Shown: positions 1 to 39,592 of the stretch, one piece after another
How the letters are laid out: every line of letters starts with the position of its first letter
Numbering within the stretch: position 1 is the first letter of the stretch
IMG/VR virus record: IMGVR_UViG_3300014913_000003
Span: 1 to 39,592 of that record
Source of the DNA: a virus
Reading direction: 5' to 3' (one strand)
Length of the DNA stretch: 39,592 bases
Program-made: the position numbers and the translations under genes
The notes under the pieces: model-generated
Seen by the model: only the letters and a program-made list of their open reading frames with translations
What the model was told of the DNA's origin: nothing
Databases searched by the model: none

Positions 1-123
1 AATATGGTGACTTCACCCAAGTTTCAGATGTTTTGACATACCAATCAGCAGACAAAGTGCTTATGGAAGCAGCAGAAATCTTGGGAGACCAAGCAGCAGA
101 TACTCTCGATGAATTAACACGAG
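1..123. repeat. Terminal/assembly overlap: 1-123 identical to 39470-39592, implying a circular or terminally redundant genome of 39469 bp
   Basis: Both ends compared base by base: 123/123 identical. Confidence 0.95.
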
Positions 124-713
124 ACATTCTTGCGGCAGGTACTTCTGTTTTCTACGGAGGAACAGCAGTTTCTCGTGTGACAGTTGCAGCAGGTGACAAT
201 ATTACGCTCACTATGGTGCAAAAAGCCGTTCGACTTTTGACAAACAATAAGTCACGGAAAATCACAAAAATGGTTAACGCTACTACTGGGATTGGGACAA
301 CTCCGTTGCAACAATCTTACATCGGTATTTGTGACCCATATACTGCGATGGACTTGAAAAATCTTTCAGGGTTTGTGCCAATTGAAAAATACGCTTCTAC
401 TACAACTGTAATGGAAGGTGAAATTGGGAAACTTGATGAGGTTCGATTCATTCAAACTCCAAACTCAAAGGTGTTCGCAGGAGCGGGTGCAGCAGCTATT
501 GACGTTCACGCGACAATCATCATTGCAGCAAATGCATACGGAGTGACTCGTATTTCAGGACAAGCGATGAAAAACATCGTGAAACCTCTCGGTTCAGGAG
601 GAACAACTGACCCACTAGACCAACGAGCAACTTCTGGATGGAAGGCTACATTCGTTGCGAAAATCCTAAATGACGACTTCATGACTCGACTAGAGCACGC
701 AGTTTCAAGCTAG
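1..713 (+). CDS. Major capsid protein, C-terminal part (HK97-fold type). The 5' part is at 39178-39469 across the junction; joined product is 334 aa
   Basis: Frame is open from base 3 and in phase with the ATG-39178 ORF through the overlap. Motif QYGDFTQVSDV...AAEILGDQAADTLDELTRDILAAGT resembles N4/P22-type HK97-fold capsids. Lies directly after a scaffold-like gene. Confidence 0.8.
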   Translation, partial: YGDFTQVSDVLTYQSADKVLMEAAEILGDQAADTLDELTRDILAAGTSVFYGGTAVSRVTVAAGDNITLTMVQKAVRLLTNNKSRKITKMVNATTGIGTTPLQQSYIGICDPYTAMDLKNLSGFVPIEKYASTTTVMEGEIGKLDEVRFIQTPNSKVFAGAGAAAIDVHATIIIAANAYGVTRISGQAMKNIVKPLGSGGTTDPLDQRATSGWKATFVAKILNDDFMTRLEHAVSS

Positions 714-741
714 GATGTTCCTATCTTTTAAACCCTAAAAA

Positions 742-1290
742 ATGACTGCAAAAATGAAAGTTTCTGACGACCTATTGCGAGAGTATAAAACTCTCAACCC
801 TACAGGAAAAGGAGTTCCACCAAACAAGCTCAGAGATGAGGCTTGGGTGACGGAACGAATAGGGGCTTTCAAACTTTTAAATGGGGAGCTTGCCACACCG
901 GCAAGCCCTCAGGCAGAAGAAAAGCCAGCGGAAACAAAAGAAGAGCCGAAATATGTCCCAACAGTTCAATTGCCGACAGCTACATTGAAAGGAGAAAAAC
1001 CGGAATCTGTAGACCAAGTAATGACGAAGGACATGAAGGCAACAAAGAAAGCCCTTGACGATTCGCCACGAGTCATGTTTATGATTCCAAAGGCAGAATG
1101 GGAAGAGGTTGGAGTGTACGAGACTGTTACTATTAATGGCTACCGGATGGTAATCAAAAAAGGAGTAATGGTTGAGCTCCCACGGCCTGTGTTCGACATC
1201 CTTGCAAACAAGTACAATGTTGAAATGAGCGCCGGGATGGGGAATCGATTGGATGTAAATCCAGACAAAGACCCAAGCTTAGCAAAATAA
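742..1290 (+). CDS. Hypothetical head-associated protein (182 aa)
   Basis: Long + strand ORF immediately after the capsid gene, with a Pro/Glu/Lys-rich linker; no motif recognised. Confidence 0.6.
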   Translation: MTAKMKVSDDLLREYKTLNPTGKGVPPNKLRDEAWVTERIGAFKLLNGELATPASPQAEEKPAETKEEPKYVPTVQLPTATLKGEKPESVDQVMTKDMKATKKALDDSPRVMFMIPKAEWEEVGVYETVTINGYRMVIKKGVMVELPRPVFDILANKYNVEMSAGMGNRLDVNPDKDPSLAK

Positions 1291-1325
1291 GAAAACCAAA
1301 ACAACCGCAAAAATAAACTCTCTCG

Positions 1326-2027
1326 ATGAAATTCAAAGACTTCGCCTCCGTTATAAGAAACTCAACTCTTACTAGCTCTTCAACCTTTACGGATGAGGAA
1401 ATATTGAGACTTGCGAACATGTACAAAGACACCTTCTCGCAGCAAATTGCTGAAACAGATGAGGGAGTTTTTGGTATGCCGTTCGTAACGAGCCTTGTGG
1501 CAGACCAGCGGGAATACGAACTCCCGGACGAAGTTATTAAAATCGAAAGAGTAGAAGCTATTGTCGATGGAGAAGACCAAAAGAAGTACACATCTTTGGA
1601 TGTCGCTTCTTTGAATTTTGAGCTAACGGAAACAAAGATTACAGAAATGTTTAAAGAAAAATATTTTTATAGCTTTTTTCGGAAGGCTCTTTTTCTCTAT
1701 ACTGGCGAATCTGTTATTGATGTTGTGGATGGATTGCTTTTGCGGGCTATAATTTGGCCCCAAGACTTCACAGACCTAGAGTCTGAGGTTGACATGTCGG
1801 TTCGTCCGAACGTAAACCAGAATGGATTCCCAAGGCAGTTCCACGAGCTTTTGGCGCGGAGAGTGATAATTCATCACAAACAAAACAGAGACAGGCCTGT
1901 GCCGCTTACAGACACAGAGCAGAGCTTTGAGTTTGATTTCCGAAAGGCGCTAGATGCGCTGCGTGGGACAGACGACAATCGAGAGGTCATTCCAGTAATT
2001 CCATATAATGACGGCTCTAATTACTAA
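1326..2027 (+). CDS. Hypothetical structural protein (233 aa), possibly head-tail adaptor by position
   Basis: ORF in the structural operon; position only. Confidence 0.55.
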   Translation: MKFKDFASVIRNSTLTSSSTFTDEEILRLANMYKDTFSQQIAETDEGVFGMPFVTSLVADQREYELPDEVIKIERVEAIVDGEDQKKYTSLDVASLNFELTETKITEMFKEKYFYSFFRKALFLYTGESVIDVVDGLLLRAIIWPQDFTDLESEVDMSVRPNVNQNGFPRQFHELLARRVIIHHKQNRDRPVPLTDTEQSFEFDFRKALDALRGTDDNREVIPVIPYNDGSNY

Positions 2028-2043
2028 TTATTAATTCTTACGA

Positions 2044-2331
2044 ATGGAAATCCGAATAAACAAAATCGAGAAATTTCACATTCAGGTGGAGAATAAAGAT
2101 GTGCAAGACGTTCACTATGCCATATGGAATGGCGATGAGAAACTGGCTTCACGGAGAGAGAATTTTCCACTTGACGCTGACGAGACAACAATTAAAGAAA
2201 AATTGTTGGCCGCAGTAAAGGCTTTTGATGGGGAGGTGAAACAATCTGCGGAAGAGGCAGAGAAAGAAAAAGCCGAATCCGTCACAAAGAAAAATGCCGA
2301 AAAGCTTGTAGGCAAAAAATTAAAAGCTTAA
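2044..2331 (+). CDS. Hypothetical protein (95 aa), Lys/Glu-rich C-terminus
   Basis: ORF in the operon; no motif. Confidence 0.5.
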   Translation: MEIRINKIEKFHIQVENKDVQDVHYAIWNGDEKLASRRENFPLDADETTIKEKLLAAVKAFDGEVKQSAEEAEKEKAESVTKKNAEKLVGKKLKA

Positions 2332-2352
2332 TTATCTACTAACCAAATAAAG

Positions 2353-2988
2353 ATGAATTCATCACAAGCAAAAGTTGGTACACATGACAACGTGTCATGC
2401 GCCAAGGGGAAAGCCCTCCGGGGGAAATTCCGAATTCCGCACAATGTTTCGTATTCATTGCGAGACAAGGCGGGGAAAATCAAGCCCCTATTCGTAGCCA
2501 ACTCAAAAGGATTGGCATATCTAGCTAAAAACAAAATAGCCGACCTAACAAAGCTTCCTAAAGAAATTATGGAAGGACTCGGGCGCTATCAAGACAGCAT
2601 GGCAATTTCAAACCTAATCACGAATGCGGGTTTCGCAGGAGTTGCGTCTAGGATTAATGGTTCGGGAGCAGAGGCGGCATTTACATACATGGCCCTCGGG
2701 ACAGGGACTACGGCCGCGAACGTAGCCGACACAACCCTCGAGACAGAATCTACGACAGGAGGTGCGGCGCGAGCATCTGCGACAGTTTCACGAGTAACAA
2801 CGGATGTTACAAACGATACAGCGCAGCTCGTAAACACATTCTCTTTTACTGCGAGTTTTGCACTAACAGAGTCTGGGGTGCTAAATGCAGCATCGGCGGG
2901 GACATTACTTGCTCGACAAGTATTTTCTGCGATTAATGTGGCATCAGGAGATTCGCTCCAAGTTACATGGAAATTCGATTGCGACTAA
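2353..2988 (+). CDS. Tail-collar-fibre-like protein (211 aa)
   Basis: ITNAGFAGVASRI...YMALGTGTTAANVADTTLETE...LTESGVLNAASAGTLLARQVF...GDSLQVTWKF resembles the N-terminal tail-collar fibre domain of P2 gpH-type fibres (DUF3751-like), judged from memory. Confidence 0.5.
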   Translation: MNSSQAKVGTHDNVSCAKGKALRGKFRIPHNVSYSLRDKAGKIKPLFVANSKGLAYLAKNKIADLTKLPKEIMEGLGRYQDSMAISNLITNAGFAGVASRINGSGAEAAFTYMALGTGTTAANVADTTLETESTTGGAARASATVSRVTTDVTNDTAQLVNTFSFTASFALTESGVLNAASAGTLLARQVFSAINVASGDSLQVTWKFDCD

Positions 2989-3024
2989 CACATTGATTCC
3001 AAAATTTAAACAACCGCAAATAAA

Positions 3025-3717
3025 ATGAAAGAAAATAAAATCGTTATCGGTATTCCAAACGGAAGTGGGCTAATCCCGCACGAAACAGTATCAGCACTAT
3101 TGCAGCTCAGAAAAACTTGTCCGACAATGTTCCAAACCGTCGTAAGACAGCGAACCGACAAGGCGCGCAATTATATCATAAAAATGGCACTAGAATCTGG
3201 GGCAACACACGTTCTGTTTGTAGATGATGACAATCCTCCACCGGTAGACACGATTGAAAAATTCTTAGAAGACGATAAAGACATTGTCTGTTCTCCAATC
3301 CCCACGAGAAACCCAAATAAGCACGGATTCCACGACCTCTGTATATTTAAAGCGGCAGAAGTGAAGGAGGGGGCTGGGAAGGGGATGAAGATGTATGAAA
3401 ATATAAACAAAATTGATTCTACGAAAGGACATCTGCAAAAAGTAGATGGATGCGGAATGGGATGCACGATGGTAAAGAGAGAAGTCTTGGAAAAGCTCTG
3501 GAAAAAATACGAAGGACAACCGTTTGAATACGGAGACACCACATACACCACAGACCCCAAAAAACTCAATGTACAACGACGAACCATGAGCGAAGACATG
3601 GAATTCATTGAAAGGGCGACAGAAGAAGGTTTTGAGGTTTGGTGTGACACGAGAGTAAGAGCTCCGCATATTGGCTCTCCGCGTATATTCCAATTTAATG
3701 ATTCATATATAGAATAA
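3025..3717 (+). CDS. Glycosyltransferase, GT2-like (230 aa)
   Basis: VLFVDDDNPPP (DxD motif), GCGMGCTMVKREVLEKL and SEDMEFIERATEEGFEVW are typical of family-2 glycosyltransferases. Confidence 0.6.
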   Translation: MKENKIVIGIPNGSGLIPHETVSALLQLRKTCPTMFQTVVRQRTDKARNYIIKMALESGATHVLFVDDDNPPPVDTIEKFLEDDKDIVCSPIPTRNPNKHGFHDLCIFKAAEVKEGAGKGMKMYENINKIDSTKGHLQKVDGCGMGCTMVKREVLEKLWKKYEGQPFEYGDTTYTTDPKKLNVQRRTMSEDMEFIERATEEGFEVWCDTRVRAPHIGSPRIFQFNDSYIE

Positions 3718-5529
3718 ATGGCACAATACGACCTAACGACAGCGGGTTCACAGCTTGAGTTTGATACACAAAATAATCTATACAATGCTTGTTGTAATAT
3801 TGATGAGAATCATTTTGTAAATTTTTGGCAAGGTGTTGACGGAGATGGTTTTGGTCAAATGTTTGAAATTAACACCTCAACATTTGCAATCTCAACGGTT
3901 GGAGCTTCTTATGAGTTTGACTCAGACAACGCTGCGTATTTGTCCCTTGTGGCGATTGACTCGAGTCATGTTCTCGCCTTCTGGGACAATAATGTGGCGC
4001 TCGCCGGCTATGCACAGGCCTTTATTGCCAGTACGTCTGCCGGGGTTGGTGGAGTTGGTGGGTCGGCGAAGCTAGAGGTAGATTCCGACCGAGGGAAATA
4101 CTCAACAATGTGTCAGATTGACACCAATCATTTTATCGCATTTTATCAAGGGGCAAGTACAACGATTGGCCGGGCAAGGACGCTAACAGTAAGCACCTCT
4201 ACCTTTATTGTGACAAACGCGGCAGCAGCATTTGCGTTTGACGCAACAGATGCTACGTCGAACAGTTGTTGTAAGCTTGACGACAATCATGTTGTAAATT
4301 TTTGGGCTGAATCAAATAAGGCGAAGGCACAAGTTTTTGAAATAAACACTTCCACATGGGCGATTTCAACGGCGGGGGCGCAATTAAACAACTATTCAAC
4401 GCAACAAGCCGCCTATGGGGGGACTTGTTTCCAAGTAGACGAAAATCATTTTCTACACGCATGGAGTGGGGATGGGAATGACGGATTCGCACAAGTTTTT
4501 GAAGTAAACACTTCCACATGGGCGATTTCAACGGCGGGGGCCGCGTTTGAGTTTGACACGCAAATAGCGATTGAGCCGGCTGCACAAAAAATAGACGCAA
4601 ACCATTTTATTCTGTTTTGGCGAGGAGGAGCGTCAAGCCACGGACTTTCGAGAACATTTGAAATAAACACTTCCACATGGGCGATTTCAGAGAAAAGCAG
4701 TCTTTTGAGTTTTTACACAGAAAGTTCTACAAGGTATAATTGTTGTGTAAGGTTGGACACGGCCAATTATGTGAATTTTTGGCAGGGCCTTGGGGTAGAT
4801 GGATTTGCTCAGGCGTTTTCAGTAGAAGTGGGGACGCTTTACACAAAGATTCTTACGGAGGTCGCTACAATTGTCGGCTCTGTCGCGCCACAGGCAAACA
4901 AAAAACTCACAGAGGCGGTAGTTATCGCAGATGTAAACAATTACGACAGAAGCGCGGCTTTTTCGGACGCGATTGTTGTAGAAGATTCGATACAAAAATC
5001 GCCAATAAAAGAGATTCCAGAAACAATCGGGATTTCTGCCGGGATGGAAACGGCTTCTGTGTTTTTGCACGAGTGTTTAGAGGCCTCGGTAATCGTTGAT
5101 ACGTTTTCCACCGCCTCCATTCCCACACATGTGATGACAGAATCGGTTTCAATTAATGACATACGAGAGATGTTTTTGTCGGGGAGGGAATTGGCAGAAA
5201 GCGCCACAACAACCGATGCCATTTCTACGGAAAGAAGCCGGGTGCTGTCTGACGCAATTGTAATTACAGGGGCTGTTGAGTCGGGATTTTATGTCGAATT
5301 CCCGGAAAGCGTAAGCGTTTCGGATATTTCCGAACAAGAAAGACAGCTTATTTTAAATGAAATAATTTCAGTACAAGATACAGGCTCCTTTCTTAATACG
5401 CTTATAAACCTTGAAACGGTCACTCTTAGTGAGGACTTACAAAGCATCAAGGACGGAATCACCGTTGGAGTATGGGCCAGAACCCCTACAACCGAAGGAG
5501 TATGGACAAGAAAAAGTTACCCACTATAA
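3718..5529 (+). CDS. Tail fibre / receptor-binding candidate: N-terminal 7-repeat propeller-like domain plus C-terminal short-repeat region (603 aa)
   Basis: Seven units of about 53 aa with core [IVL]D.NHF..FW.G...G.AQ.FE[IV]NTSTWAISTAG. The C-terminus carries about 8 short units of the form S[DE][AS][IV].[IV].D. The ATG abuts the GT2 stop (TAAATG). Confidence 0.6.
   Translation: MAQYDLTTAGSQLEFDTQNNLYNACCNIDENHFVNFWQGVDGDGFGQMFEINTSTFAISTVGASYEFDSDNAAYLSLVAIDSSHVLAFWDNNVALAGYAQAFIASTSAGVGGVGGSAKLEVDSDRGKYSTMCQIDTNHFIAFYQGASTTIGRARTLTVSTSTFIVTNAAAAFAFDATDATSNSCCKLDDNHVVNFWAESNKAKAQVFEINTSTWAISTAGAQLNNYSTQQAAYGGTCFQVDENHFLHAWSGDGNDGFAQVFEVNTSTWAISTAGAAFEFDTQIAIEPAAQKIDANHFILFWRGGASSHGLSRTFEINTSTWAISEKSSLLSFYTESSTRYNCCVRLDTANYVNFWQGLGVDGFAQAFSVEVGTLYTKILTEVATIVGSVAPQANKKLTEAVVIADVNNYDRSAAFSDAIVVEDSIQKSPIKEIPETIGISAGMETASVFLHECLEASVIVDTFSTASIPTHVMTESVSINDIREMFLSGRELAESATTTDAISTERSRVLSDAIVITGAVESGFYVEFPESVSVSDISEQERQLILNEIISVQDTGSFLNTLINLETVTLSEDLQSIKDGITVGVWARTPTTEGVWTRKSYPL
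4328..4689 (+). repeat. Near-identical intragenic DNA repeats (period 162/159 bp) encoding FE(I/V)NTSTWAISTAG
   Basis: TTTGAA(A/G)TAAACACTTCCACATGGGCGATTTCA occurs at about 4337, 4498 and 4657; the first two copies extend to ...ACGGCGGGGG. Confidence 0.9.
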
Positions 5530-5530
5530 A

Positions 5531-5983
5531 ATGCACGTTGAAAAAACACTCTCGGCAGCGACATCCGCAGTAGAATCCTTGTTAGTAAAACAACCGATAG
5601 CGAAGGCTATGACTGGCATGTTTGGATTCTTATTTGTTTCGTATCGTGCAGAGCTAATGTTGATTTGCGTGGTATTCCTTGTTGATTTAATAACTGGTGT
5701 AGCTGCGGCAATAAGGGCAGGGGAGTTCCAGAGTGCGAAATTTTTCAAAGGGTGTACAAAGCTGATTGTGTATGCAGTATTTATCTTGCTTGCGGTTGGG
5801 ACGGATTTCACGGTAAGTCATCACATCCTCGGAATGGATGTATCTACTCGTATATTTTTGTCAGTCACGTTTTCCTTTATAATTTTGACAGATGTTTTTT
5901 CCGTATTTGAAAACCTAGAAAAGCTGGGGTATTCAACTCCGAGAAAAACATTTAGAAAGATGGTTCTTAATCTCAAGAAATAA
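5531..5983 (+). CDS. Holin, Phage_holin_4_1-like (150 aa)
   Basis: FLVDLITGVAAAIRAGEFQSAKFFKGCTKL and DVFSVFENLEKLGYSTP match the TcdE / toxin-secretion holin family pattern; multiple TM segments. ATG 5531 follows the upstream stop. Confidence 0.75.
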   Translation: MHVEKTLSAATSAVESLLVKQPIAKAMTGMFGFLFVSYRAELMLICVVFLVDLITGVAAAIRAGEFQSAKFFKGCTKLIVYAVFILLAVGTDFTVSHHILGMDVSTRIFLSVTFSFIILTDVFSVFENLEKLGYSTPRKTFRKMVLNLKK

Positions 5984-7404
5984 TGTCAGCAAATCAGATT
6001 GTAATCGAAGGAATAAACCTTGGCGGGCTTGCCGACAGCAAGTATCAGGGGGCGAAGAATTCTGTGGCAGCAATGCGGAACTTAGATGTTCACACGGAAA
6101 ACGGAGTGATTCAGCTTAGCAGGGGGCTTACAAACAAGGCGACAGGGGCGGTTGCTCACTCAGGAGACTTTACCGCAATTGTTTCAGATAGCGAGGGGGT
6201 GACATGGTTTTTCGATGATGATGGGAAGGTCGTAAAACGGTCTGGTGCGGGGGTGTATTCAACTGTTGACGATATTTCCCCAGACGATGGTGACGCAGGG
6301 GTTTCCGATGCGTGCCAGTTTGGGAATTATATTTATTATGTGACAGAAAAGCGGATTGGGAGGTTTGACGTACAGGCGCTTGGAGCGGGGTATGCCACAA
6401 AGGACGACGATTGGGGGATTCTCGCAGATTCTGCGCTAAATCGTTCGTTGGTAGAAGTGAATGAAATTTTATATATTTCTGGGGGGCGGTTTTTGAGTCA
6501 GGTGGAGTCGGGAACCCTCACGAACACAATATTGTCATTCCCTGTCGGTTGGGACATCTCTGCTATTGGAAAGTATGGGACAGACCTTTTGATTGGAATG
6601 AATTTAGAGGGGAACGTAGACCAAGCGAGAATAGTGAGATGGAACACTTGGAGTGCGGACAATTCGTTCACAAACGATGATTTGATAGAAGAGTCTCATG
6701 TTTCAGGGTTTTTACAGCTTGGAAATAACATTCTTGTTTCGGCAGGGATTCGTGGGAACTTGTATTATTATAACGGTGCGGTGCTAGAACCTTTCAAGAA
6801 AATACCAAACACAGGCGATTTTGATTCACAGGCAGAAATGTGGAAAAATGCTTCCGTAGAATTTATGGGGCAATTATACTTCGGCATGTCAAAGGTGAGT
6901 GGGAACGATATTCCACAAGGGGTATATTCATACGGTTCTCATTCTTCTGGCTACCCGCTAGTGCTCACAATGCCACATAAAATTTCCACAGGAAACGACG
7001 AAAATGTTTTTGTTACCGCAATGGCGAGACAGGGCGCCACGCTGTTCGTGGCATGGAGAGATGAAAACGACGGTACTGTGCGAGGAATAGACGAAATGAC
7101 CACGACACGACACACAGAGGGGTATTTTGAGACACGAGTTATAAATGTTGCAAGAAATGCGACAAAAGATTTTCTGCTAGAGGTTTTTTATAGAGAAATT
7201 TCGACAGGGGGAGATATTGAAATTTGGGTTAGCAAGGACTCTGGGGACTTTGAGCAAATGGAAACGAGGAATGACGACCAACGAAACACCGTCATTACAA
7301 CTGCAAAAACAGGGGAATGCTCTACAATACAGGTGCGGGTAGTGCTAAAAAGTATAAACCAATTTTCCCCCATAGTAGAATCTCTTAGACTTTCTTTTAG
7401 TTGA
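5983..7404 (+). CDS. Hypothetical tail/baseplate protein (473 aa)
   Basis: Long ORF; TAATG overlap with the holin stop; no motif recognised. Confidence 0.6.
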   Translation: MSANQIVIEGINLGGLADSKYQGAKNSVAAMRNLDVHTENGVIQLSRGLTNKATGAVAHSGDFTAIVSDSEGVTWFFDDDGKVVKRSGAGVYSTVDDISPDDGDAGVSDACQFGNYIYYVTEKRIGRFDVQALGAGYATKDDDWGILADSALNRSLVEVNEILYISGGRFLSQVESGTLTNTILSFPVGWDISAIGKYGTDLLIGMNLEGNVDQARIVRWNTWSADNSFTNDDLIEESHVSGFLQLGNNILVSAGIRGNLYYYNGAVLEPFKKIPNTGDFDSQAEMWKNASVEFMGQLYFGMSKVSGNDIPQGVYSYGSHSSGYPLVLTMPHKISTGNDENVFVTAMARQGATLFVAWRDENDGTVRGIDEMTTTRHTEGYFETRVINVARNATKDFLLEVFYREISTGGDIEIWVSKDSGDFEQMETRNDDQRNTVITTAKTGECSTIQVRVVLKSINQFSPIVESLRLSFS

Positions 7405-7922
7405 TGAAAAAAATAAAACACGAACCACAGGATATAAATTCTCCGGCAATGCCAGAGGATATATTCAGCTCCAAAGAATCGAGCGTTTTAAAGCCGGTGG
7501 ATGGGCAGCAGGACGTTCCGAACCCGAAACAGCCCGAGGTTGTATTCAATCCTAAAATCCAACATAACGTAAAAGAGTTGCAGGTTGGGAGCGGGACAAG
7601 CGCGTTCTGGGCGACAAAAAAAGGGGGGTTACAATACCCCGCAAGAACAATAACTGACGACATAACAATGTTCCCAAACGAGAATGTTGTATTCGCGGAT
7701 GCGGCTTCCGACCCAATTTCTACAACACTTCCTGTCGGACTGCACGGAAAAGAGGTTGTGGTAAAAAAAATAGACAGCTCCGCGAACCCTGTAACAATAT
7801 ACGGAGTTGGCACCGCTACCATAGACGGAGCGACTTCCGTTGTTTTGTCTACACAGTATTCTGGCAAAAGAATGATTTTTGATTCAGTAAGTGGGGGCTG
7901 GTTTGTTGTAGGTTCTTTCTAA
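7401..7922 (+). CDS. Hypothetical tail protein (173 aa)
   Basis: ATGA overlap with the upstream gene. The C-terminal VVVKKIDSSANPVTIYG..ATIDGATSVVL...GGWFVV resembles small beta-sandwich domains seen in tail-fibre proteins. Confidence 0.5.
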   Translation: MMKKIKHEPQDINSPAMPEDIFSSKESSVLKPVDGQQDVPNPKQPEVVFNPKIQHNVKELQVGSGTSAFWATKKGGLQYPARTITDDITMFPNENVVFADAASDPISTTLPVGLHGKEVVVKKIDSSANPVTIYGVGTATIDGATSVVLSTQYSGKRMIFDSVSGGWFVVGSF

Positions 7923-7941
7923 TTCTGTTATAAATTAAAAA

Positions 7942-9840
7942 ATGGCAAATACATATCGCGGTGGCGGCACAAACAAAACGGCAGGAACTATCAAAAAAGA
8001 TGTTCCGACCAGAACGGACTCGCAAAGCGTTCCAACACGCAAAAGCACGGTTCCTGTTCCGCAAACAGCGACAACAACCCCTGTGGGGGTAGACATGATG
8101 CCCGGGGCTATGCAGCCGGGGGCGGCGGGACAGCCACAGCTAAATCAGGGGGCTCCGTTAAAAGCTCCTCCGACTCGTGCGGTTCCCACTACAAACCAAA
8201 AGCAGCACGAACAGGCTCGCGTTGACTTTAGGGACACCGGGCGATTCTCTGACACAAAGGAGGTGGATGCTTTCTTGAATGGAGATGCGCAAGCTCTTGG
8301 GGCTCAGGCACAAGCACCGACAACGCTAGAGGGATTCAGCCAACAAATAACAGGGCTGCTCTCTCCGGCTTCTACAAAGCCAGAGTCTTTCAATTCATAT
8401 CAGAAATATTTGGATTTAAGAGATGAATATAAGGCAGGGGATTTAGATTCTCAGGCGGCAGAATTGGGTGCTCAAATACGAGAACTCGAAGACACAACGG
8501 CAGACCGAATCCGGCAGGAGGAGGGGAAGTCTATTGCGGTCGGAGTTCAGGCGGGACGTATTTCAGAAATAGAACAACAACAAAACCTTAGAAACAGAGA
8601 GCTCACAAGAACATTACAGGTCGTGAACGACCAAAGAACGATTGCGAACAATACCGTTTCACAAATTATGGGGTATGCGCAAACAGATTACAAAAACGCG
8701 CTTGACCTATGGAACACGGAATATAACCAAAACTTACAGGCCACACAGATGGCAATGACCGCACAGCGTGACCAGAAGGCCGAAGAGCGGTGGTTTTTGG
8801 AGTTCAATCAGGCGAAAGAAGAGCGAGAAGAAGATATACAGAGAGATGTGGCAAAAGACAAGGCTGCATCGGAAAGATTTCAGCAAGAGTTCGGGCTTTC
8901 AAAAGAGAGAATACAGCTACAAAAAGACGAACAAGCGGCAATTCAAACGCGATTTGAGTCCGGACAAGACCTAGATAGGCTCAAATTAAAGTCTCAGATG
9001 GACATGCAGAGGGCAACAAACGCTCTTTCTGCGGCAAGAATCGGGGCGGCAGAAAAACAAAACGCATTTAATCAGATGATGTCTGAGCGGAGTATGCAGC
9101 TAAAAGAGCAGTCTCAGTCTGTGGCAGCAATGCAAACCGCATTCAACCTTGCGCAAGACGGACAGCTCGGGACACCTGATAAGTGGACTGACGCACAAAT
9201 CGCAAACAACGGACAACTTGAAAATAAATTAGGGGTTCCACAGGGGACTCTCGCAAATCTTTCATTGAATAACCCGGGAGACACTTGGAAAACAACTGTT
9301 ACAGACCCTGTCACCGGAGAAATTTCAGCAGTTCTGATGGGGGCCGATGGTTCAGTAAAAACAGAATCTCTTTCAGATGGGGCAATCCCAAGGAATGTAC
9401 AAGAGGCTTCAAATGCTTACGCACAGGGAGACGATTTCATTCTTGTTGAGGCGATGTATGGCACAGATGCTGCGAACCGAGGAAGCGCGCTGTATAACAA
9501 AGAATTAGCACTTTCTGCCGCAGCCAGCCTACCGGAATATTCCTCGCTAAATTCTGCCGAGAAAGAAAAGTTCAACACAGAGATGGGGGCGTTGTATGAC
9601 GCAGAAATGGCGAAGCAACCGGCCTCAGACTCTTCGCAATTTTTACCGGGAGGGATTGGGGAGACGTTTTCTGTTGCGATGCAAAATCGACTTGACCCGA
9701 CATCACAAATTTCAGGAGGAATGGAGGAGCGGGCAGCACAATCAGGGCCGTCTGGTGCAGACACTTGGACGCGCCTTGGCTACACAAAGGCAATGTGGGA
9801 CTCTCTTTCCCCAGAAGAACAAGATTACTTAAAAAGCTAA
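7942..9840 (+). CDS. Coiled-coil, Gln-rich virion protein (632 aa); internal/ejection or tape-measure-like
   Basis: Long helical Q/E/K-rich stretches; precedes the giant protein. Confidence 0.55.
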   Translation: MANTYRGGGTNKTAGTIKKDVPTRTDSQSVPTRKSTVPVPQTATTTPVGVDMMPGAMQPGAAGQPQLNQGAPLKAPPTRAVPTTNQKQHEQARVDFRDTGRFSDTKEVDAFLNGDAQALGAQAQAPTTLEGFSQQITGLLSPASTKPESFNSYQKYLDLRDEYKAGDLDSQAAELGAQIRELEDTTADRIRQEEGKSIAVGVQAGRISEIEQQQNLRNRELTRTLQVVNDQRTIANNTVSQIMGYAQTDYKNALDLWNTEYNQNLQATQMAMTAQRDQKAEERWFLEFNQAKEEREEDIQRDVAKDKAASERFQQEFGLSKERIQLQKDEQAAIQTRFESGQDLDRLKLKSQMDMQRATNALSAARIGAAEKQNAFNQMMSERSMQLKEQSQSVAAMQTAFNLAQDGQLGTPDKWTDAQIANNGQLENKLGVPQGTLANLSLNNPGDTWKTTVTDPVTGEISAVLMGADGSVKTESLSDGAIPRNVQEASNAYAQGDDFILVEAMYGTDAANRGSALYNKELALSAAASLPEYSSLNSAEKEKFNTEMGALYDAEMAKQPASDSSQFLPGGIGETFSVAMQNRLDPTSQISGGMEERAAQSGPSGADTWTRLGYTKAMWDSLSPEEQDYLKS

Positions 9841-9843
9841 AAA

Positions 9844-12800
9844 ATGGCAGACTTAAACGATTTCAAAATCCGGCGAAAAGCGTTTGATATGTTTGACTCA
9901 ATAAATCCTTTCTCAACAAAGGATGAGGACGAAGAGAAAAAGCGCGCAAGAGAAGAGCGTTGGGTAAAAGAACGCTCTGACAAAAAGCTTACAGAATTCC
10001 GTACAAACAAAAAAGCGGAAGAATTTTCAGCAAAACAGTATTCACAGGTGGACAACCCGCAAATGATTAAGGGATTCGCATCTGACTATCAAGACGTTAA
10101 AAAGAGGTACGGAGAGGGGGCTGCGAAAGAGTTGGAGGAAGGCGCTGTCGCCGAGTTTGGAACATACGGCAATCATTCTTCCGCTTGGAACAAGTCAAAA
10201 AAAGACATTGAATCAAAATATAAGAAAAAAAATTGGGCCGAAAATTTGGCAGAGGGGGCTTTTACGGCTATTGACGAAGAGGTGGACAAATATAAGAAGC
10301 TAAAAAAAGAACAAGGCGCGGTAGGCGGGACTGTCACAGAGCTAAAGGGGCTACAAGAGGCTCTTGTGAAAGGAGGGCTTCGTGGCGCGTTTTGGGCAGG
10401 TACAACTTCTGGGGAAGTAATGTCAAAGGGAATCGCACAGGCGGCAAGGGGTTTAGACGGAAAGGGGGAAAGTGCAATTAGCAAATATTTTCAGGGAATA
10501 GATGATGATTTTGATACATGGCAAGAAATGGTTTTGAGCCCAGAGAAGTTTAACCCAAATATGCCAGTAAAAAACGCTCTTTCGAGAGATGAAGATATTG
10601 CGTTTGCGGGGGTGGCAGAAACTGTCGGAGAAACAATGATTCCTTACGCAAAGGCAGAGGCGCTTACTATTCGGGCAATGGGGGCAACTGCGAAAAAATT
10701 CCCACTTGTCTCTAGGTTGTTCGCGGCAGCAACGTCAAGCGTTGGGGTTTCTGCGTTAAAAGCGGGGGGAGCAAATGCCACAACAGAAGAGGCAAAGGAG
10801 ATGATGCTCATGGACGTGCTTATGGCACCAGCCGCCATGATTGGGGTAAGGGGCGCAGCACGCGGGGCCACCGCAGCCGCAGAGGGGGCAGAGGCGCTGT
10901 CAACAGCGGCAAGGGGGGAAATTATTGAGGCGGCAGAAAAGACCCTTTCTTCTGGAAGAAAGATAAAGAATGATTTTATTGACGAAGCCTTGGCAGAGCA
11001 GGGGGTTTATACGAACCGATATGCCGCCCGGAAAATGGGTGGGGGTGGAGATGACTTTCTAAGAGAGGGACAAGAGAAAACTCTCGACGACTTGGTAGAT
11101 GCACGAATAAAAATGGCAGAATCTGGTGATGATGCGGGGGTACAGAGACTGAACCGAGAAATCGCAGAAATGCAATCTGCGAAAAAAGGAAAAATAGATG
11201 ACGACGTTTTAGAAAGCGCGGAAATGGAAAGGCGCGCAGACGATTTTGCAATGGAAGAAGATGGGATTGTCCCTCCAAAGCCAGAGCCGGAAATAAAACC
11301 AGAGCCAACTGCGAAGCCTGTTTCCGGGGAGCCGCCTGTGACAAAACCAGAAAAGAGATACTTGCCAGAGGTCGAGAAGGCCCCGGAGCCGGAGTTCCAC
11401 CCGCCAGCAAGGGATATTACAATTCAAAAGCCGGGGGACAGCTATGCGGCGCAACAGCTAAACAAGCTACAAAAAAAGGAACTTTTCACAAAGTTTCAAG
11501 AAAAATTTGAGAATTCTTTTGTGCGAGTAAAAAATCTTATGGAAGAAAAGGGGATGAAATGGGACGACGCAAGTAATCCTGTGTTGGCTGAAAATAACTA
11601 TCACGGGAGGGCTGGGGCAAGAATGGAAGTATTAGAAGATTCTGTCCGTGGGATTCAAACAGACATACAAAAATCTGCAAAGAATTTAAAGATGGACGCG
11701 GATGGGATGAGAAAAAATATTGACGACTTTTTGCACGCAAGAGATGCGGTAGAGAGGAATAAGAGACTGGGAGAGGGTGCGGCAGGAATAACAACAGAAG
11801 AGGCAGAAACAATCCTAAAAAACACAACTAACCCAGAAATAAAAAGAATCGCAGAAGATATTCAAAAAATGGACGATGAGGTTTTAGACATTCTTTTGGA
11901 CGGACAACTTATTGACCAAAAGCAATACGATGCAATCCGAGCCTCTCAGGACTATCATGTGCCATTAAACCGGGTTATGGAAGATGCAGACAACTCTGGC
12001 TTTGTGAATGATTTTATTGGGGTAAGCGGTCGGGGGGTTGAATCTAGCGGGCTCAAGGGGGCGAAGGGGAGCAAGCGAGAGGTTGAAAGCATTTTTGAAA
12101 ATATAACAACAAACTATAAACAGGCGATAGAGCGGGCAGAAAAAAACCGTGTAAACTTGGCAACGCTTAATTTTGTTAGAAAAAACAATTATTTAGACGG
12201 AGCCTTTGAGGTCGTAAAAGGAAAACCGGTTGGCACTCGTTTCGATGGGAGTGTTATGGTGGAACAGCCCAAGGGAAAAAACATTGTTCCAATTATGGAG
12301 GATGGGAAAACGGTATATTTGAACGTAAAAGATGAAAAAGTTGCCGCTGCTCTAAATGGGACAAATATGGAACACCTTCCCGCGTGGCTAAGTTTTGTTG
12401 GGCATTATTCAAACTTCCTTTCTTCTATGGCGACAAGGTTTTCATTGCCATTTCAGGCGACAAATAAAATACGAGACTTGTGGGACGTTTCAGTCAACAT
12501 GTCTTCAATTCTTGGAAAGGGCGGGGGGGCAAAGGCGCTCGCAAATGAGCGAGGCTCAATGAAGGGGGTTATTGATTCTATGCGAGGAAAAGACACAGAA
12601 TGGGCAAGGCTATATAAGCAGATGCAAGCAGATGGGGGGACGACCGGGGGGCTTGCGGCTTCTACGAAAACAAAGGCAAAGGCTGATTTCCAACAAATCA
12701 TAAAAGAGGTAAAGGGGGGGAAAGCCGGGGCGCAATATAAGTTTGTGAAAGCAATTGACAATTGGGGCTCAATATTTGAAGACAGCACGCGGCTTTCTGC

Positions 12801-14172
12801 GTACAAAGCGGCGCTGGACAGCGGGCTTTCTCGTGAACAGGCTGCGTATGCGTCAAAAAATTCAACTGTAAATTTTAACAAAAAAGGGACACATGCACCA
12901 ATCTTTAATGCGTTTTATATGTTCTCAAAGGCTTCTATCGCAGGTAGCGCAAGAACAATAAAGAGTTTGCGTAACCCGAGAGTGGCGGCGCAGACAACGG
13001 CTGTAATTGGGACTGGCGTATGGGCTGCAAACAGAATGAACGAAGCGATAGACCCTGATTGGAAAGAGAAGGTTGCTCCATATGACCTACAAAGTGGGTT
13101 TGTAATTGTTCTTCCGAGTGGTTCTGAGCTTGGTAAAGAGGCAGAGGGCGGGGATTTTAACTACTTAACAATTCCGATTTCTTGGGGGCTTAAGCCGATT
13201 AAGATAGCGGCAGATGCGGCATATGACATTAAGAATGGGGAGGGCGAATCGTTCGCAAAAAACGCGGAAAAACTAATCGGTTCCGTGGTGGACTCATACA
13301 ATCCTGCTGGTGGGACAGATTGGGCGCAAATGATAATGCCAACAATAGCAGATATGCCGATGTCAATATATTCAAACAAGGCATGGCACGGAGGAATGAT
13401 TAAGCCTACATGGAAAGAGGGGTTGCCGGGGAAAGAGCAAATGTTTGATTCAACAGCAGAGGGGAAAACCCTGAAAGACCGGGCTGCGGTTAAGGCCGCC
13501 GACCTACTAAGTAAGGTCGAGGTTGACGCATCGCCGGAAAGCATTAAATATTTCTTTGACCAGATGGTTGGAGGTGCGGGGAGAGAGGTCGGGAGACTTG
13601 CCACAACCGCAGAGGCTGTCGTGAAGGGGGAGACAAAAGACCTAGACCCCAAAGATGTCCCATTTCTGAGCCGGTTCTTAAAAACAAAGACATCCGAAAA
13701 ACAGGAAAAAGCAATCAAAAGAAAGCACGAGGACTTGATTCGAGATGAGATGAAGAGCACAGACGATATTGAGAAGAGAAAAGATATTATGCGGGACGAG
13801 ATTGCGATGATGAATACAGACGATGCGAAACATCTTATAAACAGATTCCGTCTTGATGGGTATGACATAAAGGGCGTAAAAACCTCAGAAAACCCAAGAA
13901 AACCGAAGGCGAAAGTGGACAAGGTTGCGGGGACGGTGACGATGCCAACAGAGTCTGATTGGTATGGATACTTTAGAAGCAAAAAGTTTGGATTCTCAAA
14001 AGAAGAAGCCAAATCTATGTCTGAACGCGCCGTCGGAACCAAAAAGAAAACGAAGGAAGATGACGAATATGCGGGGATGTCTCAAAAAGAACGACACGAT
14101 TATTCTATGCGAAGACTTGAAACATTCCGAAGGCTTGCAGAATTTCGAGACAAAAAAAAGCGGAATCAATAA
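9844..14172 (+). CDS. Giant virion protein (1442 aa); internal/ejection (polyvalent) protein or tape-measure-like
   Basis: Largest ORF. Ala/Gly-rich hydrophobic segments near residues 250-370. The segment FEDSTRLSAYKAALDSGLSREQAAYASKNSTVNFNKKG is reminiscent of LPD-type domains of phage polyvalent proteins (memory-based, unverified). Confidence 0.55.
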   Translation: MADLNDFKIRRKAFDMFDSINPFSTKDEDEEKKRAREERWVKERSDKKLTEFRTNKKAEEFSAKQYSQVDNPQMIKGFASDYQDVKKRYGEGAAKELEEGAVAEFGTYGNHSSAWNKSKKDIESKYKKKNWAENLAEGAFTAIDEEVDKYKKLKKEQGAVGGTVTELKGLQEALVKGGLRGAFWAGTTSGEVMSKGIAQAARGLDGKGESAISKYFQGIDDDFDTWQEMVLSPEKFNPNMPVKNALSRDEDIAFAGVAETVGETMIPYAKAEALTIRAMGATAKKFPLVSRLFAAATSSVGVSALKAGGANATTEEAKEMMLMDVLMAPAAMIGVRGAARGATAAAEGAEALSTAARGEIIEAAEKTLSSGRKIKNDFIDEALAEQGVYTNRYAARKMGGGGDDFLREGQEKTLDDLVDARIKMAESGDDAGVQRLNREIAEMQSAKKGKIDDDVLESAEMERRADDFAMEEDGIVPPKPEPEIKPEPTAKPVSGEPPVTKPEKRYLPEVEKAPEPEFHPPARDITIQKPGDSYAAQQLNKLQKKELFTKFQEKFENSFVRVKNLMEEKGMKWDDASNPVLAENNYHGRAGARMEVLEDSVRGIQTDIQKSAKNLKMDADGMRKNIDDFLHARDAVERNKRLGEGAAGITTEEAETILKNTTNPEIKRIAEDIQKMDDEVLDILLDGQLIDQKQYDAIRASQDYHVPLNRVMEDADNSGFVNDFIGVSGRGVESSGLKGAKGSKREVESIFENITTNYKQAIERAEKNRVNLATLNFVRKNNYLDGAFEVVKGKPVGTRFDGSVMVEQPKGKNIVPIMEDGKTVYLNVKDEKVAAALNGTNMEHLPAWLSFVGHYSNFLSSMATRFSLPFQATNKIRDLWDVSVNMSSILGKGGGAKALANERGSMKGVIDSMRGKDTEWARLYKQMQADGGTTGGLAASTKTKAKADFQQIIKEVKGGKAGAQYKFVKAIDNWGSIFEDSTRLSAYKAALDSGLSREQAAYASKNSTVNFNKKGTHAPIFNAFYMFSKASIAGSARTIKSLRNPRVAAQTTAVIGTGVWAANRMNEAIDPDWKEKVAPYDLQSGFVIVLPSGSELGKEAEGGDFNYLTIPISWGLKPIKIAADAAYDIKNGEGESFAKNAEKLIGSVVDSYNPAGGTDWAQMIMPTIADMPMSIYSNKAWHGGMIKPTWKEGLPGKEQMFDSTAEGKTLKDRAAVKAADLLSKVEVDASPESIKYFFDQMVGGAGREVGRLATTAEAVVKGETKDLDPKDVPFLSRFLKTKTSEKQEKAIKRKHEDLIRDEMKSTDDIEKRKDIMRDEIAMMNTDDAKHLINRFRLDGYDIKGVKTSENPRKPKAKVDKVAGTVTMPTESDWYGYFRSKKFGFSKEEAKSMSERAVGTKKKTKEDDEYAGMSQKERHDYSMRRLETFRRLAEFRDKKKRNQ

Positions 14173-14183
14173 TCCCTATTTAA

Positions 14184-14840
14184 ATGCGATTAGCGGCCAA
14201 AAACATCCCGGTTAGTGAATACATACCAACCTGTGCCAGAAAAGAGCACAGGGGGGAGGTTTTGCGCCTAATTGACCAAACTGAGTTCGACGATGGGAAC
14301 AACGGAGGGTGCCAAACGGCGGCCCTCGTGTGCGCCATAGAAAAAAAGTTCCGGGAAGAAATACCGTATAGTGAGATGGGGCGGTTTTATTCGCTTGGCG
14401 ACAAGGTGTATAATGGGAGGATTGAGAAGGTCGAGAGGGTTATGAGGTGGTGCGCCTCTCATGGAATAAATATGCCGGGGATTGGGAAAATAAAGGCGAC
14501 AGACATTAAAAGTATCCCCACAAAAGATGTGACGTTTGAAATCCTTGAAGACGCTTGGAAGGAGTATGACTGTGTTATTGTTGGGATTGCAGGGCGCAGC
14601 GAGTTCTTTTCTCCGAGTACGGGAAAACAGTTCGCGGTATATAAGCTTCCGGCTACGGCTGGACACGCGATGCTCTTGGCAGAGCTGGACGAGGGGCGAT
14701 TTGGCCCGCAGTTTGATATTCCAAACACTTGGGGGAAAAAATGGGGAGATGCGGGGTGGGCATATATGGAAAAGAGGAGGTTTGAAAAAATGAGATTTTG
14801 GCAAATTAACTGTTGTAACTTTGAAATAGATGAGAAATAA
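14184..14840 (+). CDS. Papain-like (C1-type) cysteine peptidase (218 aa), possible lysis peptidase
   Basis: GGCQTAAL (Cys), AGHAMLLAE (His) and NTWGKKWGDAGWAYM (compare NSWG..WG..GY of the papain family). Confidence 0.6.
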   Translation: MRLAAKNIPVSEYIPTCARKEHRGEVLRLIDQTEFDDGNNGGCQTAALVCAIEKKFREEIPYSEMGRFYSLGDKVYNGRIEKVERVMRWCASHGINMPGIGKIKATDIKSIPTKDVTFEILEDAWKEYDCVIVGIAGRSEFFSPSTGKQFAVYKLPATAGHAMLLAELDEGRFGPQFDIPNTWGKKWGDAGWAYMEKRRFEKMRFWQINCCNFEIDEK

Positions 14841-15342
14841 AAAAATCATGCCGTTTCGGATGGAGAAAAATGGGAAATGGGCCGAGCGCGGTATTCGGAG
14901 GGTGGTTCTTCATCACACAGCGGGCAAGCTCGGAAACAAAAGTCGAGCTGCTTCTGAAAAAATCCTGAAAGAAATCGACGCATATCATAAATCAAAAGAT
15001 TGGGGGGCGGGCGCGAAAGCTCCGGGGATTGCGTATCACTTCGCAATGGACCTCCTCGGGAATGTGTGGCTGCTGAATCATCCCAAACACAGAACGTGGC
15101 ACGCGGGGGTGGCAAACGATGACAGCATTGGGGTTGTCATTCTTGGGAATTTCCAAGACCACATACCAAGTCGCGCAGAGGTAATGACATTAAAGAAATC
15201 GTTAGACCGTGTGTACAATTGGATTTTTTGGAGATATTTTATTCCCCGAAAAAATTGGCTTGCACATAGGGACGTAGCGAAGACGGAGTGTTGCGGAGAT
15301 TATTTATACTTCATGCTTCACGACTGGAAAAACCGCAAATAA
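14830..15342 (+). CDS. N-acetylmuramoyl-L-alanine amidase (Amidase_2/PGRP, T7-lysozyme-like) endolysin
   Basis: VVLHHTAG, IAYHFAMDLLGNVWLLNHPKHRTWHAG, IGVVILGNF and AHRDVAKTECCG (Zn ligands H, H, C). Alternative start at ATG 14848. Confidence 0.85.
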   Translation: MRNKKIMPFRMEKNGKWAERGIRRVVLHHTAGKLGNKSRAASEKILKEIDAYHKSKDWGAGAKAPGIAYHFAMDLLGNVWLLNHPKHRTWHAGVANDDSIGVVILGNFQDHIPSRAEVMTLKKSLDRVYNWIFWRYFIPRKNWLAHRDVAKTECCGDYLYFMLHDWKNRK

Positions 15343-15373
15343 CCGCTTTTTTATTTATTTACATTTTATAAAA

Positions 15374-17185
15374 ATGGCAACAGACACTCACGATGGCGTA
15401 GAAAGAACAGACGGAGAGATGCACGTTATGCTTGTGGCAGATAACGAGCCCGTGGGGGTGCAAAACCCGCTGCACACAAACGGAGACAGCGTATATGCGA
15501 AAGACTTGTGCATAGAACAGTGCTCTGCGGTGGGGTTTACGTTCGATGTGGGCTCTGGGACAGAAGAAGAGGTGATTAAGAGCTTGGTTTCTAGCGTATT
15601 TGTCGGTAAGTCTAACGACTCCTCTGACAATCCAAAAACAATATACTTGCAATTCAACCGTCCGGTGCTCACCTCTTCTTTTGGAATAAACTCCGCGCCG
15701 GGGAAATTTTTTAGTAACACAAAAATTGTGCTCGGGCAGGGAGATTTTGAGTGGACGGCCTTTGATGGTTCGGCAGACAACACACAGAGACAAATCTACC
15801 TTTTCCCAATAGAGCCCCTAAAGTTTAGTTCTATGAAAATAACTTTTCATACGACAAACGAGATAGGGCTCGGGCTAATTGGGATATTCAAAAACCAAGA
15901 AGTGGCAGCCAGAATACAGGCGATGAAACCCGGGGGTGAGGTGACGGATGTTGGGGCAACAAATAACGACAACTTGAAAGTGAGCGTACAAGAGTATGGG
16001 GACACTCCTTCAATTGATGCTTTCGACAGGCTTCGTGTGTCCAATCCGTTCACCTTGTTCGACAGCAAGCAGTTATATGACAAGCAGCCACTATTTTGGG
16101 ATGAGGCGCTCGGTGGTTCGGCGACAAGCACGCACTCTACCATAAATGCCGCCGCGCGCATGACGGTTACGGCAGATGAAGAGGACTTTGTAATAAGACA
16201 AACGAAACAGCGCTTTAATTATCAGCCGGGGAAGTCTCAGTTGGTTCTCGCTACTTTTTATGCCCCACAAACAGAGGGACTAACTAAGCGGGTCGGGCTA
16301 TTTGATGGAACCGGCGCAGACAATCTCACCCCAAACAATGGTATATTTTTTGAATGCAACGGAGACAAGAGTTGGAACATAGCAAAAAATGGGGCAACAC
16401 CAGAAAGCGTTTCTCAGGAAAGCTGGAATGTGGACAAACTCGACGGAACAGGAAAAAGTGGGATAGAGCTCGACATGGACGCGACGCAAATTCTTGTAAT
16501 AGACTATGAATGGCTTGGTGTCGGGCGAGTTCGTGTTGGATTCGTTATAGATGGGCTAATTTATTATGCACACTATTTCAATCATGCAAACGACCCAGCC
16601 TTTGATAGCGTGTATATGTCTACTCCGAACTTGCCACTTAGATATTCAATAGAAACCGACGGAACGAGCGGTGGGGCGTTAGACCACATATGCAGCTCTG
16701 TAATGAGCGAGGGGGGACTTGAAAAAACAGGCGTGTTACGAGTTGCGGACACCGGAAGTACACACATAGATGCGAGCGTGGCGAATACGACATACGCGGT
16801 TGTGGGAATAAGGCTAAAAACAACTCATGTTGGGGTTACTGTCATTCCAGAGTCTATGAGTATGATTAACGAGGCGAATGACGACTTTCGATGGGCGCTC
16901 CACCTAAACCCGACCATTGCTGGCACGTTCACATATTCAGACCTTTTAAATAGCGCCTTACAGACAGCCGCAGGGGCAACTGCTAATACAATAAGCGACG
17001 AAGGAATTGTTATAGCGAGTGGTTATGCCTCAATAGATACATTGTCCGCAAATGCACAACTAAACACGGCTCTCAAGATAGCGAGCAAAATAGACGGAAC
17101 GGTAGACGAGTTGGTCTTGAGTTGTACGCCCCTAAGCACCGGAGCGGACATACAGGCAAGTCTCGGGTTCCGGGAATTATTATAG
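15374..17185 (+). CDS. Hypothetical structural protein (603 aa), beta-sandwich/lectin-like; tail spike/fibre candidate
   Basis: Last large ORF of the late operon. Segment NGIFFE...WNVDKLDGTGKSGIELDMDATQILVIDYEWLGVGRVRVGF...HYFNHAN looks like a conserved jelly-roll-type module, but I cannot name the family. Confidence 0.5.
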   Translation: MATDTHDGVERTDGEMHVMLVADNEPVGVQNPLHTNGDSVYAKDLCIEQCSAVGFTFDVGSGTEEEVIKSLVSSVFVGKSNDSSDNPKTIYLQFNRPVLTSSFGINSAPGKFFSNTKIVLGQGDFEWTAFDGSADNTQRQIYLFPIEPLKFSSMKITFHTTNEIGLGLIGIFKNQEVAARIQAMKPGGEVTDVGATNNDNLKVSVQEYGDTPSIDAFDRLRVSNPFTLFDSKQLYDKQPLFWDEALGGSATSTHSTINAAARMTVTADEEDFVIRQTKQRFNYQPGKSQLVLATFYAPQTEGLTKRVGLFDGTGADNLTPNNGIFFECNGDKSWNIAKNGATPESVSQESWNVDKLDGTGKSGIELDMDATQILVIDYEWLGVGRVRVGFVIDGLIYYAHYFNHANDPAFDSVYMSTPNLPLRYSIETDGTSGGALDHICSSVMSEGGLEKTGVLRVADTGSTHIDASVANTTYAVVGIRLKTTHVGVTVIPESMSMINEANDDFRWALHLNPTIAGTFTYSDLLNSALQTAAGATANTISDEGIVIASGYASIDTLSANAQLNTALKIASKIDGTVDELVLSCTPLSTGADIQASLGFRELL

Positions 17186-17210
17186 TCCTTATTTTCTAAC
17201 TTTATATAAA

Positions 17211-17435
17211 ATGGGAAAAATTGAAACATGGAGCGACAAACTGCTTCGTCACGCGATTAGCTTCGGAATAACATTTCTGTCAGCGGGGATTGCCGTGTTT
17301 GCTATTACGGCAGATGCTGCTCTTGCTAACGGAGAATCTATTTCCGCAGCACTATTAATGACCTCTGGTGCGGCTGGTGTGGTCGCAGGGGTTCGAGCGG
17401 TTCTAAAGATACTAAAAGAAATAACAATTTCTTGA
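17211..17435 (+). CDS. Small membrane protein with 2 predicted TM helices (74 aa)
   Basis: Hydrophobic segments ISFGITFLSAGIAVFAI and AALLMTSGAAGVVAGV. Confidence 0.5.
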   Translation: MGKIETWSDKLLRHAISFGITFLSAGIAVFAITADAALANGESISAALLMTSGAAGVVAGVRAVLKILKEITIS

Positions 17436-17505
17436 CTTTAGAAATGGTTTCTGCTACATTGCGGATGCCGAGTTTGTGTAAAACTCATTGCAAAAAAAGA
17501 CAGAG

Positions 17506-17533
17506 AACCCTCATTGCCGTGAGGGTTTTTTGT
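17506..17533 (+). terminator. Rho-independent terminator closing the late operon
   Basis: AACCCTCA / TGAGGGTT 8-bp stem, 6-nt loop, followed by TTTTTGT. Confidence 0.8.
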
Positions 17534-17679
17534 TAGCACCACAAAACACAGAGGAGCGTAATTACAATTGCGATTCCCCCCACTACATATAAAACGTCTT
17601 TCATACACAGAATGCTACCCTCGAACACAACGTCGTGGCAACTCTTTTCGTGACAAAAAGAATAATCTCGTATTTCCAT

Positions 17680-17708
17680 TTGACTTTCTTTTACATCTAA
17701 TGTATGAT
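17680..17708 (+). promoter_or_regulatory. Sigma70-like promoter (early operon)
   Basis: TTGACT, 17-nt spacer, TATGAT; lies 34 nt upstream of ATG 17742. Confidence 0.6.
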
Positions 17709-17741
17709 GTTTTCAGGTTTTTACATTTTAACTTTTTCAAC

Positions 17742-18509
17742 ATGACGGAAGTGCAGCTTTCGGAAACGAAGACGAGAATGGTTGACATCCCGGGGGCGGT
17801 GATGAATCAACGGCTCGTGTTGGCAGACAAGCTATTCAAGGCGAAATGCTTTGGGAGTGATGTTAAGAACGCAGAGCAAGCGTTTGTGAAGATTATGGCG
17901 GGGGCAGAAATGGGGATGGGTGCGATGGAGTCGATGAACTCGCTTTATATTGTGAATGGAAAAATCACGATTTGGGGGTCAGCATTGTCTCGAAAAATAA
18001 AAGAGGCGGGATGGAAAATTACATACGAAGAGGAGGGGGTAGAGAGCTGTAAGGCGACAATCAAAAAAGGGGATGATGTGTATTCATATGAAGCCACAAA
18101 AGCAGACATGATTGCTCTAAACTCACAAGCATACAAAAAGTCTCCAAAGGACAAATTAAAATGGCACGCTCTTTCTCGATTGGTTCGTTTCTACGTTCCA
18201 GAAATTATGGGAGGAAGTGTAAGCTACACACAGGAAGAATACGAAGATGTGAAGCCGCGGAAGAAAATGGTGGTAGAAGAATCAAAACCAGAAAAGAAAA
18301 TTCCCACAGCGGAAGAATTAATCAAGGGGCTGCAAAAAGCATCAAAAGAAACATTGGAAAAAACACGGCACGACCTTCCGAAATTCATGGATAATTATGA
18401 GACAGAAGAGTTGGACGCTATTTCAGATGCGATTAAGGAGCGAGAAGCGATGTTGTCTGCACCAGAAGCAGAATTACCATTAACCGCAAAAGAAAATGAC
18501 TCAAACTAA
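17742..18509 (+). CDS. Single-strand annealing protein, RecT-like (255 aa)
   Basis: AFVKIMAGAEMGMGAMESMNSLYIVNGKITIWGSALSRKIKEAGW resembles the RecT-family core; paired with a downstream PD-(D/E)XK exonuclease. The TTG-17568 extension was rejected because the promoter lies inside it. Confidence 0.5.
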   Translation: MTEVQLSETKTRMVDIPGAVMNQRLVLADKLFKAKCFGSDVKNAEQAFVKIMAGAEMGMGAMESMNSLYIVNGKITIWGSALSRKIKEAGWKITYEEEGVESCKATIKKGDDVYSYEATKADMIALNSQAYKKSPKDKLKWHALSRLVRFYVPEIMGGSVSYTQEEYEDVKPRKKMVVEESKPEKKIPTAEELIKGLQKASKETLEKTRHDLPKFMDNYETEELDAISDAIKEREAMLSAPEAELPLTAKENDSN

Positions 18510-19551
18510 AGATGATTACGTCGAGCGGAATAAGAATTTTCTGACTTTTCATAAGTTTTTGGACTTCAAGAAAGCACCGATGTTTTACAAATTGCGGTAT
18601 ATAGACCGAGTTCTTCCACCGCTTTCAAATGACGCATTGACATTCGGGAGCGCGTTCGATGAATTCTTGCACGACGAATCTGTGCTTGAAAGTAAATATC
18701 GGGTTGTAGGTTCTCGTGGGGTTGCGGTTCGTAGCCGTAAAACAAAAATTGAAACGGCGGGAAAAAAGATAGAAATCGAAAACGAAAAAATCAAAGAGCT
18801 TCCTGAAATCGAAGACACAGAAGAAAATAAGAAAGAATTTACGAAGGTGGACAAAAAACGAGACAAGTCTTTGGAAAAAATCAAAGAACTAAAGATTGAT
18901 ATAGATGTTTTGAAAGGAGAATTAGCTGCTATGGAAGGAACGGTGGAACTTACTGAAAACATGGGAGAGGCTATGACATCTTGTCTGAAAGAGCTAAAAC
19001 GACAGCCTCTATACCGTCGTTTCCCAAAGGCACGAATTGAATGGGAATATCGAGGGCATAAAATCCGGGGGGAATTAGATGGACTAAATCTTACAGATAC
19101 AGAAATAAATGGCGAAACGTATCAAGGTCTTATGGTAGACGACAAGACTTGCGGCTCAGTAGACCTCCTTATGCGATATTTGGAGCAATACAAGGCACAA
19201 GGACGTTGGTATGGTTGGGGACTTAAAAACGCTAAAAAGCTGTCATTCTGGGACGAGAAAAAGGGAGAATGGGTTGCTGATGAGGAAGCACTTGAATATG
19301 TGCAGGGAGAAAATTTCCCATTTCAAATCAACGCGGTCACAAAAGAGCTTCCATTTCCACGGTCACTATTCCTATTTTCATCTCCTGACGAGCTTGAATT
19401 CGGTCTTGATGAGATGTTGGCAGAGCTAGATGTCATGATTGACACAATTGAGCGAGATATTTTCCCGGTTGCGCCACGAGACATTTGGATGCAAACGGAT
19501 GGTTACGGTCATACAGATTATGACTTTCAAGATTCTTTAATGTTATTTTAA
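18496..19551 (+). CDS. PD-(D/E)XK exonuclease (RecB/Cas4/YqaJ-like) with a coiled-coil insertion (351 aa)
   Basis: LTFGSAFDEFL, IRGELDGL and MVDDKTC (D...D-x-K motif). A Lys/Glu-rich helical insert lies at about residues 85-150. Confidence 0.6.
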   Translation: MTQTKDDYVERNKNFLTFHKFLDFKKAPMFYKLRYIDRVLPPLSNDALTFGSAFDEFLHDESVLESKYRVVGSRGVAVRSRKTKIETAGKKIEIENEKIKELPEIEDTEENKKEFTKVDKKRDKSLEKIKELKIDIDVLKGELAAMEGTVELTENMGEAMTSCLKELKRQPLYRRFPKARIEWEYRGHKIRGELDGLNLTDTEINGETYQGLMVDDKTCGSVDLLMRYLEQYKAQGRWYGWGLKNAKKLSFWDEKKGEWVADEEALEYVQGENFPFQINAVTKELPFPRSLFLFSSPDELEFGLDEMLAELDVMIDTIERDIFPVAPRDIWMQTDGYGHTDYDFQDSLMLF

Positions 19552-19553
19552 AA

Positions 19554-19841
19554 ATGAAGAAATTACACATACTCGGCATCGGCATTTTGGCAATTCCTTT
19601 TGTTATACTGTCTGTATATGGGGCGAGCAAGGGGTACGAAGAGTTGAATTTAATAAGAGTTGAAAACGACTTTAACCATAAAAACAGCGCGGTTTTTGAA
19701 AAAAAGGAAGAAGTTAAGACGGCAATACAAAACGCTCAGGACGCATTTTGCTTTCTCGTAAAGACAAAAAAGGAATATGACCGAGTTATTTCTTCCGAGT
19801 CTCTCGGAAGGTTCGACAAAGAGTGTCTGGGTTTGCAGTAG
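19554..19841 (+). CDS. Hypothetical protein with N-terminal TM/signal segment (95 aa)
   Basis: MKKLHILGIGILAIPFVILSVYG. Confidence 0.5.
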   Translation: MKKLHILGIGILAIPFVILSVYGASKGYEELNLIRVENDFNHKNSAVFEKKEEVKTAIQNAQDAFCFLVKTKKEYDRVISSESLGRFDKECLGLQ

Positions 19842-20137
19842 AACCGACAAGTTCAAAAACTAATCTTGCTTACGCAGTAGCGATGGCAGAAACTGGCGAT
19901 TGTACAAAGGGGTATGGGCTGAGTCATGGAAATTGTTTTGGGATTAAAAAGTGGCGAAATGGGAGGCTACAAATGGCTCGCTACCAATCAAAACAAGCCG
20001 CTTATGACGATTTCAATGAAATTTGGGGGCGCATGTACGGCTCAGAAGTACCAAGCCTTAGGGACGCTGAGCGGTACAGCGGAAACGACAGAGCGGAAAC
20101 ATGGCATAAAAACGTATTATTCTATCTAAACTCATGA
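19823..20137 (+). CDS. Small glucosaminidase/muramidase-like protein (104 aa; alternative start ATG 19883)
   Basis: AVAMAETGDCTKGYGLSHGNCFGIKKW resembles the ES..G...NN.FGIK core of FlgJ-type glucosaminidase domains. Confidence 0.4.
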   Translation: MSGFAVEPTSSKTNLAYAVAMAETGDCTKGYGLSHGNCFGIKKWRNGRLQMARYQSKQAAYDDFNEIWGRMYGSEVPSLRDAERYSGNDRAETWHKNVLFYLNS

Positions 20138-20562
20138 AATTCAAAGGAAAAATAAACGAAAAACTGGCATTTGTTCCAGAGAACCCAGAAAGTTGGGGGT
20201 CTTGCCGTGAGAGGTATGTTGGCAAGACTGTGGCGGTAGACCTCCGAATGTATAGAAAAAATCGCTCAGAGGAGCAAAACAGGTACTACTGGGGGGCTGT
20301 AATTAAATACTTTGAGAAAGAAACTGGAACAATTAAGTGGGATTGCCATAAAATCCTAAAGGCACAGAGCCTAAAAGAAATACAGATAATAGAGGTTGCG
20401 GGAAAAATGATTGAACTGGTTTCGATTGGGAGTACCGCAACGCTAAAAACAACAGAATTTGAAGACTACCTTCGGGAAAGTCGAAACTGGCTCTCGTTAG
20501 AATTCGGGATTTACATTCCACTTCCACACGAATGCCCAGAAGATTATAATTTTAACCTTTAA
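20134..20562 (+). CDS. ninB: NinB/Orf-family recombination mediator (142 aa)
   Basis: NRSEEQNRYYWG aligns with lambda NinB NRSLDQNRKLWA. GSTATLKTTEFEDYLRESRNW aligns with GQSTSRMRVGEFAELLELIQ. Confidence 0.6.
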   Translation: MKFKGKINEKLAFVPENPESWGSCRERYVGKTVAVDLRMYRKNRSEEQNRYYWGAVIKYFEKETGTIKWDCHKILKAQSLKEIQIIEVAGKMIELVSIGSTATLKTTEFEDYLRESRNWLSLEFGIYIPLPHECPEDYNFNL

Positions 20563-20565
20563 AAC

Positions 20566-20835
20566 ATGGATACATTATACACTTTAACAGAGTCCGTAGA
20601 GCTTCGATTGTTCCCACTTGGGTACAGAACGCTGTTCAATCTCGTCAAAGAGGGAGAGCGAAAGAAATTAGGGGAAGACGTTGAAGATTACGTTCTTGCG
20701 CAAGACATTGGAAAGGGGGTGAATTCAAGATGGGTGGTGTCAGAAGACGAACTCGCCGACTGGCTAAGGCGAAGACAGGCAATGAAAAGCCGTAAGGGGC
20801 TTATGAAGCCAAAAAAGAACAGCGCGATGTTATGA
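20566..20835 (+). CDS. Hypothetical small DNA-binding-like protein (89 aa)
   Basis: ORF in the operon with a basic C-terminus. Confidence 0.45.
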   Translation: MDTLYTLTESVELRLFPLGYRTLFNLVKEGERKKLGEDVEDYVLAQDIGKGVNSRWVVSEDELADWLRRRQAMKSRKGLMKPKKNSAML

Positions 20836-20836
20836 T

Positions 20837-20864
20837 TTGACTTTCGCGGAAAAATAAATATAAT
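20837..20864 (+). promoter_or_regulatory. Near-consensus sigma70-like promoter
   Basis: TTGACT, 16-nt spacer, TATAAT; followed by a leader of about 115 nt with an 8-bp hairpin (20886-20893 / 20931-20938). Confidence 0.6.
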
Positions 20865-20984
20865 AAGTAGGCTTTTAATTTGTATGTAGGAGTGCATAAT
20901 TAAAACCAAGAGAAACTGCATTTAAGCCATACTCCTACCGTTTGGGCGAGAGTGTGGTTTTTCTTTAATCTAATAAATATACAA

Positions 20985-21128
20985 ATGGACGTAAAAAGGG
21001 CAACGGCAACGTGGGAGGGTGGAAGCGAGGAATGTTATATCGTTTTCGACGAAAGCGAGAAAATGGTTGATATATTAGACCATTCCGACCTCTGTTACGC
21101 CATATCGCTTTTTAAAGACATAGGATAA
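20985..21128 (+). CDS. Small ORF (47 aa) carrying the GCAACGGCAACG box (RATAT) near its N-terminus
   Basis: ATG 20985; TAATG overlap with the next gene; shares the box with the 25.5-26.3 kb ORFs. Confidence 0.45.
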   Translation: MDVKRATATWEGGSEECYIVFDESEKMVDILDHSDLCYAISLFKDIG

Positions 21129-21823
21129 TGACTGAAACAAGCGGCTATCAATTATCTAGGGCGTGGTTTAACTTTGCTTTTGAGAATCCTGAAATAATAA
21201 GACCTATACATGGCATAATTTACCTTTTTGCAATAGAGCATTGCAATAGGCTTGGGTGGAAAGATAAATTTGGATTTCCGACAACCATGGCAATGGAAGC
21301 CGTTGGTGTTAAAAAATATCAAACATATATAAAAGCATTTAATTCCCTTGTGGATTGGGGGTTTATAAAACTTGTCCAAAAATCAAAAAATCAATACTCG
21401 GCAAACATAATAAACATAAAAAGTGCTCATACAAAAAAGGGCAAAGCATTGGACAAAGCATTTATAAAGCATGGGTCAAAGCAACTGGAAAGCATGGGCC
21501 AAAGCATGGGCCAAAGCAAGGACAGTATAGATAAACAAGTAAACAATAAACAACAAACAAAGGGCAAGCACCTTGATTATGTTTTTTTAACTCAAAAGGA
21601 ATATGAAAAATTGTTAGTTGATTTTGGTGAAGGGAAATTAAAGATGTGCATCGAGAAGTTAGACAATGCAATCCCAAATTCAAAAGCCGCTAAATCTTAC
21701 AAAGACCACAATCGAGTTTTAAGAGGATGGGTTTCTCGTTGGTTTGAAGACTTACCGAAATCAGAAAAACCCCGCAAATCACTTTTGGAAATGACAGACG
21801 AAGAAAGATTTAACGCTTGCTAG
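21128..21823 (+). CDS. Replication initiator / replisome-organiser-like protein (231 aa)
   Basis: Winged-helix-like N-terminus (IIYLFAIEHCNRLGWKDKFGFPTTMAMEAVGVKKYQTYIKAFNSLVDWGFI). Lies upstream of the DnaB-like helicase. Confidence 0.35.
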   Translation: MTETSGYQLSRAWFNFAFENPEIIRPIHGIIYLFAIEHCNRLGWKDKFGFPTTMAMEAVGVKKYQTYIKAFNSLVDWGFIKLVQKSKNQYSANIINIKSAHTKKGKALDKAFIKHGSKQLESMGQSMGQSKDSIDKQVNNKQQTKGKHLDYVFLTQKEYEKLLVDFGEGKLKMCIEKLDNAIPNSKAAKSYKDHNRVLRGWVSRWFEDLPKSEKPRKSLLEMTDEERFNAC

Positions 21824-22039
21824 ATGATTTTCACAGAACTACCACCAAAAACGCAAGAGGCAATGGCCTACATCCTCGGGAAATACACAACCGTAACCGA
21901 GAACGGCTATAACAGGATGAGCGAGAAAGACCAGAAGCTATGGCAGATGTTTTGCTTCTTCATAGCCGACATATCGAACAAACGAGATGAAAAGTCCCAG
22001 AAAGATGACGCAGAAAAATTCTTAAAAAAGCTACAATGA
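21824..22039 (+). CDS. Hypothetical protein (71 aa)
   Basis: ORF in the operon. Confidence 0.45.
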   Translation: MIFTELPPKTQEAMAYILGKYTTVTENGYNRMSEKDQKLWQMFCFFIADISNKRDEKSQKDDAEKFLKKLQ

Positions 22040-23064
22040 AAAATCCGAACGCAAGACACAAAAAACTACTAGAGTTCCTTGATGAGCTCAAAAAAGGGAT
22101 GTTCGACGTTGAGGATTTATATAATTCGGAGCAGTTTGAAGATGAGGAAAAGCGGTATTTGATAAAAAAATTCATAGAACACAAAGACCAAATCTTGAAA
22201 GACGGTGAGGTCGAGTCTGACCTGTTTATAACGACAGACCCAATCGAGAGGGCAAGCACAATCAGGACTTGGGGAACGAACGAATCTAACAAGAAATTTT
22301 CTCCAATCGAGGACGACCATTTTGCGGTTGTGGCAGGGCAGGGGGGGGCGGGGAAGACGGCATATACGTTTTTCTTGGCTCAGGAAAATGCGAAGAGTGG
22401 GCTTGTGTATTATTTCAGTCTTGAAATGTCTTCTGACGGAATCCTAACGAGGCTTTCTCGTGAACACGCAGGGATTACGAAAGAGCAATGGCGGGACAAA
22501 TCTTTAATAAGCGAGAGGCAAGTGTCGGCATACAAAAAGCAGAAAAAAGAATTGCGAGGAAATAAAAATCTAAAACTAATCGGATATGAGCACAAACCCA
22601 AAATAGAGGAAATTCTAGAAAGAGCGAAAGACGGTTCTCCGCACTTGATTTTCATAGACAACCTAGACCTAATCGCAACAGAAGAGGGCGCGAAAGACCC
22701 ACAGAAAATACTGGTTGAAAAAATAAAAAACTTTACTAAAAAAGAGCTAATCCCTGTCATACTCGTGCATCACTTGCGGAAAAGTAGCGGGAAAGAAAAA
22801 TACATGAGCGGGGACGACCTGCGTGGAAGCGGGAAAATCAGAGACAACATCGACACTCTCATGCTCTGTAAGCGAACAGAGTTTTACGAAGACATGACGG
22901 AGCGTGAAAAAGCAATGTTTATCGTCAGGGAGGACAAAGACCGAGCATTTGGGAATGGGGGATTTCATACATATTATTTCAAAAAAGGATTGTTTGTAGA
23001 CAACCTCGACATAGGATTCGACACAGAAGCCGCCAGAGCAACACAGAAGCACCCCGAATTTTAA
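22036..23064 (+). CDS. DnaB-family replicative helicase, RecA-like C-terminal domain (342 aa)
   Basis: Walker A GQGGAGKTAY, DnaB signature FSLEMSSDGILTRLS, Walker B LIFIDNLDLI. Confidence 0.8.
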   Translation: MKNPNARHKKLLEFLDELKKGMFDVEDLYNSEQFEDEEKRYLIKKFIEHKDQILKDGEVESDLFITTDPIERASTIRTWGTNESNKKFSPIEDDHFAVVAGQGGAGKTAYTFFLAQENAKSGLVYYFSLEMSSDGILTRLSREHAGITKEQWRDKSLISERQVSAYKKQKKELRGNKNLKLIGYEHKPKIEEILERAKDGSPHLIFIDNLDLIATEEGAKDPQKILVEKIKNFTKKELIPVILVHHLRKSSGKEKYMSGDDLRGSGKIRDNIDTLMLCKRTEFYEDMTEREKAMFIVREDKDRAFGNGGFHTYYFKKGLFVDNLDIGFDTEAARATQKHPEF

Positions 23065-23105
23065 CCAAGCTCGTAAAAAGGTATATCGACAACCCCCGGA
23101 ATAGA

Positions 23106-23130
23106 AAAACGCTTAGAACGCATTTAAATC
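23106..23130 (+). promoter_or_regulatory. 25-nt conserved box, copy A: AAAACGCTTAGAACGCATTTAAATC
   Basis: 23/25 identical to 28156-28180; both copies are intergenic. Confidence 0.5.
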
Positions 23131-23212
23131 TAATTTAAAAAATGAAAAACTTCTTCGGCTTAATATGGTTTATAATAGAGGGGTGGATAGAAGATATTTT
23201 TAACCACGGAAA

Positions 23213-23581
23213 ATGAATAAAGAGAAAACGGAATCGGACACAGTGAATTATATTGCGAGCTTACTTGGGTGTGATTATGAGGAGGCGATTGAGAAAGAAG
23301 TGCTCACCAAGAAGTGGGTAGAAAAACAGGAAGATGGGATTATTACGACTCATCAAGAGAAGGAGTACCGCCCAATCACAATAGGAAGAGTTATGGTGGC
23401 GTTGGGGTATAACTGTTTCAGTGAGTGGATATATAACGACAAACGAGGGAACGATGTTATTGCGGGTGCTAAGTTGCAGGCGCTAAAGAGTTGGCAATTC
23501 CTCGACACAAACGGCCAAGAAACGACACTAGACGACCAGAGCAAAGAAACCATCGAAGCACTTTATAAACTACTAAAATGA
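23213..23581 (+). CDS. Hypothetical protein (122 aa)
   Basis: ORF in the operon. Confidence 0.55.
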   Translation: MNKEKTESDTVNYIASLLGCDYEEAIEKEVLTKKWVEKQEDGIITTHQEKEYRPITIGRVMVALGYNCFSEWIYNDKRGNDVIAGAKLQALKSWQFLDTNGQETTLDDQSKETIEALYKLLK

Positions 23582-23724
23582 AAGAAAATGAAGATTACAC
23601 ATTTTGCTCCAACAAGAATTGCCCACGAAGGAGCGATTGCAAGAGAGGGCGAACACCACGAAAAGACGTTGCTTCTTATGCACATTTTGAAGCGGAGAAT
23701 TGTAAATATTTCTGGCAAACATAG
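23578..23724 (+). CDS. Cys-rich mini-protein (48 aa)
   Basis: ATGA overlap; sequence CSNKNCPRRSDC...C. Confidence 0.4.
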   Translation: MKENEDYTFCSNKNCPRRSDCKRGRTPRKDVASYAHFEAENCKYFWQT

Positions 23725-23745
23725 TCCCATGTTATAATCCACCCA

Positions 23746-23919
23746 ATGAAACCAAAAGAAGACGATTCCGGCATAGAGAAGAACCCAGAAGACGCGAGCC
23801 TTGAAAAAACCATACAAAAGAGGTTAGACCACCTTTTTGCGCAAATAGACGCAGGGAAAGCGACTAGAGAAGAATTGTATGCGTTTTGCGAGTATCACAA
23901 TATTGATTTAATATATTAA
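23746..23919 (+). CDS. Hypothetical mini-protein (57 aa)
   Basis: Hand-translated ORF filling the gap before 23922. Confidence 0.4.
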   Translation: MKPKEDDSGIEKNPEDASLEKTIQKRLDHLFAQIDAGKATREELYAFCEYHNIDLIY

Positions 23920-23921
23920 TA

Positions 23922-24155
23922 ATGAAATGGAGACACAAGGACGGCGACATTGAGGACAACAACTATGTTCCATATAACTACGACAAAGAAAGCCAAATCA
24001 TAAGAGACAAGGCTATCCAAACAATTGATAAGAAAACAACGCCAGACCAGATAGGGTTGTATGTGGATAAGATGGTACAGGTAGACATGGCTAGAAGTTT
24101 TTGGAGCCATATAGATGACTTCGTGTCAGCGGTTAGAAGAATTCTTGATTTTTAA
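23922..24155 (+). CDS. Hypothetical protein (77 aa)
   Basis: ORF in the operon. Confidence 0.5.
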   Translation: MKWRHKDGDIEDNNYVPYNYDKESQIIRDKAIQTIDKKTTPDQIGLYVDKMVQVDMARSFWSHIDDFVSAVRRILDF

Positions 24156-24161
24156 AAAAAA

Positions 24162-24338
24162 ATGGAAATAAAATACAAAATACGGCCAACACATGTCCCG
24201 TATTGTGGGGATTGCAATGGGCGTATGGCGGGGGATGGGAGCGAGAAAATCCCATATTCGTGCGGTTGTGGTGTATGGGAGTTCTCACAGGGCTCGCTAG
24301 AGAAAGGGAAAATTGAGTATCACCTGAAAAATGAATAG
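24162..24338 (+). CDS. Zinc-ribbon mini-protein (58 aa)
   Basis: CGDC...16 residues...CGC. Confidence 0.45.
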   Translation: MEIKYKIRPTHVPYCGDCNGRMAGDGSEKIPYSCGCGVWEFSQGSLEKGKIEYHLKNE

Positions 24339-24639
24339 CGAGTTTTCCGAAAAAACGAAGAGGGAGGCGCTGGCGAGAGATGGATTTTGTATAATTTGCA
24401 GAGAATTCCCTCGGACAAGGGAGGATGACATCCCCATGCCAACGTGGGGGACGAGGAGGGGGAACGTCCCCCACCACGTTTTCTACCGGAGCTCAAAGGC
24501 ATACCCAGACCTTGATGGTGTATGGAATTGCGCGATTTTATGTGGCTACCACCACGACCGGCTTCATTTCACAAAATGGACGCAAAAACTATCAGGATGG
24601 CTCGAAAAAAGAGCTCTTAATTTCAGAAAAAATGTATGA
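24331..24639 (+). CDS. HNH nuclease (102 aa)
   Basis: CIIC...HHVFYRS...NCAILCGYHHDRLH. Confidence 0.6.
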   Translation: MNSEFSEKTKREALARDGFCIICREFPRTREDDIPMPTWGTRRGNVPHHVFYRSSKAYPDLDGVWNCAILCGYHHDRLHFTKWTQKLSGWLEKRALNFRKNV

Positions 24640-24778
24640 TTTCGACTGGCTTTCGGAATGTTGTAGCGTACCAATGATGGGCGGGAAGTGCTCATTGTGC
24701 TATGAAAACTGTGTGGGAGTAGAGATTTGCACAGAATGCGCAGAGGAGAGAGGAGATTGTAAATGCGACCAAAAATGA
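24632..24778 (+). CDS. Cys-rich mini-protein (48 aa, 10 Cys)
   Basis: ECCSVP..GKCSLCYENC...CTEC...CKC. Confidence 0.4.
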   Translation: MYDFDWLSECCSVPMMGGKCSLCYENCVGVEICTECAEERGDCKCDQK

Positions 24779-24882
24779 CATACGACCCAAATTTACCAGA
24801 TTCGGCACAGGGGGCTCTCGACCCCGGGTATGAATACCCAAAAGGAGACTTTGACGACGAAGAACCCAAAGACTATGAATGA
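24775..24882 (+). CDS. Acidic mini-ORF (35 aa), speculative
   Basis: ATGA overlap upstream; overlaps the RusA start. Confidence 0.25.
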   Translation: MTYDPNLPDSAQGALDPGYEYPKGDFDDEEPKDYE

Positions 24883-25252
24883 AATAATCCTAAAATACCC
24901 AATGCCCCCGAGCGTAAATGTTGCGTATGCGGGGACGAAGAGGCGCTACAAGTCCGACAAATACAAGCAATGGATTGGGGAGGCTTTGTATTGTGGGAAC
25001 AGGAAATATAAAATCACAGGCAACAACTGGCTAGAGATTTATATAAAATTTTTTACCCCGCTTTTTAACAAGGGAAACGGAGAGAAGAAAAAGTGGGACA
25101 TAGACAACCGCCTCAAAACATTGCTTGACTTCATCGACAGTCAAGTTGAGGGGCTAGACGACCACAGGTACAAGCGAATAATAGCCGAAAAGGTTGATTC
25201 CCCCAGAGGGGAGGTAGAAGTTATCATAAAAGAGATGAAGCACGTTGTCTAG
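24875..25252 (+). CDS. rusA: RusA-family Holliday junction resolvase (125 aa)
   Basis: YPMPPSVN, WDIDNRLKTLLDFI and GLDDHRY align with E. coli RusA PPSNN, DLDNLQKAAFDAL and LDDAQV. Confidence 0.75.
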   Translation: MNEIILKYPMPPSVNVAYAGTKRRYKSDKYKQWIGEALYCGNRKYKITGNNWLEIYIKFFTPLFNKGNGEKKKWDIDNRLKTLLDFIDSQVEGLDDHRYKRIIAEKVDSPRGEVEVIIKEMKHVV

Positions 25253-25373
25253 GATTTTTAAAAGAACTAGGAGGTTTTGAAAGCCTCCTTTTTTTTCGTC
25301 CAAAAACTTTCACGAACCAGAAATGTGTTGTCTAGGATTTTAACTTGTCATAGCGCATGTTGTCTAGGATTTT
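25244..25373 (+). repeat. Three direct copies of GTTGTCTAGGATTTT (25244-25258, 25327-25341, 25359-25373); candidate operator/iteron set
   Basis: Exact 15-mers. Copy 1 overlaps the rusA stop codon; copies 2 and 3 lie after the terminator. Confidence 0.85.
25269..25296 (+). terminator. Rho-independent terminator after rusA
   Basis: AGGAGG...CCTCCT stem followed by T8. Confidence 0.75.
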
Positions 25374-25468
25374 TAGGTAGAGGGATGAGGCAAAACTTTC
25401 CACGACTTTTCTTGTGCATACTTTTGCAAGGAATAGCGCGGGTTTTCACTCCATTACATGAAAAACTC

Positions 25469-25497
25469 TTGCTTTTTTTCCGTTTTGGGCGCATAAT
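25469..25497 (+). promoter_or_regulatory. Candidate sigma70-like promoter for the 25.5-27.8 kb operon
   Basis: TTGCTT, 17-nt spacer, CATAAT; about 80 nt upstream of ATG 25576. Confidence 0.4.
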
Positions 25498-25575
25498 TCA
25501 ACTGTCACGAAAACAAACGCTCTTTTACATCTCGGCAGAAAAAACAAAGTTACTTATTTTTTTACACATTACACG

Positions 25576-25728
25576 ATGAGTACAATCATCAAAACGGCAA
25601 CGGCAAGCAGTCTATGGATTCATAGATTTGAAAAAGCAGAACAACGAGAACGGCAATTCTCACATGAAACATTTGAAACGCTTACAGAAAAGGGGCTAGA
25701 AATTCCTACCTATTTAGAGCTTGCATAA
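25576..25728 (+). CDS. Small ORF (50 aa) with N-terminal K-T-A-T-A (ACGGCAACGGCAA box at +18)
   Basis: Hand-translated; TAATG overlap with the next ORF. Confidence 0.5.
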   Translation: MSTIIKTATASSLWIHRFEKAEQRERQFSHETFETLTEKGLEIPTYLELA

Positions 25729-25847
25729 TGAATACAACAAAAACGGCGACGGCATTGAATTTAATAGCGCGAGTGGCTTTTATACTATTCGCAGGGTATC
25801 AGCTAATAAGCTACGCAGAAACTCACCTACTAACAATGGCACAATGA
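25728..25847 (+). CDS. Small membrane ORF (39 aa) with N-terminal K-T-A-T-A (ACGGCGACGGCA at +15)
   Basis: Hand-translated; hydrophobic LNLIARVAFILFAGYQLI. Preferred over the 72-aa TTG ORF in another frame. Confidence 0.4.
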   Translation: MNTTKTATALNLIARVAFILFAGYQLISYAETHLLTMAQ

Positions 25848-25939
25848 AAAAGAAATTCAGAAACACGCTAGATACAATTTTTATTTTCGGAGCAATTAGC
25901 TTTTACGTCTTTTTGTTCTTTTACCCACTTTTTAAATAA
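25844..25939 (+). CDS. Small membrane ORF (31 aa)
   Basis: ATGA overlap; IFIFGAISFYVFLFFYPLF. Confidence 0.35.
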   Translation: MKKKFRNTLDTIFIFGAISFYVFLFFYPLFK

Positions 25940-26097
25940 TGGAAAATCTTACACAAACGGCAACGGCAAGAATCGAAGGATTTAAAGAAAAAATCCACAT
26001 AGCACAATCGGCAAGTATATCAGAGGAAGTACGAGACGCAGTAGTAAAAGAGAACCAAAAAAAGATTGATTTAATTCTTTCTAACTCTAAAAACTAA
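25939..26097 (+). CDS. Small ORF (52 aa) with N-terminal Q-T-A-T-A (ACGGCAACGGCAA at +18)
   Basis: Hand-translated; TAATG overlap. Confidence 0.5.
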   Translation: MENLTQTATARIEGFKEKIHIAQSASISEEVRDAVVKENQKKIDLILSNSKN

Positions 26098-26102
26098 ACA
26101 CA

Positions 26103-26288
26103 ATGAGTGAATCATACAACATCATCAGAATGTACGAAGACGGCAGAAAAGCAAGGGTACAAAAAAGAGGGGTATCACTAAAGGAGGCGCGGAAATGGTG
26201 TAATAGGGAAGACACCTCAAGCAGTACACATCCAAAAGGGAAAAATGGCGTATCGTGCGAGTGGTTCGACGGTTACAAGCAAATTTAA
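26103..26288 (+). CDS. Hypothetical protein (61 aa)
   Basis: The pattern RKARVQKRGVSLKEARKWCNREDTSS...WFDGY resembles a small conserved phage protein family whose name I cannot give. Confidence 0.55.
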   Translation: MSESYNIIRMYEDGRKARVQKRGVSLKEARKWCNREDTSSSTHPKGKNGVSCEWFDGYKQI

Positions 26289-26300
26289 ACAATTACAAAA

Positions 26301-26576
26301 ATGAAAAAAATTACACAATCGGCAACGGCAACAATTCAGAACTTACATGCGGTAGAGGTTAAATATTTTGGTGCAACGGATACAAATGGCGCACGAATAA
26401 AAATAACGTCATACAGGTTTGAACAATCCTTTTACTTGCCGTTTGATTATTCTTTAAACGACCAATCAGAGGGGGCCATTAAGGAGCTACAAAAAAGAGG
26501 CTTTGAGTTTATAGGGAAGGCGGAGGGAAAAAATATAACACTTTTGCTTTCAACTACTTTTGAACCAATAAAATAA
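26301..26576 (+). CDS. Hypothetical protein (91 aa) with N-terminal Q-S-A-T-A (TCGGCAACGGCAA at +18)
   Basis: ORF track plus the shared box. Confidence 0.6.
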   Translation: MKKITQSATATIQNLHAVEVKYFGATDTNGARIKITSYRFEQSFYLPFDYSLNDQSEGAIKELQKRGFEFIGKAEGKNITLLLSTTFEPIK

Positions 26577-26595
26577 TTTCTAAAAAACTTTTACA

Positions 26596-27075
26596 ATGAA
26601 AATCAACGCAAAAACGGCTTACAGATTCGCAAAATTCGCAAAAGAACAGACACGGCCCATTCTAAGTACAATCTTAATCGAAAAAAATAGAATGGTTGCA
26701 ACGGATACATACAAACTATTGATAATCGAGAGCAAGGAAAAGAATGATGTAGGGGAAAAGGGCCAGCTCTTGAATTTGCCAGAGTTTATCAAAACATTTA
26801 AAGCAGTAGATAAAGACGTTGAAATAGAGACAATAGAGAACAAAACGGCAGGTTTTGGAAACTATCCTAACATTGACCAAATTATCCCGACAAAAGATTT
26901 TAACGTAGAAATTGAATTCGACGCAAAGCTATTGATTGAAGCCCTAGAGCCGTTTAAAAGCAAGCAATCGAATGACAGGGTAACGCTAAAGGTCACAAAA
27001 AACAAACCACTTGTATTATCCGCAGAACAGGGAACTGACAAAGTGACGGCTATTGTCATGCCCTTAAAATCTTAA
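26596..27075 (+). CDS. Sliding-clamp (DnaN)-like protein of only 159 aa
   Basis: RPILSTILIEKNRMVATDTYKLL (clamp motif L..vl......l.l.ATD), GNYPNIDQIIP (compare FPdY..viP) and C-terminal TAIVMPLKS (compare vvMPMRL). Confidence 0.5.
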   Translation: MKINAKTAYRFAKFAKEQTRPILSTILIEKNRMVATDTYKLLIIESKEKNDVGEKGQLLNLPEFIKTFKAVDKDVEIETIENKTAGFGNYPNIDQIIPTKDFNVEIEFDAKLLIEALEPFKSKQSNDRVTLKVTKNKPLVLSAEQGTDKVTAIVMPLKS

Positions 27076-27087
27076 TTAAAAATTACA

Positions 27088-27189
27088 ATGGAAGCAACTA
27101 CATGTACATCATGCGGAAAAGACGCGCCTACATTCCAAACCGAATATTGTGCGGAATGTATGCAGGAAGAAACCTTAAAAACCTTTTAA
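27088..27189 (+). CDS. Zinc-ribbon mini-protein (33 aa)
   Basis: CTSC...11 residues...CAEC. Confidence 0.35.
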   Translation: MEATTCTSCGKDAPTFQTEYCAECMQEETLKTF

Positions 27190-27190
27190 A

Positions 27191-27373
27191 ATGAAAGACT
27201 TACTACAATTTGCAGCAACGGCGCTTGTCGCGCTATTCTTCCTATTCCTTTCTCTTTATCTAAACAAGTTCTCGATACTTTATCGGATAGATGTAGAAAA
27301 TAGAGTATGCGCGGCGACTGAGTATCTAGATATCGCGCCAGACGGTAAGAACTGGACTTGTTCACCTATTTAA
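27191..27373 (+). CDS. Small membrane protein (60 aa)
   Basis: FAATALVALFFLFLSLYL. Confidence 0.5.
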   Translation: MKDLLQFAATALVALFFLFLSLYLNKFSILYRIDVENRVCAATEYLDIAPDGKNWTCSPI

Positions 27374-27383
27374 TAATACTACA

Positions 27384-27755
27384 ATGAATAAAAAATACTA
27401 CATCTCGGCACAACATGACGTATATTTGGATGATTACGAGAGGGGGGAGCTTGAAAATGTTAACGCATTTCAAATTGACCATTTCAGCGAAGAAGAAAAA
27501 GCCTTCGACGCGGTAAGAGATTACATGGAAAACGTGGTTTGTGTAGATGAATACACATACAAGGAATATGAAGGCGATAACCGCGAGGGGAATGACAAGT
27601 TTGAAATAGTGGCAAATGTTCTGGTGGATGAAAACAATTGTCCGGCAACGAAAGGAGATATTAAAGAATGGAAAGAGGGCAAAAGAAAATTGTACACAGT
27701 CCATATTTACATTGAGCTTTTCAAACTCACTCCAACGGCAAAGCTCTTTGTTTAA
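27384..27755 (+). CDS. Acidic hypothetical protein (123 aa)
   Basis: By hand count, 27 Asp/Glu against about 16 Lys/Arg; last gene before the terminator. Confidence 0.55.
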   Translation: MNKKYYISAQHDVYLDDYERGELENVNAFQIDHFSEEEKAFDAVRDYMENVVCVDEYTYKEYEGDNREGNDKFEIVANVLVDENNCPATKGDIKEWKEGKRKLYTVHIYIELFKLTPTAKLFV

Positions 27756-27780
27756 TAGTTACAAGAAAGAAAGACATAAA

Positions 27781-27811
27781 AGCCTCCTACATATCGCAGG
27801 GGGCTTTTTTA
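27781..27811 (+). terminator. Rho-independent terminator
   Basis: AGCCTCCT / AGGGGGCT 8-bp stem (one G-U pair), 9-nt loop, T6. Confidence 0.75.
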
Positions 27812-28155
27812 GTGTACATACGCATAGAAATAAATTAATCACGTTCGGCAAATGAAAAGAGGTACTAACACCCCATAACAATATATAAAGACCTTAGAAA
27901 GAACGTATACAAGAGTAAATCAATGAAATTAGTAGAAAGCTACACGAAACCGGTCCAAACAGTAGGACCTCCCCATTTCTGCCGTATATCTCAAACCGTA
28001 CCAATACACCAAACTACACCCAAAAACTATCACGCCTCAAGTCTTATTGATTCTAGGCTATTCAGCACGCCCCAGAAAATACTCAATCTCGGCAAAAGAA
28101 AACATTACCTAACCACTCCACACACTCAAGACACACAAACACCAACTCATCATTT

Positions 28156-28180
28156 AAAACGCTTAGAACTGATTTAAATC
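28156..28180 (+). promoter_or_regulatory. 25-nt conserved box, copy B: AAAACGCTTAGAACTGATTTAAATC
   Basis: 23/25 identical to 23106-23130; contains the palindrome GATTTAAATC; lies upstream of terS. Confidence 0.5.
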
Positions 28181-28333
28181 AACTATTCTTTTTCAAAACA
28201 ATCTAAAATGCCCTAAATTATGCCTGAATACTCAATCATAGCCACACATCCACCAAAACAGAAAAAACAAATACTTGATTGGAAAACATATTTCATGCAT
28301 TCTAAGCGTGTTTCAGCACATAAACCACCCACC

Positions 28334-28807
28334 ATGTCACAGAAAAAACCGCGCATCCAAAAGTACGCAGAGGCAGTAGCAGTCGGCAATACCAGAACAA
28401 GGGCAAAAGAGCTCGCTGGGTATTCGCCTAAAACGAACGTCACCGACATAGAACAGAATCCCGTGTTCAAGAGCCATCAGAAAGCCATTCTCAATAAGTT
28501 TGAGGCAGGCGGATTGACCGACGACCTAGTCGTAAAGCGGCTTAAGGGCCTCATAAATAAGCGTGAGAAGCGTTTATCTTTCGGGAAGGTGGTAGAGGTA
28601 GACAAAGTGGACGCAGGCGCAGTGTCAAAGGGATTGGACCTACTATTTAAGGTACGAGGAGATTACGCACCAGTCGAAGTCAAACAAACGAATCCAATGG
28701 ATGATATGGACATTGTAGGCCTAATGACCGCACTACAAGAGGCGGGAGGAATGGGTGAAGTGAGTCTAGACCTATTGCCAGAACTAACGGACAATCCCCA
28801 AGAGTAG
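28334..28807 (+). CDS. terS: Terminase small subunit (Terminase_2-like, 157 aa)
   Basis: KYAEAVAVGNTRTRAKELAGYSPKTNVTDIEQNPVFKSHQKAI matches the HTH pattern F..eY...GN...AA..AGYS.k.a......l..np.v. Confidence 0.6.
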   Translation: MSQKKPRIQKYAEAVAVGNTRTRAKELAGYSPKTNVTDIEQNPVFKSHQKAILNKFEAGGLTDDLVVKRLKGLINKREKRLSFGKVVEVDKVDAGAVSKGLDLLFKVRGDYAPVEVKQTNPMDDMDIVGLMTALQEAGGMGEVSLDLLPELTDNPQE

Positions 28808-29004
28808 TACAATAAATCACGTCAAGAGCTGTGAATGTCTTTTATAGTGGGGGTATTGGCGTTTGGGCGCTACTTAACACAATGTGTATTGTTGTAAGTA
28901 AAACTCTTTCTAGCCCCCCCCCCTACTCCCCTATGCACCCATGGGGGTACTGGTTTGTATATATAATAGTCCCCAGGCCCACATCCCCGATTTCCCAGAA
29001 AACG

Positions 29005-29038
29005 ATGGTCAGTTTTGTGTAAGGGATTTGCGTATCAT
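29005..29038 (+). repeat. 34-nt box, copy 1: ATGGTCAGTTTTGTGTAAGGGATTTGCGTATCAT
   Basis: 29/34 identical to 29280-29313. An upstream companion segment GGTATTGGCGTTTGGGC (about 28852) resembles GGATTGGTGTATTTTTGGGC (about 29179). Confidence 0.8.
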
Positions 29039-29279
29039 ACAATAAACGTGGTGAATAAAGTCAAGTGTGGTGGATGTGTGGGTGTACATTGGTTAAACGT
29101 CTGTAAAGGTGTTCGTGCGGGAGATATGGAGTTTGTTGGGTTTGTGAGTATATTTGGATAAATACCTTAGATTTGGCGGGATTGGTGTATTTTTGGGCCC
29201 CCTGGGCTTAATAATTGTGTTCGTGGATGTTGGGTTGTGGAGTACGTTTCAGCTAATTTTTATTTTTTTCTGGAAAAGC

Positions 29280-29313
29280 ATGGTCAGTTTTATCTTAGGG
29301 TTTTTCGTATCAT
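29280..29313 (+). repeat. 34-nt box, copy 2: ATGGTCAGTTTTATCTTAGGGTTTTTCGTATCAT
   Basis: See copy 1; ends 40 nt upstream of the HNH-AP2 ATG. Confidence 0.8.
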
Positions 29314-29353
29314 TAGATTTGACTTATTTGTTGAGGTGTGCTAGGATGGTGGC

Positions 29354-29851
29354 ATGAAGGAGTATAGAGACATTTCCGGATATGAGGGGCTGTATAGTGT
29401 ATCTAGTGATGGGGAGGTGTTAAGTCTCCGTCGCGGGAAGCATCTTAGTCAGTGTTGCGAGACAAAGGGGTATATGTCTGTAATGCTTTGCAATAATGGG
29501 GTCAGTAAGCGAGTTCTGGTGCATCGCCTTGTTTATTCTGAGTTTGTTGGGGACATTTCTGGTCAAATAGACCATAAGGATGGCAACAGGAAGAATAACA
29601 AGCTAGAGAATTTAAGAGATGTTACGAGAGCGCAGGATCAATGGAATACGGTGGTTCAGAAAAACAAGACATGCTCCGTGAAGGGGGTGTATCGTGCTGG
29701 GGCAAGTTGGTATTCTGAGTTTAGGTGTAATGGAGAGCGGATAAGAAGTAAATGCTTTCGGCAGGAGGCGCAGGCGATTCGTTGGTATGAAATAGAGATT
29801 GTTAGGCATAGGGGGCGGCAAGCCTGTCCTCGAATAACTGGGAGCTGCTAA
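29354..29851 (+). mobile_element. Free-standing homing endonuclease: NUMOD4 + HNH_3 + AP2-like DNA-binding domain (165 aa)
   Basis: ISGYEGLYSVSSDGEVLSL (NUMOD4), IDHKDGNRKNNKLENLRDVTRAQDQWN (HNH_3), VKGVYRAGASWYSEFRCNGERIRSKCFRQEAQAIRWYE (AP2-like). Confidence 0.75.
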
Positions 29852-30003
29852 CCTCATGCAGCCGCTAAAGGGATGATAACCCTTGTGAGAATGACTCCGA
29901 AACTACGGAATTTAATCAGCCGTTAAACGGAGAGGGGTGAGAACCCCCAAGTTATGCCTTCGGGCTCGTGGCCTCTTCGGGGGCTACTAAATGTTCTTTG
30001 AGA
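29852..30003 (+). ncRNA. Structured RNA region (six short hairpins, two with UUCG tetraloops); function unknown
   Basis: Hairpins at 29868-29884, 29896-29909, 29920-29930, 29934-29947, 29956-29965 (GCC-UUCG-GGC) and 29971-29984 (GCCUC-UUCG-GGGGC); no ORF. Confidence 0.45.
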
Positions 30004-30180
30004 GATTGTATCGAGTGGTGGAATAGGTAGACACTACATACTGGGAAGAGCACCTGTGTACATTCACATAAAGACCCTCCCAAGGGAAATCTGGTCGCTC
30101 ATGCAAGGTGACTATACGAGTATTTAAGTGCGAAACTCACTATAATCCAAAACTCGTCAAATCCTTGCCTCGATACAATC
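30004..30180 (+). ncRNA. tRNA-Leu-like RNA with expansions (tRNA mimic, intron-bearing tRNA or pseudogene)
   Basis: A 12-bp closing helix, 30004-30015 / 30169-30180. CGAGTGGTGGAATAGGTAGACAC closely matches the E. coli tRNA-Leu 5' acceptor/D-arm. Stem 30103-30108 / 30163-30168 would enclose a canonical TTCAAAT T-loop if 30110-30156 were removed. Confidence 0.5.
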
Positions 30181-30193
30181 CTTGAGAGGATAA

Positions 30194-30266
30194 AGCGGAG
30201 TAGAGTATTGGTAACTCGCTGGACTCATAATCCGGAATAATGTCAGTTCAAATCTGTCCTTCGCAA
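30194..30266 (+). tRNA. tRNA-Met (anticodon CAT), with some initiator-like features
   Basis: Hand-folded. D arm GAGT-ATTGGTA-ACTC; anticodon arm CTGGA-CTCATAA-TCCGG; T arm GTCAG-TTCAAAT-CTGTC (one U-U mismatch). The acceptor has 6 bp plus an A-A mismatch at 1:72. The variable loop is 6 nt. Confidence 0.6.
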
Positions 30267-30290
30267 TCAAATTCTTAAAGACTATGCACA

Positions 30291-30464
30291 ATGGGGACAA
30301 TTACCAAGGGGACAATGCTCGCATACGTTGTATCTGTCTTTGTGGTGAAAATGCTAAACATTGTTATTGAGAGGCCGTGGACGAGCACGTTAGAAATATT
30401 TACTATTTTGTTCGGTGCTGGCGTTACTCTGGCAATCCTTATTGTTGGGTACAATGCTCCATAG
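30291..30464 (+). CDS. Small membrane protein with 2 predicted TM helices (57 aa)
   Basis: Hand-translated: MLAYVVSVFVVKMLNIVI and IFTILFGAGVTLAILIVG. Confidence 0.4.
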   Translation: MGTITKGTMLAYVVSVFVVKMLNIVIERPWTSTLEIFTILFGAGVTLAILIVGYNAP

Positions 30465-30519
30465 GGGGGGGGATATAACTAAGTCGGAAATTTAAGCATA
30501 TTATATAATTCAATCGCAA

Positions 30520-30969
30520 ATGAAGATTCTAGAAACGCATCCGGAGATAAAATCAAGAGAGGTCTTGTTGGGAGATTCTCAAAGACTCTTACAGTACGCC
30601 AAGGAAATGCACAAGCTCTGTTTTGAGCCGATTGGTATGTACCCGGGGGGTGAGGCGGTGGCACATGTGCAGGTCGCAGGAAAAGACCCGCTACGCTTCT
30701 TTGTGAAAAAAGATGGGACTATCTATATAAACCCGGTAATTACGAGCCAGAAACAGAAATATAAACACCGGGAGGGGTGTCTGTCGTTTGCGAATGAGTC
30801 TCCGGTTGAAGTAGAGAGATATAACTTGATAGAGGTCGAATTTGTTTTGGCGCATATAACGGCGAAACAAATAGTGACAGACGGTGGGCAGAAGGGGCGC
30901 TTCTCGGGGAAAGACGCTGCAATCTTTCAGCACGAGATAGAGCACTTTGATTTGGATTTAATTTATTAA
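30520..30969 (+). CDS. def: Peptide deformylase (149 aa)
   Basis: The three PDF motifs: GGEAVAHVQV (G.G.AA.Q-like), EGCLSF (EGCLS) and QHEIEHF (HE..H). Confidence 0.85.
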   Translation: MKILETHPEIKSREVLLGDSQRLLQYAKEMHKLCFEPIGMYPGGEAVAHVQVAGKDPLRFFVKKDGTIYINPVITSQKQKYKHREGCLSFANESPVEVERYNLIEVEFVLAHITAKQIVTDGGQKGRFSGKDAAIFQHEIEHFDLDLIY

Positions 30970-30970
30970 A

Positions 30971-31087
30971 ATGAAAAGGAAGCAAGCGGTGTCGGTACGG
31001 AGGCCCTTTACGGTGGCTATGTGGCAGGGGATATTGAAACAGGCGGTTGCGAGAGCCGAGAAGGAGCTAAATAATCCGAAGAAATAA
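30971..31087 (+). CDS. Basic mini-ORF (38 aa)
   Basis: Hand-translated; TAATG overlap with the next gene. Confidence 0.3.
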   Translation: MKRKQAVSVRRPFTVAMWQGILKQAVARAEKELNNPKK

Positions 31088-31329
31088 TGAATAAAATACA
31101 ACCGACGACAGAGCGGATAGAGATGTGCAAATTCTATGTCAAAAGGGCGAATTGGCATTATGGGGTTGGAGTTCTTGCGATATTTGCAATTGGAGTATTG
31201 TTCGCGCAGGAGGTTCATTTTGGATGGCTGGTGCCACTTGGAGGGATTCTTACTTGGAATATCTTCTTCGCTGTGACATACTCAGCAATGGCAGAGGAAT
31301 GGGAGAGGACGCTTCCAAAAATTAAATAA
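31087..31329 (+). CDS. Small membrane protein (80 aa)
   Basis: Two hydrophobic segments (VGVLAIFAIGVLFA and LVPLGGILTWNIFFAVTY). Confidence 0.5.
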   Translation: MNKIQPTTERIEMCKFYVKRANWHYGVGVLAIFAIGVLFAQEVHFGWLVPLGGILTWNIFFAVTYSAMAEEWERTLPKIK

Positions 31330-31539
31330 GTGGTTGGTATGGGGGGTGACCCACCTGATTCGTTCCAGAAAGGACACTAAAATCCTATAAAACTCTCCCA
31401 CTCAAAAATGACAATAGGTCTTTAGGACTGAGATACTGGCACAGGGAATCGGTATCGAAATCGGCATCGGCATTCTGTGATTAGGAATATTCAAAAACTT
31501 CACACGCATTAAAGATTCCCAAACCTTAAAAACCGCTAG

Positions 31540-31845
31540 ATGAAAATTAAATACAAAAAAAATGGCCGACGGAAGGAGTGTGAGTATAATTCTCCATACG
31601 CTGTTGACAACGAAGCAGCTTGTTTGGGGATTTTGTGGAACGAGAAGTACCGTGGGCAGAATCTAGAGCCAGCGTGGGAGATTTTAACGAAGACTGGAAA
31701 ACACGAATACGCGAAGGGGCGATTTCTTGAGATTGTTTCTTTTGAGGCGAGCGAGCTAGAGAAGAAGGGGTTTTTTGATTTTGGGCTAAGGAAGACTATA
31801 AATAAAAAATGCAAGCCCGGGTACGCAAGACTTTGCAATTATTGA
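31540..31845 (+). CDS. Hypothetical protein (101 aa)
   Basis: ORF track; first gene after a 210-nt ORF-free region. Confidence 0.5.
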   Translation: MKIKYKKNGRRKECEYNSPYAVDNEAACLGILWNEKYRGQNLEPAWEILTKTGKHEYAKGRFLEIVSFEASELEKKGFFDFGLRKTINKKCKPGYARLCNY

Positions 31846-31887
31846 AACCGAGTTGACAAATGATAAGGTTTGTGATAGGGTGTGGGC

Positions 31888-32193
31888 ATGAAGAAACTAT
31901 CAGTCGGCATCGTGTTGTGTCTTTTTATTCTCCCATCATTCACCGTTGGTGCGTTTGGGCATAAAGGGGTTCGTTCTTTGAGCAGTGCAAAGACGGTAGA
32001 GGCCCCGAAGCTGGTTATTCGGGAGATTGCGCCAGTTATTAAGGAGGAGGCAAGGGTTATTCGACCAGTCGTGCGGAAGAAATATGTTCCAACCGTAAAA
32101 AGCAAGGCTGTTATTCTTAGCGAGATTCGCACTTTGTTGGCAGAAATAAAACGACTACAAAAAAAATTAGAAGACTTATTCAAACAATTGTAA
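31888..32193 (+). CDS. Secreted/membrane-anchored coiled-coil protein (101 aa); i-spanin-like architecture
   Basis: MKKLSVGIVLCLFILPSFTVGAFG followed by a helical C-terminus, LSEIRTLLAEIKRLQKKLEDLFKQL. TTGACA-17-TAGGGT (31853-31881) ends 6 nt before the ATG. Confidence 0.5.
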   Translation: MKKLSVGIVLCLFILPSFTVGAFGHKGVRSLSSAKTVEAPKLVIREIAPVIKEEARVIRPVVRKKYVPTVKSKAVILSEIRTLLAEIKRLQKKLEDLFKQL

Positions 32194-32409
32194 ATGGGAA
32201 TAACAGACAAGGGGGCAGAACTATTGCTCGGACAATTGAAAAAAATCGTAGACAGCGTGGGAGAGCCAATGATAATCATGGTAGCAACAAAGGACGACTT
32301 TCTTTCCACTCATAACGAGAGACTGAATGAGCTTGGACGGCGCGAAAGAGACAGCATGTTCGCAGGAGCAAGCCTTACACTTTCTAGGGCATTAATTCAA
32401 ACAGAATGA
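32194..32409 (+). CDS. Hypothetical protein (71 aa)
   Basis: ORF in the operon. Confidence 0.45.
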   Translation: MGITDKGAELLLGQLKKIVDSVGEPMIIMVATKDDFLSTHNERLNELGRRERDSMFAGASLTLSRALIQTE

Positions 32410-32792
32410 GAAACGTAATAATCAAAACCCCGGGAGGAAAATTATTCCTTGGTACGATTGAGAACCGAGCGTTCACAAGGGCGAATGTCTCTGGGAAGGC
32501 TCACATGTACCGGGAAATCCCATCTTGGGGAATGGACAAAGAGGCTTTTGACGATATTATTTCAAAAGAATCGGATGTGATTAGGATTTTGGATACGGAT
32601 ACAAACATTGGGTATAAAATTTCCACAGAAAAATTCAAGAAGCATTCTGCGGAAAGAGAGTTTGAAGGACATCGGAAACAATTATTTTGCTCTGTCGTAT
32701 TCTTTCATAAATACCATCCGGACAAAACAGTCGAACTACCCCTTGATGAGATGGGAGAAAAAAAAGAAGACCCGCAAATGACGCTTCTTTGA
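32406..32792 (+). CDS. Hypothetical protein (128 aa)
   Basis: ATGA overlap; ORF in the operon. Confidence 0.55.
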   Translation: MRNVIIKTPGGKLFLGTIENRAFTRANVSGKAHMYREIPSWGMDKEAFDDIISKESDVIRILDTDTNIGYKISTEKFKKHSAEREFEGHRKQLFCSVVFFHKYHPDKTVELPLDEMGEKKEDPQMTLL

Positions 32793-32837
32793 TACGAAAA
32801 CTTGACTGAAAACTGACCACCACATAGTATTTAAGAG

Positions 32838-33002
32838 ATGATAACGATAACCGCAGCAGATTTTGCAAAGCGCACAGGGCTAAAGAAGGGCTATGTGTAC
32901 CAGCTCGCGCGTAGGCGTGGAGTGAGTTTTAAAGATATGCACGCGGTGTTGGACTTGTTAGTAGAATATGAATCCAGAAACAATGAACAAAAAGAAGCTT
33001 AA
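32838..33002 (+). CDS. Small HTH (excisionase/MerR-like) protein (54 aa)
   Basis: ITAADFAKRTGLKKGYVYQLARRRG. Confidence 0.4.
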   Translation: MITITAADFAKRTGLKKGYVYQLARRRGVSFKDMHAVLDLLVEYESRNNEQKEA

Positions 33003-33387
33003 AAATTTTCGGGTACAATATTTTGTACGGCACGAGTGTGAGAAAAAACCAGAATATTCTTTTGGTGTGGGCTTTCCGGACTTGCAGAAGGTCAGTCTTG
33101 CGAAACTCATAAAGTTTTCTGAGACGGTCATAAATGTTCGAGAGCCACTTGGGGGCGAGGAGGTACATGTAACAATTGGGATGAAGCTCGTGAACACGAA
33201 GAGCAAGAGATTTTATGGGACGTATGTGAAGTTTTCACAGAAAACGCTAGAGAAGTATGTTCACGAGGGGGTTCTGGCTGCGAAGCTTGTGACAGGAGCC
33301 AGAGATTCGCACGCAGCGTTGGAAAAAAATCTGTATAAATACAAACTTGTTGACGGAGAGTTCCCGAAACCTTTCAAAACAGTATGA
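32968..33387 (+). CDS. Hypothetical protein immediately upstream of terL (139 aa)
   Basis: ORF track; ATGA overlap with terL. Confidence 0.55.
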   Translation: MNPETMNKKKLKNFRVQYFVRHECEKKPEYSFGVGFPDLQKVSLAKLIKFSETVINVREPLGGEEVHVTIGMKLVNTKSKRFYGTYVKFSQKTLEKYVHEGVLAAKLVTGARDSHAALEKNLYKYKLVDGEFPKPFKTV

Positions 33388-34874
33388 CAAAAAAATTCAC
33401 GAGAGAACAGCTTATGCGGGAATTGCTTAGGAGGACAAAGGAGCAGCCGCATCAGGTCTACATCCCCACAGGGAAGGGGGAGGAGTTCGTGAATACGGTT
33501 TTTGAGGGAAAATATTTCATCACACTTTTTTCTGCTGCGAATGGAATTGGAAAGAGCACAGTTGGATTTAACATGCTCGCTCATCTTATGTTTCCTTGTG
33601 GGAATAAATTTTTTCAGCAGAAGCTTATGGCGGAGTGGCCATATTTAAAAAGAGTGCGGATTGTGTCAGACCCGACGAATATTACAAAGAACATTGTTCC
33701 TGAATTGAAGAAGTGGCTGCCGAAAGGAAGGTATACTGCGAAAAAGGAGGGGAGAGCGTTTGAGTGTCTCTGGACTACTGATACTGGATGGACGATTGAC
33801 ATTATGTCTACGGAACAAGACCCGAAGGAGTTTGAGTCTGTGAACCTTGGATTGATTTGGATTGACGAGCCGTGCCCGGAAAATATTTACAAGGCATGTG
33901 TTTCTCGTTTGCGGATGGGAGGGAAGATGTTTATTACGGCGACACCGCTTACAGGCTCAGCGTGGATGTACGACAAAATTATAAACAGTGAGGACGCAGA
34001 GGCGGGGAAGAGGACTTTCATAGAGGCTTCTGTTTGGAGTGCGTGTAAGGGGCACCCAGAGGCAATACGAGGGTTTTTAAATAAGGAGAATATTGAGACA
34101 ATGATTGCTCAGTATGACGATGAAGACATGCAGGCTCGTGTTCTGGGGAAATTTCAGCACCTTACAGGAATGGTGTTCAAAAAATGGAATAGGCGTGTAC
34201 ATGTCATACCTCCGTTCGAGATGAAGCCAGAAGATTATTCTGTGTGGCAAATGCTAGACCCACACCCGAGAACAGAAGATGCGGCTCTTTGGTGCGCCAC
34301 AGACAGACACGGAAGACACTTTGTTGTGGACGAGCTTTGGGTAAATGGTACTACGAGTGATGTTTCATATAGAATTTTGGAAAAAGATGCGAGGCACAGG
34401 GTGGTAAAACACATTGCCGACCCTTGGATTTTCACAGCAGACCAACATACGCAATATTCTATGGCAGACAGATTCAGGACATTTGGATTGAATTATATCG
34501 AGGCGACGAAACAACGTGAGGCAAGTGACCGAAGAATTGCCGAGGCTTTGGATTATGCAAAAGTCGGAGAGGAATTTCTGAAACATCCAGATGTATATGT
34601 GTTTGATACATGCAAGAGAACCATTTATGAGATGGAGCATTACCGATGGGACGATTGGACGGGTAAATCAGCAGACAAGCGGGGGGCAAAACAGAAGCCT
34701 CTCGACAAAGACGACCACATGATTGAAAATCTCGGGAGATTCTTAATACAAGAGCCACGATTTGAGCCAATGCCAAACTATGCGCAGGACTTGCCACTTG
34801 ATAATATGAGAAGAGAAGATATGACATTTGCGGGACAGGACAACTCTCCGCTGGGCTCTGACCCATTTGCGTAA
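33384..34874 (+). CDS. terL: Terminase large subunit (496 aa)
   Basis: Walker A SAANGIGKST, Walker B LGLIWIDEP and coupling motif ITATP. The acidic residues of the C-terminal nuclease domain are also present. Confidence 0.85.
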   Translation: MTKKFTREQLMRELLRRTKEQPHQVYIPTGKGEEFVNTVFEGKYFITLFSAANGIGKSTVGFNMLAHLMFPCGNKFFQQKLMAEWPYLKRVRIVSDPTNITKNIVPELKKWLPKGRYTAKKEGRAFECLWTTDTGWTIDIMSTEQDPKEFESVNLGLIWIDEPCPENIYKACVSRLRMGGKMFITATPLTGSAWMYDKIINSEDAEAGKRTFIEASVWSACKGHPEAIRGFLNKENIETMIAQYDDEDMQARVLGKFQHLTGMVFKKWNRRVHVIPPFEMKPEDYSVWQMLDPHPRTEDAALWCATDRHGRHFVVDELWVNGTTSDVSYRILEKDARHRVVKHIADPWIFTADQHTQYSMADRFRTFGLNYIEATKQREASDRRIAEALDYAKVGEEFLKHPDVYVFDTCKRTIYEMEHYRWDDWTGKSADKRGAKQKPLDKDDHMIENLGRFLIQEPRFEPMPNYAQDLPLDNMRREDMTFAGQDNSPLGSDPFA

Positions 34875-34881
34875 AAAAAAC

Positions 34882-34909
34882 TTGCATTTAGTTTTCATTG
34901 TGCTATGGT
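34882..34909 (+). promoter_or_regulatory. Candidate sigma70-like promoter just after the terL stop
   Basis: TTGCAT, 16-nt spacer, TATGGT. Confidence 0.4.
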
Positions 34910-34968
34910 TACGGTGGCTTTCATTTAAGGACTGAGACCTTTATAATGAATATCGAGTAAAAATCGTC

Positions 34969-35013
34969 AGACCGTCGTCTCAGATTCCCTTCGGGGTTTG
35001 GTCGGCGGTTTTT
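34969..35013 (+). terminator. Candidate intrinsic terminator/attenuator (compound hairpin plus T-run)
   Basis: ACCGTCG (34971-34977) pairs with CGGCGGT (35003-35009) and encloses CCC-UUCG-GGG (34987-34996); followed by TTTTT. Confidence 0.45.
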
Positions 35014-35437
35014 ACTTATACCGCTAGATTTACTGGCTATACTTTACTAGTAAAACCTACATAGCGGTAAAGTTGTTCTTTCAGTCTTCATTGGTTAGTA
35101 GGGGTAGACCGTTAGTTGCGGGAAGCTCTTCTAAAGTAAGTACGTTGTGCCATCTACGAGTGTGACTTGTGGCATTAGACAAACGACGTGCAATTGTGCA
35201 ACCACTAACAATACTTAAGCAAAATGCCTTCGCGTAGTTGCTTAAGTTGGAAACCTCATTCGTTCAGGGAATCTATTTAAAACCTGAGCACCATCTTAGT
35301 TCCGAGACTCACGTCGGAAAGGGAGAGGCCAGAGCAAGTCCAATGAAAGATTCTTTACTGATTAAGTTCAGAGGCCTTTTTAAACCTTCTTGAACGCTCG
35401 ATCTTCTTAAGAAAGGGAGAGTTAGACTGCAGACAAC

Positions 35438-35749
35438 ATGAAGCAACACAAACAAATTTACGGAAAAGTTCTAGAAAGATTAAATAGCGGGAAAATAATT
35501 ATACTTCAAAGTTACCCATTAAAGCTAAAAACTATACAAACTGGATTAGAGGTAACCAGAGAAAACATGTTGACTGCTTTTGGAGTAGAAAAATGTAAAA
35601 AATACCACGAACTTGGATTTGTGAAGATTACAAAGAACGACCGAGTCGACTGGACGCATTTGATTGTCAAGCTATTTGAATATAATATGTCCGGAAGCCC
35701 ACAAACCAAGCTTCGTCTTTCTTTGGGAAATATTAATAACCAACAGTAA
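35438..35749 (+). CDS. Hypothetical protein (103 aa)
   Basis: ORF track. Confidence 0.5.
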   Translation: MKQHKQIYGKVLERLNSGKIIILQSYPLKLKTIQTGLEVTRENMLTAFGVEKCKKYHELGFVKITKNDRVDWTHLIVKLFEYNMSGSPQTKLRLSLGNINNQQ

Positions 35750-35750
35750 A

Positions 35751-35921
35751 ATGAAATGTTTAATGTGTTCAAAGCCGGCAAAACACAAATACCATATCGC
35801 CAATATAGGAGAAATGGTGAATGTTTGTGGGTGTTGCCTGAAAAATGTGCATCATTTTGAATGCCAAAGGGTTCAGTTGGCAGAAAAAGCTATGGAAAAA
35901 CTTGACACGGACGCATCGTAG
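35751..35921 (+). CDS. Zinc-finger mini-protein (56 aa)
   Basis: CLMC...17 residues...CGCC...HHFEC. Confidence 0.4.
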   Translation: MKCLMCSKPAKHKYHIANIGEMVNVCGCCLKNVHHFECQRVQLAEKAMEKLDTDAS

Positions 35922-35964
35922 GCCCGATACTTTGAGAAACAACCGGCGCTTCACAAATTCATAT

Positions 35965-37935
35965 ATGGCCCCAAAAACAGAACTGACCAACGAAGACAAG
36001 GCTGGCATTTTGCGAGACTCGCTTGAGGTTGAGGCAAAAACAGGACTGACACCAGAAGACCAAATGGCGCTTGTTCAGCAGGTTCTTACTGAGCGACGGA
36101 TGTCGTATGACTTTATGAATCCAAAGTGGGAGGAGTGGGCGGTAAGATTGAAATTGTATAATAATCAGAGGCGGAATAAGAAGGCGATTGGTGACACTTT
36201 AATGTATACGACGTTTCAGACGTTATTTTCTGCGTTGTATCAAGACGAATTAATGTCAGAGTTTGTTCCGAGAGAGGAGGGAGATACAGAACACGCGAGA
36301 GACTTGAACGAAGTTATGAAATTTGATTTCGTTGAAATGCAAAAATCTAAACTTGATTACCAATGGATTTGGGATTCAATGTTTTTTGGGAGAGGGATTT
36401 GCGACATGATGGGGTTTGATAGAAAAAGAATGTGTCCTGCTCCGGAGATTATAGACCCAATGACTTGGTACAGAGACCCTTCTGCAAAATCTATAAATGG
36501 GGACATGCAGGGTCGAGGAGCCATGAGGTTTGGAGGAAGGGACATTATGCTTCCAAAAAATGTAATGGAGGCAGAAAGCAATGTTTACTTCAATGTAGGA
36601 GAACTACAACCAGAAACTGGAGTCAGCAATGAGAACCGTGCGGCAAGGGCAGAAGAAGAGCGGCTTGATGCACAAGGCTTTCAGTCAATGTTTCAGTTTT
36701 CAAATCTAACAGGAGGGCAGGAACATATTCACGGATTGGAATGGAGAACTATATTTAAAGGGAAGCGGGTAATAGTAACGCTTGCGAACAACTATACAAA
36801 GATTGTTCGATATAATAAATTGAAACAACAGGAGAAGTGGGGAATGATTGACCGACCGTTCAGCCCAATGTCTCATGATTGGGACGGAGTGAGCGTTTCT
36901 GATATTACGGAAGACAAACAGCGAGCACGAGCGGTGCTTAAAAATCTTGCGTTACAGGGGGTTGAATATGCTCTGTATCCAATGTTTATGTACAACGCAA
37001 ACAGGATTAAAAACAGAAACTACTTAAACTTGAAGCTCGGGAAACATATTCCGGTGGAGGGAGACCCATCTGGCTCAATCCAAGCGGTTCCGAAACCAGA
37101 ATTAGGACAGCAGACAGACTGGATGTTGAAGCAACTTGACCAAGATGCTCAGGATGCGACAGCAACTCCCGCATTACAACAAGGGACGGTTTCTTCTGGA
37201 CGACAAACTGCGTTCGAGGTAGGGCTAATGAATCAAAAGGCAGACACAAGATTTTCTCTCACCGCAAAAGTGTTCGGTTGGAGTGAGGAGGCTTTTTGGC
37301 GACAATGGTACAAACTGTACAAATTATTCTTTGATAGCGCAAAAGCAGGGCTTGATAAAAAGACAGTACGAATAACAGGTATGACTGGGGCAGAATTTAG
37401 AACATTCACCCGAGAGAATCTTATTACAGAAGCAGACCCAGATGTGTACGTTCAGTCAAAAGCGGTGGCTCGTGCAGAGAAAATGCAGAAGCTAGGGCAA
37501 CTCACCAACTTGAAACAAAACGTGGCAGGGAATCCTGACGTAAACATGAATGCGCTAGACAGAAAGATTGCGCAAGAGTCTGGACTCACCTTGGACGAGA
37601 TTGATAGAATGTTCCCAAAATCGTTTGACGAGCTTATGGCAGAGGACGAAAACAAATTATTGAACGAGAAAAAACCGAAAAAACCGAAAGTTTCTATTCG
37701 CGATAATCACGAACTTCATATAGAAATACATCAGAGGGCAAAAGAAACGAAGGAGAAGCAAGAACACTTAAAGCAACACAAAGCAGCTCTCATGCTTATA
37801 AAGAGAAACCCAGAGGCATTGCCACAGGGAGTACAACAAGACATTCAACAACAACAAGCACAGCAACAACAAATGAAGCAGATGCAGGTTCAGAAGAATG
37901 TTCAACCAATAGCGCCTCCTACAACCCCACAATAA
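35965..37935 (+). CDS. Portal protein (656 aa)
   Basis: Size and position between terL and scaffold/capsid. The Gln-rich helical C-terminus (QQDIQQQQAQQQQMKQMQ) is compatible with a portal barrel. ATG 35965 preferred over ATG 35845, which overlaps the previous ORF. Confidence 0.6.
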   Translation: MAPKTELTNEDKAGILRDSLEVEAKTGLTPEDQMALVQQVLTERRMSYDFMNPKWEEWAVRLKLYNNQRRNKKAIGDTLMYTTFQTLFSALYQDELMSEFVPREEGDTEHARDLNEVMKFDFVEMQKSKLDYQWIWDSMFFGRGICDMMGFDRKRMCPAPEIIDPMTWYRDPSAKSINGDMQGRGAMRFGGRDIMLPKNVMEAESNVYFNVGELQPETGVSNENRAARAEEERLDAQGFQSMFQFSNLTGGQEHIHGLEWRTIFKGKRVIVTLANNYTKIVRYNKLKQQEKWGMIDRPFSPMSHDWDGVSVSDITEDKQRARAVLKNLALQGVEYALYPMFMYNANRIKNRNYLNLKLGKHIPVEGDPSGSIQAVPKPELGQQTDWMLKQLDQDAQDATATPALQQGTVSSGRQTAFEVGLMNQKADTRFSLTAKVFGWSEEAFWRQWYKLYKLFFDSAKAGLDKKTVRITGMTGAEFRTFTRENLITEADPDVYVQSKAVARAEKMQKLGQLTNLKQNVAGNPDVNMNALDRKIAQESGLTLDEIDRMFPKSFDELMAEDENKLLNEKKPKKPKVSIRDNHELHIEIHQRAKETKEKQEHLKQHKAALMLIKRNPEALPQGVQQDIQQQQAQQQQMKQMQVQKNVQPIAPPTTPQ

Positions 37936-37936
37936 A

Positions 37937-38242
37937 ATGAACGACGGAGAAAAAATACAGGCAATAGAGCACATGAAATCCACCGCAGGGTGGAAGGTTC
38001 TTATATCTGAGATTAACTCTCGGCTTGATTCTGATTTTAATGGAGTTATTCGCAATGGAGTTTCTACGTTGAGAGACTTTGATATTTGGCGAGGGCAGAG
38101 AGTTTTCTTAGAAGACTTTGAGGCGGGAGCGGAAGAGTTAATCAACTCTTTAAAACACGTACCGGAAACTACGGAAGAAGGGATGATGAACGACCCTTTT
38201 TCTGTGGCTTCGGGCACACAAAACCCAGACGTAGAGGTTTAG
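37937..38242 (+). CDS. Hypothetical head-assembly protein (101 aa)
   Basis: ORF between portal and scaffold. Confidence 0.5.
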   Translation: MNDGEKIQAIEHMKSTAGWKVLISEINSRLDSDFNGVIRNGVSTLRDFDIWRGQRVFLEDFEAGAEELINSLKHVPETTEEGMMNDPFSVASGTQNPDVEV

Positions 38243-38270
38243 GTTCTTTTACATTTCGAGAGAGTTATTA

Positions 38271-38355
38271 GTTGAGGGCTTCATGAAACGAGCCAAGGTT
38301 GGGACTTTTTTGCGGTTGTTTTGACCTTCTCCGCTCGTTTCATTGAGCCTTCAAC
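38271..38355 (+). promoter_or_regulatory. Long RNA hairpin (23-bp stem, 22 pairs including 2 G-U) in the leader of the scaffold gene
   Basis: GTTGAGGGCTTCATGAAACGAGC (38271-38293) pairs with GCTCGTTTCATTGAGCCTTCAAC (38333-38355). A CACC-UUCG-GGUG hairpin follows at about 38431. Confidence 0.6.
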
Positions 38356-38470
38356 AGCTCGAAGACATAATTTCTGCGAATTATGTTTTCAAACCACAGT
38401 CAAATCCACCGGGGATTTACCGAGACTTTACCACCTTCGGGTGAGATATTTTTTAAAACCGCTTATTAAC

Positions 38471-39148
38471 ATGACTGATACGACAACAACACCACCTCCT
38501 GCTCCGGCAGCGGGTGAGACCGGAGGAACTCCTCCACCAACTCCACCAGCAGGTAGCGCAGGAGCACAGCCTCCAACACCACCAGCGGGCGAGACACCGC
38601 CGCAAACGCAGAACGTGCCTCCAACGAGGCAAACCCCACAAGACAATAAAGATGCTGTAATAGCACGTCTTCAAGCAAAGATTAAGAAATTCGATGCGCA
38701 GCCACCAGCAGCCCCGCCAGCAGGAGGAGAAACACCGCCGACTGGAATCACGGAAGCACAGGTTGCACAAATTGCGCAAACAGCAGTACAGGAGGCATTT
38801 GGAGGGAAGATGCAACAAATTGATTCAATCGCCTCCGGGCAACAAGACCAAGATGTTGATAATTTCATTCAGAAAAATCCAATGTACGCAGCGCAAGCCG
38901 AAACAATCAAGTCTTACTACAAACATCCGTCACGAGCACAAGTTCCACTAGAGAGTATCGCAAATGAGGTATTCGGAGCAGCGGCACGAGACGCGATGAT
39001 TGCACAACAGGCCGGGCAAGAGGCCGCAAACAATATGCCCGCGATTGGAGTTATGCCACAACAAACTGGCGTAGCACCGAAAAAAGATTGGACAGGCGTT
39101 TCTCATCAGGACTTAGAGGCAGAAAAGAGCAGAATCGAACGGTCTTAG
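38471..39148 (+). CDS. Scaffolding protein (225 aa) with Pro/Thr/Ala-rich N-terminal repeats
   Basis: Immediately upstream of the capsid gene; TPPPTPPAGSAGAQPPTPPAGETPP repeats followed by a helical Q/A-rich region. The TTG-38321 extension was rejected because it covers the hairpin. Confidence 0.6.
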   Translation: MTDTTTTPPPAPAAGETGGTPPPTPPAGSAGAQPPTPPAGETPPQTQNVPPTRQTPQDNKDAVIARLQAKIKKFDAQPPAAPPAGGETPPTGITEAQVAQIAQTAVQEAFGGKMQQIDSIASGQQDQDVDNFIQKNPMYAAQAETIKSYYKHPSRAQVPLESIANEVFGAAARDAMIAQQAGQEAANNMPAIGVMPQQTGVAPKKDWTGVSHQDLEAEKSRIERS

Positions 39149-39164
39149 TGGATTTTTACCACTA
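39146..39164 (+). promoter_or_regulatory. Small hairpin between scaffold and capsid genes
   Basis: TAGTGG / CCACTA stem with a 7-nt loop, followed by a T-rich tract. Confidence 0.3.
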
Positions 39165-39177
39165 ACTCATTTTTAAA

Positions 39178-39592
39178 ATGGCCAATGTATCAACTACATA
39201 CCCAGCATCGTTCCCCAACACATCTTCTGCGGGAACAATCCCACTAGAAGTAGCATCATTCTACGATGCAGTTCTATTGGAACGAGTAGTCTCAAATTTC
39301 GTTCATATGCGATGGGCGCAAATCCGAGACGTTCCTGCCAACTTCGGAACAGGAAACATTAAATTCCGACGATACGCAAACCTAAGTGCAGCGACAACAC
39401 CGCTCACGGAAGGTACAACCCCGGCTGGTAGCTCTCTGTCTGTTACTGATATTCAAGCGACAGTGAAACAATATGGTGACTTCACCCAAGTTTCAGATGT
39501 TTTGACATACCAATCAGCAGACAAAGTGCTTATGGAAGCAGCAGAAATCTTGGGAGACCAAGCAGCAGATACTCTCGATGAATTAACACGAG
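39178..39592 (+). CDS. Major capsid protein, N-terminal part; runs off the window end and continues at base 1 through the overlap
   Basis: ATG 39178 with no stop before the window end. Absent from the ORF track because it has no stop. In phase with 3..713. Confidence 0.8.
   Translation, partial: MANVSTTYPASFPNTSSAGTIPLEVASFYDAVLLERVVSNFVHMRWAQIRDVPANFGTGNIKFRRYANLSAATTPLTEGTTPAGSSLSVTDIQATVKQYGDFTQVSDVLTYQSADKVLMEAAEILGDQAADTLDELTR
39470..39592. repeat. Terminal/assembly overlap, second copy (identical to 1-123)
   Basis: Exact identity read directly. Confidence 0.95.

What the first reader, a model, noticed from the sequence alone, without database searches (positions are those of the whole stretch)
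25576..26331. ACGGCAACGGCA box (peptide T-A-T-A) at a fixed offset from the start codon of five unrelated small early ORFs
The box occurs as follows:

| ORF start | Box | Coordinates | Offset from ATG |
|---|---|---|---|
| 25576 | ACGGCAACGGCAA | 25594-25606 | +18 |
| 25728 | ACGGCGACGGCA | 25743-25754 | +15 |
| 25939 | ACGGCAACGGCAA | 25957-25969 | +18 |
| 26301 | TCGGCAACGGCAA | 26319-26331 | +18 |
| 20985 | GGCAACGGCAAC | 20999-21010 | in phase, ACG codon at +18 |

All copies are in the same codon phase, always reading ACG GCA. Downstream, the proteins share no similarity.

Synonymous positions are almost invariant, which argues for selection on the nucleic acid as well as, or instead of, the peptide. 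The shorter word AACGGCAA is also enriched across 25.5-27.8 kb.

Possible roles:
- a translational operator or downstream box recognised by a phage or host RNA-binding protein (analogous in logic to T4 RegA operators), in a genome without Shine-Dalgarno sites;
- a recombination linker that promotes shuffling of early-gene cassettes;
- an N-terminal peptide tag for targeting or processing.
Basis: seen in the sequence. Interest (0 to 1): 0.7.

Follow-up and report, generated by a model that had tools for sequence, protein, structure and literature searches.

The report
Start-proximal CGGCA element in phage genes
About a quarter of this phage's genes carry the short word CGGCA (often doubled) about 20 bases after the start codon, in any reading frame, so it looks like a signal on the messenger RNA rather than a protein tag; a small antisense RNA encoded elsewhere in the genome may be its partner.

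Summary
Five in-frame copies of (A)CGGCAACGGCA(A) lie 12-21 nt after the ATG of five small ORFs (5 found, 0.18 expected). The ORFs are alike only in their first 8-13 residues.

The box is the strongest, tandem form of a wider element. CGGC(A) is the most enriched 4-mer at +14..+30 of gene starts (22 observed, 2.8 expected). It stays on top without the five box genes (13 vs 2.6). It peaks at +19..+23 and is enriched in two reading frames (frame 2: 5 vs 0.18). It sits at 14 of 56 true starts against 22 of 742 other ATGs, mostly in the early region.

Gene 19554 has CGGCATCGGCA at +20 in another frame. This points to selection on the nucleic acid, tied to translation starts, and not to a T-A-T-A peptide.

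In the one box gene with homologues, the box lies in a lineage-specific N-terminal extension. Relatives (TerL 37-78% identical) lack the element, so the recognising factor is probably phage-specific.

The leading candidate is a promoter-plus-terminator unit of about 70 nt at 17465-17535. Its 5' end and hairpin loop are complementary to the two element variants. This partner is a lead, not shown.

Mechanism: inferred post-transcriptional control.

Closest analogues: the downstream box and mycobacteriophage start-associated sequences.

The parts
25594..25606 (+). Tandem element ACGGCAACGGCAA; CGGC at +19 and +25 of ORF 25576-25728 (50 aa), the first ORF after the regulatory intergenic region
25743..25754 (+). 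Tandem element ACGGCGACGGCA; CGGC at +16 and +22 of ORF 25728-25847 (39 aa, membrane-like)
25957..25969 (+). Tandem element ACGGCAACGGCAA at +18 of ORF 25939-26097 (52 aa), preceded by TTACACAAA, which is also complementary to the candidate sRNA
   Evidence: (D14)
26319..26331 (+). Tandem element TCGGCAACGGCAA at +18 of gene 26301-26576 (91 aa); lies in a 7-11-residue N-terminal extension that homologues lack
20998..21010 (+). Element GGGCAACGGCAAC; CGGC at +19 of ORF 20985-21128 (47 aa), the first gene after promoter-like site 20837-20864 and just upstream of the replication genes
19574..19584 (+). Tandem element CGGCATCGGCA at +20 of gene 19554-19841, in a different reading frame (L-G-I-G-I)
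26615..26619 (+). Single element CGGCT at +19 of the beta-clamp-like gene 26596-27075
27406..27410 (+). Single element (CT)CGGCA at +22 of gene 27384-27755
5553..5557 (+). Single element (CT)CGGCA at +22 of holin-like gene 5531-5983
7965..7969 (+). Single element CGGCA at +23 of gene 7942-9840 (frame 2), with a second ACGGCA at +36
23769..23773 (+). Single element CGGCA at +23 of gene 23746-23919 (frame 2)
23942..23945 (+). CGGC at +20 of gene 23922-24155 (frame 2)
24183..24186 (+). CGGC at +21 of ORF 24162-24338 (frame 0)
31905..31909 (+). Single element (GT)CGGCA at +17 of gene 31888-32193 (frame 2)
31462..31472 (+). Tandem CGGCATCGGCA in an intergenic region, inside a run of ATCGGN hexamers, 78 nt upstream of gene 31540. 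No ORF starts here, so the element can also occur outside coding sequence
17465..17535 (+). Candidate trans-acting small RNA of about 70 nt. Its 5' end AUGCCGAGUUUGUGUAA is complementary to CTCGGCAT-type elements and to TTACACAAA. It is followed by an A-rich linker and a terminator hairpin whose loop UUGCCG(U) is complementary to (A)CGGCAA
   Evidence: (I2); inferred, no expression data
17432..17460 (+). Sigma-70-like promoter TTGACT-17-TACATT (TG-extended) in front of the candidate sRNA. It shares the -35 word TTGACT with four other intergenic promoter-like sites
25469..25497 (+). Promoter-like TTGCTT-17-CATAAT for the small-ORF operon, read by eye from the sequence
   Evidence: inference
25269..25289 (+). 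Intrinsic terminator after the RusA gene; upstream boundary of the small-ORF operon
27780..27811 (+). Terminator-like hairpin plus T-run after gene 27384-27755; downstream boundary of the small-ORF operon (read from the sequence)

Best explanation
The ACGGCAACGGCA box is the tandem, strongest form of a phage-specific cis element with core CGGCA. The element lies on the sense strand 19-25 nt downstream of the start codon of about a quarter of the genes, mainly the early, replication and accessory genes.

It acts at the level of the mRNA and not the peptide. It sits just beyond the 3' edge of the G-poor initiation region and, going by the +15/+16 toeprint known from E. coli, just beyond the initiating ribosome. 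It most likely marks these messages as one post-transcriptional regulon, in which a trans-acting factor binds the element and changes initiation or mRNA stability.

The best candidate for that factor is a small RNA of about 70 nt made from 17465-17535. Its 5' end (AUGCCGAG-UUUGUGUAA) and terminator loop (UUGCCG) are complementary to the two element variants, CUCGGCAU and ACGGCAA.

Because these operons are tightly packed, lack Shine-Dalgarno sites and have no room for untranslated leaders, the element has to sit inside coding sequence. In at least one gene it is housed in an added N-terminal extension.

Shown: the element, its position, its frame independence, its restriction to this phage, and the complementarity. 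Inferred: RNA-level action, regulation, and the identity of the partner.
For: - The box is real and far above chance.
- Synonymous sites are fixed despite mixed codon usage.
- CGGC is the top-enriched 4-mer at +14..+30: 22 vs 2.83, p 5e-13. Without the five box genes it is 13 vs 2.58, p 3e-6.
- The peak is at +19..+23.
- Enrichment holds separately in frame 1 (11 vs 1.08) and frame 2 (5 vs 0.18, p 1e-6).
- True starts carry it 14/56 against 22/742 for other ATG trinucleotides (Fisher 1.6e-8). The early region has 11/26 against 3/30 elsewhere.
- With independent public gene calls the count is 9/36 against 1.06 expected.
- Tandem CGGCNNCGGC occurs 7 times, all on the + strand (0.45 expected), always with 6-nt spacing.
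- G is depleted from -20 to +17 at starts, and the element begins where G returns.
- No local hairpin forms around the boxes.
- In the 91-aa gene the box lies in an N-terminal extension absent from 150 homologues.
- Relatives lack the element, which fits a phage-encoded recogniser.
- The sRNA candidate has a promoter whose TTGACT -35 word also occurs at four other intergenic promoter-like sites. It has a strong terminator fold (-29.9 kcal/mol, z = -7).
- It is 25/30 complementary to the start region of gene 19554 (I2).
- It shares 7-mer complementarity with the start regions of 13 genes, placing it in the top 0.2% of + strand windows.
- The duplex energies of its 5' 17-mer are in the top 0.2% of all 17-mers, and 8 of its 10 best targets carry the element.
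Against: - There are no expression, ribosome-profiling or binding data.
- No close relatives exist, so conservation and covariation cannot be tested.
- The sRNA statistics are post hoc, and part of the signal is circular: any RNA containing UGCCG will match CGGCA-rich targets.
- The clustering of two TGCCG words is not significant genome-wide (3 pairs observed, about 1 expected).
- The hairpin may simply be the terminator of the late operon.
- Pairing at +19..+25 lies outside the classical five-codon window for blocking 30S binding, except in gene 19554.
- Gene starts were taken as the first ATG of each ORF, and at least one (63) is an internal Met of the head gene.
- Two of the frame-2 cases (19554, 31888) are signal-peptide-like N-termini that might be related to each other.
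Confidence: 0.5

Rival explanations
1. Intrinsic ribosome signal (a true 'downstream box'). CGGCA at about +20 is read directly by the host 30S subunit or 16S rRNA and helps start-site selection where there is no Shine-Dalgarno pairing. No phage factor is involved.
For: - The position matches the classical downstream-box window of +15..+26 (own knowledge of Sprengart et al. 1996).
- The genome lacks SD sites.
- The element is tied to true starts and not to other ATGs.
- It is independent of reading frame.
Against: - Only 25% of genes have it.
- 497 genes of related phages show no CGGC enrichment.
- It is skewed towards early genes.
- The rRNA base-pairing model of the downstream box was refuted in E. 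coli (own knowledge).
- The host and its rRNA are unknown.
Confidence: 0.15
2. Footprint of gene-start sharing or a recombination linker. A resident 5' gene segment (ATG plus about 10 codons) was reused or exchanged when new accessory genes were acquired. It may still promote cassette shuffling, and it has no regulatory role.
For: - Copies 3 and 4 are 85% identical over 39 nt, including the ATG (D14).
- The box is an N-terminal add-on to a widespread protein family.
- The phage encodes RecT-like, exonuclease, NinB and RusA proteins.
- The region upstream of the terminase gene differs greatly between relatives.
- Analogues exist: PeSLs in T4-type phages (PMC2839356) and the conserved capsid targeting sequence of the diverse T-even internal proteins (PMC3012670).
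Against: - The flanks of the box have diverged while the 10-12 nt core is nearly invariant. This means selection on the core, not recent copying.
- A 5-12 nt core is too short for homologous exchange.
- The same core occurs at the same distance in other frames, and in larger genes outside the small-ORF cluster.
- No relatives carrying the box were found to exchange with.
Confidence: 0.15
3. N-terminal peptide tag ([KQ]-[TS]-A-T-A) for proteolysis, targeting or packaging of small proteins. It would work like the T4 capsid targeting sequence or an N-terminal ClpX degron.
For: - The five boxes are always translated in the same frame, near the N-terminus.
- The box forms an extension ahead of a complete domain.
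- The T4 CTS is a precedent for a conserved leader on diverse proteins (PMC3012670).
Against: - Synonymous positions are fixed.
- The first residue varies (T, S, R) while the nucleotides are kept.
- The same nucleotide core recurs at the same distance, encoding L-G-I-G, S-G, D-G and R-P.
- A copy lies in non-coding DNA.
Confidence: 0.07
4. DNA-level sites for an asymmetric DNA-binding protein (stoperator-like repressor sites, or replication or packaging sites) that happen to lie in gene starts.
For: - All tandem copies are in one orientation.
- One copy is intergenic.
- Asymmetric 13-bp stoperators are a precedent in cluster A mycobacteriophages (cited in PMC3203893).
Against: - The position is locked to the start codon within about 6 nt. 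A DNA-binding protein has no reason to respect that.
- The origin iterons (21443-21519) and the operator-like repeats (25240-25375) have different sequences.
- No repressor or integrase was detected among the proteins scanned.
Confidence: 0.06

Closest known systems
Downstream box (DB) of T7, lambda and cold-shock mRNAs in E. coli
   Same: A short sense-strand element inside the coding sequence, about +15..+26 from the AUG, proposed to act in translation initiation independently of Shine-Dalgarno pairing.
   Different: The sequence is different. Here only a subset of genes of one phage carries it, often as a tandem with 6-nt spacing. The DB-rRNA pairing model was refuted in E. coli (own knowledge). 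The host rRNA is unknown here, and a phage-encoded partner looks more likely.
Start-associated sequences (SAS/ESAS) of cluster K mycobacteriophages (PMC3203893)
   Same: A short asymmetric repeat in one orientation, tied to the translation starts of a subset of mostly non-structural genes from different protein families. It is specific to the phage group. Its function is unknown, but a role in translation through a host or phage RNA or protein has been proposed.
   Different: SAS is a 13-bp GGGATAGGAGCCC located 3-8 bp upstream of the start and includes the SD core. The present element is CGGCA, lies downstream of the start inside the coding sequence, and occurs in a genome without SD sites.
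T4 RegA translational operators and RegB cleavage sites
   Same: A phage-encoded factor acts on many early mRNAs through a short motif in the initiation region, giving temporal shut-off.
   Different: RegA sites are AU-rich and overlap the AUG. RegB cuts GGAG within the SD. No RegA or RegB homologue was detected here.
Trans-acting base-pairing small RNAs (5' seed, Rho-independent terminator)
   Same: The candidate at 17465-17535 has its own promoter-like site, a 5' single-stranded seed, an A-rich linker, a terminator with a U-tail, and 7-16 nt of complementarity to several targets near their start codons.
   Different: The targets lie at +19..+25, mostly outside the five-codon window. One anti-element is in the terminator loop. 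There is no evidence of expression, no conservation, and no match above the gathering score in Rfam.
T4 capsid targeting sequence of internal proteins; PeSL cassettes of T4-type phages (PMC3012670, PMC2839356)
   Same: A short conserved 5' module shared by otherwise unrelated small accessory genes in a variable genome region.
   Different: The CTS works as a peptide, and PeSLs are intergenic promoter plus stem-loop units. Here the core is independent of reading frame, lies inside coding sequence, and carries no promoter or hairpin.

Membership tests
Downstream box | Sense-strand element within about +15..+26 of the start codon | tested here: met
   CGGC peaks at +19..+23; tandem forms span +19..+30.
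Downstream box | Complementarity to 16S rRNA (nt 1469-1483 in E. coli) or a direct effect on 30S binding | not testable with these tools
   The host and its rRNA are unknown, and there is no biochemical assay.
Downstream box | General signal used by the host translation apparatus | tested here: not met
   Only 14 of 56 genes carry it, and it is absent from 497 genes of related phages.
Mycobacteriophage SAS | 13-bp GGGATAGGAGCCC located 3-8 bp upstream of the start codon, containing the SD core | tested here: not met
   The sequence is different and lies downstream of the ATG. The genome has no SD sites (PMC3203893).
Mycobacteriophage SAS | Asymmetric, in one orientation, tied to the starts of a subset of mainly non-structural genes of unrelated families | tested here: met
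   All tandem copies are on the + strand. Counts are 11/26 early-region genes against 3/30 elsewhere. The proteins are unrelated.
T4 RegA-type translational operator | Presence of a RegA-like repressor protein | tested here: not met
   No Pfam, PHROG or NCBIfam match to RegA among the proteins scanned. Many small proteins remain unassigned.
T4 RegA-type translational operator | Operator overlaps the AUG/initiation region and binding blocks initiation | tested here: inconclusive
   The element lies 4-10 nt beyond the expected ribosome toeprint (+15/+16). Binding was not tested.
N-terminal peptide tag (T4 CTS-like) | Conservation at the peptide level, independent of codon choice | tested here: not met
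   Codons are fixed. The same nucleotides encode unrelated dipeptides in other frames at the same distance.
PeSL / recombination linker | Intergenic promoter plus stem-loop flanking the cassettes, with homology long enough for exchange | tested here: not met
   The box is intragenic and has no hairpin. The conserved block is only about 19 nt.
Trans-acting base-pairing sRNA (candidate at 17465-17535) | Own promoter and Rho-independent terminator with no ORF in between | tested here: met
   TTGACT-17-TACATT lies at 17432-17460. The hairpin at 17506-17527 plus T-run folds at -29.9 kcal/mol, z = -7. The only ATG (17444) lies upstream of the predicted transcription start. These are consensus and fold predictions only.
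Trans-acting base-pairing sRNA (candidate at 17465-17535) | Seed complementarity to several targets beyond chance | tested here: inconclusive
   It ranks in the top 0.2% of + strand windows and 17-mers. The test is post hoc and partly circular, and TGCCG clustering is not significant.
Trans-acting base-pairing sRNA (candidate at 17465-17535) | Expression, and conservation or covariation with its targets | not testable with these tools
   No transcript data are available and no relatives carry the region.

The most novel reading that the evidence does not exclude
A virulent phage of a host that does not use Shine-Dalgarno sites runs a genome-wide antisense regulon. One phage-encoded small RNA of about 70 nt (or the 3' end of the late transcript) carries two anti-CGGCA sequences. 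It pairs with a dedicated downstream element placed about 20 nt after the start codon of about a quarter of the genes. Some proteins have acquired N-terminal extensions only to house the RNA site.
Probability: 0.22. Interest if true: 0.8.

Novelty: new variant of a known kind. Interest (0 to 1): 0.62.

Why it matters
How start sites are chosen and regulated in bacteria and phages that do not use Shine-Dalgarno pairing is poorly understood. Phage-wide 'start-associated' repeats have been described (cluster K mycobacteriophages) but never explained.

This case offers a compact, testable system. The element is a 5-nt core at a fixed distance downstream of the AUG, independent of reading frame and strongest in early accessory genes. 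There is a concrete candidate partner RNA in the same 39-kb genome.

If the pairing is real, it would show that phages can organise temporal control of many genes through one small RNA and coding-sequence operators. It would also show that short N-terminal extensions in phage ORFans can be regulatory RNA scaffolds and not protein features. That would matter for gene annotation and for recoding phage genes in synthetic biology.

Tried and rejected
Searches for relatives:
- No near-identical DNA in GenBank phages.
- Helicase, RusA and clamp-like proteins found no relatives in IMG/VR.
- The 91-aa and 159-aa proteins have no homologues by the word-indexed search.
- Other public contigs carrying the 91-aa protein are identical to the window over the stretches compared.

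TerL relatives:
- TerL relatives exist (up to 78% identity).
- They share almost no early genes with this phage.
- They show no start-proximal repeat and no CGGC enrichment.

Pattern scans:
- The 15-mer in IMG/VR and the 19-mer ACACAANCGGCAACGGCAA in metagenomes and genomes returned only single chance hits, many of them in N-T-T-G-N-G-N repeat proteins.
- The terminator-hairpin pattern found only generic bidirectional terminators with A/T-rich loops.

Other checks:
- Rfam gives only the tRNA above threshold, and sub-threshold terminator-like hits for the sRNA region.
- There is no hairpin or conserved fold around the boxes.
- No PDB, Pfam, NCBIfam or PADLOC assignment for the box ORFs.
- Raw RNAduplex of the whole sRNA against initiation regions, and unfiltered 7-mer complementarity, were dominated by U-run/A-run pairing and were discarded.

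Ideas considered and rejected:
- Origin iterons and operator repeats have different sequences.
- Sigma-54, Chi, DGR, integron attC and Hfq ARN motifs do not fit the sequence or the position.
- A Bacteroidota-type promoter motif (TAnnTTTG) is not enriched.
Full report
**Context**

The window is a complete, circularly closed phage genome of about 39.47 kb; bases 1-123 repeat at 39470-39592. All genes are on the + strand. It has an SU10-type portal, a large terminase, a head gene that runs across the window ends, and virion structural genes.

The early block contains:
- a RecT-like protein, a PDDEXK exonuclease and NinB;
- an O-like replication protein with internal iterons;
- a DnaB-like helicase and RusA.

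Only 1 of 56 genes has a Shine-Dalgarno core. Start regions are A-rich and depleted of G from -20 to +17.

The same contig is found in ENA and Logan assemblies, with no sequence differences over the stretches compared. The closest GenBank phage has 33% TerL identity. The closest IMG/VR contig has 78% TerL identity but shares almost nothing else with the early region.

- ACGGCAACGGCA with up to 1 mismatch gives 5 hits against 0.18 expected.
- GGCAACGGCA occurs exactly 4 times.
- Thr is ACG in only 25% of codons and Ala is GCA in only 40%. Even so, 19 of 20 box codons use the consensus third base.
- An alignment shows a conserved block of about 19 nt, ACAMAANSGGCRACGGCAW, with unrelated flanks.
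- BLASTP finds similarity between the five ORFs only in residues 1-13.

Four of the boxes lie in a tightly packed operon of about ten small genes (25576-27755). Its genes have overlapping stop and start codons. The operon is bounded by terminators at 25269-25289 and about 27780-27811. It is preceded by an intergenic region with three 21-nt repeats and a promoter-like site. The fifth box is in the first ORF after the promoter-like site at 20837-20864.

**The box is translated, as an add-on**

The 91-aa box protein belongs to a widespread family of proteins of about 80-85 residues: 365 representatives at E <= 0.001. Homologues begin 1-5 residues before a conserved N-[LFY]-H motif. The window protein has 12 residues there (MKKITQSATATIQ), and none of the 150 best-scoring homologues has a [TS]A[TS]A motif. 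No alternative start codon exists between the ATG and the conserved domain. The box therefore lies in a lineage-specific N-terminal extension of a real gene.

**The key new result: the box is the peak of a wider element that does not depend on reading frame**

A position-specific count showed C at +22 and G at +24 in about half of all genes. Follow-up gave these results.

| Test | Observed | Expected or control |
|---|---|---|
| CGGC at +14..+30, all genes (top 4-mer) | 22 | 2.83 (p 5e-13) |
| Same, without the five box genes (still top) | 13 | 2.58 (p 3e-6) |
| CGGC at +17..+25, frame 1 | 11 | 1.08 |
| CGGC at +17..+25, frame 2 | 5 | 0.18 (p 1.4e-6) |
| True starts carrying it | 14/56 | 22/742 other ATGs (Fisher 1.6e-8) |
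| Public pipeline gene calls | 9/36 | 1.06 |
| Early region (17.7-27.8 kb) against the rest | 11/26 | 3/30 (p 0.012) |
| Tandem CGGCNNCGGC, all on the + strand | 7 | 0.45 |

- Occurrences pile up at +19..+23.
- The frame-2 cases encode L-G, S-G, D-G, V-G and G-G, which have nothing in common with T-A.
- Gene 19554 has a tandem CGGCATCGGCA at +20 with the same 6-nt spacing as the box, but it reads L-G-I-G-I.
- Of the seven tandem copies, five are at gene starts, one is internal to a gene, and one is in a non-coding run of ATCGGN hexamers at 31444-31472.

A peptide tag cannot explain this pattern. An element read on the nucleic acid at a set distance from the start codon can. The lock to the start codon argues for RNA and translation rather than DNA binding.

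**The element is specific to this phage**

Pooled relatives (497 predicted genes; TerL 37-78% identical) show no CGGC enrichment at +17..+27 and no start-proximal repeat of their own. This argues against a general host ribosome signal and for a recogniser encoded by the phage. The relatives may, however, infect different hosts.

**A candidate partner**

The only strong lead is in the non-coding stretch after the last late gene.

- A promoter-like site, CTTGACTTT-17-TACATT (17432-17460, TG-extended), uses the same -35 word (TTGACT) as four other intergenic promoter-like sites (17680, 20837, 29319, 32802). TTGACT is intergenic in 5 of 11 cases, although only 13% of the genome is intergenic.
- About 40 nt downstream of the predicted start lies a strong terminator, AACCCTCA-TTGCCG-TGAGGGTT plus a T-run. 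The predicted 72-nt RNA folds at -29.9 kcal/mol, z = -7.
- The loop UUGCCG(U) is the exact complement of (A)CGGCAA, the class of element found in 20985, 25576, 25939 and 26301.
- The predicted 5' end AUGCCGAG is the complement of CUCGGCAU, the class found in 19554, 27384, 5531 and 31888.
- The next bases, UUUGUGUAA, complement the TTACACA(A/T)A that precedes the element in 19554, 25939 and 26301 (I2, 78, 89).

In quantitative terms:
- the 71-nt window has G+C-containing 7-mer complements in the start regions of 13 genes, which puts it in the top 0.2% of + strand windows;
- its 5' 17-mer ranks in the top 0.2% of all 17-mers for summed duplex energy with start regions, with -23.6 kcal/mol for 19554 and -17.5/-17.4 for 26301/25939.

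Caveats:
- These tests were made after the lead was noticed, and they are partly circular.
- The clustering of two TGCCG words is not unusual genome-wide.
- The hairpin could simply terminate the late operon, although that would still place the anti-elements in a late 3' UTR.
- Rfam has no family match above threshold for the region.
- No relative carries it.

I put the probability that this RNA is the partner at about one in four.

**Mechanism: best reading**

Shown:
- a sense-strand CGGCA element, often tandem, 19-25 nt after the AUG of a subset of genes;
- its independence of reading frame and its restriction to this phage;
- its location where G returns after the G-poor initiation zone, with no local hairpin around the boxes; going by the +15/+16 toeprint known from E. 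coli, this is just beyond the initiating ribosome;
- its placement in an added N-terminal extension in at least one gene.

Inferred:
- it is a post-transcriptional operator that groups early and accessory messages into one regulon;
- a trans factor bound there (the sRNA, or an unidentified RNA-binding protein or nuclease) would abut the initiating ribosome, or trigger decay, and so set the timing or level of expression.

The packed, SD-less operons leave no leader sequence for such a site. That explains why the site sits in coding sequence, and why its frame is locked once it has been inserted.

**Rivals**

- A direct ribosome signal (a true downstream box) fits the position, but not the subset of genes or the absence from relatives.
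- Gene-start sharing or a recombination linker fits the 39-nt similarity of copies 3 and 4, the N-terminal add-on, and the RecT/NinB/RusA toolkit. It does not fit the near-invariant short core with diverged flanks, or the out-of-frame copies. It may be how the tandem form spread.
- A peptide tag and DNA operators are each unlikely, for the reasons given above.

**Comparison with known systems**

- In position the element resembles the E. coli/T7 downstream box.
- In genomic behaviour it resembles the start-associated sequences of cluster K mycobacteriophages: asymmetric, in one orientation, at the starts of mainly non-structural genes of unrelated families, specific to the phage group, and of unknown function (PMC3203893). 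Those lie upstream of the start and contain the SD core.
- It is not a member of either family by sequence.
- It shares the logic of T4 RegA/RegB control but no detectable protein homologue.
- The T4 capsid targeting sequence (PMC3012670) and PeSL cassettes (PMC2839356) are analogues for a shared 5' module on diverse accessory genes. They work as a peptide and as intergenic promoter-terminator units, respectively.

I class this as a new variant of a known kind: a start-associated regulatory repeat.

**Verdict**

The element is broader than five ORFs, and the T-A-T-A peptide is a by-product. The partner and the direction of regulation remain untested. Interest is moderate to high, because the system is small and sharply defined, and it comes with an explicit, falsifiable partner RNA.

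Noticed in passing
window 1-123 and 39470-39592: Identical 123-nt ends show that the contig is a closed, complete genome of about 39.47 kb. The major head gene runs across the window ends, so the 'ORF' at 63-713 is only its C-terminal part.
   Followed up: partly
window 21443-21519: Four iteron-like copies of AAAGCATGGGYCAAAGCA lie inside the O-like replication gene (21128-21823). This is a likely origin of replication, arranged as in lambda.
   Followed up: no
window 25240-25375: Three copies of a 21-nt repeat, GCAYGTTGTCTAGGATTTTTA (at 25240, 25323 and 25355), flank the terminator after the RusA gene and lie upstream of the small-ORF operon. They look like operators for a DNA-binding regulator.
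   Followed up: no
window 23106-23130, 28156-28180 (weaker copy at 19729-19753): A 25-nt repeat, AAAACGCTTAGAAC..ATTTAAATC (92% identical), lies in two intergenic regions upstream of genes 23213 and 28220. An inverted partial copy is at 28295-28314. It may be a promoter or regulatory site of a different class.
   Followed up: no
window 1292-1316, 3001-3025, 18463-18492, 31525-31539, 38455-38470: The word AACCGCAAA (or AAACCGC) lies 5-20 nt upstream of the ATG of several, mostly late, genes. This is a second start-associated word, this time upstream of the start.
   Followed up: no
window 17432, 17680, 20837, 29319, 32802 (and 25469): Canonical sigma-70-like promoters (TTGACT-16/17-TAnnAT) sit in intergenic regions of a genome without Shine-Dalgarno sites. 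This combination is not typical of Bacteroidota. TerL homologues are found on contigs of about 38-40 kb binned in Patescibacteria/Parcubacteria MAGs. The host is unresolved.
   Followed up: partly
window 30194-30266 and 30520-30969: A tRNA-Met (CAT anticodon) has an A1:A72 mismatch at the top of the acceptor stem and two of the three G-C pairs typical of initiator tRNAs in the anticodon stem. It lies next to a phage-encoded peptide deformylase gene. The phage seems to invest in translation initiation.
   Followed up: partly
window 31444-31472: A non-coding run of hexamers, ATCGGT ATCGAA ATCGGC ATCGGC, ends in a tandem CGGCATCGGCA. It lies 78 nt upstream of gene 31540, and 16 of 18 bases are identical to the start-proximal site of gene 19554.
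   Followed up: partly
window 26596-27075: A 159-aa single-domain protein resembles the C-terminal domain of the DnaN beta-clamp. It matches PHROGs annotated as DNA polymerase and as DNA polymerase processivity factor, and TIGR00663 weakly. It sits inside the small-ORF operon.
   Followed up: partly
gene starts, +14..+30: ACATC/CATC is also enriched just after start codons: ACATC in 6 genes against 0.56 expected (five box genes excluded). It sometimes lies directly before the CGGCA element (27384). It may be an extension of the element or a second one.
   Followed up: no
L147 6620-6886; L148 7821-8259: Related phages carry Tad2-like and Acb2/Tad1-like anti-defence genes in the variable region upstream of the terminase gene. 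This suggests that the corresponding small-ORF region of this phage is also an accessory or counter-defence locus.
   Followed up: no

What the first reader, a model, noticed from the sequence alone, without database searches (positions are those of the whole stretch)
29997..30190. tRNA-Leu-like RNA with an interrupted T-loop, an enlarged anticodon loop and a 12-bp closing helix
Seen directly:
- GATTGTATCGAG (30004-30015) is the exact reverse complement of CTCGATACAATC (30169-30180).
- The 5' side, CGAGTGGTGGAATAGGTAGACAC, is almost identical to the acceptor/D-arm of E. coli tRNA-Leu (CGAGGTGGTGGAATTGGTAGACAC).
- GCAAGG (30103-30108) pairs with CCTTGC (30163-30168). Deleting 30110-30156 (47 nt) would restore a textbook T-arm, CAAGG-TTCAAAT-CCTTG.
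- The anticodon-like arm (30035-30040 / 30055-30060) closes a 14-nt loop, CTGGGAAGAGCACC, instead of 7 nt.
- About 42 nt sit where the variable arm should be.
- TTGAGA flanks the element on both sides (29998-30003 and 30182-30187).

Bacterial tRNA introns are known only as group I introns of more than 200 nt in the anticodon loop. A short T-loop insertion would therefore be unusual.

Alternatives:
- a tRNA-mimic ncRNA, for example a Y-RNA-like YrlA type with a long terminal stem plus a tRNA-like domain;
- a decoy for tRNA-targeting host defences;
- a decayed or insertion-disrupted tRNA gene, with TIR-like ends and a possible 6-bp target duplication.
Basis: partly seen in the sequence, partly recalled or inferred. 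Interest (0 to 1): 0.75.

Follow-up and report, generated by a model that had tools for sequence, protein, structure and literature searches.

The report
Phage tRNA-Leu-derived RNA, extra T-loop arm
This is a real, conserved phage gene for a tRNA-shaped RNA that cannot decode codons; it belongs to a large, apparently undescribed family that evolved from leucine tRNA, lost the anticodon arm and gained a conserved extra arm inside the T loop, and its function is still unknown.

Summary
The element (30004-30180, + strand) is not a one-off and not a decayed tRNA. It is one of at least 140 distinct relatives in uncultivated phages and in prophages of several very different bacterial phyla.

All relatives share this layout:
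- a fully covarying closing helix of 6-26 bp (most often 12 bp);
- an almost invariant tRNA-Leu U8/D arm (UGGCGGAAUAGGUAGACGC);
- a hypervariable middle of 4-233 nt with no anticodon arm;
- a covarying 6-bp T stem;
- a T loop split by a conserved arm, UGACUAUA-CGAG-UA...CUCG-(U/G)CAAAU.

An insert-less sister family has the T loop UGCAAAU, a 7-bp acceptor and mostly A73. It includes unannotated copies in cultured Listeria phages.

ARAGORN (with intron and tmRNA modes) and Rfam 15 call neither group. YrlA, tmRNA, a spliced tRNA, a pseudogene and a transposon-like element all fail explicit tests.

My best reading is a processed, non-decoding mimic of the tRNA-Leu upper half. It would engage a universal tRNA-binding host factor, and the T-loop arm would be a permanent added domain. 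The partner is inferred, not shown.

Novelty: a new variant of a known kind (phage tRNA-like RNAs such as T4 species 1 RNA).

The parts
30004..30015 (+). 5' strand of the closing (acceptor-like) helix, GAUUGUAUCGAG.
   Evidence: It is the exact reverse complement of 30169-30180. The equivalent helix is present and fully covarying in the family: all 8 innermost pairs show changes on both sides. Helix length is 6-26 bp, most often 12 bp.
30016..30034 (+). U8-G9 followed by a class-II (tRNA-Leu type) D arm: GUG / GAAUAGGUAGA / CAC.
   Evidence: It is identical to phage tRNA-Leu(UAA) genes. The family consensus is UGGCGGAAUAGGUAGACGC, with most positions 87-100% conserved. The leave-one-out HMM for this block hits 30012-30034 with E = 8e-6.
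30035..30102 (+). Hypervariable middle that replaces the anticodon and variable arms. It ends in C-A-U, where the U corresponds to U48.
Evidence: Across the family this region is 4-233 nt long, with no conserved sequence and no canonical anticodon arm. The final U is 94% conserved.
30103..30108 (+). 5' strand of the T stem, GCAAGG (6 bp).
   Evidence: It pairs with 30163-30168. In the family, 5 of the 6 pairs show changes on both sides and pairing is 100%.
30109..30122 (+). Conserved 5' half of the split T loop plus the base of the inserted arm: UGACUAUA-CGAG-UA.
   Evidence: TGACTATACGAG is found in 123 of 140 relatives, and the rest differ by single bases. It was also recovered independently using only the 3' module as bait. 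The leave-one-out HMM hit has E = 6e-8.
30123..30152 (+). Variable interior of the inserted T-loop arm.
   Evidence: The inserted arm beyond CGAG (interior plus the closing CUCG) is 25-147 nt in the family. It is far shorter in members outside that parsed set, e.g. 11 nt in L082 and 10 nt in L158. No conserved motif was found, and there is no complementarity to the middle region.
30153..30162 (+). 3' strand of the inserted arm (CUCG) followed by the 3' half of the T loop (UCAAAU).
   Evidence: CTCG is 97-99% conserved. The next base is U in 78% and G in 22%. CAAAT is 98-100% conserved. The leave-one-out HMM hit has E = 2e-5.
30163..30168 (+). 3' strand of the T stem, CCUUGC.
30169..30180 (+). 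3' strand of the closing helix, CUCGAUACAAUC. There is no free discriminator base and no encoded CCA.
   Evidence: The first unpaired base after the helix is C (30181). In the insert-bearing family this position is not conserved.
30194..30266 (+). Context only: a true tRNA-Met(CAT) gene 13 nt downstream, probably on the same transcript.
   Evidence: ARAGORN and Rfam tRNA at 50.1 bits. The terminator-like scan of 28800-31200 lists no site between the element and this tRNA.

Best explanation
Window 30004-30180 (+) encodes a structured RNA of about 177 nt that is tRNA-shaped but cannot decode. It belongs to a family that descended from class-II tRNA-Leu.

The family kept the tRNA 'upper half and elbow': the acceptor-like helix, U8, the Leu-type D arm, U48 and the T stem. 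It lost the anticodon and variable arms, which are now a hypervariable and dispensable filler. It gained a permanent extra arm inside the T loop.

Proposed mechanism:
1. The RNA is transcribed as part of a longer phage transcript at the boundary between early and late genes. It has no terminator of its own.
2. It is released or trimmed like the neighbouring tRNA.
3. It folds into a tRNA-like L.
4. It acts in trans as a mimic of the tRNA-Leu core. It binds a universally conserved host factor that reads that core rather than the anticodon. Leucyl-tRNA synthetase is the most specific candidate. Other readers of the elbow or T arm, such as RNase P, are alternatives.
5. The closed, extended helix and the altered T loop keep it out of translation.

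What is shown: the family, the fold, non-decoding status, rejection of the rival classes, and genomic placement. What is inferred: trans action and the identity of the partner.
For: Family and fold:
- 140 distinct insert-bearing relatives were parsed from viral-contig scans and 25 genome-contig loci. The genome records are titled as Saccharibacteria/Patescibacteria, Antrihabitans and Arthrobacter, Salipiger, Henriciella and Pseudolabrys, Acidobacteria, Brocadia, Syntrophales, Chitinophaga and others.
- Covariation is strong.
- Leave-one-out HMMs place the window in the family.

Non-decoding:
- The middle is 4-233 nt with no anticodon arm.
- ARAGORN, with or without intron and tmRNA modes, of 140 at default thresholds.

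The core is what matters:
- Members exist with the middle or the insert interior reduced to almost nothing. Examples are L305, L274 and L272 (49-60 nt, insert-less) and L158 and L082 (tiny insert).
- The variable parts carry no shared motif, no mutual pairing, and no complementarity to their own contig.

Leu-specific core:
- The conserved positions are U8, A14, A15/U48, G18, G19, C56 and A58.
- These are the tertiary-core elements that bacterial LeuRS uses. The anticodon arm is dispensable for leucylation (PMC2377443).
- The insert-less sister family has a 7-bp acceptor. Its first unpaired 3' base is A in 32 of 44 members with a 6-7 bp helix.

A universal partner, or none:
- The same core occurs in phages of very different phyla.
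- No neighbouring protein family is conserved.
- The scanned window ORFs include no Ro60, RtcB, reverse transcriptase or ligase.

Embedded in a longer transcript:
- Terminator-like sites occur within 100 nt downstream in 9 of 137 members, the same as upstream.
- The downstream gene is co-oriented in 60 of 71 cases.
- In tRNA arrays the element occupies a tRNA-like slot, with 5-14 nt spacers.
Against: - There is no expression, processing or binding data for any insert-bearing member.
- LeuRS needs A73 and the G18-U55 contact (PMC2377443). The window RNA has its position 73 paired inside a 12-bp helix, and position 55 is either G or displaced by the insert. It is therefore at best a binder, not a substrate.
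- Some members lack the D arm (L087, L141, L234) or have A19 without a compensating change at position 56. The elbow contact is therefore not obligatory in every lineage.
- The strongly conserved internal loop UGACUAUA/UCAAAU has no explanation in this model.
- Placement upstream of late genes would fit a cis role equally well.
Confidence: 0.5

Rival explanations
1. A cis-acting processing or stability module ('tRNA punctuation') in the leader of the late/packaging operon. The tRNA-like fold would be cut by RNase P, or the long closing helix by RNase III. This would separate or stabilise the flanking mRNA segments, and the excised RNA itself would have no function.
For: - The element typically lies at the junction of early and late genes. 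Neighbours include TerL, HNH, NinG/Rap, RusA and methyltransferases.
- In the window it lies between RusA and HNH on one side and peptide deformylase and TerL on the other.
- In Listeria phage vB_LmoS_188 the sister element lies just after the late-activator gene, inside the rliG leader.
- It has no terminator of its own, and the downstream gene is co-oriented in 85% of cases.
- RNase P ignores the anticodon arm (established knowledge), which would explain the hypervariable middle.
Against: - Any tRNA-like shape would serve this purpose. That would not explain near-invariance of the Leu-specific D arm and of UGACUAUACGAG across phyla.
- Helices extended beyond 7 bp hinder RNase P rather than help it (established knowledge).
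- No alternative pairing with flanking sequence is seen.
- Helices of 7-13 bp are too short for RNase III.
Confidence: 0.2
2. A decoy or inhibitor of a tRNA-targeting anti-phage defence. The RNA would present a class-II tRNA core to a nuclease or modifying toxin, but would offer an uncleavable, fast-evolving surrogate in place of the target arms.
For: - Hypervariability is confined to the parts that known defence nucleases cut, namely the anticodon and variable loops. For example, Septu cleaves the variable loop of class-II tRNA-Tyr, and phages answer with extra tRNA copies (PMC13096335).
- The element is phage-borne, has no dedicated protein partner, and has a broad host range.
- A homing endonuclease lies next to the tRNA region, as in T-even phages.
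Against: - There is no direct evidence.
- Minimal members have no middle region at all.
- The T-loop arm, not the middle, is the conserved novelty.
- No co-occurrence with any defence or anti-defence gene was seen.
Confidence: 0.12
3. A tRNA gene interrupted by novel small introns, one in the T loop and one in the anticodon region, which are spliced out to give a working tRNA. The T-loop insert could alternatively be a small self-cleaving or self-splicing ribozyme.
For: - Removing 30110-30156 restores a textbook T arm.
- Insert-less relatives exist.
- The insert has conserved ends and a variable interior, which is intron-like.
- Another phage tRNA-Leu(UAA) in L020 carries a 49-nt insert in its anticodon loop.
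Against: - No family member has a recognisable anticodon stem-loop, even when introns are allowed.
- The boundaries cannot form a bulge-helix-bulge motif (inspection of the sequence).
- 47 nt is far below group I or group II intron size, and Rfam reports no intron or ribozyme at E <= 10.
- Insert-less relatives themselves lack anticodon arms, so splicing would not create a decoder.
- Members that have lost the D arm keep the insert.
Confidence: 0.06
4. A decaying tRNA-Leu pseudogene, a transposon-like insertion, or a DNA-level site such as an attP or recombinase site, rather than a functional RNA.
For: - TTGAGA flanks the window copy.
- In L156 the last 28 nt of the element are repeated about 0.8 kb away.
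- A few loci carry only 3' fragments, for example L211 and L222.
- One sub-lineage has a third copy of the helix arm downstream.
Against: - Compensatory changes keep two helices paired in essentially all of the at least 140 relatives, while the loop sequences stay invariant. That is selection on an RNA fold.
- The terminal helix sequence is the least conserved part, which is the opposite of transposon terminal inverted repeats.
- Flanking direct repeats do not exceed the control.
Confidence: 0.04

Closest known systems
Bacteriophage T4 species 1 RNA (rnaC), with species 2 RNA (rnaD)
   Same: It is a phage-encoded stable RNA lying in a tRNA gene cluster next to a homing endonuclease gene. It has an acceptor-like helix and a T arm enclosing about 100 nt of non-tRNA sequence. 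It has no anticodon function, and its role is still unknown (PMC3014915).
   Different: T4 rnaC has a canonical GGUUCGAAUCC T arm with no insert and no Leu-type D arm. It shares no sequence similarity with this family. This is an analogy, not shown homology.
Insert-less sister family found here (T loop UGCAAAU), including unannotated copies in Listeria phages vB_LmoS_188, LP-101, B054 and P70-like phages
   Same: It has the same U8/D arm, the same 6-bp T stem (GCAAGG or GTAAGG), the same CAAAU half-loop and a hypervariable middle. It also sits at the early/late junction. It is clearly homologous.
   Different: It has no T-loop arm. The acceptor helix is mostly 7 bp, and the first unpaired 3' base is A in 73% of members with a 6-7 bp helix. 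It therefore looks able to be processed, and perhaps charged. The window RNA instead has a 12-bp closed helix and a split T loop.
Bacterial and phage Y RNA of the YrlA type
   Same: It is a tRNA-mimicking ncRNA with D-like and T-like arms plus a long terminal stem, and it also occurs in phages (PMC4201824).
   Different: YrlA is permuted: the order is T arm, acceptor-like hairpin, D arm, with the ends at the anticodon position. It carries a GNCGAA Ro-binding motif and is encoded within about 4 kb of Ro60. None of these apply here.
tmRNA tRNA-like domain
   Same: It has an acceptor helix and a T arm that bracket a large non-tRNA insert.
   Different: tmRNA lacks a true D stem, has Ala identity (G3:U70), and carries a tag reading frame and pseudoknots. 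ARAGORN in tmRNA mode finds nothing in 226 family sequences.
Minimal tRNA-Leu substrates of bacterial LeuRS
   Same: Bacterial LeuRS recognises A73 plus the D/T tertiary core. The anticodon arm is dispensable for aminoacylation (PMC2377443; Larkin et al. 2002, cited there, could not be read here). The family preserves exactly that core.
   Different: Those are engineered molecules with a free NCCA end and a normal T loop. The window RNA has neither.
P1/P7 C4 and P4 CI antisense RNAs
   Same: They are small phage RNAs that are processed by RNase P from longer transcripts and have variable loops (my own knowledge, not checked in a paper here).
   Different: They act by base-pairing with targets in the same phage. 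Here, complementarity to the element's own contig equals that of shuffled controls (10.0 versus 10.03 nt), and Rfam C4 does not match.

Membership tests
Insert-bearing tRNA-Leu-derived phage RNA family (defined here) | A closing helix directly abutting U8-G9 and a Leu-type D arm (consensus UGGCGGAAUAGGUAGACGC). | tested here: met
   30004-30034. The leave-one-out HMM gives E = 8e-6. In 120 of 140 relatives the helix found by pairing alone ends exactly at TGGCG/TGGTG.
Insert-bearing tRNA-Leu-derived phage RNA family (defined here) | A 6-bp T stem enclosing UGACUAUA-CGAG...CUCG-(U/G)CAAAU. | tested here: met
   30103-30168. The leave-one-out HMMs give E = 6e-8 and E = 2e-5. The sequence matches the consensus exactly.
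Insert-bearing tRNA-Leu-derived phage RNA family (defined here) | A non-conserved middle without an anticodon arm, ending in U48. | tested here: met
   30035-30102. The region matches no relative and ends in CAU.
Canonical tRNA (Rfam RF00005 / ARAGORN) | An anticodon stem of 5 bp with a 7-nt loop, a 7-nt T loop, and detection by tRNA models. | tested here: not met
   There is no ARAGORN or Rfam call for the element, even at E <= 10, although the neighbouring tRNA-Met is found. The loop is 14 nt and the T loop is split.
Canonical tRNA (Rfam RF00005 / ARAGORN) | A 7-bp acceptor stem with a free discriminator base and a 3' end that is, or can become, CCA. | tested here: not met
   The helix is 12 bp, position 73 is paired, and CCA is not encoded. 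The family helix is most often 12 bp.
tRNA gene with an intron (bacterial group I in the anticodon loop, or archaeal bulge-helix-bulge) | A group I core of more than 200 nt or a bulge-helix-bulge motif at the junctions, with exons that reconstitute a full cloverleaf. | tested here: not met
   ARAGORN in intron mode of 140. There is no Rfam intron hit. The junction sequences cannot form a 3-4-3 bulge-helix-bulge (inspection). In silico deletion of the insert gives only a sub-threshold, mismatched model.
YrlA / bacterial Y RNA | Permuted order (T arm, acceptor-like hairpin, D arm) with the 5' and 3' ends in a Ro-binding stem that carries GNCGAA. | tested here: not met
   The order here is acceptor, D, middle, T, acceptor. 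The definition is taken from PMC4201824. No Rfam Y RNA or YrlA hit was found.
YrlA / bacterial Y RNA | Encoded near a Ro60 (TROVE) gene. | tested here: not met
   Pfam or PHROGs scans of 38 larger window ORFs found no TROVE domain. The smaller ORFs were not scanned. No such protein appears among neighbours in 73 loci.
tmRNA | A tRNA-Ala-like domain plus a tag-peptide reading frame, detected by ARAGORN. | tested here: not met
   ARAGORN -m finds nothing in the window or in the 226 family sequences.
Listeria sRNA rliG (RF02415) | A match to the Rfam model. | tested here: not met
   There is no hit in the window. In phage vB_LmoS_188 the sister element lies just 3' of a partial rliG match and is not part of the model. 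A118 has full rliG without the element.
Substrate of leucyl-tRNA synthetase (functional tRNA-Leu identity) | An A73 discriminator with a free acceptor end, plus an intact U8-A14, G18-U55, G19-C56 core (PMC2377443). | tested here: inconclusive
   The core nucleotides U8, A14, G18, G19, C56 and A58 are present. Position 73 is C and is paired, and position 55 is G or displaced by the insert. Binding and charging cannot be tested with these tools.

The most novel reading that the evidence does not exclude
The tRNA-Leu-derived core together with the invariant UGACUAUA-CGAG / CUCG-UCAAAU T-loop arm defines a new functional class of phage RNA. One possibility is a trans-acting tRNA-core mimic that captures or reprograms a universal host tRNA-handling enzyme or a tRNA-targeting defence effector. 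Another is a new small catalytic or intron-like module that lives in T loops. Neither would have a counterpart among described bacterial or phage RNAs.
Probability: 0.3. Interest if true: 0.85.

Novelty: new variant of a known kind. Interest (0 to 1): 0.68.

Why it matters
Phage tRNA-like RNAs of unknown function have been known since T4 species 1 and 2 RNAs, and none has been explained. This family gives that question a handle for comparative work:
- hundreds of copies exist;
- the conserved core is sharply defined at about 75 nt;
- natural minimal variants show which parts are dispensable;
- sister copies occur in cultured Listeria phages, and insert-bearing copies occur in prophages of cultured Salipiger, Arthrobacter and Antrihabitans strains.

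The same core is maintained in phages of hosts as different as Saccharibacteria and Arthrobacter. This points to a universal host target in the tRNA-handling machinery. It could reveal a new way for viruses to manipulate translation, tRNA processing or tRNA-directed immunity.

A helix inserted into a T loop, with invariant junction nucleotides, is also a structural novelty for tRNA-like folds.

Neither ARAGORN nor Rfam 15 detects either family, and none of the Listeria phage records examined annotates the sister element as an RNA. These genes are therefore likely to be missed or mis-called in phage genome annotation.

Tried and rejected
- **Known relatives in cultured phages.** BLAST of the window region, of a gut/oral sub-lineage member, and of eight concatenated T-stem-plus-core variants against 50,697 phage records gave no match.
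- **Rfam.** An E <= 10 search of the window region and an E <= 5 search of four other members gave nothing relevant.
- **Pairing between the D loop (AUAG) and the T-insert (CUAU).** Natural variants (L206, L229, L240, L258, and the A19 members) are not compensatory, so I rejected it.
- **Antisense regulator of its own phage, in the style of C4 or CI.** The longest complementarity equals that of shuffles, so I rejected it.
- **Kissing or pseudoknot between the middle and the insert interior.** The value equals that of shuffles, and no enriched motif was found.
- **Conserved partner gene.** Clustering of 380 neighbouring ORFs and PHROGs scans of 108 nearest neighbours found none.
- **Target-site duplication.** Not a family trait.
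- **Riboswitch-like alternative pairing of the 3' strand with downstream sequence.** Equals shuffles.
- **A terminator of its own.** Not enriched.
- **Obligatory membership of tRNA arrays.** Only about 12 of 73 loci have a tRNA within 500 nt.
- **Kink-turn, sarcin-ricin, 11-nt receptor, hammerhead and bulge-helix-bulge readings of the conserved loop.** None fits by inspection. This was inspection only, not a test.
- **Literature.** Four keyword searches for a description of the family and one exact-sequence search found no description of it. The supplements of the 10,006-candidate phage RNA survey (PMC10690425) are not held.
Full report
**1. The observation**

The region was read directly and every coordinate was re-derived by script.
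- The 12-bp closing helix is 30004-30015 paired with 30169-30180.
- The T stem is GCAAGG/CCTTGC, at 30103-30108 and 30163-30168.
- The 47-nt T-loop segment is 30110-30156.
- The 14-nt loop is closed by TACATA/TGTGTA.
- A 42-nt stretch lies before the T stem.
- TTGAGA sits on both flanks.

The 5' block GAGTGGTGGAATAGGTAGACAC is shared letter for letter with about 50 ordinary phage tRNA-Leu(UAA) genes.

ARAGORN and Rfam 15 find only one tRNA in the window, tRNA-Met(CAT) at 30194-30266, 13 nt downstream. They find nothing at the element, even at E <= 10.

The element folds into the proposed helices with z = -3.4 against shuffles.

A perfect 12-bp inverted repeat within 300 nt is expected about 0.7 times in a window of this size (my arithmetic). 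The case for reality therefore rests on comparative evidence.

**2. It is one member of a large family**

An exact scan of IMG/VR with the D-arm 22-mer returned mostly normal tRNA-Leu genes. It also returned five odd elements built like the window's (L008, L011, L026/L039, L043). One of them, L011, has the same T-loop insert with a compensatory G-C to A-U change in its stem.

Three further scans enlarged the set:
- the 3' module alone as bait;
- a gapped pattern in 185,579 species genomes.

After parsing, these gave 140 distinct insert-bearing sequences.

The shared architecture is:
- a closing helix of 6-26 bp (most often 12 bp, second most often 8 bp);
- UGGCGGAAUAGGUAGACGC, with most positions 87-100% identical;
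- a middle of 4-233 nt (median 80);
- U48, conserved in 94%;
- a 6-bp T stem;
- UGACUAUACGAG, exact in 123 of 140 members, followed by UA;
- the rest of the inserted arm (a variable interior plus the closing CUCG), 25-147 nt in the parsed set;
- a 3' half-loop that starts with U (78%) or G, followed by CAAAU;
- the 3' strand of the T stem and the 3' strand of the closing helix.

The 3'-bait scan did not specify the 5' half of the insert. About 70 of its 82 distinct hits nevertheless carried it, so the two halves really do belong together.

I trimmed 71 members to equal length to count covariation.
- 99.1% of cells pair in register, against 38-47% when the register is slid.
- 15 of 21 pairs show changes on both sides, in 339 cells.
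- Every position of the closing helix uses all four Watson-Crick pair types.
- Caveat: my parser required pairing, so the percentage paired is partly built in. The double changes are not built in. Nor is the fact that the helix found by pairing alone ends exactly at the D-arm motif in 120 of 140 cases.

Block HMMs built without the window sequence each hit the window once, in the right order. Nothing outside 30004-30180 is conserved.

**3. Where the family lives**

The 25 genome hits come from records titled as follows:
- Saccharibacteria, Patescibacteria and Parcubacteria;
- Antrihabitans and Arthrobacter;
- Salipiger, Henriciella, Pseudolabrys and Stellaceae;
- Acidobacteria, Brocadia, Syntrophales and Chitinophaga.

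A crude ORF listing of four of these genome loci shows phage-like genes, including a probable large terminase, next to the Arthrobacter and Antrihabitans copies; this rests on my reading of the ORFs, which were not scanned against any family library. The Salipiger and Henriciella loci show ordinary chromosomal genes, so a prophage origin is not shown for them.

The window itself looks like a podophage-type genome. It carries TerL, a portal protein, an SU10-type adaptor (a weak hit), an LPD38 giant protein, RusA, an HNH endonuclease and a peptide deformylase.

There is no conserved neighbouring protein family. The recurring neighbours are TerL, HNH endonucleases, NinG/Rap, RusA and methyltransferases, which mark the early/late gene junction.

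Only about 12 of 73 loci have a tRNA within 500 nt. Where tRNAs are adjacent, the element occupies a tRNA-like slot with 5-14 nt spacers.

The downstream gene is co-oriented in 60 of 71 cases. Terminator-like sites are no more frequent downstream than upstream (9 versus 9 of 137). The RNA is therefore probably part of a longer transcript.

**4. A sister family without the insert**

A scan with AGGTGCAAATCCTKRC (stopped at the cap) gave 86 parsed relatives.
- They have the same U8/D arm and the same 6-bp T stem.
- The T loop is UGCAAAU.
- The middle is 16-251 nt.
- The helix is most often 7 bp.
- The first unpaired 3' base is A in 32 of 44 members with a 6-7 bp helix.

Natural minimal versions of 49-60 nt have no anticodon or variable region at all (L305, L274, L272).

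One sub-lineage is present but unannotated in 84 INPHARED records. These are mostly Listeria phages: vB_LmoS_188, LP-101, B054 and P70-like phages.

In vB_LmoS_188 the element lies just downstream of the late-activator (sigma-like) gene. It directly follows a partial match to the Listeria sRNA rliG. A118 has full-length rliG but no tRNA-like element.

In phage phi10403S the rliG region is transcribed during lysogeny and is dispensable for virion production (PMC7397523). Whether phi10403S carries the tRNA-like element was not checked.

The sister family has a bearing on where the insert sits. All three independent insert-less forms recovered by a bait that was neutral about the T loop have G at position 55. 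This favours reading the window T loop as U54-G55 | insert | C56-A57-A58-A59-U60.

**5. What it is not**

- **Not a decoding tRNA and not an intron-containing tRNA.** No member has an anticodon arm. ARAGORN with intron or tmRNA modes of 140 insert-bearing sequences and 1 of 86 insert-less sequences at default thresholds. After in silico removal of the 47 nt, only a sub-threshold 'tRNA-Pro(GGG) with a 40-nt intron' and a mismatched anticodon stem appears. The junctions cannot form a bulge-helix-bulge motif. No group I or group II intron or known ribozyme model matches.
- **Not YrlA.** The topology is different, there is no Ro60 gene, and there is no GNCGAA motif.
- **Not tmRNA**.
- **Not a pseudogene or a transposon-like element.** Selection keeps the helices paired while the helix sequence drifts, and target-site duplications are not a family trait.
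- **Not an antisense RNA against its own phage**.
- **Not a riboswitch-like switch**.

**6. How it most likely works**

The functional part is the conserved core of about 75 nt. Both variable regions can shrink to almost nothing in natural members. They carry no shared motif and no detectable pairing partner.

That core is the upper half and elbow of tRNA-Leu. The conserved nucleotides U8, A14, A15/U48, G18, G19, C56 and A58 are the tertiary-core elements that bacterial LeuRS reads. The anticodon arm is dispensable for leucylation (PMC2377443).

The same core persists in phages of unrelated phyla, with no dedicated phage protein nearby. The partner is therefore probably a universal host component of tRNA handling.

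I commit to a trans-acting, non-decoding tRNA-Leu-core mimic that is released from a longer transcript. LeuRS is the most specific candidate partner. Elbow or T-arm readers such as RNase P are alternatives.

In the window-type sub-family, the closed 12-bp helix and the split T loop should prevent charging and ribosome entry. It would then act as a binder or decoy rather than as a substrate.

Approximate confidence:
- a real, structured RNA family: about 0.9;
- non-decoding: about 0.9;
- trans-acting mimic: about 0.5;
- LeuRS specifically: about 0.2.

The invariant junction UGACUAUA/UCAAAU is not explained by any model I could test. It is the most interesting open point.

The rivals are a cis processing or stability module, an anti-defence decoy, a novel intron or ribozyme, and a DNA-level element. 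Each is scored separately.

**7. Comparison with known systems**

The closest characterised analogue is T4 species 1 RNA (rnaC). It has a tRNA-like acceptor helix and a T arm around a non-tRNA interior. It lies in the tRNA cluster beside the segB homing endonuclease, and its function is unknown. There is no sequence relationship to this family.

**8. Has it been described before?**

The family is absent from Rfam 15. It did not turn up in the open literature I could search, either by keyword or by exact sequence. A description in work I cannot access is still possible.

**9. Verdict**

The element is a new variant of a known kind (phage tRNA-like RNA). It is well suited to experiment, because related copies exist in cultured hosts and phages.

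Noticed in passing
L020 14134-14290 (IMGVR_UViG_3300028833_000063): An otherwise normal phage tRNA-Leu(UAA) has its anticodon loop CUU|AAAA split by a 49-nt hairpin-closed insert (ACGTAGG...CCTACGACC). That is far too short for the group I intron known at this site. L004 has a long insert at the same position, possibly a group I intron.
   Followed up: no
L384 2501-2637 (Listeria phage vB_LmoS_188, NC_028871 37990-38126); 84 INPHARED records in all: The insert-less sister RNA is present in cultured Listeria phages and a few Enterococcus phages. None of the 25 listed records annotates it as an RNA, and in B054 the match falls under the feature 'gp75'. In vB_LmoS_188 it directly follows the 5' half of the Rfam rliG match, downstream of the late-activator gene. 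A118 has full rliG without the element.
   Followed up: partly
L385 2724-2776 (Listeria phage P70): An Rfam mcrA RNA motif (58.8 bits, above the gathering score) lies 85 nt downstream of the tRNA-like element and near an HNH endonuclease gene.
   Followed up: no
window 30194-30266 and 30520-30969: The tRNA-Met(CAT) has an A1 x A72 mismatch and two of the three G-C pairs typical of initiator anticodon stems. A peptide deformylase gene follows about 250 nt later. Together they could be a translation-initiation pair of phage auxiliary genes.
   Followed up: no
window 29852-29997: Between the HNH endonuclease gene (29354-29851) and the element lie several G+C-rich hairpins, two of them closed by UUCG loops. 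The region has no homolog in any fetched locus, and its fold is only weakly better than shuffles (z = -1.8).
   Followed up: partly
L148, L143, L234, L156: Several contigs carry more than one copy. L148 has two identical 225-nt copies about 2.7 kb apart. L143 has two diverged copies about 390 nt apart. L234 has an insert-less copy and an insert-bearing copy in tandem, with the same closing helix. In L156 the last 28 nt of the element are repeated about 0.8 kb away, which resembles an attachment site.
   Followed up: no
L179, L198, L245, L063, L088, L148 (3' flanks): A sub-lineage with the 12-bp helix TGKNYATAYAAG occurs in genome records titled Saccharibacteria, Arthrobacter/Antrihabitans and Acidobacteria. 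Several members carry a third, downstream copy of the 5' arm, for example CTTATATGTTCA-ACA-TGGCTATGTAAG. This could form an alternative hairpin or act as a protein-binding palindrome. It is not a feature of the family as a whole.
   Followed up: partly
L087, L141, L234, L222: In some members the Leu-type D arm is replaced by an unrelated hairpin. L222 is a deletion derivative that fuses the D loop to the T-loop insert. The D arm is therefore not indispensable in every lineage.
   Followed up: no

Follow-up and report, generated by a model that had tools for sequence, protein, structure and literature searches.

An initiator-type tRNA(CAU) candidate and a neighbouring short peptide deformylase gene in a 39,592-bp phage genome

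The base pairs G4:C69 and A11:U24 and the discriminator base A73 have roles as further determinants of bacterial initiator tRNAs, and an unpaired 1:72 position weakens the binding of a tRNA to EF-Tu. The major determinant for Fmt is a 1:72 mismatch in combination with the 2:71 and 3:70 pairs, and in the anticodon stem the first and second G:C pairs are touched by A1339 and G1338 of the 16S rRNA (PMC5389676). The middle pair of this stem, G30:C40, or even G30 alone, sustains E. coli, and natural initiators with the stem forms au/GC/GC, GC/GC/gu and au/GC/gu exist (PMC5389676). On the viral side, active short deformylases that lack the ribosome-binding helix have been described (PMC5591237). The literature searched for phage-encoded initiator tRNAs under that name yielded no description of them.

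The stretch of DNA analysed here (the window, 39,592 bp at its full length) is the complete genome of a phage with direct terminal repeats, in which all long open reading frames lie on the + strand. Its sole tRNA gene is found at 30194..30266 (+) with the anticodon CAT. An earlier note on this DNA had recognised the gene by eye, and it is borne out by ARAGORN and Rfam, which agree on the call, with an RF00005 score of 50.1 bits, where the gathering threshold is 29. At a permissive Rfam threshold nothing besides this tRNA was detected between 29800 and 30560. Queried with the 73-nt tRNA, BLAST found nothing beyond short, non-significant matches in either E. coli genomes or GenBank phages and was therefore uninformative, so that a structure-aware comparison was needed.

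The Rfam alignment and our own parse both give a standard cloverleaf with a CAU anticodon. At the end of the acceptor stem A1 and A72 are unpaired, followed by G2:C71, C3:G70, G4:C69, G5:U68, A6:U67 and G7:C66, with A73 as the discriminator; as read from the sequence, this includes the determinants for Fmt and MetRS, namely G2:C71 and C3:G70 (and G4:C69) together with A73. The D stem (GAGU/ACUC) contains the pair A11:U24 and carries a D loop of 7 nt, and the anticodon stem is composed of C27:G43, U28:G42, G29:C41, G30:C40 and A31:U39 below the loop CUCAUAA. All of the marks listed in the earlier note (A-A at 1:72, A11:U24, G29:C41, G30:C40 and A31:U39) are therefore visible in the cloverleaf. 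The T stem holds a U50xU64 mismatch and the T loop reads UUCAAAU, the variable region comprises 6 nt (AAUAAU), and CCA is not encoded at the 3' end. The positions of the tertiary interactions are all intact (U8, A14, G18, G19, U54, U55, C56 and A58), and apart from U50xU64 and 1:72 every stem pair is standard (19 pairs). The T-stem mismatch and the unusual variable region could mean decay of the gene.

Three isotypes with a CAU anticodon come into question: initiator, elongator tRNA-Met and tRNA-Ile2. Reference sets of 50 initiator, 67 elongator-Met and 151 Ile2 sequences were gathered from genomes and metagenomes. The labels agree with E. coli, where the initiator class corresponds to the four-copy tRNA beside amiC, the elongator-Met class to the two-copy tRNA in the leuW-glnUW cluster and the Ile2 class to the tRNA annotated as tRNA-Ile beside mug. 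The label of the 50 cellular initiators demanded a 1:72 mismatch, which makes their 0% pairing a matter of construction, and the elongator-Met label likewise included 1:72 pairing and Y11:R24.

Covariance models of our own build (R1-R3, from 50 initiator, 60 elongator-Met and 60 Ile2 tRNAs of cellular origin) assigned the E. coli controls to the right isotype in all cases. On the initiator, elongator-Met and Ile2 models, metZWV scored 98.9, 70.5 and 62.6 bits, the metT-type tRNA 55.0, 86.5 and 84.1 bits, and ileX 40.4, 83.9 and 94.1 bits. The corresponding scores of the window tRNA are 59.0, 42.8 and 36.8 bits, a lead of the initiator model of 16 bits over elongator-Met and 22 bits over Ile2, at a level far under that of cellular initiators (96-99 bits). 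The initiator-like assignment made in the earlier note thus survives the isotype test. Position-specific scores give the same order (39.3 bits for initiator, 22.0 for elongator-Met and -24.3 for Ile2), and leave-one-out classification by these scores was right for 267 of the 268 references. The training sets had been gathered with D-arm patterns, which builds part of the D stem's weight into the scores and inflates it. What places the tRNA with the initiators is the 3' acceptor strand, together with the D stem and the 1:72 mismatch; the anticodon stem, by contrast, leans toward elongator-Met. Median identity to the window tRNA at 60 structural positions is 41 for initiators, 36 for elongator-Met and 31 for Ile2. 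Where elongators have a paired 1:72 and Y11:R24, the window tRNA has AxA and A11:U24. Where tRNA-Ile2 has an Ile-type acceptor, A26, G27-U43 and Y11:R24, the likeness of the window tRNA is confined to the loop and the pairs 29-31.

The marks proposed in the earlier note are not of equal value: the 1:72 mismatch and A11:U24 do discriminate an initiator, whereas G29:C41 and G30:C40 are unspecific, being found in tRNA-Ile2 and in the elongator tRNA-Met of Bacteroidota. This was seen in an exact scan with the anticodon arm GGACUCAUAAUCC and the T loop over one genome per prokaryotic species, which gave 120 loci, nearly all of them tRNA-Ile2 with a GGGCC-type acceptor, A26 and G27-U43; the two G:C pairs were accordingly rejected as initiator marks. 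The elongator tRNA-Met of Bacteroidota and Ignavibacteria also has G29, G30 and A31. Among initiators, GGG at 29-31 was present in 37 of 37 from Bacteroidota (41 genomes sampled by a D-arm pattern with the anticodon stem unconstrained). Initiators with A29:U41, a variant known from the literature, were met in some Pseudomonadota and in one Opitutaceae genome, and the au/GC/GC form was also seen in the Pseudomonadota sample.

The initiator reading consequently draws on the 1:72 mismatch together with R11:Y24, on the Met-type acceptor stem and on the isotype models, and not on the two G:C pairs. Taking ARAGORN, Rfam RF00005, the covariance models, the position-specific scores and the comparison with other phage tRNAs together, the window tRNA is probably a non-canonical, methionine-accepting phage tRNA of initiator type, a reading that we hold with some reserve. 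The three consecutive G:C pairs at 29:41, 30:40 and 31:39 are incomplete (GC/GC/AU), and it is for the lack of this full triplet that the tRNA is termed initiator type and not a canonical member of the class.

Comparable tRNAs can be found in other phages. Two scans of viral contigs were made for an R11-type D arm followed by UCAUA, and 239 phage loci are among the matches listed. CAU tRNAs with R11:Y24 occur in at least 131 of the at least 239 loci listed, and at least 133 of these tRNAs are unique. The acceptor pairs 2-7 are paired in 98-100% of the 133 listed. At position 1:72, by contrast, 92 have a mismatch, 37 a weak pair (A-U or G-U) and 4 a strong one (G:C or C:G); in other words, 97% have a mismatch or a weak pair, with 31% paired. 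AxA as in the window was counted in 16 of the 133. To see how far this could be due to chance, 432 non-CAU tRNAs of the same viral loci among the matches listed can be compared, of which 18 have a 1:72 mismatch, 19 have R11:Y24 and a single one has both. The combination of an unpaired 1:72 and R11:Y24 exceeds chance. In 69 of the 131 listed loci the R11:Y24 CAU tRNA is the sole tRNA of the locus, as it is in the window, and in 19 it is accompanied by at least one further CAU tRNA. One locus (L415) has it together with Ile2-type and elongator-type CAU tRNAs; such co-occurrence is what would be expected if the R11:Y24 type is the initiator of a set. CAU tRNAs whose D arm is of the initiator type are common in public phage contigs, and often the phage has no other tRNA.

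These R11:Y24 CAU tRNAs from IMG/VR resemble the window tRNA in the design of the acceptor and the D arm, and the phages that carry them are unrelated to the window. The closest among the matches listed are L387:9590-9661 (79% identity) and L471:2289-2360, with the best match at 79-80%. L471:2289-2360 has AxA, G26, C27, U28 and an A/U-rich, AAUAU-like variable region in common with the window tRNA, and L030:4993-5064 has the whole anticodon stem CUGGA/UCCGG in common. An exact search of viral contigs with the anticodon arm gave five loci, with tRNAs in two of them.

In the anticodon stem, G30:C40 is kept in 127 of the 133 listed phage CAU tRNAs (95%) and the full set of three G:C pairs in 27 (20%); the combination GC/GC/AU of the window tRNA occurs in 3. 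The retention of G30:C40 with the G:C triplet mostly dropped agrees with E. coli genetics. If functional, the phage tRNAs would constitute a natural library of minimal initiator tRNAs and would allow the protection of translation initiation from host tRNA-targeting defences to be tested. A more far-reaching proposal is that phages widely encode initiator tRNAs, that of the window included, with anticodon stems remodelled to the essential G30:C40; changes at 31:39 would evade host nucleases that cut tRNA-fMet (VapC-type toxins) or alter the proofreading by initiation factors, so that phage translation starts persist under host shutdown. We regard this proposal as doubtful; as to an escape from VapC, position 39 is still C in 85 of the 133 listed tRNAs.

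Several features of the gene would also suit a decaying or non-translational element in the shape of a tRNA, be it a remnant that travelled with the homing endonuclease, a signal in the processing of the upstream RNA or a decoy that occupies tRNA nucleases of the host. Among them are the U50xU64 mismatch and the odd variable region of 6 nt, the modest general tRNA score of 50.1 bits, the fact that no orthologue was found in close relatives, and the location 3 nt after a putative tRNA-derived RNA. Against an element of this kind stand the intact tertiary positions, the 19 standard stem pairs and an acceptor and D-arm pattern that is kept across the 133 listed phage tRNAs, and we consider it unlikely.

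It is similarly improbable that the tRNA is an elongator tRNA-Met which supplements the decoding of internal AUG codons. A1xA72 is unpairable, whereas 1:72 is paired in 67 of 67 cellular elongators (pairing being part of their label); A11:U24 stands in place of the Y11:R24 of elongators, and position 32 is C, where most sampled Bacteroidota elongators have U or A. The elongator covariance model scores 16 bits lower than the initiator model, and the unpaired 1:72 would weaken EF-Tu binding. What speaks for an elongator is the anticodon stem, in which G29:C41, G30:C40 and A31:U39, together with A9, match the elongator tRNA-Met of Bacteroidota, as well as the position-specific score, which favours elongator-Met once the D stem is removed. 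There would also be a use for it, with AUG making up 29.7 per 1000 codons of the phage.

The second gene of interest lies on the same strand, 253 nt from the end of the tRNA. As the earlier note had said, it is a peptide deformylase gene (30520..30969, +; 149 aa), with matches to Pfam PF01327 (1.1e-11, 45 bits, cut-off 22.8) and PHROG 2890 (1.4e-12); solved deformylases match the product weakly (E about 1e-4). The catalytic residues are Q51, E85-G86-C87 (in EGCLS) and H138-E139-x-x-H142 (HEIEH), and the C-terminal ribosome-binding helix is absent. An alignment with 9 phage homologues shows Q51, C87 and H138 to be invariant and E139 and H142 to be present in 9 of the 10 sequences; in the same alignment the homologue of locus L013 has lost catalytic residues. 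Motif 1 reads G-E-A-V-A-H-V-Q in the window and A-x-A-H-x-Q in the form of the clade. The look-alikes in the ESM Atlas are all viral deformylases of 151-167 aa. The gene product is predicted to be an ordinary short viral deformylase, encoded by a separate accessory gene.

Both the tRNA and the deformylase gene are located in one variable stretch between a putative terS and the large terminase gene terL (33384..34874, +; Pfam Terminase_6N), which served as the marker for the phage clade. Between the two genes lies an open reading frame of 57 codons from the ORF list (30291..30464, +), which is hydrophobic, has no Pfam or PHROG match and no homologue in the related loci, and whose stop codon runs into 9 G at 30464-30472. 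Upstream of the tRNA, at a distance of 343 nt, a free-standing HNH homing endonuclease is encoded (29354..29851, +; NUMOD4 + HNH_3; Pfam PF13392 1.4e-12 and PF07463 4.4e-10, PHROG HNH families), again with no homologue in the related loci. In the segment 29997..30190 (+), which ends 3 nt before the tRNA, Rfam finds nothing and the three CAU-tRNA models give noise. A scan for sigma-70 promoters and terminators around the locus stayed at background level, with no convincing terminator between the tRNA and the deformylase gene.

Elsewhere in the genome, Pfam finds no Fmt, methionine aminopeptidase, ribosomal protein, initiation factor or integrase in 42 open reading frames, which lie outside the structural genes at 1-17 kb; the other matches in this set are a DnaB-like helicase, RusA and a weak PDDEXK-like one. 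Of 55 start codons, a single one has a Shine-Dalgarno-like motif upstream, and the leaders are rich in A; the genome is thus nearly devoid of such sites, which the earlier note had described as lacking. Most tRNA genes of Bacteroidetes/Chlorobi are without an encoded CCA (PMC5143459), and from the few Shine-Dalgarno sites and the missing CCA our guess for the host would be a member of the Bacteroidota. Nearest-neighbour identity of the window tRNA makes no single phylum stand out.

The 253-nt distance, the common strand and the lack of a convincing terminator between them would be in line with the idea, raised in the earlier note, that the tRNA and the deformylase form a co-selected module, by which the phage would provide both fMet-tRNA and the deformylating enzyme. 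Adjacency of the two genes by itself is weak evidence. Related loci were collected via terL (20 viral loci) and via the deformylase gene (2 loci), 22 in all, and 9-10 of them have a deformylase (L002, L003, L006, L011, L013, L015, L016, L018 and L020), in most cases with the gene directly upstream of terL. A CAU tRNA is absent from the fetched flanks of all related loci. For seven deformylase-bearing records, including two complete genomes, the search covered the entire sequence and turned up no tRNA of any kind. In L004, the nearest relative by terL (78% identity), both the tRNA and the deformylase gene are missing from the syntenic 3.4 kb. From the side of the tRNA, no deformylase motif is present in 1.96 Mb around the 239 listed D-arm/CAU phage loci. 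The conserved linkage is thus that of the deformylase gene with terL and not with the tRNA. Nor did the 42 Pfam-scanned open reading frames reveal any further gene for translation. A module of this kind is very unlikely, and the recurrence in related phages that was suggested for it is seen in no relative found.

No orthologue of the tRNA was detected in the terL-defined clade of the window, and purifying selection on it can therefore not be shown. Like the tRNA, the HNH endonuclease and the 57-codon open reading frame have no counterpart in the relatives, which fits a local insertion, and the endonuclease is likely to have been the vehicle or a companion of the inserted RNA genes. Going by gene order in the relatives, the adjacency of tRNA and deformylase gene is incidental: they lie side by side without forming a unit. 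What the window holds is a credible yet non-standard candidate for a phage initiator tRNA and an ordinary deformylase; the module for initiation plus maturation is not supported.

The weakest reading, a tRNA-Ile2 whose C34 would be turned into lysidine by host TilS in order to read the many AUA codons of the phage (33% of its Ile codons, 19.7 per 1000), is highly improbable in spite of the arm GGACUCAUAAUCC with C32, a hallmark of cellular tRNA-Ile2, because the acceptor is of the Met type (G2 C3 G4, not GGGCC or GGUCC), G27-U43 and A26 are absent, R11:Y24 and an unpaired 1:72 are both found in none of the 151 Ile2 sequences, and the Ile2 scores are the lowest (36.8 bits by covariance model, -24.3 by position).

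If the window tRNA is of initiator type, as we prefer to read it, it would supply the phage with its own start tRNA during infection. It may be co-transcribed with the putative tRNA-like RNA upstream (29997-30190), as the spacing of 3 nt between the two makes a single transcript probable. Host RNase P and 3' processing enzymes would then excise the tRNA, the host CCA-adding enzyme would complete it, host MetRS would charge it through the CAU anticodon and host Fmt would formylate the charged product. IF2 would put it in the ribosomal P site, where A1339 and G1338 of the 16S rRNA would probe the first two G:C pairs of the anticodon stem, which the window tRNA possesses. The deformylase, for its part, would strip nascent proteins of their formyl groups, like its short viral counterparts. 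The tRNA probably arrived with the HNH homing endonuclease and the putative tRNA-like RNA.

An arrangement that we take to be similar is the tRNA region of phage T4 with SegB, presumably a free-standing homing endonuclease beside phage tRNA genes which possibly spreads them among related phages; the endonuclease of the window differs in being of the HNH/NUMOD4 type. The deformylase agrees with those of Vibrio phage Vp16 and cyanophage S-SSM7 in having three catalytic motifs, no ribosome-binding helix and a length of about 140-150 aa (PMC5591237, PMC3660681). It departs from them in the C-terminus N-I-Y/F, which is specific to its clade, and motif 1, G-x-G-x-A-A-x-Q in the known short viral deformylases, is altered. 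With tRNA-Ile2 (E. coli ileX and ileY) the window tRNA has an identical anticodon loop and lower stem (G29, G30, A31 and C32), whereas the acceptor stem, the D stem, 1:72, position 26 and 27:43 differ.

The closest likeness is to bacterial tRNA-fMet (E. coli metZWV and metY, and the sampled Bacteroidota), with which the window tRNA has in common the CAU anticodon, an unpaired 1:72, G2:C71, C3:G70, G4:C69, A73 and A11:U24, and also G26, C32, G29:C41, G30:C40 and the T loop UUCAAAU; a D loop of 7 nt is also found in some Bacteroidota initiators. The 3' acceptor strand of the window tRNA (CUUCGCA-A) is identical in L179 and L180. The window tRNA is set apart by its D stem GAGU/ACUC and the T-stem mismatch, by AxA at 1:72, where cellular initiators have CxA, CxU, UxU or CxC, and by the variable region AAUAAU instead of AGGUC. 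In the anticodon stem, A31:U39, C27:G43 and U28:G42 stand against G31:C39, U27:A43 and C28:G42 of tRNA-fMet. The natural initiators without the G:C triplet that are described for some mycoplasmas and alpha-proteobacteria (PMC5389676) keep G30:C40 and three purine:pyrimidine pairs in a row, as the window tRNA does. In those variants the third pair is changed to G-U, whereas in the window tRNA it is A-U and the tRNA is encoded by a phage.

CAU tRNAs with an initiator-type D arm are numerous in phage contigs; they come from the viral loci L355-L474 and L513-L631, and those at L387:9590-9661, L471:2289-2360, L428:22-93 and L417:3997-4068 are examples. The matches listed in the scans of viral contigs yielded at least 133 unique CAU tRNAs with this arm, and among these listed matches position 1:72 is mismatched or weakly paired (A-U or G-U) in 97% of the 133 and G30:C40 is retained in 95%, with the full set of three G:C pairs in the anticodon stem being found in only 20%. 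In about half of the phage loci among the listed matches, the initiator-like CAU tRNA is the sole tRNA. A literature search with phrases such as “phage-encoded initiator tRNA” found no paper using them.

A long additional arm of 16-20 nt extends from the variable region in some of these initiator-like tRNAs, whose total length is 84-92 nt (L359:5587-5674, L362:3793-3884, L443:1287-1374, L458:759-846 and L438:1377-1460). This arm resembles that of class II tRNAs, which is unexpected for Met tRNAs.

In five of the related viral loci (L006, L013, L016, L018 and L020) the deformylase gene, def, immediately precedes terL, which encodes the large terminase; the two genes are 45-180 nt apart, or def runs into the start of terL. 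This position next to terL is conserved in the phage clade and is unusual for an auxiliary gene. The window differs in that def and terL are kept apart by 2.4 kb of small ORFs without assigned function. Upstream of def, between it and the tRNA, the window holds nine consecutive G residues (30464-30472), the first of which is the final stop-codon base of a 57-codon ORF.

Two of the related loci have further peculiarities. In the deformylase homologue at L013:2216-2827 the catalytic residues are lost, EGCxS being replaced by EPCMS and QHExxH by QHCYD, and the C-terminus carries a long extension. This copy has probably been inactivated or repurposed. The terL homologue at L020:8001-9435 is matched in two parts, 8001-8615 and 8662-9435, whose reading frames differ; a frameshift, a short insertion or an error in sequencing could account for this.

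Two elongator-type CAU tRNAs are present in every Bacteroidota genome sampled (loci L167-L168 and L207-L234). Position 32 is U or A in the one with a Met-type acceptor and C in the other, an Ile2 tRNA whose acceptor is of the GGGCC or GGUCC type; this base may therefore be useful for separating the two types within the phylum. Cellular initiators themselves vary (L154:1469-1542, L155:1489-1562 and L480-L485): the first G:C pair is replaced by A29:U41 in a group of Pseudomonadota and one Opitutaceae genome, and CxU, UxU and CxC are all seen at 1:72, a wider range than the textbook CxA.
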